Shown here: piece after piece, positions 1 to 32,000 of the stretch
Numbering within the stretch: the first letter of the stretch is position 1
How the letters are laid out: each line of letters begins with the position of its first letter
From: Promethearchaeia archaeon
GTDB lineage: Archaea; Asgardarchaeota; Lokiarchaeia; Sigyniarchaeales; SOKP01
DNA length: 32,000 bases
NCBI GenBank assembly: GCA_046497275.1
Contig: JAWOFX010000096.1
Coordinates: 1 to 32,000 of the forward strand
Reading direction: 5' to 3'
Program-made: the position numbers and the translations under genes
The notes under the pieces: model-generated
Database searches by the model: none
Told to the model about the DNA's origin: nothing
Seen by the model: the letters and a program-made list of their open reading frames with translations, nothing else

Positions 1-594
1 TATAAAATAAATGATACTTGGCCTGAATTAGCTTCACCCAGCTCTGAGATTAGAGTATTGATTAATGGGAATCCTCATACTGAGACAATCCGTTTATCTT
101 CTGCTACTGACGAGTTTCAATCAAATAAACCTGATGGCTATGATGTCACCGATTTACTCTTAAAAGATACCAATATTAATATCTCAATCCAACTATATTT
201 AGCAGATTCATTTGAACTTAATCGAGCAATAAAAATATCAATTGATGATGTCTACCTTGAAATCTCTTATATTGATGTAATAGTTGATATCACCACGGAA
301 CCATGGTTTAATACAGCTCTTTTTATAGGGATCATGACAATTGGTACTGTCTTAGGAATTTATTTTTGGGCTTATTATCGCTATTTAAGATTTCCATTGG
401 CCATTAGAAAAATTAGAAAATATCGCAGTTCATTAACTAGTGGCCAGCCACCTAAAGGTGTTCTCACCCCTTCAAGGAAAAATGCTTTTAGCAGGAAATA
501 TACCAGAAAAATGGGAAGTTCTTCAAAATTACTGGAAGGGAAATCTACCGAGACTTCATTAAAAATCGATATACTGAAAGACGAGTTAAAATAA
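1..594 (+). CDS. C-terminal part (5'-truncated) of a single-pass membrane/surface protein
   Basis: Frame is open from base 1 (YKINDTWPELASPSSEIRVLING...), so the track's TTG start at 58 is internal. Beta-rich segment, then one TM (ALFIGIMTIGTVLGIYFWAYY), then a basic tail (RYLRFPLAIRKIRKYR). Confidence 0.8.
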   Translation, partial: YKINDTWPELASPSSEIRVLINGNPHTETIRLSSATDEFQSNKPDGYDVTDLLLKDTNINISIQLYLADSFELNRAIKISIDDVYLEISYIDVIVDITTEPWFNTALFIGIMTIGTVLGIYFWAYYRYLRFPLAIRKIRKYRSSLTSGQPPKGVLTPSRKNAFSRKYTRKMGSSSKLLEGKSTETSLKIDILKDELK

Positions 595-639
595 AGATTT
601 TTTACTTGCCTTTTATTTTTTCTAAATTCTCTTTTTAGC

Positions 640-1200
640 TTAAAAATCAGATTCTTTTAGAAATTTCACAATCATTGCATTATGGTATCTTCCACGTAGA
701 CATAAATAGTGTTCCAAAACGCATTCTTCTTCAAATCCACATGATTTAAATAATTTAATAGAACGATTATTTTGAATAGTTATATAAGCTTCAAGTCGAT
801 GAAGATTTAGATAATTAAATCCAATTATTTTGGCTAATTCGATTGTTCTTTTTCCAAATCCTTGTTCCCAGTATTTAGGTTTTATCCAAATACCAATTTC
901 AGCTCTTTTATGAAGCCAATTTACATTCCAAAGGCTGATTGCTCCGATCGATTCTTTTATATTATCAAATTTAGCTTCAATGATATAATTAAATTGCTCT
1001 CTATTTTCCCAATAGTTTAAATAACGTTCAATTAAATTTTTAGAATGCCTAAGTGATAAAAGAGGTCCGATTGACATATATCTAATAGTTTCTTTATTAT
1101 TTAAGGCCCGGAAAAAGAATTTAGCATCATCTTTAGTGATTTTTCGTAAAAATATTTTCCCATCATCAATTTCTTCAACGACGTTCCTATTTGGAGACAT
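640..1200 (-). CDS. GNAT family N-acetyltransferase, RimJ/RimL-like
   Basis: FLRKITKDD at the N-terminus, AEIGIWI, acetyl-CoA loop YWEQGFG, LHRLEA, N..SIKLFKSCGFEEE. Confidence 0.9.
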   Translation of the reverse strand: MSPNRNVVEEIDDGKIFLRKITKDDAKFFFRALNNKETIRYMSIGPLLSLRHSKNLIERYLNYWENREQFNYIIEAKFDNIKESIGAISLWNVNWLHKRAEIGIWIKPKYWEQGFGKRTIELAKIIGFNYLNLHRLEAYITIQNNRSIKLFKSCGFEEECVLEHYLCLRGRYHNAMIVKFLKESDF

Positions 1201-1303
1201 AATCGATATTATAAATAAAATATCTTATAGTATAAATCATTAATTGCTTTACGTATAGATTGAAATAAAAAATAAGAAATAAAAAAAATATTAAGAAATA
1301 GGA

Positions 1304-2128
1304 TTAATATCCCTTGAATTCTGGCTCTTTTCGTCTTAAAAAGGCATTAATACCTTCTTTTACATCTTCAGCAGCGGAATTCACACCAAAACCTAATTGT
1401 TCAAACTGTAAACCAATATTAGGTGGAACTTCGGTACCAAATTTCAGACATTTCTTAATAACGGTCAGTGATGTAGTAGCAGCATGGCCCAGCCAAGAAG
1501 CTTTTTCATTGACTAAACTTTCGAATTCATCCCCTTCTTCTGCAAGGAAAGAAACATAACCCCATTCATGCATTTCTTCTGCAGATACTCTTTCACCAAA
1601 GTAAATCATCTTGGTTGTTCTTGCTAACCCAATGTGTCGTGCCATTCTTTGGGTTCCACCATTTGCTGGAAAAATTCCTCTTTGAATTTCTGGAAATCCA
1701 AAGAAAGATCGTTTAGAAGCGATTACAATATCACAAACTAAAGTAAGTTCACAGCCACCACCTAATGCATATCCATCTACAGCAGCAATTACTGGTTTTG
1801 GAAATACTTCTATAAGATCATAATATCTATGACGCATATCCATCGCAATAGACATATGCATTGGAATATTAGGTTTGACTCCAGGACCAAAGGAAGATGA
1901 AAGATCAGCTCCGGCGGAAAATGCAGGTTTCTTGGTATAATCTTTTGTCCCACGTAATACTATACAACGGACTTTTGGATCTAATTCAAAAGAATACATT
2001 GCATCAGAAACTTCTTTGACTGTTTGAACTTGAAGAGCATTTAATTTGTCGGGACGATTCAGAGAAATTACCGCATAATTACCCTCTTCATTAACTTCTA
2101 CTTTTATATGTTCATATTCTTCAGACAT
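1304..2128 (-). CDS. Enoyl-CoA hydratase/isomerase (crotonase) family protein
   Basis: LNRPDKLNAL, AFSAGADL, KPVIAAVDGYALGGGCEL, FGFPEIQRGIFP (both catalytic Glu present), EDVKEGINAF. GAGGTAA RBS upstream. Confidence 0.93.
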   Translation of the reverse strand: MSEEYEHIKVEVNEEGNYAVISLNRPDKLNALQVQTVKEVSDAMYSFELDPKVRCIVLRGTKDYTKKPAFSAGADLSSSFGPGVKPNIPMHMSIAMDMRHRYYDLIEVFPKPVIAAVDGYALGGGCELTLVCDIVIASKRSFFGFPEIQRGIFPANGGTQRMARHIGLARTTKMIYFGERVSAEEMHEWGYVSFLAEEGDEFESLVNEKASWLGHAATTSLTVIKKCLKFGTEVPPNIGLQFEQLGFGVNSAAEDVKEGINAFLRRKEPEFKGY

Positions 2129-2336
2129 ATCATATTACCTCTATTTTTAAGAATTCTTTAATTTTTAATTGAGTTTTCTATTTTTGAATTAAGAATAATT
2201 AGTATTATTTTTTTTAAAATTAAAAACTTTCAAATTTTTATGTAAAAAAGAAAGATAATGGTTTAATCAAATAAAATCTTTAAAAGCAGTAATTAACCCT
2301 AATAAGTTAAAAAAAAACATAAATGCGAAAAAAATA

Positions 2337-3515
2337 TTATTTGTATTTTTTGAATTCTCCAGTCTTCATCATTTCAATGGGTTTTAAATAATCTTTTCCA
2401 GTTTTTTCGGCAAGGCCTTCTAATTTTTGAGCCCATTTTTCATAGCTGCGTTTCCCAGGTCCAAACGGTCCAGGAGTGTTCATTCCCGCCATATTTGCTT
2501 TATCAATAGCCTTATAACTATCAGTTATACCTTCTTTCAATATTCTGCAGCCTTCATTTAACATAATTGCCATGCTATTTTGTACATCAAACATTCCTGC
2601 CTTTTCTGATTTATCAATATCTGGGCGACCCTCTTCTGGCCAATCATAAAATCCTTCACCCGCCTTTTTACCAAGTTTTCCCTCTTCATACATTTCAGTG
2701 AGCACTTTGCCCGGTTTAAAGTCTTCAGATAGTGTTTCTTCATAATATTTCATTGTATGGTAAACCGTATCAATTCCTGTATAATCCATTAATTCACATG
2801 GACCCATTGGCATTAAACCTTTTGCATCCGCATCAATTTTATTCCATGAAATTCCCTCTTCAGCAGCTTTATCAAACATCCAACTCATATATATTTGTAC
2901 AGGAGCATTAAGTCGATTTACGATGAATCCAGGACGATCTTTCAGTACTTTTGCGATAAATCTGTCTCCTTTAAGACAAGGCAAAGATTCACCAAATTTA
3001 ATTCCTATTTCTATAGATTCATCAGAAGATTTATCCCCATATATTATTTCAATTAATCGCATTAAAATTGGAGGATTAAAGAAATGCATGCCTATAACCT
3101 CATCTTCTCTATTTGTGGCACTCGCAATATCTGAAATTGACATTGTTGAGGTATTAGTTGCTAATATACAGTTTTCGGGGGCGTTTTTATCTAATTCTTC
3201 GAAAACTTGTTGTTTAATGTCCATTTTTTCAATAACCGCTTCAATTATATAATCCGCATTATTAGCAGCTTCAGCATTGCTTGTTGTTGTTGTTAATCGA
3301 TCTAGAACCTCATCAGAACTCCCTTCTAATTTTCCTTTAGACTCCAACTTTTTTATTCCATTTGTGATTTCTTTGACTCCTTTGTCTATATATTCTTGTT
3401 TAATATCTGCTAAAGTAACATTATATCCTCCCATCAGTGCAACTTGAGCAATATTATGCCCCATTTCACCTGCACCAATGACAGAAATATTCTTTATTTC
3501 ATCAATACTAACCAT
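2337..3515 (-). CDS. 3-hydroxyacyl-CoA dehydrogenase (NAD-binding), paralog 1
   Basis: IGAGEMG Rossmann motif, IIEAVIE, LATNTSTMSI, GMHFFNP, PGFIVNR, PMGPCELMD. GAGGA RBS. Confidence 0.93.
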   Translation of the reverse strand: MVSIDEIKNISVIGAGEMGHNIAQVALMGGYNVTLADIKQEYIDKGVKEITNGIKKLESKGKLEGSSDEVLDRLTTTTSNAEAANNADYIIEAVIEKMDIKQQVFEELDKNAPENCILATNTSTMSISDIASATNREDEVIGMHFFNPPILMRLIEIIYGDKSSDESIEIGIKFGESLPCLKGDRFIAKVLKDRPGFIVNRLNAPVQIYMSWMFDKAAEEGISWNKIDADAKGLMPMGPCELMDYTGIDTVYHTMKYYEETLSEDFKPGKVLTEMYEEGKLGKKAGEGFYDWPEEGRPDIDKSEKAGMFDVQNSMAIMLNEGCRILKEGITDSYKAIDKANMAGMNTPGPFGPGKRSYEKWAQKLEGLAEKTGKDYLKPIEMMKTGEFKKYK

Positions 3516-3659
3516 TTTGTATTCCTCTTTGATTTGAAATATTTGGATATATCTTTAGCTAGGACTAATTAAGCTCAATTTTTAAATAAACTGCTTAAAA
3601 GTTAAAAATTATAAAAGAAAAAATAGGATAAAAATAAAAAATGAAAATGAAGTTATTAT

Positions 3660-4847
3660 TTATTTTCTCATCTTTTTGAAGCCGCCAGTCTTCATTAGCT
3701 CGATTGGTTTAAAGTATTCTTTACCCGTTTTTTCAACAAGATCTTCTAAAATTTCGGCTGCTTTTTCGAAATTACTTTTACCCCATCCAAAAGGTCCGGG
3801 AGAATTCATTCCAGCCATATTTGCATCATCAATTATTTTATAACCACTGGCAATTCCTTCATCAAGAATTCTACAACCTTCATTTAACATAATTGCCATA
3901 CTAGTTTGAAGGTCAAATAATCCAGCGGGTTCAGCAGCTTTAACTTTATTTTTAATACCTTCTCTTCCTTGATTCCAGTCATAAAATCCTTTTCCCGTTT
4001 TTGCTCCGAGATTTCCGTTATCAACCATTTCTTTTACAACTTGCGGTGGTTCAAAATCTTCAGATAAGGTCTCTTTGTAATAATTCATAGTATGCATCAT
4101 TGTATCTAATCCAACGTAATCAGCTAATTCACATGGGCCCATAGGCATTTTTCCACCAGCATCAGCATCTATTTGCGCCCAATCAAGCCCTCTTTCTTTT
4201 GCAGTATCAAAAACCCAACCGATATAAATATTAACCGGTGCATTCATTCTATTTACTATGAATCCCGGTCCTTCTTTCAATACAGGAGCAATATATCTGT
4301 CCCCTCTTAAGCAAGGTAGGGATTCTGCAACTGCCATTGCAGTTTCAAAAGTCTCATCCGATGTATCTTCACTCCGAATAACTTCAATACATCTCATTAG
4401 AGGTACAGGATTAAAGAAATGCATACCACATGCTCGCTCTGGAGCACCACTATCCTTGGCAATTTCTGTAATACTCATTGTTGAAGTATTTGACGCAAAA
4501 ATTATGTGATCTGGCCCATTATCCATAACAGTTTTGCACACTTGTTTTTTAATATCCATCTTCTCAACCACAGCTTCAATAACAATATCAACATTTTTAA
4601 CAGCTTCTGCAAGATCTATTGATTTTATCAATTTTGACATAACAGAGTCAGCAGTGATACCCGCTCCCAGTTTACCTTTAGATTCAAGTTTTTGCATACC
4701 TTCTCTAATATTCGCTTCGCCACTGTCTACAAACTCTTGTTTGATATCAACAAGAGTCACATCATAATCGGCCATAAGGGCAACTTGAGCAATTCCAGAA
4801 CCCATGAGGCCCGCACCAACAACAGCTACTTTTTTAACATCAACCAT
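3660..4847 (-). CDS. 3-hydroxyacyl-CoA dehydrogenase (NAD-binding), paralog 2
   Basis: VGAGLMG, VIEAVVE, FASNTSTMSI, GMHFFNPVPLM, PGFIVNR. Aligns end to end with 2337..3515. Confidence 0.93.
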   Translation of the reverse strand: MVDVKKVAVVGAGLMGSGIAQVALMADYDVTLVDIKQEFVDSGEANIREGMQKLESKGKLGAGITADSVMSKLIKSIDLAEAVKNVDIVIEAVVEKMDIKKQVCKTVMDNGPDHIIFASNTSTMSITEIAKDSGAPERACGMHFFNPVPLMRCIEVIRSEDTSDETFETAMAVAESLPCLRGDRYIAPVLKEGPGFIVNRMNAPVNIYIGWVFDTAKERGLDWAQIDADAGGKMPMGPCELADYVGLDTMMHTMNYYKETLSEDFEPPQVVKEMVDNGNLGAKTGKGFYDWNQGREGIKNKVKAAEPAGLFDLQTSMAIMLNEGCRILDEGIASGYKIIDDANMAGMNSPGPFGWGKSNFEKAAEILEDLVEKTGKEYFKPIELMKTGGFKKMRK

Positions 4848-4962
4848 TTTGTTACACCAATATTTTGTAGTTTTTTTTTTATTTTGAGATTTAACATGTT
4901 AAGTAATTTATAGAATTTTTTAATGTTTCACATTTTGATATTTGCATTTTTGTTTTTCTAAA

Positions 4963-4994
4963 AATTGTTATCAATTTTGAAAACTGATACAATT
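4963..4994. promoter_or_regulatory. Imperfect inverted repeat, candidate transcription-factor site upstream of the acyl-CoA oxidation cluster
   Basis: aattgttatcaatttt-g-aaaactgatacaatt: 15-16 bp arms with one bulge and one mismatch, about 115 bp upstream of the 4847 start. Confidence 0.3.
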
Positions 4995-5137
4995 GATTTC
5001 TCCATAATATAATAAAAATAATCAAAAGAAAATTCAGTATTTTTATAAGAAAAAAGAGAAAAATGATTAGAAATCATAATAAAAATGAATTTATACCCAA
5101 TTCATTATAATTATAATAGAAATCCGCTAATTTTGAT

Positions 5138-5153
5138 GATGAGAAATCTCATC
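5138..5153. promoter_or_regulatory. Inverted repeat GATGAGA-AA-TCTCATC, candidate operator upstream of the first site-2 protease
   Basis: Perfect 7-bp arms, lying between a TATA-like tract (5104-5117) and the ATG at 5208. Confidence 0.3.
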
Positions 5154-5207
5154 TATATTGTTAAATAAGCATTTTAAAAAAATTAAATTATTTAAAGAGG
5201 ATAAAAT

Positions 5208-6329
5208 ATGAAAATAGGACGAATTTATGGCATTGAAATAAAATTACATATTTCAACCTTATTAATTGTTGGATTAGTAGGATTCTATGCTGCTACGATT
5301 TATAATAGCTTAACTGGGTCTCTTAATATCCCAGTCTTAATTACTATCGGAGTTATCAATGGATTCATTATGCTATTTTCCATCTTAGCTCATGAAATAA
5401 TGCATTCAATTGTAGCTCAAAAGTATGGGTTAAACGTATCAGAGATTGAGTTGTATGTTCTAGGTGGTGTCTCGAAAATTGAGGAAGAACCCAGAACACC
5501 GAAAAGTGAATTCATTATTGCTGTTGTTGGACCATTGACGAGTATAATTTTAGGCATTATTTTTGTTGGACTACTCTTCTTGCCTATCAATTATTCTGCG
5601 TTTATATATATTACTTTATTCTATGCTGGGTTCTCTAATATAACTCTGGGGATATTCAATCTTCTCCCCGCGTTCCCTATAGACGGAGGAAGACTCTTGC
5701 GATCTTTTCTTTGGTATAGAAGGAAAGATCTAGTATCTGCGACTCGTACAGCCTCGAAAATAGGCGTATTTTTTGGTTATGGATTGATATTTTTTGGAGT
5801 CTTACAATCATTATTTTTAGGGCTTTTTAACGGGTTTTGGCTTGTTTTAATCGGATTATTTTTGATATCATCTGCTAAGAATGCGTACAAGCAAGTTAAA
5901 GTGAATAATCAATTATCACAATTCAATGCACATGAATTATCAAAAATACCAGATGCTATTATTCCTTTCAATACTTTTGTATCTGATGCTATTAGGAATT
6001 ATTTTATGAGATACAATAGAGATTATTTTCCCGTATCACAAGGAAATAAAATAATTGGGATCGTTTCTATTGAAGATATCAAGAATATATCTCCTGAACT
6101 GCGGCAGAGATACATAATAGGATATCTAGCGCAGAATTTAGACAACTTCCCCACAATATATGAAAGCGAGCGAGGAGATAATGTTATGAATAAAATAAAT
6201 ACCAATGAAATGAAACCTAATTTACTTGTTGTTAAAGGCGGAGAAAATAATCAGCATGTTGTTGGATTTATTAGTCCACAAGATTTAAATTCAGCCATAA
6301 AATTAACGGAATTAAAAATTGAAGGCTGA
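5208..6329 (+). CDS. Site-2 protease (peptidase M50) with C-terminal CBS pair, paralog 1
   Basis: AHEIMH (HExxH), IAVVGP, FNLLPAFPIDGGR, multiple TMs, CBS-like C-terminus (YFPVSQGNKIIGIVSIEDI). GAGGA RBS. Confidence 0.92.
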   Translation: MKIGRIYGIEIKLHISTLLIVGLVGFYAATIYNSLTGSLNIPVLITIGVINGFIMLFSILAHEIMHSIVAQKYGLNVSEIELYVLGGVSKIEEEPRTPKSEFIIAVVGPLTSIILGIIFVGLLFLPINYSAFIYITLFYAGFSNITLGIFNLLPAFPIDGGRLLRSFLWYRRKDLVSATRTASKIGVFFGYGLIFFGVLQSLFLGLFNGFWLVLIGLFLISSAKNAYKQVKVNNQLSQFNAHELSKIPDAIIPFNTFVSDAIRNYFMRYNRDYFPVSQGNKIIGIVSIEDIKNISPELRQRYIIGYLAQNLDNFPTIYESERGDNVMNKINTNEMKPNLLVVKGGENNQHVVGFISPQDLNSAIKLTELKIEG

Positions 6330-6622
6330 AAAATTCTATTATTTTTTTATACTATTTTTTGCAGATTTTGTAAATTTGATTTTATTATAATTTTTATTTT
6401 TATTTTTTAAGTTAAAAACATCCATATCAGAGAGATTTAAAAATATAAAAGAAGGATGAAAACTATGTATAATTTTAAGTCAAAATTTATATATATCTAA
6501 ATTATTTGCTTAAAACTAAGTAAATTTCGGAGAAAATCGAGATTATACTTTATGAAGTAGATAAGTGCTTCTTAAGACAAAGTGAGCTTCGAAATTTTGA
6601 ATAATTTTTAGGGATAAATAAA

Positions 6623-7756
6623 ATGAAAATTGGAAAAGTAAAAGGTATCGAAATAGATTTACATCTATCGACGTTGGCAATAGTAGGTTTAATTGGTTTT
6701 TCCGCTGCCCAATTTTTTTATGCATCTACGGGAATATTTGATATTACAAGTCTTATTATTGTTGGCGTGATAAATGGACTCATCATACTTGGATCAATAA
6801 TAGCTCATGAATTATCACATTCCATTATTTCTTTAAGACATGGGTTAAATGTATCGGAAATTGAGTTATATATGTTTGGTGGAGTCTCCAACATTGAGGA
6901 AGAACCTAAAACGCCGCGTTCAGAAACTATCATATCAGGGGCAGGGCCAGCAGCAAGTTTAATCATAGGAGGGGTATTTTTATTATTGTATTTTATTCCA
7001 TTATGGTTGGATATCACTCTTCCAGCAATCTTGGCAATTACTTTCTTTTATTCGGGAATTTCTAATACAGGATTAGGATTATTCAATCTAGTTCCCGCAT
7101 TTCCAATGGACGGAGGGAGGGTCCTAAGAGCATATCTCTGGAAGAAAAGAGACGATCTTCTATCTGCAACGGAAACAGCATCAAAGGTTGGATATTATTT
7201 TGGCTGGGCAATGGTGGGATATGGATTTTTTGAAATAATTTTCCTTCCCGGGATAATTGGAGGTTTCTGGTTCATTATTCTAGGATTTTTCCTTAGTAAT
7301 TCTTCACGAAATGCATATCAACAGACGGTTTATGAATATAAATTGTCAAAAATATCTGCTAAAGAGGTTTTAAAAAAACCGGATCAAATGATCCCGTTTG
7401 ATACAAAAATTAAGGATGCAATCCAACAATATTTCATGAATTTTAGGAAATCTTATTTTCCTGTTATCAAAAATGATGAAATTATTGGCATAGTAACAAT
7501 TGATAGTATTCAGAAAATCCCACCTAACCAAAGATCAGAGCTCATCATTGGGAAAGCTATGAAAGACATTTCAGAATTTCCAAACATTTCAGAGGAAGAA
7601 ACTGCTAAAGCAGCGTTCAGTAAGATTCGTGTTGAAGAACAAGAACCTAAAATAATAATTGTGAAAGATGATGGGAGTGTATCAGGCTTTATTACAGAAA
7701 ATGAAATTCAATCAGCCATAAGGCTCTCCGATTTATTATTTGGAGAAAAAATATAA
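6623..7756 (+). CDS. Site-2 protease (peptidase M50) with C-terminal CBS pair, paralog 2
   Basis: AHELSH, ISGAGP, FNLVPAFPMDGGR, YFPVIKNDEIIGIVTIDSI. Confidence 0.92.
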   Translation: MKIGKVKGIEIDLHLSTLAIVGLIGFSAAQFFYASTGIFDITSLIIVGVINGLIILGSIIAHELSHSIISLRHGLNVSEIELYMFGGVSNIEEEPKTPRSETIISGAGPAASLIIGGVFLLLYFIPLWLDITLPAILAITFFYSGISNTGLGLFNLVPAFPMDGGRVLRAYLWKKRDDLLSATETASKVGYYFGWAMVGYGFFEIIFLPGIIGGFWFIILGFFLSNSSRNAYQQTVYEYKLSKISAKEVLKKPDQMIPFDTKIKDAIQQYFMNFRKSYFPVIKNDEIIGIVTIDSIQKIPPNQRSELIIGKAMKDISEFPNISEEETAKAAFSKIRVEEQEPKIIIVKDDGSVSGFITENEIQSAIRLSDLLFGEKI

Positions 7757-7856
7757 ATTTTTTATTTTCTATTTTTTTAAATCTAACAAGAAGGCTAAAG
7801 GATTATAATGCTATAATTTAAGATTAGATTGAAAATTTCAATTATTCATTTTAATA

Positions 7857-8405
7857 TTAATAATAGAAGTTCAATTCTTCTATACATACATCTTTTTCTG
7901 GATTGTTATCTAAATAGTTTATTTCTACTCTCTTTATTTTATTGCCAAGCAATTCAGAAAATGCTGTTTCAAAATACCCCTTATTAACTCGACAGAATGA
8001 TTTTCCAAATTCAAGATTTTCTCTATTTTTTATTGATTTTCTTAGAAAACAATGATTCTCAATCTCTATACGAATTCTACTATCTAATTGTTCCACTTTT
8101 CTAATTTGTATGGAATAAAATTCTTTCAATTCACTCATTAAAATCATAATAGTTTCAATAATATCGAATTCTTCCTTTTGATATTGTTCTTTTATGCGAT
8201 TGGCAATAATTTTACCCGGTGCAGATCCAACTTGATAAAGGATTGAGAGAAGCATATTTTTTCCATAGATATCATATACTTTATCAACTAATGATTCAGA
8301 TATAATTTCGAAACCTTTTAATGGCTTTATATTTTCACAAGGATTTGAGATTTTATTATTTAACTCGTCTAAATTCAAATGATCCCCTTTTAATAATATT
8401 TTCAA
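7857..8405 (-). CDS. V4R / methanogen-output-domain-like small ligand-binding protein
   Basis: Helical N-half (LYQVGSAPGKIIA), then a strand with HCFLR, FCRVNKGYFETAF and a terminal DVC. Three Cys spaced as in V4R-like folds. TTG start uncertain. Confidence 0.55.
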   Translation of the reverse strand: MKILLKGDHLNLDELNNKISNPCENIKPLKGFEIISESLVDKVYDIYGKNMLLSILYQVGSAPGKIIANRIKEQYQKEEFDIIETIMILMSELKEFYSIQIRKVEQLDSRIRIEIENHCFLRKSIKNRENLEFGKSFCRVNKGYFETAFSELLGNKIKRVEINYLDNNPEKDVCIEELNFYY

Positions 8406-8665
8406 AACTTTATTTTGGAATAAAACTCACTTGCTAAAAGGTCTATTCCAATTTATATAAAGCTATTCTTCAATAATATTTCAAAAATTAGATATTTTAA
8501 TAAGATTATGATTTTTATTTTTTTCCGTCTAATTGCCATCTTTCTATAGATATCAGATAAAAAAAGTTGTTAAATGTGAAAAATTATTTTATCCAGAAAA
8601 GAGATATTAAATTTCAAATTAAAATATATTATAGAGAAAGTCATATCAGATCTTAGAGATAAAAA

Positions 8666-9718
8666 ATGAATAAAGATAACGCTAATATTAACAATTATAG
8701 TTTAAAACCCTTTTTAAGCAATTTGAGTGTATGGGTTGATCAATTTAGAATTAGAAGTAAAAAATGGAGTTTTTCGGTAAAGAGAAACGGGCAAAAGACT
8801 TCATTATATGGATTGTGTGATATGGTATTCAATTTGAAGATCCCTAACAAACTAGATGAGTATTTATCAAAAAGTTCGGGTGAAAATTTAGGACAGTGGA
8901 TTTCAAATATTCAATTATATCAAAATCCTAAGACAGGTTGGTTTAAAGAAGGATTAATTAATTATGGGATGCATTTTAAAGAACATAGTACTGCATTCAG
9001 TGTTGCAGCGTTAAAGCTTTTGGGATCAAAACCTTTATTTGATTTTAAAATAACCAAAAGATTTACCTCCAAGAAAAAGGTCTTTACATGGTTAGAAAAG
9101 GCTCCCGAATGGGGATTATTATATTGGGCTGGCTCTCATCGTGGAGGTGGGATTGGGGCGATATATGCGACATTAGGGGAGGAATACTATCCTCATGAAA
9201 AATTCTTTGAATGGTATTTTGAATGGTTGGATAAAAAAGCAGATCCAGAATTAGGATTTTGGCGTTTAGGATGGATTCACAGACTTAATAAAAATAGATT
9301 GACTAAAAATGAACTTGGTGGCGCAGTTCATTATTATTGGATATATGAATTCATGAATCATCCAATTCCGTATCCTAAAAGAGTTATTGATTCAACATTA
9401 GCTTTACAAAATAAATGGGGAACTTGGGATACTCATTCTTCATATTGTATTGATTTAGATGCGATTTTCTGTTTAACTCGATGTAATATCCAAACTGAAG
9501 ACTATAGAGAAGATGAGATTAGAAATGCAATAATTAAATATCTTCACCATGTTGTTAAAAATATGAATGATAAGAAATATTTCTTGAATAATTATAAAAA
9601 TACTCATAAACTTACTGGATTTCTCTGTGCTATAGCAGAAATAAATAAATCTTTTCCAGAATTATTAGAAAATAATGAAATTTGGACTCAGACTTTGGAT
9701 ATAACTCCTTGGATTTGA
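8666..9718 (+). CDS. Uncharacterised protein, probable alpha/alpha-barrel with QW-like repeats
   Basis: Repeated helix-cap motifs YQNPKTGWF, ADPELGFW, LQNKWGTW. Trp/Tyr/His-rich. No obvious TM or signal peptide. Confidence 0.6.
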   Translation: MNKDNANINNYSLKPFLSNLSVWVDQFRIRSKKWSFSVKRNGQKTSLYGLCDMVFNLKIPNKLDEYLSKSSGENLGQWISNIQLYQNPKTGWFKEGLINYGMHFKEHSTAFSVAALKLLGSKPLFDFKITKRFTSKKKVFTWLEKAPEWGLLYWAGSHRGGGIGAIYATLGEEYYPHEKFFEWYFEWLDKKADPELGFWRLGWIHRLNKNRLTKNELGGAVHYYWIYEFMNHPIPYPKRVIDSTLALQNKWGTWDTHSSYCIDLDAIFCLTRCNIQTEDYREDEIRNAIIKYLHHVVKNMNDKKYFLNNYKNTHKLTGFLCAIAEINKSFPELLENNEIWTQTLDITPWI

Positions 9719-9883
9719 ATTTAGAATTTTAATTTATTTATATTGAAGGGATTCTAAATTATTAATTGAATTGAAATTGGTTATTAGATCGATTTAATAC
9801 TACTTTTAAATAATCTTTAAAAATCAGATCTGATTAATACTTATTTAATTAACATAATAAAACAAATCCTATGTGAATGAACT

Positions 9884-11332
9884 ATGGATAAAAAAGTATA
9901 TATAACTCTTTCTGCTATTTTAATTTCTATCATTCTAATCGTTACTATAGTTTTCATATTCGTTCCTAAAGTACTAGTATTAGATTTTGGGGAGCGCAAA
10001 GCTATTATTCTTTGTAGTGCAAATGATTTTTACGGAAGTGAAGTAGAAGAAAATTTTGGGTTTGATGGAGGGGAACAAAACTGGACTTTTAATGGTGGGC
10101 TCCCTCATGGATACGAACCTACTGTTGGAAATAAGGAACTAGGATCAATATTTATTGAAGTTGGTTCTTCTGAATTCTATAATGTAAATTACACATACAA
10201 TTGGACAAAATATAATCAAATAAAAGAGGAGAGTATTTATAATCTATCTACTTGGATATTCTTTGATACCCCAAATGACATTTTGGGATTAGGAACAAGA
10301 ATTGGTTTAAATTGGTTAAATTCTAATGGAGAAACAGTAAGATTAGATTGGTCGGAAAATATTAATTCTACAATTGGCGGATGGAAAAATATTAGTATTA
10401 TGAGTTTATATAATAACGATTCTGAAAATGAAATAACCGGTTTAGAATTGGTTTTATCATTCGAAGGAAATTTTTCAGCAGGTACAGATAATAAAGTATA
10501 TTTTGATGATGTGATTGTAGATAGATGGGTAGCTGTAAATGTGACAAATCCTTTTGATCCTAACAATCGTAGAAAAGATTCAGATGGCTTCCCTGCTCAA
10601 GCTTTGCAAGTTTATAAAGTATTAAAGAGACATGGATATACAGATAAGAACATATTTTTAATGCTTTATCACACAAATGACCCCACCATCGATATAGATG
10701 CTTTTGATGGAATATCTAATGATACAGCTGATGCTATAGTGGATGTTGAAAATGATGATGTAAATGCAACCCGATTCAAGCGGGAATTAAATGTCTCAAT
10801 TGCGGGTTCCTTTGCGTCTAATATCAGTATATATGACCAACTAATTATTTTTATGACTGATCATGGCTCAAATAAATTGCTTGGAGATGGAAATGCCACA
10901 TTTCATTTTGAGGCAGATGGTAGTCGAATAAGTGAAACAGAATTTTATGACTTAGTCAAAAATATCAATTGTTTAAGAATGATGATTAATGTTGATTGCT
11001 GTTTTAGCGGAAATTTCTTAAATGAAAAGAAACCAATAGGATCATCTTGGTATGATATCGATAATTGTCTTTTTGTTAGTTCCTCCGCGGATCGCCTTTC
11101 TTGGTATTGGATTGATAATAAAAACCCAGATGGATGGGCAGGGTCTTGGTTTTTCCACGTGTTTTGGGATCAACTGGACCAAAACCAAACCATATTTAAT
11201 GCGTTTAATTCTGCTTCAGGATTCATTCCCGCAGGTCAAGCAGTACCCCTCGCATTAACGCAAATACCTTTAATGTATGATAATCTGGGAATCAATAATA
11301 CTTGGGGTTTCAATTCTATAAATAAGCTCTAA
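9884..11332 (+). CDS. Membrane-anchored clan CD cysteine peptidase (C13 legumain/GPI8-like) with inserted beta-sandwich domain
   Basis: N-terminal TM; KAIILCS strand; FPAQALQVYKVLKRHGYTDKNIFLMLY helix-strand; IFMTDHG (His327); INVDCCFSG (Cys373); FVSSSAD..SW; many NxS/T sequons. Confidence 0.8.
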   Translation: MDKKVYITLSAILISIILIVTIVFIFVPKVLVLDFGERKAIILCSANDFYGSEVEENFGFDGGEQNWTFNGGLPHGYEPTVGNKELGSIFIEVGSSEFYNVNYTYNWTKYNQIKEESIYNLSTWIFFDTPNDILGLGTRIGLNWLNSNGETVRLDWSENINSTIGGWKNISIMSLYNNDSENEITGLELVLSFEGNFSAGTDNKVYFDDVIVDRWVAVNVTNPFDPNNRRKDSDGFPAQALQVYKVLKRHGYTDKNIFLMLYHTNDPTIDIDAFDGISNDTADAIVDVENDDVNATRFKRELNVSIAGSFASNISIYDQLIIFMTDHGSNKLLGDGNATFHFEADGSRISETEFYDLVKNINCLRMMINVDCCFSGNFLNEKKPIGSSWYDIDNCLFVSSSADRLSWYWIDNKNPDGWAGSWFFHVFWDQLDQNQTIFNAFNSASGFIPAGQAVPLALTQIPLMYDNLGINNTWGFNSINKL

Positions 11333-11429
11333 ATTATTTTTATTAATTTTCTCTTTTTTATAATTTTAAATATTCTTTCATAATAGTTTATACCTCTTAA
11401 TAAAAAAGAAATCAGAAAAAAAATTTAAT

Positions 11430-12245
11430 TTAAACTGGGATATTTCGTTTTTGAAAGATAAAGATTGATCCGATCAATAATACAACCGAATAGATTGAAA
11501 TGACTAACATATTTATCAAAAGTCCCTCAAGAGAGGCATTCACCAACAGAGTATAAGTATCAAAGTAATAGAACATGCTTAAATATTTTATACTTTGCAT
11601 AAACTCAGGGAAAAGACCATAAAATTGACCTATCGCATAGAAAAAAATTAATGCACCAAAACTTAATGCTAGAGCAAGCTTTCTGTTGAAAAACACTGAA
11701 AAAACAAAACCAGTCATCAACAATGATAGCAAATGAATTATCAATAAAACAAAAGCTATAGTCAAAATAAAGTAATTAACATCAATAGGGTTAATCTTTG
11801 GGAAAATAAAAGGTGCTAAATATACACCAAGCATTACAAGTCCAACTATAAATAATAATACGAGGAAATGTTTTAAAAATTTTCCCAATACAAATTCCCA
11901 CCGTCTGATTGGCTTTGAAAGGGTGATTTCTATGGTTTTTTCTTCTATCTCCGTGGGAATATCTTGAGAAGCTTTAAGAACAAAGTATAATCCTATCCAC
12001 ATCCACGCAAATGAGAAAAGATATACATTCATAAAACTTGTATAATCACCGATTGATAGAGACCCTCCAATAAGAGATTTGATGGCGTCAGGGAAATTTT
12101 GGTAAAATTCTTCCAAATCGGCAAACAAATCAGGATCATATACGGAAGCAAACCAGAAAAAAAATACAGCGATTAATCCAGAATAAATTAAAACTCCTGT
12201 TTTATTAAGGGAAAGGTTTTTTTTCGCTATCTCAATTATTTTCAC
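11430..12245 (-). CDS. ABC-2 type exporter permease
   Basis: About 6 TMs; EIEEKTIEITLSKPIRRWEFVLGKF signature. GTG start overlaps the ATPase stop (GTGA). Confidence 0.88.
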   Translation of the reverse strand: MKIIEIAKKNLSLNKTGVLIYSGLIAVFFFWFASVYDPDLFADLEEFYQNFPDAIKSLIGGSLSIGDYTSFMNVYLFSFAWMWIGLYFVLKASQDIPTEIEEKTIEITLSKPIRRWEFVLGKFLKHFLVLLFIVGLVMLGVYLAPFIFPKINPIDVNYFILTIAFVLLIIHLLSLLMTGFVFSVFFNRKLALALSFGALIFFYAIGQFYGLFPEFMQSIKYLSMFYYFDTYTLLVNASLEGLLINMLVISIYSVVLLIGSIFIFQKRNIPV

Positions 12246-13183
12246 TCTTTCTCACCTCCTTTATAATAATGCATAAATATGTTTTCCAATGACGAATGCT
12301 TTATTGTAAAATCTCTGATTTGCTCTCCATTCCATTCATTATCACCAATTATAGATAATAATTCTCTTGTTTCTTTAGGTGGTGCTGTAAAGAGTAGATG
12401 AGCACCTAAACTATATTTGACCTTAGCTATTGGATATTCGGTATTTAATAAAGTTTGGAATTTCTTCAATGCTTTATTTGATGTAAAATCTAATTCTATT
12501 TCTTTGAGACTTTTATCCTTTAGATCTTGCACACTGGAAACCTCAATGATTTTTCCTTGTCGAATGATCGCTATGCTTTCACAAAAGTTTTCCACTTCAG
12601 GAAGCACGTGACTAGATAAGAATACTGTACATTTGGATCGTTCTTGTCTTTCTTTAACAATTTCATAAAACTCTCTCTGCATTAAAGGGTCTAAGCCAGA
12701 TGTAGGCTCATCCATTATTAAAAGGTTAAATTTTCCCATCAATGCAGAAATCACACCAACTTTTTGCTTATTCCCTTTACTTAATTCTCCCATTTTCCGT
12801 TCAAGATTTAATTCAAGTCTATCGGCAAGCTCTTTCACATAATCCCAATCTATCTCCATATCATATAATTTCATGAAATGTTGAAAGAGATCCATCGCAT
12901 TCATAATTTTATATAATCCGAGTTCGCCAGGGAGATATCCAATATTATTTCTGTATTTTACGTCATTCACAGGTCTAATTTTCTCTCCTTGAATATAGAT
13001 TTCCCCGCCATTAAGATGTAAGAATCCCATGATGCATCGAATAGTGGTTGTTTTTCCCGCTCCATTAGGACCTAAAAATCCGAACCGTGCACCTTGCGGG
13101 ACTGAAAAAGAGATATCATCAACTGCTTTAACTGTTCCCTTAGAATAATACTTTTTTAAATTTTTAACCTCAATCGCATACAT
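12242..13183 (-). CDS. ABC transporter ATP-binding subunit (exporter type)
   Basis: Walker A GPNGAGKTT, Q-loop GYLPGE, signature LSKGNKQK, Walker B LLIMDEPTSGLDP, H-loop LSSH. Confidence 0.96.
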   Translation of the reverse strand: MYAIEVKNLKKYYSKGTVKAVDDISFSVPQGARFGFLGPNGAGKTTTIRCIMGFLHLNGGEIYIQGEKIRPVNDVKYRNNIGYLPGELGLYKIMNAMDLFQHFMKLYDMEIDWDYVKELADRLELNLERKMGELSKGNKQKVGVISALMGKFNLLIMDEPTSGLDPLMQREFYEIVKERQERSKCTVFLSSHVLPEVENFCESIAIIRQGKIIEVSSVQDLKDKSLKEIELDFTSNKALKKFQTLLNTEYPIAKVKYSLGAHLLFTAPPKETRELLSIIGDNEWNGEQIRDFTIKHSSLENIFMHYYKGGEKE

Positions 13184-13192
13184 TTTTAATTA

Positions 13193-13197
13193 TCACC
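13193..13197 (-). promoter_or_regulatory. Archaeal-type ribosome-binding site GGTGA
   Basis: Minus strand reads gaaGGTGAtaattaaaaATG, 9 nt before the ABC ATPase start. Confidence 0.7.
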
Positions 13198-13218
13198 TTC
13201 ATTTCAGATGAAGTGAAA
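13198..13218. promoter_or_regulatory. Operator copy 1 (TTCATTTCAGATGAAGTGAAA)
   Basis: Identical 21-mer to 13263-13283. Imperfect palindrome. Lies in the inferred ABC operon leader next to the RBS. Confidence 0.75.
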
Positions 13219-13250
13219 TTTAATATCCAAATAATTAATAACGAAGGTAA

Positions 13251-13258
13251 TATTTAAA
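13251..13258 (-). promoter_or_regulatory. TATA box (TTTAAATA) for the ABC operon
   Basis: Fits archaeal TTTAWATA, preceded on the minus strand by an A-rich BRE-like stretch that overlaps operator copy 2. Confidence 0.5.
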
Positions 13259-13261
13259 TGT

Positions 13262-13283
13262 TTTCATTTCAGATGAAGTGAAA
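13262..13283. promoter_or_regulatory. Operator copy 2 (TTTCATTTCAGATGAAGTGAAA)
   Basis: 18 of 22 positions match its own reverse complement. Sits 2-3 bp from a TATA box on each strand. Confidence 0.75.
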
Positions 13284-13285
13284 GA

Positions 13286-13293
13286 TTTATAAG
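13286..13293 (+). promoter_or_regulatory. TATA box (TTTATAAG) for the regulator pair
   Basis: Archaeal TATA-like sequence directly after operator copy 2 (aaaGA-TTTATAAG), about 64 bp before the ATG at 13357. Confidence 0.5.
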
Positions 13294-13356
13294 TATAATA
13301 AATTATATTTTATATGAGAATTAAGATTTCAAAAACTAAGGATTTAAAACTTATTC

Positions 13357-14136
13357 ATGGTAGCGCCCGAAAATATTAAAGAATTCAATAGTTTAGTGGA
13401 AGAAATATTCCATGATTATATCGAAGAAGGAGAGTATGAAATTAATATATTTAAAAAAAAATTACGAGATTTTGTATCAAATTCATTGAGTTCTGATAAA
13501 AGGTTCCACAAACTTATTACTCTTATAGACGATAAGAAGGAAGCTTCCGAAGAATTTGATTCTCTTTGGAACCAAATTGAAGATTTAATATCTAAAAAGT
13601 CCTCAAAAGACAAAATAAAGAAAAAATTGCATGAAGGGAAAATCCGTAGCTATGAGAAGAAATTAATCGAATTCTTAGTTGATATTGGCAAGAAAAAAGG
13701 CACTAATGAAACTCTTTCCGCTATTATAGGATATTTTCTGATTCATAATAGATTAACTCAATCAGAACTAAAAGAGCTGTCAGGATTTTCCAGAGGAGCA
13801 ATTTCTGAGAATTTAACGATTTTAACTAATTTTCATTTCGTTCATAAAGAATTTATTGAGGGAACGCGCAAATATCAATACTCAATTGGAGATTCGATGT
13901 CATATGTTGCCGAAAATGTATCTTTAATAAAATCTCTTAAGGCAGAGGAATTGCTGAATTTTATGAATAAAAAAATATCCTATCTTAAAGCAATGGATAA
14001 TAAAAAAAAACATGGATTTAATTTGTTATTAAAGCGATTAGAAGAACTTAAAGATTTCTGTAATTTACTAGAAAATATTTTGAATAAAGTTATCACTTCA
14101 GATCAAATACAATCAATTATGGGTGAAGGAAATTAA
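13357..14136 (+). CDS. GbsR/MarR-like winged-helix regulator with a ~100 aa helical N-terminal extension
   Basis: IIGYFLIHNRLTQSELKELSGFSRGAISENL HTH, GTRKYQY wing, amphipathic C-terminal helices. Confidence 0.8.
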   Translation: MVAPENIKEFNSLVEEIFHDYIEEGEYEINIFKKKLRDFVSNSLSSDKRFHKLITLIDDKKEASEEFDSLWNQIEDLISKKSSKDKIKKKLHEGKIRSYEKKLIEFLVDIGKKKGTNETLSAIIGYFLIHNRLTQSELKELSGFSRGAISENLTILTNFHFVHKEFIEGTRKYQYSIGDSMSYVAENVSLIKSLKAEELLNFMNKKISYLKAMDNKKKHGFNLLLKRLEELKDFCNLLENILNKVITSDQIQSIMGEGN

Positions 14137-14632
14137 TCAGTTTGAATTTGATCCTGAAATTAGAGATATAGAAGGAGAAATTATTCAGGAATTACTTGAA
14201 TCTCAACTTTTAATCGGTGAAAAGCGATCAACCGCTTTGATTATATCATATTTTATTACCAGAAAAAATCTGACCCAAACGAAGCTCAGGGAATTGACCG
14301 ATCTCTCACTTGGTACAGTTTCACAAGAAATAAATTATCTTTTAGAGAGAAATATTATAAAAGAAAGAGGACGCTCAAAAGGCGAGAATGTATATTCGAT
14401 GGATTCAGTTAAAAATGGTTTTATTAGGTCTTATTTGCATTCTGTGAAGTACTATCTTAAATATAAAGATGATTTTAAAGAAATGAAGGAAGATCTTGAG
14501 AAAAATAGAGAGGAATTGAAGGATCAAGAGGGATTTGAACCAATTTACCAATTATTAAATCTTTTTATAATTATGTTTCCAGTTGTTGAGAAAGTAATAG
14601 ATACCCTTAAAAAAGAACTTAAACATAAATAA
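14123..14632 (+). CDS. GbsR/MarR-like winged-helix regulator
   Basis: IISYFITRKNLTQTKLRELTDLSLGTVSQEINYL HTH. Overlaps the previous gene by 14 bp. Confidence 0.8.
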   Translation: MKEINQFEFDPEIRDIEGEIIQELLESQLLIGEKRSTALIISYFITRKNLTQTKLRELTDLSLGTVSQEINYLLERNIIKERGRSKGENVYSMDSVKNGFIRSYLHSVKYYLKYKDDFKEMKEDLEKNREELKDQEGFEPIYQLLNLFIIMFPVVEKVIDTLKKELKHK

Positions 14633-14717
14633 AAAAATTTTATTTTAAAGCGTTTAGTTTTTTGGTATAAAATTCTTTTAGATAATATTAATTAGAAAGA
14701 ACATCGAGAGGATTTTT

Positions 14718-15224
14718 TTGTCTAATGAAAAAGTAATGATTTTTATTGATAATTCCAACATTTTCAAGGGTTTTAAAAAATATAAGATTAAAGCGGATTA
14801 TGAAAAGCTAAAATCCGTTCTTCTGGGAAACAGAACATTAATTGATATCTTTCTATATGAAGGAATTGTCTATCCAATGAGTAATAAAAAGAAAAAATGG
14901 TATAATGATCTCAAAAATAATAGCAATTACAAGATTAAAGCCAGTTTTGATAAGAGAGTTTCAAAAAACACATTTGAAAAAAAAGTCGATGTGAGGATTG
15001 CGATTGATATGGTTTCATTTGCCTATGAAGACGCGTATGATACGGCTATATTAGTATCGGGAGATGGCGATTTTCTTCCTGTCATAAAAAAGGTTAAGGA
15101 ATTAAATAAAAATGTTGAAGTATGGGCATTTCGTTATTCATTGGCGAATATTATCGGGGGAGAATTAGGAGAGGAAAATGTTTTTTTTCTGGATGATGTG
15201 TTAAATGAAATAAAAATAGAATGA
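14718..15224 (+). CDS. NYN domain (LabA/DUF88, PIN-like) nuclease
   Basis: FIDNSN, EKKVDVRIAIDMV, DTAILVSGDGDFLPVI. GAGGA RBS before the TTG. Confidence 0.92.
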   Translation: MSNEKVMIFIDNSNIFKGFKKYKIKADYEKLKSVLLGNRTLIDIFLYEGIVYPMSNKKKKWYNDLKNNSNYKIKASFDKRVSKNTFEKKVDVRIAIDMVSFAYEDAYDTAILVSGDGDFLPVIKKVKELNKNVEVWAFRYSLANIIGGELGEENVFFLDDVLNEIKIE

Positions 15225-15266
15225 TTTGAATATATTCTTAAAATTATAAAAAACCATCTATAGGCT

Positions 15267-15743
15267 TTAGTATGCATTTTCTTTGATTTTTTGTATCATC
15301 TTTTCGACATTTTCATCGATTATTTTTAAAATCTCTTTATATCTAGAATTAGAAGTATAGTATGGATCTTCTATATCAAGAGAGGTCATTTCTCCATTAA
15401 ATTCTTTAAGAGTGTATATTTTCTCACTAATTCTGTCTATATTAGAATAATTATTACTAATTTGGGTTTTATGGGATCTTTCCATTGTTATGATTAAATC
15501 TTGCTTTTCCAGAAGATCTCTATTTATTGTTTGCGGAGAGAAATCTGAATGATCGATATTCTTTTTATCCAAAAAAGCTCTCGATTCAGGTTGCATGTAA
15601 GTAAAAGCATTAAAAAATCCCGCACTAGAGAAATTAATATTTAGATTTTTCTTATTAGCATAAAATTTTGCTAAATATTTTGCGGCTGGACTTCTTGCAG
15701 TATTACCAGAGCATATAATTAAGACATTCTTAATATTTGTCAT
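15267..15743 (-). CDS. Low-molecular-weight protein-tyrosine phosphatase family protein
   Basis: P-loop CSGNTARS (CX5R), SSAG, QDLIITME, DIEDPYY. Only one Cys. Confidence 0.9.
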   Translation of the reverse strand: MTNIKNVLIICSGNTARSPAAKYLAKFYANKKNLNINFSSAGFFNAFTYMQPESRAFLDKKNIDHSDFSPQTINRDLLEKQDLIITMERSHKTQISNNYSNIDRISEKIYTLKEFNGEMTSLDIEDPYYTSNSRYKEILKIIDENVEKMIQKIKENAY

Positions 15744-15842
15744 ATTTTGAATGATATAAGAATTATTTCAAAAAATTATGTAATATGAGATTATATATAT
15801 AATATAAGTGTTGAGAGGAAAAAAATTTATTGATTATAATAG

Positions 15843-16046
15843 TCAAATAAATGAGATGTTCCTCTCCATTTTTATATTATTTACATCAATATAAGATTCT
15901 TCATATAGTTTCATTGTAATTTCTTTAATTAATGCTAAATCTAAACCATTTCCAAAACTCAATCGGAATATAGATAATATTAAAACCTTATCCAATAACG
16001 GGTCTACGATGAGTAGATTTTCAGTAATATGATTTTTTATAAGCAT
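15843..16046 (-). CDS. Possible small hypothetical protein (67 aa)
   Basis: ATG lies 1 nt after the transporter stop (TAA-A-ATG) and the ORF fills an otherwise empty gap. No recognisable motif. Confidence 0.25.
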   Translation of the reverse strand: MLIKNHITENLLIVDPLLDKVLILSIFRLSFGNGLDLALIKEITMKLYEESYIDVNNIKMERNISFI

Positions 16047-16047
16047 T

Positions 16048-17340
16048 TTAACCTAAAATTAGGGTGTAAATTAAGGTATATACTAAAATTAATGTAAAAT
16101 GGATCATCGCAAAAATACCTCCATTTTTTAATAATCGTCTATAATTCAAATTTTTTACATTATATTTTTTTGCTATATTTAAGGTAAGGAGGTCACATGC
16201 TGAGCCTTGAGGTAAGAAATTTCCAGCCATATTGACTCCTCCTATGAAAGCGATAATAAGAGGATTGGGGAATAATCCTTGATTCACAATAGCTGAAAGA
16301 ATTGGTAAAAAAATAATAGTTACCGGCGTACCTGCGAGAAATGCAGATAAAATAGAAGAGAGTGTTAAAATTAATAATACTGCGAGAAAAATATTGCCAT
16401 TTATCAATTCTATTAAATTTGTGGAGATGAATTCTGCAAAACCAAATATTTCTAACGAATTTGAAAGCATAAATAATACTGCAAATAGAATAATAATTCT
16501 CCATGAAATTTCGTTCTTAATATCTGAGAAACTTGAACTTTTTGCATGAAAAAGGAGAAGTAATGCGGCAGAGAACAGAGCAGAAAGAGCTGGGTTGATT
16601 CCAATTATCATGAATATGAATGTTAATAGTACTATAATGGAAGTTATTAAAAACGTTCTTTTCTTTTCAATGACTATATCAGGTTTTACCATTGAGAGCA
16701 ATATTTTCTTATCTCTTTCCGTTGGCTGTTCTTCCTTTTTTAATATAAAAAAATCCAGAGAAACTAATGTAATAACAAGAGTAAGTGCGAATAAAAATCC
16801 CATATTTGCAATAAATTCACCAAATCCCCAGTCAAACTCTTGACTTATTATCAGATTTTTTAAACTTGAAATAGGCGTAAGAATTGCTCCAATATTTATT
16901 GTAATAGTCATACCCATCATATAAGTCCCAGCAGGGATTCTTAAAACTCGACATGTCCTGAAGATTAGTGGTGCTAGAATAAGAGAAAGAGATAAATCCT
17001 CAATAAAGGCAACCATAAAGGCCGTGAAGATACAAATTAAGTAAAAGAATAATCGATTATTTCCTTTAGTAAAATGGATTATTCTAAGGGAAAGATATTC
17101 AAGAACTTTATCTTCAGTAGCATAATAAATAATTATTTGCATGGCAAAAATGAAAATTAATGTATCAAAATTGATAAATGATAAGAGCTCTTCCCGTGTT
17201 ACATTAAAATAAAGTAATGAAATAACTGAAATAGCACCTATAATTAATCCAATAGGAAAATAATCTATCTTATCTTGAGAAAAGAAGGCCATTAATATGG
17301 AAAATAAAATTAAAATTAGAAGAGTCGCTGGTAAATTCAT
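16048..17340 (-). CDS. ArsB/NhaD (SLC13/P-protein-like, IT superfamily) ion transporter
   Basis: About 11-12 TMs; INFDTLIFIFAM; NIGAILTPISSLKNLII hairpin; second-repeat NMAGNFLPQGSA. Confidence 0.85.
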   Translation of the reverse strand: MNLPATLLILILFSILMAFFSQDKIDYFPIGLIIGAISVISLLYFNVTREELLSFINFDTLIFIFAMQIIIYYATEDKVLEYLSLRIIHFTKGNNRLFFYLICIFTAFMVAFIEDLSLSLILAPLIFRTCRVLRIPAGTYMMGMTITINIGAILTPISSLKNLIISQEFDWGFGEFIANMGFLFALTLVITLVSLDFFILKKEEQPTERDKKILLSMVKPDIVIEKKRTFLITSIIVLLTFIFMIIGINPALSALFSAALLLLFHAKSSSFSDIKNEISWRIIILFAVLFMLSNSLEIFGFAEFISTNLIELINGNIFLAVLLILTLSSILSAFLAGTPVTIIFLPILSAIVNQGLFPNPLIIAFIGGVNMAGNFLPQGSACDLLTLNIAKKYNVKNLNYRRLLKNGGIFAMIHFTLILVYTLIYTLILG

Positions 17341-17540
17341 TTAATTAAAAAAAAAGTTGTTTAATTAAAAAGATGATGTTTTAATCTATTTTTATATCCA
17401 TTAAAAAATTTTTCATTCAACTTCAATGATCAAAAATAGATCTAATTAGAACTTTAATTTCTTGTTCAGATCGTTTCTGATTTAATTTCACATCTTTTAT
17501 AAAATAATTAGAATAATATAGATGATGAAAGATTTATACT

Positions 17541-18044
17541 TTATTCTCTTTCTGAATTTATTTGAATAATTTTTTCTATTGATTTAATAACTCCGCGCTC
17601 AACAGTTTTGATTATTTTTTCATATTCTCCGGGGTCTAAGTTTACTGGATCTTCAATATCATATTCTCCATTCTCCTCAGCATATTCCAAAAGAAGATGT
17701 GCTTTATTCATAAGATTATCAACATGTTTAAATTTTCTCCTTAAACGCTTCAAGTGTCTCGATTGCATCGCTAAAATCAAATCTTGTTTTTCAAGTAATT
17801 CTTCATCCATAATTTTACCTTTAAAATCGCTAAAATCAATATTCCAATTCTCTTTTAGATATCTTATTGTCTCAGCTTGAGCTGTTTTGTACACATTAAA
17901 AAATCCAGCAGAGTCAAAATTCACATCTTTTAACTCATCTGAATACTTATCCCTTTTTAAAGCCTTTGCAATACCTTCAGCTGCGGGGCTTCTTGCAGTA
18001 TTACCAAAACAGATAAAAAGGACATTTCTTATTTTATTTCCCAT
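17541..18044 (-). CDS. Low-molecular-weight protein-tyrosine phosphatase family protein, second paralog
   Basis: CFGNTARS, FDSAG, QDLILAM, DIEDP. Only one Cys. Shares the SAGFFN motif with 15267..15743. Confidence 0.9.
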   Translation of the reverse strand: MGNKIRNVLFICFGNTARSPAAEGIAKALKRDKYSDELKDVNFDSAGFFNVYKTAQAETIRYLKENWNIDFSDFKGKIMDEELLEKQDLILAMQSRHLKRLRRKFKHVDNLMNKAHLLLEYAEENGEYDIEDPVNLDPGEYEKIIKTVERGVIKSIEKIIQINSERE

Positions 18045-18182
18045 ACTATTTCATTTCAGAAAATATTTGTTTCCAAAAATTTTTATCTATTGAAATGGAA
18101 AAAGGAAATATAAAATTTATATGGAACTAAATATTTAATACAACTTAATTTATCTTAATTTAAAAAAAGGCAGTATAGACTC

Positions 18183-19754
18183 TTGAATTATAAGACTGAT
18201 TTTTTAATTATCGGTGGAGGGATTTCTGGACTTTCTTTAGCCATTAAATTAGCTCAGCTAGCTCCTAATGAGGAGATTTTATTAATTACTAAGGAAAAAT
18301 TACGTGAATGTAACACATTTTATTCTCAAGGAGGGATGGCATGTGTGTTAAGCAAGGAGGATAGCATTGAGAAACATGTAAATGATACTTTAAAAGCCGG
18401 TGATGGATTATGTGATGAAAAAATAGTAAAAAGCATTCTTAGTCGAGTTCCAGAAAGAATAGATGAATTAATTGAATGGGGAGTAGAATTTAATAAAAAT
18501 AAGAATGGTTCTTATGATTTAGGACGGGAAGGCGGTCACACTGAGAGAAGAATCCTCCATGTTGATGATGTGACTGGAAAATATGTAGAGGAAACACTCA
18601 TTAAGAAAGTAAAAGAATATGAGAATGTTAAAATCCGGGAAAATTGCTGTGCAATAAATTTGTTCGCCCAGAATTTAAAATGTCAAGGAGTTTATGTCTT
18701 AGACCAAATTAGTAATGATATATATAATATATCCGCTAAAGCTACGATTTTAGCAACTGGTGGTGCTGGTAAAATTTATTTATACACTACGAATCCAGAT
18801 GTTGCATCTGGTGATGGAATAGCAATGGCATATCGGGCAGGTGCTGAAATTGCAAATATGGAATTTTTCCAATTTCATCCCACGTGTCTTTATCATCCTT
18901 ATGCGAAATCTTTTTTAATAACTGAAGCGATGAGAGGAGAAGGTGCTAAATTAAAGGATATCAAGGGGAATAAATTTATGGAGAAATATCATCCAATGAA
19001 AGAATTAGCCCCAAGAGATATTGTGTCTAGAGCGATTGATTCAGAATTGAAAAAGTCAGGTGATGATTATGTTTTATTAGATATTGCATCCTATAAAGAT
19101 TCAGATTTCATAAAGGAGCACTTTCCTGGAGTTTATGAACAATGTCTCGAATTTAATATAGATATCACTAAAGAACCTATCCCAGTAGTTCCTGCTGCCC
19201 ATTATTGTTGTGGTGGAGTTGTTGCTGGGATTGATGGTTCCACAAAAGTAAGGAACTTGTATGTAATCGGTGAATCGGCTTGCACTGGACTTCATGGAGC
19301 TAATAGATTAGCCAGCAACTCATTGATTGAAGGATTAGTCTGTGCTCATGAATGTGCTCAAATACTTATTAAAAAGAAAGACAATTTAAAAATTAAAGAA
19401 TTTGAACCATGGGAGCCTGGTAATGCAATCCCATCTACTGAAGCTGTTGTAATAACTCAAAATTGGGGAGAGATTAGGACCACCATGCAAAATTATGTAG
19501 GTATCGTTCGAACAGATCGCCGATTACAGCGTGCTAAAAAACGTATTAATCTTATTCTTGATGAGATTGAAAGGTATTATTGGGATTTTAAGATCGAAAA
19601 AGATTTAATTGAGTTAAGAAACTTGGCAACTGTTGCAAAAATTATTATTGTGAGTGCTATTTCAAGGAAAGAGAGTCGAGGTATCCACTTTAATGTAGAT
19701 TATCCAAAAAAAACAAAGATGGCACGGTCAACTCAATTAGAAAGACCATGGTAA
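18183..19754 (+). CDS. nadB: L-aspartate oxidase
   Basis: IIGGGISG, SQGGMA, GREGGH, ATGGAG, QFHPT, LITEAMRGEG, ELAPRDIVSRAI, PAAHYCCGG, GLHGANRLASNSL, RKESRG.H...DYP. Confidence 0.95.
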   Translation: MNYKTDFLIIGGGISGLSLAIKLAQLAPNEEILLITKEKLRECNTFYSQGGMACVLSKEDSIEKHVNDTLKAGDGLCDEKIVKSILSRVPERIDELIEWGVEFNKNKNGSYDLGREGGHTERRILHVDDVTGKYVEETLIKKVKEYENVKIRENCCAINLFAQNLKCQGVYVLDQISNDIYNISAKATILATGGAGKIYLYTTNPDVASGDGIAMAYRAGAEIANMEFFQFHPTCLYHPYAKSFLITEAMRGEGAKLKDIKGNKFMEKYHPMKELAPRDIVSRAIDSELKKSGDDYVLLDIASYKDSDFIKEHFPGVYEQCLEFNIDITKEPIPVVPAAHYCCGGVVAGIDGSTKVRNLYVIGESACTGLHGANRLASNSLIEGLVCAHECAQILIKKKDNLKIKEFEPWEPGNAIPSTEAVVITQNWGEIRTTMQNYVGIVRTDRRLQRAKKRINLILDEIERYYWDFKIEKDLIELRNLATVAKIIIVSAISRKESRGIHFNVDYPKKTKMARSTQLERPW

Positions 19755-20001
19755 AGTATAATTAATAATATTCTACTAAAATGGATAAATTTTTCCACTA
19801 TATTGATTAACTCAACTTTATATAATCCTAATTTTTCTAAAAGTCTTTTTATGGGCTTTATATTTTACATGAATTATATAGATTCTGTAAGCTTAAAGAG
19901 AGTTTGAAAATTTCTAAATTTTTAATTCTTTAACTCTTAAATTTAAATTTTAAAATGCTTTAGAAAAATCTAAAATAATTGAATAATTCTTAGATTGAAT
20001 A

Positions 20002-21342
20002 ATGAAATTAATTCTGTTTAAAGATAAAAAAGTATTTTTATTGTTTATCCAACTTACATTAATATCTTTCAGTATAGGAGTGGCAAGATTACTTTTTCCT
20101 TTTCAGTTAGTCCACTTAGGAGGGGGAGAAAGTCTAGTTTCCCTAACTTCGGTACTTTATGCAATAGGACAAATTTCAGGAATTATCTTTTTATCAAAAA
20201 TTAGTGAACGGCGAAACTCAGAATTTGTCGTGTCTACATTGTTATGGATATTAAGTTTAATTACTTTAAGCATACCTTTTCTACCTATATTTATAATGGG
20301 GAGGTTTTTTGAAGGGTTAGGGTATGGATTGTTAATTGTAGGGATCTTGAATTTTGTTGATCGAAAATATGAGAATAATAAGGGAGAAGTTGTTGGAACC
20401 GTTTTTGGAAGCATTTTTTTTGGGGGTGCTATAGGACAAGGTTTAGCAGGTTTTTTAGAACAAAATATTAGGGAATTTTTCCAATATACCATCTTTTCAG
20501 CTTTTCAGCTCCTAATGTTTGCTGGAATAATAATTTCATTTATTTCACTCCTTATCGCTTTTATGAATTACGACCAAGAAGAGAAATTTAAACTTTTTAA
20601 ATTGGAAAAAATAGCTGTTCCTCATATGCATTTGAAAAATATTAAAATAATGATGGGGTTTGCTCCATTTACATTATTATTTCTCATATATGCATTCTAC
20701 GACTTCTCCCACGGAATTTATACTCCTAACCTAGCACTAGTACTGGCATCAAATAGTATAACAACAACGCAAATATCTTTTATTTATTTCACTGGAGATG
20801 CTGTTTTAGGGTTATCGCAGATAATCACTGGAAGGTTAGTAGATAAACTCGGCTCATGGATACCAATATTTCTAAGTCTGTTAATTAAAGGATTTGCGGT
20901 GATTTTTTATAGCCAATTTTATTTATGGACTATGGTATTAATTCTTTTTATAATTGTTGGGATTGGAGAATCATTAATCGAACCCGCGAGAAATATAGCG
21001 ATCTTAGAAATTGAAAATCGTTTCGATGAAGGATTGCTTGAAAGCTATTCGGAACATTCACACAAACATCTTAATATTTACTTTAGCAAAGGACAAGGAT
21101 TTACTTTTGGAGCACATACACATATGCATGAGCATAAACCTGACAGAGAATCTATAATATCTTGGTTACAATTTACTAGTATAATTTCATATGGTCTCGG
21201 TGGATTTGTAGGAAGTATTATTCTCACTCTTGGTGGTGATAGTGAGTTCTTAATATATTTGGGTGCAATAATTTTACTTTTTAGTTCATTAATCGCTCTA
21301 TTAGGAAGATTGGTTAAAAGAAGAGATAACACACGAGACTGA
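20002..21342 (+). CDS. MFS transporter with His-rich cytoplasmic loop insertion
   Basis: About 12 TMs in two halves; GRFFEGLG (TM4); GRLVDKLG motif A in the C-half; HSHKH...HTHMHEH between predicted TM10 and TM11. Confidence 0.88.
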   Translation: MKLILFKDKKVFLLFIQLTLISFSIGVARLLFPFQLVHLGGGESLVSLTSVLYAIGQISGIIFLSKISERRNSEFVVSTLLWILSLITLSIPFLPIFIMGRFFEGLGYGLLIVGILNFVDRKYENNKGEVVGTVFGSIFFGGAIGQGLAGFLEQNIREFFQYTIFSAFQLLMFAGIIISFISLLIAFMNYDQEEKFKLFKLEKIAVPHMHLKNIKIMMGFAPFTLLFLIYAFYDFSHGIYTPNLALVLASNSITTTQISFIYFTGDAVLGLSQIITGRLVDKLGSWIPIFLSLLIKGFAVIFYSQFYLWTMVLILFIIVGIGESLIEPARNIAILEIENRFDEGLLESYSEHSHKHLNIYFSKGQGFTFGAHTHMHEHKPDRESIISWLQFTSIISYGLGGFVGSIILTLGGDSEFLIYLGAIILLFSSLIALLGRLVKRRDNTRD

Positions 21343-21437
21343 AAAATAAAATGAAAGTTGATAAAAAGAAAAGTTGGGTTTTTAATTGAGTTGTAGATTT
21401 GTGTAATTAAGATCAAAAAAAGTTTATTAGCCAATTA

Positions 21438-21648
21438 CGAATAATTCTAATTCTTGACGAGACTGAAAGATTATTGGGACTTCTAAATTGAAAAGAGTCT
21501 AATTGAGTTAAGAACCTTAGCACCTGTCGCAAAAATTTTTATAGTGAGGGTTTTTTCAAGAAAAGAAAGTCGAGGGATCCATTATAATGTAGATTATCCG
21601 AATAAAGCTAAAATAGAACGACTAACAAATATAGAAAGACCATAGTAA
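21438..21648 (+). pseudogene. nadB: Decayed copy of the last 70 codons of nadB
   Basis: Aligns to 19542..19754 (166/211 identical by hand). 2-bp deletion near 21471, in-frame TAA at 21484-21486, final TGG changed to TAG. Still reads SRKESRGIHYNVDYP. Confidence 0.92.
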
Positions 21649-21724
21649 CGATTATATAATCGAAGAATCAAGAGAGGAAAAAAATTTCTTATTTTTTAAT
21701 TTGTAACCAAAAGCTTGTTGCAGT

Positions 21725-22219
21725 TCAGACACCTCCACCATAAGCAAGTCCTAAAATAGCTAAAACTCCCGCTAATAGTATAAGACCTACACTAATGAGA
21801 AAAGTCTGACCTATAAAACCAAAAAAATTTGCAACACTTCCAAATATATTGAGAGGTTGTCCCATCCAAATGTTTATATAGACTATAAAGAAGCCCACAA
21901 TGATATTGTATAGGAGAAAACTCAAAGCCCCCCAAGCAACTTGTTTTCGATCGTAAGCTAAATAGATAAAACCAAATGAAATTGCAGTTAAAATTCCTGC
22001 AATGATTCCACTAGCAATTGCGCCAGGTCCAGCTAATCCATTAAAGATCGCCCCAAATAAAGGAACACATATCAATCCAGTACAAAATAATGTAAAAAAC
22101 AATCCTATGCTAAATTCGAACTCTTTTTTAGAAGTAGTTTGCTTAACAGATGCTCCACAATTCGGGCAGAAAGTGGCGTCATCAGAGCATTCAGAGCCGC
22201 ATTTATAACAGATTTTCAT
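21725..22219 (-). CDS. Zinc-ribbon-containing membrane protein
   Basis: CYKCGSECSDDATFCPNCG (two CxxC) followed by about 4 TMs. ATG at 22219 preferred over the GTG at 22228. Confidence 0.85.
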   Translation of the reverse strand: MKICYKCGSECSDDATFCPNCGASVKQTTSKKEFEFSIGLFFTLFCTGLICVPLFGAIFNGLAGPGAIASGIIAGILTAISFGFIYLAYDRKQVAWGALSFLLYNIIVGFFIVYINIWMGQPLNIFGSVANFFGFIGQTFLISVGLILLAGVLAILGLAYGGGV

Positions 22220-22415
22220 TATTAACACTTAAAATTTTATTTTCTTAAAGAATTTGATAATCAATACAATGATAAACGTATATATAAATCCGATCACTTC
22301 TTATATGAAAAAATATATTCCTAAGAATTGATTAAAGATTTTTTCAAAATCAAACAAAAGATCAATATATCATATATATCATATAGTCTTATTTTTCCCA
22401 ACAATTCGAAAGAAA

Positions 22416-24041
22416 TTAATTATAAATAGGTTCTAATCCTGATTGAAAATGCCTTAATCTAAGCTCAGCCCCTCTTTTTATTCTAACTTTTGGAATATAT
22501 TTTCTATTTTGATATAATTCTGTGATCGCTGCTACAGCATAATTAATATGTGAGGAATTATACATATTTCGAGGGAGTGCGAATCTTACTAAATTTAGGA
22601 TGCCCTTCCTCATTTCGGGTGTTTTTTTATCCCATTCAAAGGCGAATGGCCCTAATTCACAAGCTCTAATTCCATAATATTTTACCAGTTCAATAGTAAA
22701 TCCAACTCCCCCAAAATCCTCCGGTTTCATCTCAACATCCTCGAAAAATTTATCCATATCTAAATAAACCGCATGTCCACCAGGAGGAAGAACAACGGGA
22801 ATATTATTTTCTGCTAGTTTCTGAGCAAAATCTTGGATATGAGATAATCTATTATTTAGATACGATTCTCTTACTACTTCATATAATCCAGCGGCGAGTG
22901 CCATTATATCTCTTCCGCTTAGACCTCCATAAGAATCATTTCCAAACGTTAGAATTTGTTTTTCTTTTAATTTGATACCTATATCTTCTTCAAAAGAGAA
23001 TTTTTTATGGAATAATCCTCTATCTCTAAAAAATAAACCTCCTCCAATATTTGCAAGCCCATCTTTTTTAAAACTAATCGTAAATCCTTCTGCATATGAA
23101 AACATTTCTTTTATGATTTCCTGTATAGAATGGTCTTTATAACCTTCCTCAAACTTTTTTATGAAGACAGCATTCTCAGCAAATCTACAAGCATCAAAAA
23201 ATAGTGGTATGTTATAATTTTTAGCAATTTCACTAACTTTCTTTATATTCGCCATTGAAACAGGCTGTCCCGCAGCAGTGTTATTCGTTATAGTCAAATA
23301 AATTATAGGTATATGATCAGCTCCCTTTTTTTCAATAAATCTACTTAATCTTTTACAATCCATATTTCCTTTGAAATTGTTCCTTTTTCCAAGTTGATCT
23401 ATTGGGAATTCGTCTAATAGATTGTTATCGAAGAAATTTATTGGCATCATTCCCGAAGATTTAACATTTGCTTCAGTAGTGTCAAAATGTCCATTATTAG
23501 GAATATAAAATTGATCGAGTGATGAATCATTTTTAAGGACCTCTGAAAGAGTAGAAAATAATAAAAATTCCGCACATCGTCCTTGAGGTACAATAAAAGC
23601 ATTTGGATATTTCAATTGAAATATTCCACCATTCGCAAATCCTCCTTCATAAGATTTGAGATATAATTCTTCCATTAACTTTTGAGAATCTCTTTCGCCA
23701 GAAAGAATTAAATTTATTCTTTTCTTAAAATTATCTCCACGTTCAAAAATATCTCTAATTGCTTCAAGAAGAACATAATAACCTTTATTTCGTCCATATG
23801 ACTCATCACCATGAAATAGTGCTGACCATTGAAGATCTGTCATAACACCAGATCCACTATCAGAGAGGAAATCAAGCACTAATAAATCCGCTGGAAAAGA
23901 AAACATATTATATTCCGTTTTTTCTAACACTTCTTCTCTTTGTATCTTTGATACATCTTTGATATTTCTAACAACTAATGACTTTTTTGAAGGAATTGGG
24001 ACTCCTAATTCATCCATAGATTTCATATTGATATACCTCAA
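22416..24041 (-). CDS. tnaA: Tryptophanase-like PLP beta-eliminating lyase (long form)
   Basis: DFLSDSG, GDESY, QGRCAE, HFDTT, DACRFAEN, SFKKD (PLP Lys), YGGLSGRD, GGHAVYLD. ELG and LRHF match tryptophanase rather than TPL (ERG, LRFF). Start may be the ATG at 24026. Confidence 0.85.
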   Translation of the reverse strand: MRYINMKSMDELGVPIPSKKSLVVRNIKDVSKIQREEVLEKTEYNMFSFPADLLVLDFLSDSGSGVMTDLQWSALFHGDESYGRNKGYYVLLEAIRDIFERGDNFKKRINLILSGERDSQKLMEELYLKSYEGGFANGGIFQLKYPNAFIVPQGRCAEFLLFSTLSEVLKNDSSLDQFYIPNNGHFDTTEANVKSSGMMPINFFDNNLLDEFPIDQLGKRNNFKGNMDCKRLSRFIEKKGADHIPIIYLTITNNTAAGQPVSMANIKKVSEIAKNYNIPLFFDACRFAENAVFIKKFEEGYKDHSIQEIIKEMFSYAEGFTISFKKDGLANIGGGLFFRDRGLFHKKFSFEEDIGIKLKEKQILTFGNDSYGGLSGRDIMALAAGLYEVVRESYLNNRLSHIQDFAQKLAENNIPVVLPPGGHAVYLDMDKFFEDVEMKPEDFGGVGFTIELVKYYGIRACELGPFAFEWDKKTPEMRKGILNLVRFALPRNMYNSSHINYAVAAITELYQNRKYIPKVRIKRGAELRLRHFQSGLEPIYN

Positions 24042-24234
24042 GATTTCATAAATAATTCCATTATTCGATTAAAATGATAATATCTTATAGTAAGATTCTA
24101 TCTTGATTAAATTTTACACTTTGAGGGAAAGAAATCCCATTTTGTAAAATTATATCTAACATAATAGAGTTCTAAATTAAAGTTTCTATCTAAAAGGAAC
24201 ATTATATAATAAGAAAAAAAATAGAAAGAAGCTA

Positions 24235-26364
24235 TTATTCTTTCTCTTCTAAAAGTTCATCTGCGGTACAAAAATTCGATCTCTTATCTGATTTTGGTTT
24301 AAACTTGACTGAAGACTTCCTATACACGTTTGAATTTAATTCATCAATAAAAGGAGATATTCTTGCTGTTAAATATCCCTTCCATGATTGAATTAAAGCA
24401 GGAGAGATTAAATAAAGCTGATCTTTAGCCCTTGTTATAGCTACGTAAAAAACTCTACGCTCTTCTTCAATTGCTTCCGTATTATCCTTAACCCTGCTTG
24501 ACGGAAAGAACCCATCGCATAACATAGGAATGAATACAACTCGCCATTCTAAACCTTTTGCTCTATGAATCGTTGAAAGAATGAGCGGTTGTTCACTTTC
24601 GTTCTCTGACCCAGCCAACACGGTTTTTGATTCAATATTATTTCTATTTAGACTGAGTGTCTCTAAAAATTTCTGAATAGTTGAATAATTCTGAGAATAA
24701 ATCGCTAATTCTTTTAGGTCCTCTAATCTCTCTTCCCAATTTTCATAAGTTGCTTTAATATAATCCTGAATTAAATCAATTATTTCCTTTAAAACCTCGG
24801 ATGGAGATTCATCAGAATTATAATATCGCAGATTTTTGATGTGGTTAACTAAATTCTGAGCACCTTTACCGGGAATTCTTGAACCTTTCATAATTTTAGT
24901 AAAAAAATTTTTTTCCATTAATCTTTCTAATGGATGATCTGATTGGGAAATTTCAGTAAAAATTTTAGAACCCGAAGTTTGGCCCAAATCTGGGATCATA
25001 TTAAAAATTCGAGACCAAGCGATTTCATCATAAGGATTTTCTATTATTCTAAGGTGAACTAAAGCATCTTTTATATGAGCTTTTTCAAAGAAAGCAACAC
25101 CTGCTCTAACTTCGTAAGGAATATTTTTAACTTTTAATTCTTGCTCGATTTTTAGAGAATGTCTACTAGCTCGAATTAATATAGCCATCTGATTTAAATC
25201 ATATCCTTCAGATCTCAATCTTAATATTTGGTTGGCTATAAATTTTGCTTGTTCTTCTCCATCGGCAACGTTTACTAGAAAAGGTTTGACTCCCGCTTTC
25301 CTAGTGGGCCTCATTTTTTTTGAGTGTTGAAATTCATTATGAAGAATTGAGTCATTCGCGAGGTCTAATATTTCTGGAACACTGCGATAATTGTAGGTGA
25401 TCTTATATTTATTGCAATTGTTATAATTATTCTCAAAATCTAAAATATTTTTGAAATTTGCTCCACGAAATGCATAAATGCTTTGAGCATCATCCCCTAC
25501 CACCATAATATTTTTTTCAGGATTTAATGCTGCAATTTTTTGAATGATCTCATCTTGTATATAATTTGTATCTTGATATTCATCTACTAAAATATATTTA
25601 ATTTTTCTTGCAATCATTCGAGCGACTATTTTTTCATCCAATAACCGATTCCAATAGATTAATAGATCATCGAAATCTAATAATCCATCTTCTTCCTTTT
25701 TTTTGCTATATCTTTTATAGATCTCTTTTAATTTATCTTCGATTCTCTCATCGTCAAAATCACTATATTTCCATTTTAATACTTCACGTATAGATTTATT
25801 ACAATTGATCGAATATGAAAGAATATTTTTTGCCATTTTAGAAGTGGGAAATCGCTCTTCAATTTCAGAGGTTTTGGACTCGTCCATAGCTAATCTCATC
25901 AAAGCTCTCGCATCCGTTTCATCCATAATATTATAATTTGGTTTTAATCCTAATGTTTTAGAATAACGTCTTATAAAGCGGTTCGCCATAGAATGAAATG
26001 TACCAGCCCAAATACCCTTTGGTCGTTTTCCTAATAAAATTTCCACTCGCTTTATCATTTCTTTAGCTGCTTTATTAGTAAAGGTCACCAGCATAATTTC
26101 ATTGGGTTTAACGCGTGAAAGGAGGAGTTTTGCCACTGCATACGTAATTGTTCGGGTTTTCCCCGACCCTGCCCCTGCTATAACCAACATTGGCCCTGAA
26201 ATATTATTAATTATTTCAAGTTGTTCATCATTCAGATTTTCTTCGAAATCTATCTTGTTATATTCCTCGGCAATTGAATCAATATCTTTATCTAAAGATC
26301 CTTCATAATCCTCATAAAACTCGAAAATAAATTCCTCTTCAGATTTTTTATTATCTTTATTCAT
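24235..26364 (-). CDS. uvrD: SF1 UvrD/PcrA-family ATP-dependent DNA helicase
   Basis: AGAGSGKT, TFTNKAA, TFHS, LVDEYQD, VGDDAQSIYAFRGA, NYRS, STIHRAKGLEW, EERRVFYVAITRA. Acidic N-terminal extension. No Tudor-like C-terminal domain. Confidence 0.95.
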   Translation of the reverse strand: MNKDNKKSEEEFIFEFYEDYEGSLDKDIDSIAEEYNKIDFEENLNDEQLEIINNISGPMLVIAGAGSGKTRTITYAVAKLLLSRVKPNEIMLVTFTNKAAKEMIKRVEILLGKRPKGIWAGTFHSMANRFIRRYSKTLGLKPNYNIMDETDARALMRLAMDESKTSEIEERFPTSKMAKNILSYSINCNKSIREVLKWKYSDFDDERIEDKLKEIYKRYSKKKEEDGLLDFDDLLIYWNRLLDEKIVARMIARKIKYILVDEYQDTNYIQDEIIQKIAALNPEKNIMVVGDDAQSIYAFRGANFKNILDFENNYNNCNKYKITYNYRSVPEILDLANDSILHNEFQHSKKMRPTRKAGVKPFLVNVADGEEQAKFIANQILRLRSEGYDLNQMAILIRASRHSLKIEQELKVKNIPYEVRAGVAFFEKAHIKDALVHLRIIENPYDEIAWSRIFNMIPDLGQTSGSKIFTEISQSDHPLERLMEKNFFTKIMKGSRIPGKGAQNLVNHIKNLRYYNSDESPSEVLKEIIDLIQDYIKATYENWEERLEDLKELAIYSQNYSTIQKFLETLSLNRNNIESKTVLAGSENESEQPLILSTIHRAKGLEWRVVFIPMLCDGFFPSSRVKDNTEAIEEERRVFYVAITRAKDQLYLISPALIQSWKGYLTARISPFIDELNSNVYRKSSVKFKPKSDKRSNFCTADELLEEKE

Positions 26365-26683
26365 GATTATATTTCAATCGAATCGTATTCGTTATTTTAA
26401 ATGGTATAATTAAATACTTACAAATAGATATTAACAAATGCGATTATAAAATACTTCTTTTTACATGTTTAGATTAATATCAATTTTATATATTTTAAAT
26501 AAAGATGTGGTTCTTATCCTTATTGAAATAAAAAATGAAAAAAACAATTTATTCTTAATTATAAAAGATAAGCGAGATCTTAGTCCTTATTTTCTCATTT
26601 TTTTTAAAATTCCATATTCAACAAAAAAGTTATTATTAAATATTAATTTTTTAATATATTCAAACGAGCTAAGCGTGAAAATT

Positions 26684-27484
26684 ATGAATTTAGGAAAAAA
26701 CATAAGAATTGAAAGAATAATTGATAGAGAATCGAGAAGAACAATAATTATACCTATGGATCATGGAATGAGTGTCGGTACCATAAAAGGACTGGAGGAT
26801 ATGGCTTCTGTGGTTGATAAAGTTGCTCTTGGGGGGGCGAATGCGGTTCTTGAACATTCAGGTATGGTAGGTGCCGGACATCGACAATATGGTAAAGATA
26901 TAGGCTTAATAATACATTTATCTGGAGCAACAAAATTAGCCCCTGATCCAAATAAAAAAGTGCTTGTTTGTAGTGTTGAAAGAGCGTTAAAAATGGGCGC
27001 AGATGCAGTTTCCATTCATATAAATATTGGTGCAGATGATGAACCTGAAATGCTTGAAGACGCTAAACAAGTTGTTGAATCGTGCAGAGAATGGGGAGTG
27101 CCATTATTAGCCATGATGTACCCTAGAGGACGAAAAATAGAAGATGAGAATGATCCAGAAGTTGTAAATATTGCTGTGCGTGTTGGCGCTGAAATAGGTG
27201 CAGATATTGTTAAAACAAATTATACTGGAGATATTGATTCTTTCAAATATATTGTCAAGGGCGTTCATATTCCAGTAATAATAGCAGGTGGACCTAAAAT
27301 GGATACTACAGAAGAATTATTACAAATGGTTTATGATTCAATACAAGCAGGTGGTACTGGGGTAGCATTTGGCAGAAATGTATTTCAAGCAACAGATCCA
27401 ACCAACTTAGTAAGAGCCATTTCGGAAATCGTCCATAAAAACCACACAATAGAAGAAATTATGAAAAATCATACATTTGGTTAA
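26684..27484 (+). CDS. aroA': 2-amino-3,7-dideoxy-D-threo-hept-6-ulosonate (ADH) synthase / DhnA-type class I aldolase
   Basis: [52 protein letters not shown] (Schiff-base Lys), AGGPK, GRNVFQ, close to the MJ0400 pattern. Start reassigned to ATG 26684, with a TATA-like tract about 30 bp upstream. Confidence 0.8.
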
Positions 27485-27596
27485 GATCTATATTATTTTT
27501 TGCTAAATCAAGAAGATATGTTATTATAATAATTCCATAGATAAACTATACAAAAATTTAGGAAGATATATAACATAAAAAAAATCAATTAGACTA

Positions 27597-28901
27597 ATGG
27601 AAAAACATAAAATATTTCCTTTACTTTTAAATAAGCTTAACAATTTCGAAGAGATTAAAAATAAGTCAGCAAATAATATTGAAAATGACTTAGATCATAA
27701 TGGATTGAAAATAATTATTAGTTTTAAAACAATTGAAGAGAGAGAAAAATTTTTATCAGAAATGAAAAATTTCCAAATTTTAGATAAATTTGATCTGATT
27801 CCATCAATTTCCACTCAAACTTCTTTAAAAGAAATAAAACGGCTCTCTAAGAATGAATTAGTCTCCCAAATAGAAGAGGATCAAAAACTCTTTACGTCGA
27901 GTTATGAAATATTAGATTTTTTGAATCTAAATGAATATAAAAGATCTCAATTAAATTATACTGGAAAAGGTATCAATATTGGGATAATCGATACAATCAT
28001 TCAAAGTTATTATCAAAGCTTTTATCGTACGGGTATTGATGGAAATTATATAGTTTTCGAGAAAAATGAAAAGAAAGAATTGAAAAAAAGAGAAAAAATC
28101 TCACACGGTACTTTAAGCGCAAATTTGATTATAAATCAACTTAAAGACAAGGAGGATTTTAGGTTAGGAATCGCTCCTGATGTTCATTTGTACGATCTAA
28201 GTCTCTATAAAAAAGAAAATTTTTATTTTTCTGATATTCTTCACCAACTTGACAAAATTAGAACCCAAAAATTCCCGATAGATATTCTTTTAATTAATTT
28301 TTCTACTTCTGAAGCATCTGATGGAAATGATATATTATCAAATGCTTGCAACGAATTAAGTAAAAAAGAAGAGATAATAATAGTTGTCCCTGCTGGAAAT
28401 TCTGGATTAAAACTAAATACAATAGGTAGTCCTGGAGCATCTTCAGAAGTTATTACTGTTGGAAGTATAGATTATAGTGGTAAAATCTCTAATTTTTCAA
28501 GAAAAAATATATCTATTAATAATGGGGTTAAACCAGATATGTTTTTTCCAGGTTCAAAAATTCAAATTAAATTGGAAAAGAATTTCAATCTTGAAGTATC
28601 GGGAACTAGTTTTTCAGCAGCAATTGCTACAGGTTTTATAGCATTATTGAAAGAATATGATAATACTCTAACAAGTGAAGAAATAAAAAAGAAATTTAAT
28701 CAATACTATAATATTTTTGGAAAAAATGTAAATGCAGTAAGATTTTTCAAATTAAATTCGCTTTTTTATCCCAATTTAGTTTCATATAGATATCTATTAA
28801 AAAGATCATTATGGGTTTCCCTTCAAATTCTAATAATCATAATTGTTTTATTTTTCTGGAAAGAGATATATCATTTAATTCGATTAATCTATGGATTTTA
28901 A
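27597..28901 (+). CDS. S8 (subtilisin-like) serine peptidase with prodomain and C-terminal membrane anchor
   Basis: IGIIDT (Asp), SHGT (His), VPAGNSG (oxyanion Asn), SGTSFS (Ser), KPDMFFPG, I9-like N-terminus, C-terminal hydrophobic helix. Confidence 0.88.
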   Translation: MEKHKIFPLLLNKLNNFEEIKNKSANNIENDLDHNGLKIIISFKTIEEREKFLSEMKNFQILDKFDLIPSISTQTSLKEIKRLSKNELVSQIEEDQKLFTSSYEILDFLNLNEYKRSQLNYTGKGINIGIIDTIIQSYYQSFYRTGIDGNYIVFEKNEKKELKKREKISHGTLSANLIINQLKDKEDFRLGIAPDVHLYDLSLYKKENFYFSDILHQLDKIRTQKFPIDILLINFSTSEASDGNDILSNACNELSKKEEIIIVVPAGNSGLKLNTIGSPGASSEVITVGSIDYSGKISNFSRKNISINNGVKPDMFFPGSKIQIKLEKNFNLEVSGTSFSAAIATGFIALLKEYDNTLTSEEIKKKFNQYYNIFGKNVNAVRFFKLNSLFYPNLVSYRYLLKRSLWVSLQILIIIIVLFFWKEIYHLIRLIYGF

Positions 28902-29019
28902 ATTATATTCAATAAAAAATTTAAAATTCTAATAATTTTTTCTTTTTAAGCCTTTAATCTGAAATTTAATTATCGAGATATTAATTACTTAAAATATAAT
29001 ATAATAATAAGGTAAGACT

Positions 29020-29772
29020 ATGGATAAAAATGAAACAGTTCACATAATTATTGATACTAGAGAGAATAAACTCATTAAAATTTTAGAAGAAAGTCATGAG
29101 TTTGTGGAATTAGAAATTAAACAGTTAGATATAGCAGATATCATTGTATCTAAAAATGTAGCTATTGAGAGAAAAGAGGGATCTGACTTTATTGCGTCTA
29201 TAATGGATAATCGACTGTTTGATCAGTTGATTAGATTAAAGGAAACTTATCCAAATCCCGTTCTTATTTTGGAAGGCTTAACTGATGAGATATTTGATAA
29301 TACAGGTATGAATATCAAATCCATATATGGTGCTCTTGCATTTATATCTTATAAATTAGGAATTGCAGTAATTCCGACTCGAAATTTAGATGATACTGCG
29401 ATAGTTATTGAAAGAATTGCTTACCGGGAGCAAATAAAAGATGAAATGCCTATTTTAAGCCGTTCAGCTCCAAAAAATATGGGAACGTTCGAAAGAAGAT
29501 GTTTTATCCTCGAAGGACTTTTAGATATTGGTCCTACAAAAGCAAAACAATTAATTGAACGTTTTGGAACGCCTTTTAGAGTTTTTGAAGCAATAAAGTT
29601 TACAAAAATTCTTTATACAAGTACAGGAAATCCAAAAGGGATTCAAGGACCTCTTGATACATTAAAAGGATTTGGATGGAAATTTTTAAAGAAGAATAAA
29701 CACCTAATTTTAGGTAAAGAAAAATCAGATGATAAAAAAATAGAGAAATCTGCGATCGATGATTATATTTAA
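29020..29772 (+). CDS. xpf: Short XPF/ERCC4-type structure-specific endonuclease with HhH motifs
   Basis: IIIDTRE, DIIVS..VAIERK..SDFIASIMDNRLFDQL, LILEG, HhH LDIGPTKAKQLIERFG. No helicase domain. Confidence 0.9.
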   Translation: MDKNETVHIIIDTRENKLIKILEESHEFVELEIKQLDIADIIVSKNVAIERKEGSDFIASIMDNRLFDQLIRLKETYPNPVLILEGLTDEIFDNTGMNIKSIYGALAFISYKLGIAVIPTRNLDDTAIVIERIAYREQIKDEMPILSRSAPKNMGTFERRCFILEGLLDIGPTKAKQLIERFGTPFRVFEAIKFTKILYTSTGNPKGIQGPLDTLKGFGWKFLKKNKHLILGKEKSDDKKIEKSAIDDYI

Positions 29773-29985
29773 AAGAAGATAGATCTATTTATAATAACTA
29801 AACGATAAAATTTGTTGATTGAAAAAAGCAAAAGAAAAAAATTATAAAAAGTTTTTATATCTTCTATATAAAATAATCTAAAATCCATAGAGTAATCATA
29901 TTAAATTATATATCTCCCAATTTTTGAAGTTATAAGTAAAATATTTACTCTTTTTCTTTAAATAGATATATTATATTTTGATAGT

Positions 29986-32000
29986 ATGAGTATTTTTAAT
30001 TATCTTAAAATAGATAAAATTTTTTACCCTGAATGTGGTTGCTCCTTTTCTTTGCGCGAACGACAAATAGAGATAGCAAACTTTTACTGTCCAGAATGTG
30101 GAAAAGATATTAATATTGAGGCTTATTTTAGAAAAAATGAAAGCGAGAATTCAATATTTAGCAATAAAAATTACTTATTGGATGATATTAACTATATATT
30201 TAATTTAAAAGAGAAGAAATTTACAGAAATAAAACATTCAAAAAAATTTTGTGCCAATGCGTCTAATAGAGATTCAAAGTTCTTTCCAAATATATCAGAT
30301 AATAAGAATTTGAATAAATTTGCTTTTAATGGTAAGGAGGATTATGCTAATTACCTAAATAATGAAATCATAAATCATCTTAATGAAAAATACAGTTTAG
30401 ATTCAAAATATGTCCCTACAATATGTGAACTCGTTAAGGAAGGCTATATTCAATTCATTAAGGCTTTTTATGAGAATGGGTTAAAATATTCAGAAATTAT
30501 AAGTAAACTTAACCTTAGCCAAAAAAGAGTATATCGAAAGAAATCGATTAAAAATCTAGCTAATGAATTAATACATATAACCCAATGTTTGCGTGAGGTC
30601 TTGGATCTAAAGTTTCATCAAGCACCGAACCCAAATCAATTAATAAATTTAGGTTATAGAGGCTTTGTGGTTTTTTTGCAGAAATATAATTTTAATTATG
30701 TTGATATTGTGAATGAAGCGGGGTTAGAATATAGAAATTGGAAATCAGATTTACTCAATTTTGAAGACATGTTAGAATTAGCAAGCGAAAAAGAAATTAT
30801 ATTTCCTTATACTCGTGAAACATTCGAAAAAATGATTAAAAATCGATCTACCTCTCCAAGTCATATTAAATTCAATTGGATTTGTCCGGATCATGGAGTT
30901 TGGAAAACAACTTACAATACTTTGATAAATACTAAATATGGATGCCCTGACTGTTATCGAGAATCATTGAGTCTAAAATATATGGATTGTGTTAAATTGG
31001 CTAAGTCTAAAGGAGCAATATTCGCGATGTCGAATGAAGAATTTGAAACCGCTAAATTTAAAGAAATTTTGGATTCTCAAAATGAAAAGAGAAAACCAAA
31101 AACAACTTCTAAAATTCCTCTTGTATGGGAATGCAAACAACATGGAAAATGGGAAACAACCTATAATGTATTAAAAAATACTGCTATAGGATGCCCCATT
31201 TGTGCTTTGGAAATTTGGAAGGAAAAGATTTCTATTTCATATGAAGATTATTATAAATTAGGTTTAGTGAGAGATGATTTGAATTGTGTCATAGATGAAG
31301 ATCTGTTTCAAGAGAGGATTTCTTCGACGGATACTCCCCCTAGCTTGGTTCATTTACCATGGAAATGTACTGCTAATCATAATCATGGTATTTGGTTAGC
31401 TCCATATTCTAGAATTAAACGAGGACATGGATGTCCTTACTGTCAAGAGAGAATTAGAGTGATAGGAATTTTGACACACCCAATTTTAGAATATTATTCT
31501 ATTAAATTTTTAAGATTGAAAAATTGTAATGTTAATTACGAAAGAGAAGTAATGGTCAAAGATGGATACCATCCCGATTTATTTATTAGCAGAGACTTAA
31601 AATTTATCAAAAAAATTGAAAAAAATCAGTATATTATACAATTCCCCGATCATATTAGCGAAATTTCGATTGATTTTACATTTTCTTTAGAGGATAAAAT
31701 AATCCTACAAAAATGTTTTAAGAATTATCAATCTAAGTTTAGATATCTTCTAATAATTCTGTTAAGAGAGAATGAATATGCTTCAAAAGATATTTTTCAA
31801 AATATAATTGATGTTAATGAAGAAATATTCATGCCCAAACACATTAAAGTTATAAATCTTAAGGATTATAAGGAATTCTTAATGCCCAAATTATTATGTA
31901 CTCCCAGAGAGATAGAGGTACTTAGTAAATTATCAAAAGCTCAAAAGTTAGGGATAGAAGCGATTAATTCAGATAAAAAATTTACTGAACTAATAATGCA
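29986..32000 (+). CDS. Large (>671 aa, 3'-truncated) modular protein: Zn ribbon, 2 helical repeats, 3 Zn-ribbon repeats, putative PD-(D/E)XK-like domain
   Basis: Hand-translated open frame from ATG 29986 to the window end, absent from the ORF track. FYCPECG; three W.C..HG.W...Y.....GCP.C units; YERE...HPDLFI...ISIDFT...KCFKNY. Confidence 0.88.
   Translation, partial: MSIFNYLKIDKIFYPECGCSFSLRERQIEIANFYCPECGKDINIEAYFRKNESENSIFSNKNYLLDDINYIFNLKEKKFTEIKHSKKFCANASNRDSKFFPNISDNKNLNKFAFNGKEDYANYLNNEIINHLNEKYSLDSKYVPTICELVKEGYIQFIKAFYENGLKYSEIISKLNLSQKRVYRKKSIKNLANELIHITQCLREVLDLKFHQAPNPNQLINLGYRGFVVFLQKYNFNYVDIVNEAGLEYRNWKSDLLNFEDMLELASEKEIIFPYTRETFEKMIKNRSTSPSHIKFNWICPDHGVWKTTYNTLINTKYGCPDCYRESLSLKYMDCVKLAKSKGAIFAMSNEEFETAKFKEILDSQNEKRKPKTTSKIPLVWECKQHGKWETTYNVLKNTAIGCPICALEIWKEKISISYEDYYKLGLVRDDLNCVIDEDLFQERISSTDTPPSLVHLPWKCTANHNHGIWLAPYSRIKRGHGCPYCQERIRVIGILTHPILEYYSIKFLRLKNCNVNYEREVMVKDGYHPDLFISRDLKFIKKIEKNQYIIQFPDHISEISIDFTFSLEDKIILQKCFKNYQSKFRYLLIILLRENEYASKDIFQNIIDVNEEIFMPKHIKVINLKDYKEFLMPKLLCTPREIEVLSKLSKAQKLGIEAINSDKKFTELIM

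Follow-up and report, generated by a model that had tools for sequence, protein, structure and literature searches.

A Lokiarchaeal UvrD/PcrA-family helicase ending in an FxxA motif is a likely regulator of RadA recombination filaments

A Loki-type Asgard archaeon encodes a UvrD/PcrA-family helicase (P0001) whose C-terminus carries a conserved FxxA motif resembling the one through which RadA and Rad51 polymerise, and this tail is predicted to dock on the ATPase core of the host's own RadA. It is likely that the helicase acts as a regulator of RadA recombination filaments in archaea that has not been described before. UvrD-family motors, i.e., UvrD, PcrA and Srs2, strip RecA or Rad51, and Rad51 regulators such as BRCA2, RECQL5 and FIGNL1 typically engage the recombinase through FxxA mimics. 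To our knowledge, the restraint and dismantling of RadA filaments in archaea are poorly understood, and our literature search yielded neither a paper linking archaeal UvrD to RadA or FxxA nor an archaeal enzyme of the Srs2 type for which a recombinase handle is defined.

Helicase gene, domain architecture and genome context

The window, i.e., the whole stretch of 32,000 nucleotides that was analyzed, carries on its minus strand an open reading frame (24235-26364) whose translation yields a 709-aa SF1A helicase of the UvrD/PcrA family. Its features are listed here with the evidence for each in brackets:

24235..26364, minus strand: uvrD gene encoding P0001, stop codon at 24235-24237 (ORF list, translation, Pfam and NCBIfam matches)
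26245..26364, minus strand: disordered acidic N-terminal extension, residues 1-40 (AF2 pLDDT <50 at residues 1-31)
26308-26340, minus strand: second conserved motif, EEE[F/Y][V/I]FEFY[E/D]D, residues 9-19 (column entropies)
24406..26235, minus strand: helicase core, residues 44-653 (Pfam matches, intact Walker A and motif II, AF2 mean pLDDT 85.9)
24274..24321, minus strand: K/R-rich flexible linker, residues 682-697 (column entropies, AF2 pLDDT)
24250..24273, minus strand: FxxA-type motif FCTADELL, residues 698-705 (conservation, predicted RadA1 interface, AF2 helix)
24235..24249, minus strand: variable charged C-terminal tip EEKE and stop codon (translation; columns variable and often missing in orthologues)

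The Pfam models UvrD-helicase (PF00580, 4.8e-76) and UvrD_C (PF13361, 1.2e-55) match residues 44-314 and 321-653, and P0001 has the features that define SF1A, namely the 1A/1B and 2A/2B domains, Walker A and DExx. Walker A (GAGSGKT, residues 64-70) and motif II (DEYQD, 261-265) are invariant or nearly so in 97 orthologues; judged by its sequence, P0001 is an active-looking UvrD/PcrA-type 3'-5' SF1A helicase. It reaches 454 bits with the PcrA model TIGR01073 (7.6e-136; equivalog cut-off 911), 379 bits with TIGR01075 (cut-off 1144) and 351 bits with TIGR01074 (cut-off 951), and is thus a member of the UvrD/PcrA/Rep family and an equivalog of none of PcrA, UvrD and Rep. Among solved structures, its closest relatives are those of bacterial PcrA and UvrD, with PcrA 1pjr matching at 7e-91. 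The PcrA model (725 positions) covers P0001 only via positions 3-650, leaving 651-725 unmatched, and the 724 residues of 1pjr align only across 11-644. Since these matches end at 650 and 644, respectively, the C-terminal Tudor region of the bacterial enzymes is absent from P0001, which agrees with the original observation of a Tudor-like domain replaced by a charged linker and motif. A distant Asgard homologue (L050) retains the Tudor-like end. Most likely, the Loki-family UvrD was acquired from bacteria.

A search of the organism's own genome gave one match, P0001 being the only copy found. The same genome contains RadA paralogues, and RecA was not found in it. In the window, uvrD has genes for a beta-eliminating lyase, a DeoC aldolase and a subtilase as neighbours. 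No conserved operon around uvrD was seen in some 45 loci (~45), and radA adjoins uvrD in a single one of them; in the relative G019, radA1 immediately precedes uvrD in the same orientation. The gene neighbourhood gives almost no support for a link to RadA.

The C-terminal tail and its conservation

The C-terminus of P0001 consists of a K/R-rich disordered linker followed by NFCTADELLEEKE, and the translation ends with VKFKPKSDKRSNFCTADELLEEKE before the stop codon. The FxxA motif FCTADELL, which had been noted at 24250-24273, is confirmed there by translation, with F698 encoded by 24271-24273 and L705 by 24250-24252. For the linker, AF2 returns pLDDT values below 50 at residues 693-695 and an average of 51 for the 691-700 block, and a helix of moderate pLDDT (~64) is predicted at 701-707, starting after T700. 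The motif is thus situated as an FxxA peptide should be, in a flexible, accessible segment with linker pLDDT of ~50 that is followed by a short helix. Linker length varies freely across orthologues (11-42 residues), and the spacer from the conserved F[IV]xEL close to the end of the core (672-676) to the motif has a median length of 28 aa and a median net charge of +7. FxxA is present as a single copy, with 4-15 residues from the motif to the protein end in most orthologues and 40-70 further residues, or a zinc ribbon, in some.

Within the Loki family, [F/Y]-x-[S/T]-A is retained in 150/152 orthologues (133 unique tails). Conservation of the terminal F-x-(T/S)-A, proposed originally as a check, has therefore been found, and the reservation that the match might be due to chance is contradicted by this near-invariance. 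The full tail consensus reads F-x-[S/T]-A-x-[D/E]-L-Φ, as exemplified by GFKSAADLL, LFKSAIDLL, GFISAADLV and LFQTADELL, and conservation reaches down to 43% identity, subclades at 53-59% and 43-48% included. Among 97 aligned orthologues, column entropies are 0.08 bits for F698, 1.03 for [T/S]700, 0 for A701 and 0.6 for L704, compared with 2.5-3.4 bits for linker residues 690-697. Phe occupies position 698 in 96/97 and Ala position 701 in 97/97 sequences; motif position 3 is Thr in 60 and Ser in 36 of the 97, and position 2 is filled by Q, K, T, I and similar residues, with Pro in 1/111 unique tails. Invariant Phe and Ala, Thr or Ser at position 3 and avoidance of Pro at position 2, by which FxxA motifs are recognized (PMC4855620 for positions 2 and 3), are all encountered in Loki tails. 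Position 3 of FxxA is most often Thr or Ser and caps the following helix in the oligomerisation peptide (PMC4855620).

Resemblance to the RadA polymerisation motif and predicted docking

FxxA is common to RAD51/RadA and the BRC repeats (PMC4855620). In the host, the motif regions of RadA1 and RadA2 read MGFKSAELIWEKRR and VGFKSAQTLWETRK, respectively, the polymerisation motif of RadA1 being GFKSAELIW, and this stretch aligns with the yeast Rad51 motif MGFVTAADF. Helicase tail and host RadA motif both fit F-x-[S/T]-A-x-x-[L/I/V]-Φ, and the tail also shares with the RadA/Rad51 polymerisation motif its flexible linker and following helix. It differs in sitting on a helicase instead of a recombinase and, in Loki tails compared with the host RadA motif, in having L/I/V rather than W at +7 and mostly L/N/S in place of Gly at -1. 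A PSSM built from 109 unique UvrD tails and run over the proteome ranked the tail first (25.2 bits) and RadA's own motif below 12 bits; the reverse PSSM from 23 Loki-order RadA motifs found RadA1 and RadA2 and left the UvrD tail below 8 bits. As strict PSSMs fail in both directions, the likeness between tail and RadA is one of pattern and not of sequence identity. Other matches of the RadA-motif PSSM were dismissed as chance because they fall within folded domains (RpoB, acyl-CoA dehydrogenase and ELP3-like).

The host RadA1 core (residues 91-326) and the helicase tail (678-709) were submitted to complex prediction, the passing mark of which is reached by 58/80 solved complexes and 2/110 mismatched pairs. 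The pair scored 0.84, with 0.01 for the best of 3 controls, a pass that may reflect memory because similar complexes have already been solved (RAD51-BRC4, 1n0w, and RadA with FxxA peptides) and that shows likeness rather than binding of the tail copy. Contact agreement between runs was >=97% and partner pLDDT >=51. On the tail side, the predicted interface comprises residues 697-702 and 704-705, and on the RadA1 side residues 133, 150-151, 158, 160, 163, 175, 178-184, 191, 194-195, 198 and 202. The Phe pocket of human RAD51 is formed by M158, I160, A192, L203 and M210 (PMC4855620). RadA1 residue n corresponds to RAD51 residue n+8, a relation valid across 125-215, and the mapping, which covers the residues of the Phe pocket, leads to L150, I152, G184, L195 and I202 in RadA1. 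Four of the five are part of the predicted interface, namely L150, G184, L195 and I202, equivalent to RAD51 M158, A192, L203 and M210. The tail is thus predicted to dock onto the FxxA site of RadA, homologous to the RAD51 Phe pocket. A model of the tail bound to the ATPase core of host RadA had been suggested together with the proposal that the tail mimics the RadA subunit interface; the motif is predicted to land where it was expected, and conservation, likeness in pattern and predicted docking all support the proposal.

Occurrence beyond the Loki family

The motif is absent from Asgard UvrDs of neighbouring families, although those hosts have RadA. It reappears in a second UvrD clade from Micrarchaeota (DPANN), with the tails LFKRADEL, DFVSADTLL (twice) and DFVSADQLL; the tail of P0147 is GFVRADEL. 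The F-x-R-A variants in Micrarchaeota have Arg at motif position 3. In Micrarchaeota genomes with a tailed helicase, RadA carries GFETADVIF, GFESADVIL or GFESADKIL, to which the helicase tails bear a close resemblance. Among 11 full-length homologues inspected from Micrarchaeota, seven are without the motif even though their hosts have RadA and, taken together with the neighbouring Asgard proteins, this means that the motif is not obligatory for archaeal UvrD. None of 79 bacterial relatives fetched contains it, and among the best 150 cluster representatives it is found only in the Loki and Micrarchaeota types. Motif-less Asgard and metagenomic sequences are the tree neighbours of the Loki-family UvrD. 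Monophyly of all tailed helicases is rejected by an AU test (lnL difference 134, p 2e-58), and the tailed trait requires at least three changes on the tree.

A further protein with a motif of this type is P0122, a 199-aa Asgard coiled-coil protein, for which there was no fold-search match at E<=0.001 and no Pfam match, with Atlas giving only hypothetical clusters. It has a conserved KSFxSADE motif in a disordered linker.

Proposed function and alternative explanations

The tail probably binds RadA and thereby brings the motor to RadA filaments, in analogy to Srs2 or RECQL5. The lysine-rich linker that stands in place of the Tudor domain is about 15-40 residues long and presents a copy of the motif with which RadA/Rad51 subunits insert into the ATPase core of the adjacent subunit. 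According to this model, the Phe and Ala of the tail would enter the FxxA pockets of a RadA protomer that is either free or located at a filament end. Such an insertion would tether the translocating motor to RadA-ssDNA filaments and compete with the contact between subunits. From this position, the helicase could take apart or remodel RadA filaments and D-loops, and it might cap the protomers set free. It would then do in archaea what UvrD/PcrA do in bacteria, where they remove RecA, and what Srs2 and RECQL5 do when they remove Rad51. Physical binding, the identity of the bound RadA paralogue and the outcome, stripping versus recruitment, are what we infer from the evidence presented above; filament remodelling of the Srs2 type is proposed by analogy.

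It is rather unlikely that the tail binds RadA for recruitment or loading, with an outcome that favours repair and without filament stripping, for instance in D-loop strand displacement (SDSA-like), at RadA-coated stalled forks or in coupling RadA to NER/MMR gaps. Sequence and docking evidence for such a handle is identical to that for stripping, and the host genome encodes UvrA, UvrB and MutS, so that the helicase could also act in repair that does not revolve around RadA, and a dedicated anti-recombinase role is not required. FxxA is also present in mediators by which Rad51 is loaded or stabilised, for example BRCA2 and, reportedly, yeast Rad52 (PMC12218292). However, an FxxA peptide that caps monomers competes with the filament interface, and those UvrD-family motors that have known recombinase links (UvrD, PcrA and Srs2) are strippers. 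Furthermore, UvrB was not found at E<=1e-20 in three Micrarchaeota genomes with a tailed helicase, which may be incomplete.

Docking of the motif to another archaeal partner, be it PCNA, RPA/SSB, RNA polymerase, a RadB-type RadA paralogue, UvrB or MutL, also appears unlikely. The C-terminal domain of bacterial UvrD/PcrA binds RNAP and UvrB, and it is this domain that the tail replaces; restriction to archaeal hosts would fit any archaea-specific partner, and the strict PSSMs do not connect tail and RadA. Against this stand the invariant F, [S/T], A and aliphatic residue at +6, exactly as in RadA/Rad51 motifs, and a predicted interface that coincides with the RadA FxxA site. With respect to individual candidates, RPA70N is bound by an acidic amphipathic helix of the type D-F-T-A-D-D-L-E-E-L in ATRIP, and the basic flanks of the tail (median net charge +7) are unsuited to a basic cleft of the RPA70N type. 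PCNA is disfavoured because the tail is not a PIP box; those of host FEN1 read QVSLDQFM and QKTLDMIF, with the canonical Gln.

We regard it as very unlikely that the tail has no external partner and works within the protein or in self-association, through auto-inhibition of the 2B domain or through dimerisation. The C-terminal ~40 residues of E. coli UvrD are linked to self-association, and the moderate pLDDT of the tail helix would be compatible with such a function, but AF2 gives no confident docking of the tail, pLDDT of the linker falls below 50 and its length varies freely, and some orthologues append 40-70 residues or a zinc ribbon to the motif. Nor would this reading explain why two clades have converged on a sequence like that of RadA. 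Finally, functionless chance resemblance is extremely improbable: the loose pattern F.[ST]A..[LIVM][hydrophobic] is short and occurs 48 times in ~1.06 million residues of the genome (30 expected), so that a single match is not rare, but chance is excluded by near-invariance of the motif across orthologues inside a hypervariable linker, and the motif recurs in Micrarchaeota.

Comparison with known recombinase regulators

The reading of the tail as a RadA-binding handle can be set beside several characterized systems. Srs2 from Saccharomyces cerevisiae consists of a UvrD-type SF1A 3'-5' motor and a disordered C-terminal region contacting the recombinase; the Lokiarchaeal protein has such a motor, and its tail is predicted to make a contact of this kind. 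Srs2 strips Rad51 from ssDNA, an activity for which the Lokiarchaeal helicase is a candidate only, and Srs2 additionally carries PCNA and SUMO interaction motifs. The Rad51-binding region of Srs2 (~875-902) is not described as an FxxA mimic. In human RECQL5 (BRC-variant repeat) and FIGNL1 (FRBD), a motor ATPase is combined with a RAD51-binding FxxA peptide needed for filament disruption; these proteins are eukaryotic and belong to the RecQ SF2 helicases and the AAA+ ATPases, respectively, whereas the peptide discussed here forms the C-terminus of an archaeal SF1A helicase. Bacterial UvrD/PcrA has the same helicase core and is known to remove RecA filaments, but P0001 has no Tudor domain and an extra acidic N-terminal extension, and its host's recombinase is RadA, not RecA.

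The FxxA of BRC repeats inserts into the Phe and Ala pockets and thereby mimics the oligomerisation motif (PMC4855620). The predicted tail interface maps to the same pocket residues as in the BRCA2 repeat of the RAD51-BRC4 complex (1n0w). Nevertheless, the tail is not a BRC repeat, as it ends 4-15 residues past the motif in most orthologues and is present in single copy: a repeat array, a beta-hairpin context and a second, LFDE-type module ~20 residues after FxxA are missing. Unlike in BRC, the motif is predicted to run on into a short helix with a Thr/Ser cap, as it does in the oligomerisation peptide of RadA/Rad51.

Should the tail bind RadA, the helicase would become a concrete archaeal anti-recombinase candidate with two key residues, F698 and A701, and a repair enzyme gained from bacteria by horizontal transfer would have been re-plugged into the archaeal (eukaryote-like) recombination machinery via a short linear motif. 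FxxA mimicry, which is central to BRCA2 biology, would then predate eukaryotes and would be convergent in helicases of two archaeal phyla. It is possible, if somewhat doubtful, that control of recombinases by FxxA mimicry, the principle of BRCA2, RECQL5 and FIGNL1, was already established in archaea as a pre-eukaryotic network of RadA regulators, in which bacterial UvrDs were re-wired at least twice, in the Lokiarchaeal family and in Micrarchaeota, into Srs2-like anti-recombinases through gain of a polymerisation peptide copied from RadA, and the P0122 family uses the same handle. The tails are natural FxxA peptides for RadA/RAD51 surrogate systems.

The N-terminal extension

Models of bacterial PcrA/UvrD begin to match at residue 42 of P0001 and leave the N-terminal extension uncovered. 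An interpretation of its conserved motif as a PIP box is disfavoured: Glu takes the place of the canonical Gln present in the FEN1 boxes mentioned above, and the best-conserved residues are at non-PIP positions. Column entropies in the motif are 0.09, 0, 0.55 and 0.35 bits for F14, E15, F16 and Y17, respectively.

The helicase core and the lost Tudor domain

The tail belongs to the C-terminal end of a helicase of 709 residues:

24235-26364, minus strand: ORF of the UvrD/PcrA-family helicase, ending in ...KFKPKSDKRSNFCTADELLEEKE

The translated ORF agrees with the placement of FCTADELL at 24250-24273. Pfam identifies UvrD-helicase at residues 44-314 (4.8e-76) and UvrD_C at 321-653 (1.2e-55), with an intact, conserved Walker A motif and DEYQD. 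The closest NCBIfam model is PcrA (7.6e-136, 454 bits), and the protein falls far under the equivalog cut-offs of PcrA, UvrD and Rep; judged by its sequence, it belongs to the UvrD/PcrA/Rep family and is the equivalog of none of the three. PcrA (1pjr, 7e-91) also leads a PDB sequence search, ahead of the D. radiodurans, M. tuberculosis and E. coli UvrDs and of Rep. Because only positions 3-650 of 725 are covered in the PcrA model and residues 11-644 of 724 in the 1pjr chain, the bacterial C-terminal Tudor region is missing, as had been claimed in the original prediction.

UvrD homologues are present in 51 of the 54 genomes of the window's own family and in only 7 of 196 genomes from other families of the same phylum (251-genome sample, E<=1e-60). 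The close homologues carry the public-record labels Promethearchaeota or Lokiarchaeota.

Conservation of the tail motif

It had been conceded at the outset that the match of the tail to the FxxA motif, by which RadA and Rad51 polymerise, could be chance. For a single match this holds: the 1.06 million residues of the host genome contain 48 instances of the loose pattern versus 30 expected, mostly inside membrane or folded segments, and one occurrence alone is unsurprising. The case for the motif is made instead by its conservation inside a hypervariable linker. In all same-family orthologues taken from 40 relatives, [N/G/L]F-x-[S/T]-A-x-[D/E]-L-[L/I/F] comes after a linker rich in K/R, and linker and motif are likewise present in the best 120 database homologues. 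The motif is kept in a subclade at 53-59% identity, where it reads PLFTTADSLLKD, and in another at 43-48% identity as NFITADKL[L/F]. The proposed check of conservation across orthologues was positive, with [F/Y]-x-[S/T]-A retained in 150 of 152 sequences (133 unique tails) and the motif degenerate in the remaining two. Column entropies in a 97-sequence alignment amount to 0.08 bits for F698, 1.03 for [T/S]700, 0 for A701 and 0.6 for L704, as against 2.5-3.4 bits in the adjoining linker columns. The spacer between a conserved F[IV]xEL near the core end and the motif has a median length of 28 residues (range 11-42) and a median net charge of +7. An AF2 model computed on the alignment (mean pLDDT 85.9) is confident in the core and of low confidence in the linker, with residues 693-695 below 50.

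The motif is not terminal in every orthologue, being followed in some by 40-70 further residues or a zinc ribbon. In the Loki orthologues L012, P0026 and P0080 a longer tail is closed by a C-terminal zinc ribbon (CxxC...CxxC), which in L012 stands C-terminal to the FxxA motif; in P0026 and P0080, whose tails are longer, the motif was not located. UvrD homologues from neighbouring Asgard families (37-44% identity) are without the motif; their C-termini are acidic tips, apart from one with a Tudor-like domain.

Likeness to the RadA motif

The host assembly (3.85 Mb, 188 contigs), in which no true RecA was found, contains four genes of the Rad51/RadA family (loci L001, L002, L003 and L004; contigs C56, C46, C13 and C69):

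RadA1, short, 326 aa: motif MGFKSAELIWEKRR, between N-terminal domain and ATPase core
RadA2, 443 aa, with a long acidic N-terminal extension bearing a CxxC motif: motif region VGFKSAQTLWETRK
RadA3, 379 aa, with a C-terminal helix-hairpin-helix extension: corresponding stretch EFIPAAEIDE
RadB-like protein, 271 aa

Short and long RadA both occur in genomes of the window's family, and in neighbouring families only the long type plus RadA3 was seen. From this survey it follows that the short RadA and the tailed UvrD have the same family-level distribution, which is not an independent correlation.

In 30 relatives the RadA motif reads GF[K/E][S/T]Axx[I/V]W and aligns with MGFVTAADF of yeast Rad51. 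Orthologue tails include GFKSAADLL, LFKSAIDLL, NFKTANDLL, GFISAADLV and LFQTADELL, and tails and RadA have the pattern F-x-[S/T]-A-x-x-[aliphatic]-[hydrophobic] in common. FxxA is common to RAD51/RadA oligomerisation sequences and BRC repeats, which occupy the same site; position 3 is most often Thr or Ser, a residue that in the oligomerisation peptide caps the helix behind it, and Pro at position 2 abolishes binding (PMC4855620). The tail obeys these rules, with T or S at position 3 in 96 of 97 sequences, Pro at position 2 in one of 111 unique tails and, in the AF2 model, a short helix (701-707) that starts directly after T700. Strict profiles do not join the two motifs. The RadA motif scores <12 bits with a PSSM built from the tails, and this genome's tail scores <8 bits with one built from RadA motifs, due to Gly at -1, Lys at +1 and Trp at +7.

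Predicted docking on RadA1

As the original prediction had proposed, the tail (residues 678-709, 97-row alignment) was modelled together with the RadA1 core (91-326, 30-row alignment), and it is predicted to dock with its motif at the RadA FxxA site, with a score of 0.84 compared to 0.01 for the best of three controls; the mark for this score is attained by 58 of 80 solved complexes and 2 of 110 mismatched pairs. Contact agreement between runs was at least 97% and partner pLDDT at least 51. On the tail, the confident interface comprises 697-702 and 704-705, exactly the motif, and on RadA1 the predicted interface comprises 133, 150-151, 158, 160, 163, 175, 178-184, 191, 194-195, 198 and 202. 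The Phe pocket of RAD51 is formed by M158, I160, A192, L203 and M210 (PMC4855620), and since RadA1 125-215 aligns with human RAD51 133-223 without gaps, it corresponds to L150, I152, G184, L195 and I202. The predicted interface takes in four of the five. To the model, the tail resembles an FxxA ligand, which is a statement on likeness and not on binding of this copy. As structures of RAD51-BRC4 and of RadA with FxxA peptides have been solved, the high score may reflect structures already known to the model.

Recurrence in Micrarchaeota

Among the best 150 hits of a profile search against 1.84 billion cluster representatives, only six have an FxxA-type end. These comprise four of the Loki type plus P0147, ending in GFVRADEL, and P0209 from a Candidatus Micrarchaeota MAG, ending in LFKRADEL. 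The motif is absent from all 79 bacterial relatives fetched with P0209 (38-44% identity; Verrucomicrobiota, Acidobacteriota, Planctomycetota and others). UvrD homologues were detected in 12 of 201 sampled genomes of the P0209 phylum, and four of the twelve are tailed (LFKRADEL, DFVSADTLL twice, DFVSADQLL). RadA is present in all four tailed genomes, with motifs GFETADVIF, GFESADVIL and GFESADKIL, so that a helicase end FVSAD-x-LL is paired with FESAD-x-IL in the recombinase of the same genome. UvrB was not found at E<=1e-20 in three of these four genomes, which may be incomplete.

A 46-row maximum-likelihood tree places the Loki clade (support 98) inside a group of motif-less Asgard UvrDs, with motif-less sequences as its sister (support 100); the Micrarchaeota clade including P0147 (support 99) stands apart from it. 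The tail trait requires at least three changes on this tree, the deep nodes of which are weak. An AU test rejects the union of all tailed helicases (lnL difference 134, p 2e-58), a group defined by the trait, yet named after the first tree had been seen. Tailed helicases seem to have arisen independently in the Loki and Micrarchaeota clades.

Possible function and genomic surroundings

The analysis shows a helicase core without the Tudor domain, a basic linker that is flexible, and a conserved FxxA-type peptide that in two phyla resembles RadA's own motif; to this comes the predicted docking at the FxxA site. By analogy, the tailed helicase would follow the same plan as Srs2, RECQL5 and FIGNL1, a motor with a recombinase handle. 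BRC repeats differ in having an LFDE module and in being repeated; as the tail is present in single copy and lacks this module, the handle belongs with the oligomerisation motifs of RadA/Rad51. An FxxA tail on an archaeal UvrD is described in none of the papers that our literature search retrieved. The tail may bind to the unoccupied FxxA pocket on a RadA protomer, in solution or at a filament end, which would tether the 3'-5' translocase to RadA-ssDNA in competition with the subunit interface, and the tethered motor could then clear or remodel filaments and D-loops. We regard it as quite probable that the tail binds RadA via this motif, and filament stripping as its main outcome is put forward tentatively. 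Binding combined with clearing or remodelling of filaments or D-loops is fairly probable, as remodelling is here meant in a broad sense.

The helicase may serve bacterial-type NER and MMR as well, because the host possesses UvrA and UvrB, encoded side by side on contig C68, and bacterial-type MutS1 in pieces (G000:C162:8-1252 and C140:11290-12159). Both pieces lie at or near contig ends and score under the family cut-off, and the gene was probably divided by the assembly and is not truly split. Reading the tail as an acidic helix of the RPA70N type, like that of ATRIP, is disfavoured, as the flanks of the motif are basic. A PCNA PIP box is unlikely, given that those of host FEN1 read QVSLDQFM and QKTLDMIF.

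Within the window, the helicase has metabolic genes as neighbours. One further gene lies 2.7 kb away, separated from it by one aldolase and one subtilase gene:

29020-29772, plus strand: ERCC4-domain gene (XPF/Mus81/Hef-type nuclease), 250 aa

In one relative (G019, locus L016, G019:C8:3419-8527) radA1 is located immediately upstream of uvrD with a gap of ~170 bp, an adjacency not seen in the other ~44 loci inspected:

L016 339-1334, plus strand: radA1
L016 about 1500-3609, plus strand: uvrD

Other short motifs

The N-terminal extension of the helicase, which lies outside the bacterial PcrA/UvrD models, is acidic and disordered (AF2 pLDDT <50) and contains a second conserved short motif (entropies: F14 0.09, E15 0, F16 0.55, Y17 0.35 bits) that could be another partner-docking site, e.g. 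a non-canonical PIP-like or RPA-binding peptide:

26308-26340, minus strand: EEE[F/Y][V/I]FEFY[E/D]D, helicase residues 9-19

Among the bacterial UvrD-like relatives L110-L188 and the proteins P0138, P0161, P0163, P0182 and P0183, many bacterial members have acidic tips capped by an aromatic residue (...EDDENVPW, ...EEDAPF, ...DEDFDDEPF, ...RDWWY), resembling the C-terminal tips of SSB, and another set of clusters ends in [G/S]FL[R/K]D[I/V]D[D/E]L. Helicases of this family seem generally to carry C-terminal docking peptides, of a kind that differs between lineages.

The second-best match of the tail PSSM in the host proteome is a protein that has no Pfam family and no match in a PDB fold search:

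G000:C84:65412-66008 (L083:2013-2609), minus strand: P0122, 199 aa

It consists of a long N-terminal helix (3-55), a disordered linker (55-89) and an alpha/beta domain (93-197). At the start of the linker stands KSF-x-[S/T]-A-x-[D/E]-[I/L]-[Y/L], conserved in 19 orthologues from two families with A60 invariant and F57 nearly so, making P0122 a candidate for a second FxxA-bearing RadA partner.

Follow-up and report, generated by a model that had tools for sequence, protein, structure and literature searches.

An Asgard archaeal gene couples two types of repeated module to a new family of predicted PD-(D/E)XK-fold nuclease

The window, meaning the whole stretch of 32,000 nucleotides analysed here, closes on the forward-strand gene of a modular protein, P0001 (Table 1). 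The track of open reading frames had missed this gene, and the first-pass annotation put it forward as a protein of more than 671 residues. The gene proved real: the frame runs from the ATG at 29986, is still open at the end of the window after 671 codons, and is completed by the downstream contig sequence as an ORF of 683 aa that ends at contig position 32037, 37 nt beyond the window. The residue numbers given at that time (E519, P530-D531, I-S-I-D563-F-T565 and K576-C-F-K579-N-Y581) were right. P0001 is a genuine Asgard archaeon gene, in which two repeated module types are followed by a predicted nuclease module of restriction-enzyme fold.

Table 1. Features of P0001 and its upstream flank. 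Positions are those of the window unless marked as contig positions.
Feature	Residues (aa)	Position (nt)	Strand	Basis
33-nt imperfect direct repeat, upstream copy		29833..29865	+	partner at contig 32142-32174, 26/33 identical
P0001 CDS, modular protein		29986..32000, to 32037 on contig; stop 32038-32040	+	ORF on contig
Putative Zn ribbon (YPECGC...CPECG)	14-42	30025..30111	+	sub-threshold Pfam/NCBIfam zinc-ribbon matches
Helical repeat unit 1	121-177	30346..30516	+	iterated profile E 1.6e-15; AF2 pLDDT 95.4
Helical repeat unit 2	188-248	30547..30729	+	iterated profile E 5.3e-16; AF2
Zinc module 1	253-325 (core 298-323)	30742..30960	+	DUF723 300-323; phrog_681 'endonuclease' 291-327
Zinc module 2	327-408 (core 381-406)	30964..31209	+	CapR 376-407, below cut-off
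Zinc module 3	413-488 (core 459-486)	31222..31449	+	DUF4379 457-488
C-terminal PD-(D/E)XK-fold module (predicted)	489-683	31450..32000, to 32037	+	AF2 model, structure matches, family profile

P0001 is free-standing, flanked by xpf and by the gene of an acyl-CoA dehydrogenase (acd), and an S8 protease (subtilase) gene also adjoins the region. These neighbours take the place of the adjacent cognate methyltransferase that would mark a type II restriction-modification system. When the xpf locus was compared among relatives, the gene was absent from three same-genus genomes, each at least 92% complete, in which the xpf-acd slot holds unrelated genes instead. P0001 occupies a variable slot beside xpf, and its DNA set against that of the three relatives revealed no recognisable insertion boundaries. 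A functional link to xpf is unsupported, because neither the other paralogs nor the three same-genus genomes share this placement. The earlier statement that no intron, intein or IS ends surround the gene was mostly right, except that an imperfect 33-nt direct repeat brackets it, with the partner copy just outside the window. This repeat pair is non-random (0/1000 shuffles, 0/600 real low-GC pairs), with about 6 sites of at least 26/33 identity genome-wide. Flanking direct repeats as a family-wide trait were rejected, being present at 2/12 loci.

The N-terminal Zn ribbon that had been noticed in the sequence is present but weak: its first knuckle is degenerate, reading YPECGC against CPDCG in P0002, a 55%-identical homologue, and all of its zinc-ribbon matches in Pfam and NCBIfam fall below threshold. 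Among the close homologues P0002-P0005, P0002 alone shares the ribbon with P0001.

Behind the ribbon lie two helical repeats. The 49-residue repeats first marked at aa 129-177 and 199-247 were confirmed, with 11/49 identities and a score of 38 (z = 5.1 against all ungapped 49-mer pairs; 0/5000 shuffles). The core of the repeat comprises about 51 aa and the whole unit roughly 75 residues, and in the AF2 model unit 1 consists of one long helix and three short helices. The conserved scaffold of the unit (L7, P13, L18, G22, F26, A29, I35, Y37, N38 and G45) is accompanied by variable surface positions. With an iterated profile, the repeat was found in 72 of 172 family proteins at one to six copies each. 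This tandem helical repeat is new and is the commonest partner of the nuclease module in the family. Foldseek with the helical-repeat model returned no match at E <= 1, the best VIA match (Slx4 CCD, winged-helix-like, Z 4.7) was not significant, and a search of the own genome with Pfam PF18780 (HNH_repeat) did not match the repeats at E <= 10. In permissive Pfam scans, PF18780 matched 2/41 helical-repeat segments (E 0.04), the remainder being noise. PF18780 and Slx4 CCD bundles are, like the repeats, small helical units N-terminal to nucleases, and PF18780 has a weak likeness in shape to them (Atlas TM 0.35, with kinship unproven); it differs in that its model does not detect the repeats of P0001. 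There are, at most, weak hints that tie the helical repeats to homing endonucleases.

The three zinc cores of the form W.C..HG.W...Y....GCP.C lie exactly where they had been placed, at nt 30877-30954, 31126-31203 and 31360-31443, and C/H...C-x2-C ligands were found in 3/3. In module 1, a helical part precedes the treble-clef core W-x-C-x2-H...C-x2-C, and zinc units 1 and 2 give the top ungapped internal match of P0001 (BLOSUM score 106). Pfam DUF4379 matched three stretches of the protein (E 1.3e-8; 35.3 bits against a cut-off of 24.5), DUF723 scored 27.4 against a cut-off of 20.9, and CapR reached 20.4, under its cut-off of 24.2; phrog_681, named 'endonuclease', matched at 1.6e-9. By these profile matches, with DUF4379 and DUF723 above their curated cut-offs, the modules belong to the CapR/DUF4379/DUF723 treble-clef class. 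In homing endonucleases, arrays of this class joined to a nuclease are reported to serve as the part that binds DNA (PMC12350094), which bears out the earlier remark that such zinc modules accompany homing-endonuclease-like genes. Both repeated module types of P0001 are probably DNA-binding; for the helical repeats we assume this, since they have no significant structural or Pfam match.

The nuclease module is 195 aa long and ends in a helical hairpin (aa 640-682). AF2 modelled it as an alpha-beta-beta-beta-alpha-beta core (pLDDT 90.9, pTM 0.89) with elements H2-27, E31-32, E48-51, E75-81, H86-93 and E102-108 in module numbering. The Can2 nuclease domain was its best VIA match (Z 7.4, 117 aa, 3.0 A), followed by AF1548 (6.7), R.BspD6I (6.2), BsaWI (6.0), Bse634I (5.8), PaqCI (5.8), SgrAI (5.6) and BglII (5.5). 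Foldseek returned R2 RLE (prob 0.97), EcoO109I, PspGI and NgoMIV, and Atlas returned PDDEXK_4, pPIWI_RE_REase and CoiA_nuc. All structure matches other than helical bundles have the restriction fold; their scores are modest, with 7.4 as the best Z and no Foldseek E <= 1e-3, and the long C-terminal helices contribute noise. The first-pass annotation had called the C-terminus PD-(D/E)XK-like, a call that hung on a restriction-endonuclease-like fold, and both the AF2 model and the structure search point to that fold: at these modest scores, the model has the four-stranded mixed sheet between helices that the superfamily requires. The resemblance to Can2/Card1-type CRISPR ancillary nucleases (PDB 8q3y, 7bdv) is at the level of the fold alone (13% identity), and P0001 has neither their CARF sensor domain nor a CRISPR context.

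Searches of Pfam, PHROGs and PDB sequences gave no match to the nuclease module, a PDB profile search gave chance matches alone, and no PADLOC model matched it. The literature on CapR and treble clefs and on Asgard homing endonucleases does not describe the family. An ESM-Atlas feature search (0.86, below the trust level) offered DUF4379/DUF559/DUF7487 clusters as a mere lead, and a homodimer prediction scored 0.00, which carries no weight either way. The nuclease module is a sequence family not described before, with a modelled PD-(D/E)XK fold.

The family signature reads G-x3-H-x3-E / E / (P)D / D-x-T / K-x2-(K/R)-x-Y-Q. In the model, G494, H498 and E502 lie on helix 1, E519 on strand 1, D531 where strand 2 begins, D563-x-T565 on strand 3 and K576 on helix 2, while K579, Y581 and Q582 occupy the loop before strand 4. 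Conservation among 125 members is high at G494 (122), H498 (124), E502 (112), E519 (119), D531 (99 D and 12 N), D563 (122 D and 3 E), K576 (110 K and 15 H), K/R579 (125), Y581 (124) and Q582 (105). P530-D531 stands directly ahead of model strand E48-51, the canonical 'PD' place of the superfamily. On strand 3, D563 is kept and the Lys of the (D/E)-x-K motif is absent: position 565, the canonical Lys site, is T in 78/125 members, otherwise Y, F, S or H, and never K. The earlier reading of a D-x-T motif with a possibly relocated Lys fits these counts. The absent canonical Lys is weighed against the reading as an active nuclease.

Migration of the Lys to helix 2 has a precedent in Pa4535 ('PD-EXX-K'; PMC3424549), and the nuclease module would need to be a variant of the 'PD-DXX-K' type that takes its Lys from K576 on this helix. 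With the migrated-residue variants of PD-(D/E)XK enzymes (Pa4535, EcoO109I 'EPD-XXK', Cfr10I/Bse634I; PMC3424549) it has in common the core topology, the Asp that opens strand 2, the acidic residue on strand 3, the Glu of helix 1 and a Lys that the second core helix apparently supplies; two of these enzymes, EcoO109I and Bse634I, are among its structure matches. Unlike these variants, it has no sequence-detectable kinship to solved structures or Pfam families, and it adds a near-invariant His (H498) and the K/R-x-Y-Q motif.

A profile of the nuclease module retrieved 246 cluster representatives, none with a functional name; a single taxon label was returned, and every labelled representative is from Promethearchaeota. 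Across a sample of 200 genomes of the phylum, the module is confined to one taxonomic family of Promethearchaeota, in which 20/40 genomes carry it (0-9 copies per genome); of the genomes from 26 other families, 0/160 do. A five-row peptide-pattern search found three Promethearchaeota MAG loci, and two narrow patterns found none in IMG/VR. Paralog counts, proposed in the first-pass annotation as a check along with the repeat-number and xpf-locus comparisons, showed that the own genome has, besides four intact copies, a fifth that is a truncated pseudogene. Genes of metabolism or housekeeping surround these copies, and none of them encodes a methyltransferase. N-terminal parts are very variable across the family and the nuclease is constant; orthologues are 47-52% identical, against 63-82% for their neighbours. 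Synteny across genera was seen for C141 with G018, for C186 with G002 and for the xpf neighbourhood with P0004, and since several copies are syntenic in this way, descent appears to have been mostly vertical with loss rather than by frequent jumps. The family is small, patchy and fast-evolving, and gives the impression of a DNA-cutting enzyme, selfish or defensive.

The closest known plan is that of the EDxHD/Vsr-like homing endonucleases (motif defined in PMC3239194; prototype I-Bth0305I, PDB 3R3P) with CapR/DUF4379/DUF723 arrays, encoded by phage group I/II intron HEGs (PMC12350094): tandem zinc modules of ~60-80 aa from the same Pfam families, then a C-terminal nuclease of the restriction superfold. 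The genes of both groups are unannotated and scattered, and the own genome also carries a true zinc-array and Vsr-type member, the C162 paralog. The P0001 nuclease, however, is of another family, with no DUF559/Vsr Pfam match at E <= 1 and an hhalign probability of 0.1% against the genome's own Vsr-type module. In place of the E-D-x-H-D pattern it has H-x3-E / E / PD / D-x-T / K-x2-K-x-YQ; in addition, P0001 has an extra helical repeat array, and its gene sits in no intron or intein. That placement and the IMG/VR result with the two narrow patterns speak against a homing life-style; the cross-genera synteny and the scarcity of flanking repeats (2/12 loci) also count against the reading set out next.

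On balance, we predict that P0001 is a modular metal-dependent DNA endonuclease, homing-endonuclease-like and largely selfish, and rate this whole reading at somewhat better than even. The active site would comprise D531 and D563, with E502 and H498 of the first helix and E519 of strand 1 as candidate extra metal ligands, and the Lys would come from the second core helix (K576), not from strand 3, where Thr sits. The N-terminal arrays, three zinc modules and two helical repeats, would choose the target. Least certain is that the gene would be a free-standing, largely selfish element resembling homing endonucleases. Selfish-like behaviour is suggested because the gene is apparently non-essential, multi-copy, lineage-restricted, faster evolving than its neighbours and prone to decay, and because it occupies a variable slot by itself, with housekeeping genes on either side.

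That P0001 acts alone as a defence nuclease, in the manner of type IV restriction or of some other single-gene system, is rather unlikely in our estimate; its arrays would then sense foreign or modified DNA, and its nuclease would destroy that DNA. The patchy spread, lineage-specific expansions, fast evolution and fusion of a constant nuclease to highly variable N-termini are consistent with this reading, as are the lack of a cognate methyltransferase, shared with type IV enzymes, a weak match of aa 15-114 to the PADLOC candidate PDC-M14A (E 7.8e-5), and nearest folds that include Can2, the Avs3 nuclease domain and the pPIWI_RE REase. However, the five copies in the own genome all lie outside defence islands and have no partner gene beside them, PADLOC models leave the nuclease module unmatched, and zinc modules of this kind are otherwise a feature of homing-type nucleases.

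We give a still lower probability to a domesticated host enzyme, for instance a site- or structure-specific nuclease that partners XPF in DNA repair or recombination, or a regulator that binds DNA and has retained the nuclease fold. Both P0001 and a 47%-identical orthologue in another genome lie downstream of the S8 protease and xpf, with XPF proteins 63% identical; several paralogs are syntenic across genera, and the catalytic signature is kept in about 125 divergent members. Against this, the orthologue lies ~4.5 kb from xpf, with unrelated genes between them, including an IS605 OrfB-HTH remnant, the slot lacks the gene in the three same-genus genomes, about half of the sampled genomes of the taxonomic family and all those sampled from the 26 other families have no match, and the other paralogs adjoin unrelated metabolic genes, one copy being a pseudogene. 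Least probable of all is that the C-terminal module is no DNA endonuclease but catalytically dead (a DNA-binding scaffold) or RNA-acting: Thr replaces the canonical strand-3 Lys, the top match Can2 is of a nuclease type that can cut RNA as well, and the restriction-fold matches include non-DNases such as Rpb5 (Foldseek), but the divergent family keeps nine polar residues almost unchanged at canonical catalytic positions or close to them, which would not be expected of a dead domain, and zinc modules like those fused here occur in homing enzymes that target DNA.

The predicted modular DNA endonuclease defines a new nuclease-domain family outside Pfam, PHROGs and PADLOC, with no sequence-detectable relative among solved structures and an active-site signature that is non-canonical yet strongly conserved. 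It combines the zinc array of Vsr-type homing endonucleases with a second, unrelated catalytic module, a domain swap of a kind that occurs in other modular nuclease families. There is a slender chance that the helical units and zinc modules are combinable DNA-reading modules, each covering a few bp, which would make the family a natural nuclease set with reprogrammable specificity, founded on a new catalytic domain. If active and site-specific, P0001 and its relatives would join the few natural modular nucleases and would mark the turnover of selfish or defensive genes in the archaeal lineage closest to eukaryotes.

The gene under study lies in a 3.85-Mb genome of roughly 30% GC, in which the window covers positions 1-32000 of contig C71. 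From its ATG it stays open for 671 aa to the end of the window, and the contig adds 37 nt, giving a product of 683 aa (P0001). All coordinates and residue numbers of the first-pass annotation agreed on re-check. Its zinc units were borne out by Pfam, where DUF4379 (E 1.3e-8, covering three stretches) and DUF723 (3.2e-6) both exceeded their cut-offs; CapR scored slightly under its own, and the top internal repeat consists of zinc units 1 and 2. The gap-free pair of 49-aa helical segments likewise held, with 11 identities (z = 5.1) and a score reached by 0 of 5000 shuffles. The N-terminal zinc ribbon is present but is the weakest element, with a degenerate first knuckle and sub-threshold matches only. 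N-terminal parts of 95 family members vary greatly: 17 carry DUF4379 and 3 carry TopoV_HHH, and the majority contain nothing known.

For the C-terminal module, an alignment (A1) was built from roughly 200 C-terminal residues of P0001, four database homologues and three same-genome paralogs. AlphaFold2 gave a confident model (pLDDT 90.9, pTM 0.89), in which a long helix leads into three strands, the last two of them separated by a helical insert; a helix and strand 4 come next, then additional elements and a helical hairpin at the C-terminus. Foldseek returned nothing at E <= 1e-3; its top rows were the R2 retrotransposon endonuclease, EcoO109I, PspGI, NgoMIV, EcoT38I, R.BspD6I and Can2. An independent structure search, whose nuclease rows were mixed with helical-bundle noise due to the hairpin, gave the Can2 nuclease domain (Z 7.4; 117 aa, 3.0 A), AF1548 (6.7), the R.BspD6I small subunit (6.2), BsaWI (6.0), Bse634I, PaqCI and Avs3 (5.8 each), SgrAI (5.6) and BglII (5.5). 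Shape search of the ESM-Atlas reached PDDEXK_4, pPIWI_RE_REase and CoiA_nuc clusters. No individual score is high, but the methods agree on the PD-(D/E)XK-like fold proposed earlier.

An A1 profile search retrieved 246 cluster representatives at E <= 1e-3 and 157 at <= 1e-10, among 1.84 billion. The module almost always sits at the C-terminus and went unrecognised by Pfam, NCBIfam, PADLOC, PHROGs and PDB sequences. Judged by sequence, this putative nuclease module is a new family with a conserved but non-canonical signature. In 125 members covering the module, conservation extends over G494 (122/125), H498 (124/125), E502 (112/125), E519 (119/125), D531 (99 D, 12 N), D563 (122 D, 3 E), K576 (110 K, 15 H), K/R579 (125/125), Y581 (124/125) and Q582 (105/125), residues predicted to cluster in space. 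In the model, helix 1 carries H498 and E502 one turn apart, D531 starts strand 2, and D563 and T565 lie on strand 3, the canonical PD and (D/E)xK places. Position 565 is Lys in none of the 125, and K576 falls on the helix following strand 3, which fits the suggested variant active site (D-x-T, with the Lys possibly relocated). Such a move to the helix after strand 3 is described for Pa4535 (PD-EXX-K) in a superfamily survey, along with other active-site shifts in EcoO109I and Cfr10I (PMC3424549).

The helical repeat occurs in 72 of the 172 proteins examined, at 1-6 copies each with a period of 70-90 aa. A very confident two-repeat model (pLDDT 95.4) places one long helix and three short helices in each unit, with conserved scaffold positions and a variable surface. 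Structure and Pfam searches gave no significant relative (best, Slx4 CCD, Z 4.7), and likeness to HNH_repeat is weakly hinted at. Because of its position and partner modules, we assume that the repeat may bind DNA. We consider it quite probable that P0001 is a modular protein in which zinc-module and helical arrays are fused to a variant PD-(D/E)XK nuclease.

This plan has precedents. Homing endonucleases are described in which an EDxHD/Vsr nuclease is combined with three to five CapR/DUF4379/DUF723-like domains of roughly 60 aa each, read as DNA-binding modules (PMC12350094), and a giant-virus protein joins four DUF4379 domains to a restriction-endonuclease domain (PMC5513546). The C162 protein of the same genome, with the motif ELDGY...AFEFNGIQH and matches to phrog_559 'HNH endonuclease' (5.6e-25) and phrog_681 (1.4e-21), is a member of this recently described CapR-array/EDxHD homing-type family. 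Profile comparison found the target's nuclease module unrelated to that of C162 at the sequence level (probability 0.1%), and the EDxHD pattern (defined in PMC3239194) is absent from it. Thus the target shares the plan and zinc modules of that family, whereas its catalytic domain differs. The catalytic module and helical repeat are new here; the zinc modules and overall plan are known.

Coordinates of the target gene, its surroundings and related loci
Feature	Location	Strand	Description
Target gene (P0001)	window, from 29986 past its end		
Aldolase-like ORF	window 26465-27484	+	339 aa as listed; roughly 70-aa low-complexity N-terminal extension
S8 subtilase	window 27597-28901	+	C-terminal hydrophobic anchor; 43-51% identical to same-genus orthologues
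Direct repeat, copy 1	window 29833-29865		33 nt
Direct repeat, copy 2	contig C71 32142-32174		33 nt; shortly past the window end
Small GTPase gene	L027:7510-8139	-	Arf/Gtr1-RagA type; xpf-acd slot, same-genus relative
Small GTPase gene	L029:4278-5345	+	Arf/Gtr1-RagA type; xpf-acd slot, same-genus relative
C59 paralog	L005:6686-9376	+	897 aa; five helical repeats and a hydrophobic, multi-pass N-terminus; lacks zinc units
C186 remnant	G000:C186:25178-25832 (L006)	-	truncated pseudogene; last roughly 218 residues, nuclease module alone kept
G002 counterpart of C186	L042:9350-11011	-	same genus, syntenic; intact, 554 aa, three zinc units
C162 Vsr-type gene	L007:1474-3075 (G000:C162)	-	534 aa; zinc-module array and classical Vsr/DUF559-type nuclease
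Kinase-helicase gene	L036:2656-5982	+	1108 aa; protein-kinase domain and SF1 helicase (AAA_11/AAA_12); adjoins P0003 (46%-identical orthologue); the next gene encodes 670 aa unmatched in Pfam

Named relatives are without exception Promethearchaeota MAGs. Among 40 relatives, the module occurs in 13 of the 24 same-family genomes and 0 of the 16 from sister families; a 200-genome phylum sample gave 20 of 40 in its own family (0-9 copies per genome) and 0 of 160 from 26 others. Narrow search patterns found no IMG/VR contig. The source genome holds four intact copies (target, C98, C141, C59) and the C186 remnant, whose KNYQ motif is interrupted by a TAA and whose end is frameshifted. C98 has five zinc units. 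The C59 module belongs to the same family with PN replacing PD, and its protein would be a membrane-anchored form of the putative DNA nuclease. All copies are flanked by housekeeping or metabolic genes, with no methyltransferase, transposase or integrase among the neighbours.

Three same-genus genomes keep the order aldolase, subtilase, xpf, slot, acyl-CoA dehydrogenase (acd), where the slot holds unrelated genes: small GTPases, whose Arf/Rag type is expected for Asgard archaea, or a 2-oxoacid-dehydrogenase-like gene with a small zinc-ribbon ORF. DNA homology does not extend past the ends of xpf and acd into the slot, and the slot is a hot spot of gene replacement. Of the neighbours, the aldolase is 81-84% identical to its same-genus orthologues; its true start is probably downstream of the listed one, since orthologues in relatives have 241-267 aa. 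The subtilase is a fast-evolving surface protease. A non-random, imperfect direct repeat (26/33; copies 2309 nt apart) brackets the target; no shuffle and no real low-GC pair reached this score, and about 6 genome sites match copy 1 equally well. The slots of the relatives lack this repeat, which could represent the ends of a cassette, att-like ends or a regulatory element held in common. As a general family feature such a bracket was rejected, being found at only 2 of 12 loci.

In another genome, whose XPF is 63% identical, subtilase, YdjM and xpf are followed about 4.5 kb downstream by P0004, a 47%-identical orthologue; the intervening stretch includes an LRR gene as well as an IS605 OrfB-HTH remnant. 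The C141 paralog, too, keeps its synteny in a different genus, where it is 52% identical and its neighbour 82%. Together with the slot comparison, these syntenies and identities show a family inherited mostly in place that changes more quickly than the genes around it and has repeatedly decayed or disappeared. Such a pattern is consistent with the cycle of gain, decay and loss of free-standing selfish nucleases, and also with a dispensable defence gene. If the molecular reading is right, we tentatively favour a homing-like selfish gene; on the same proviso, a stand-alone defence nuclease is an unlikely role, a domesticated host function is somewhat less likely still, and an inactive or RNA-directed protein is improbable.
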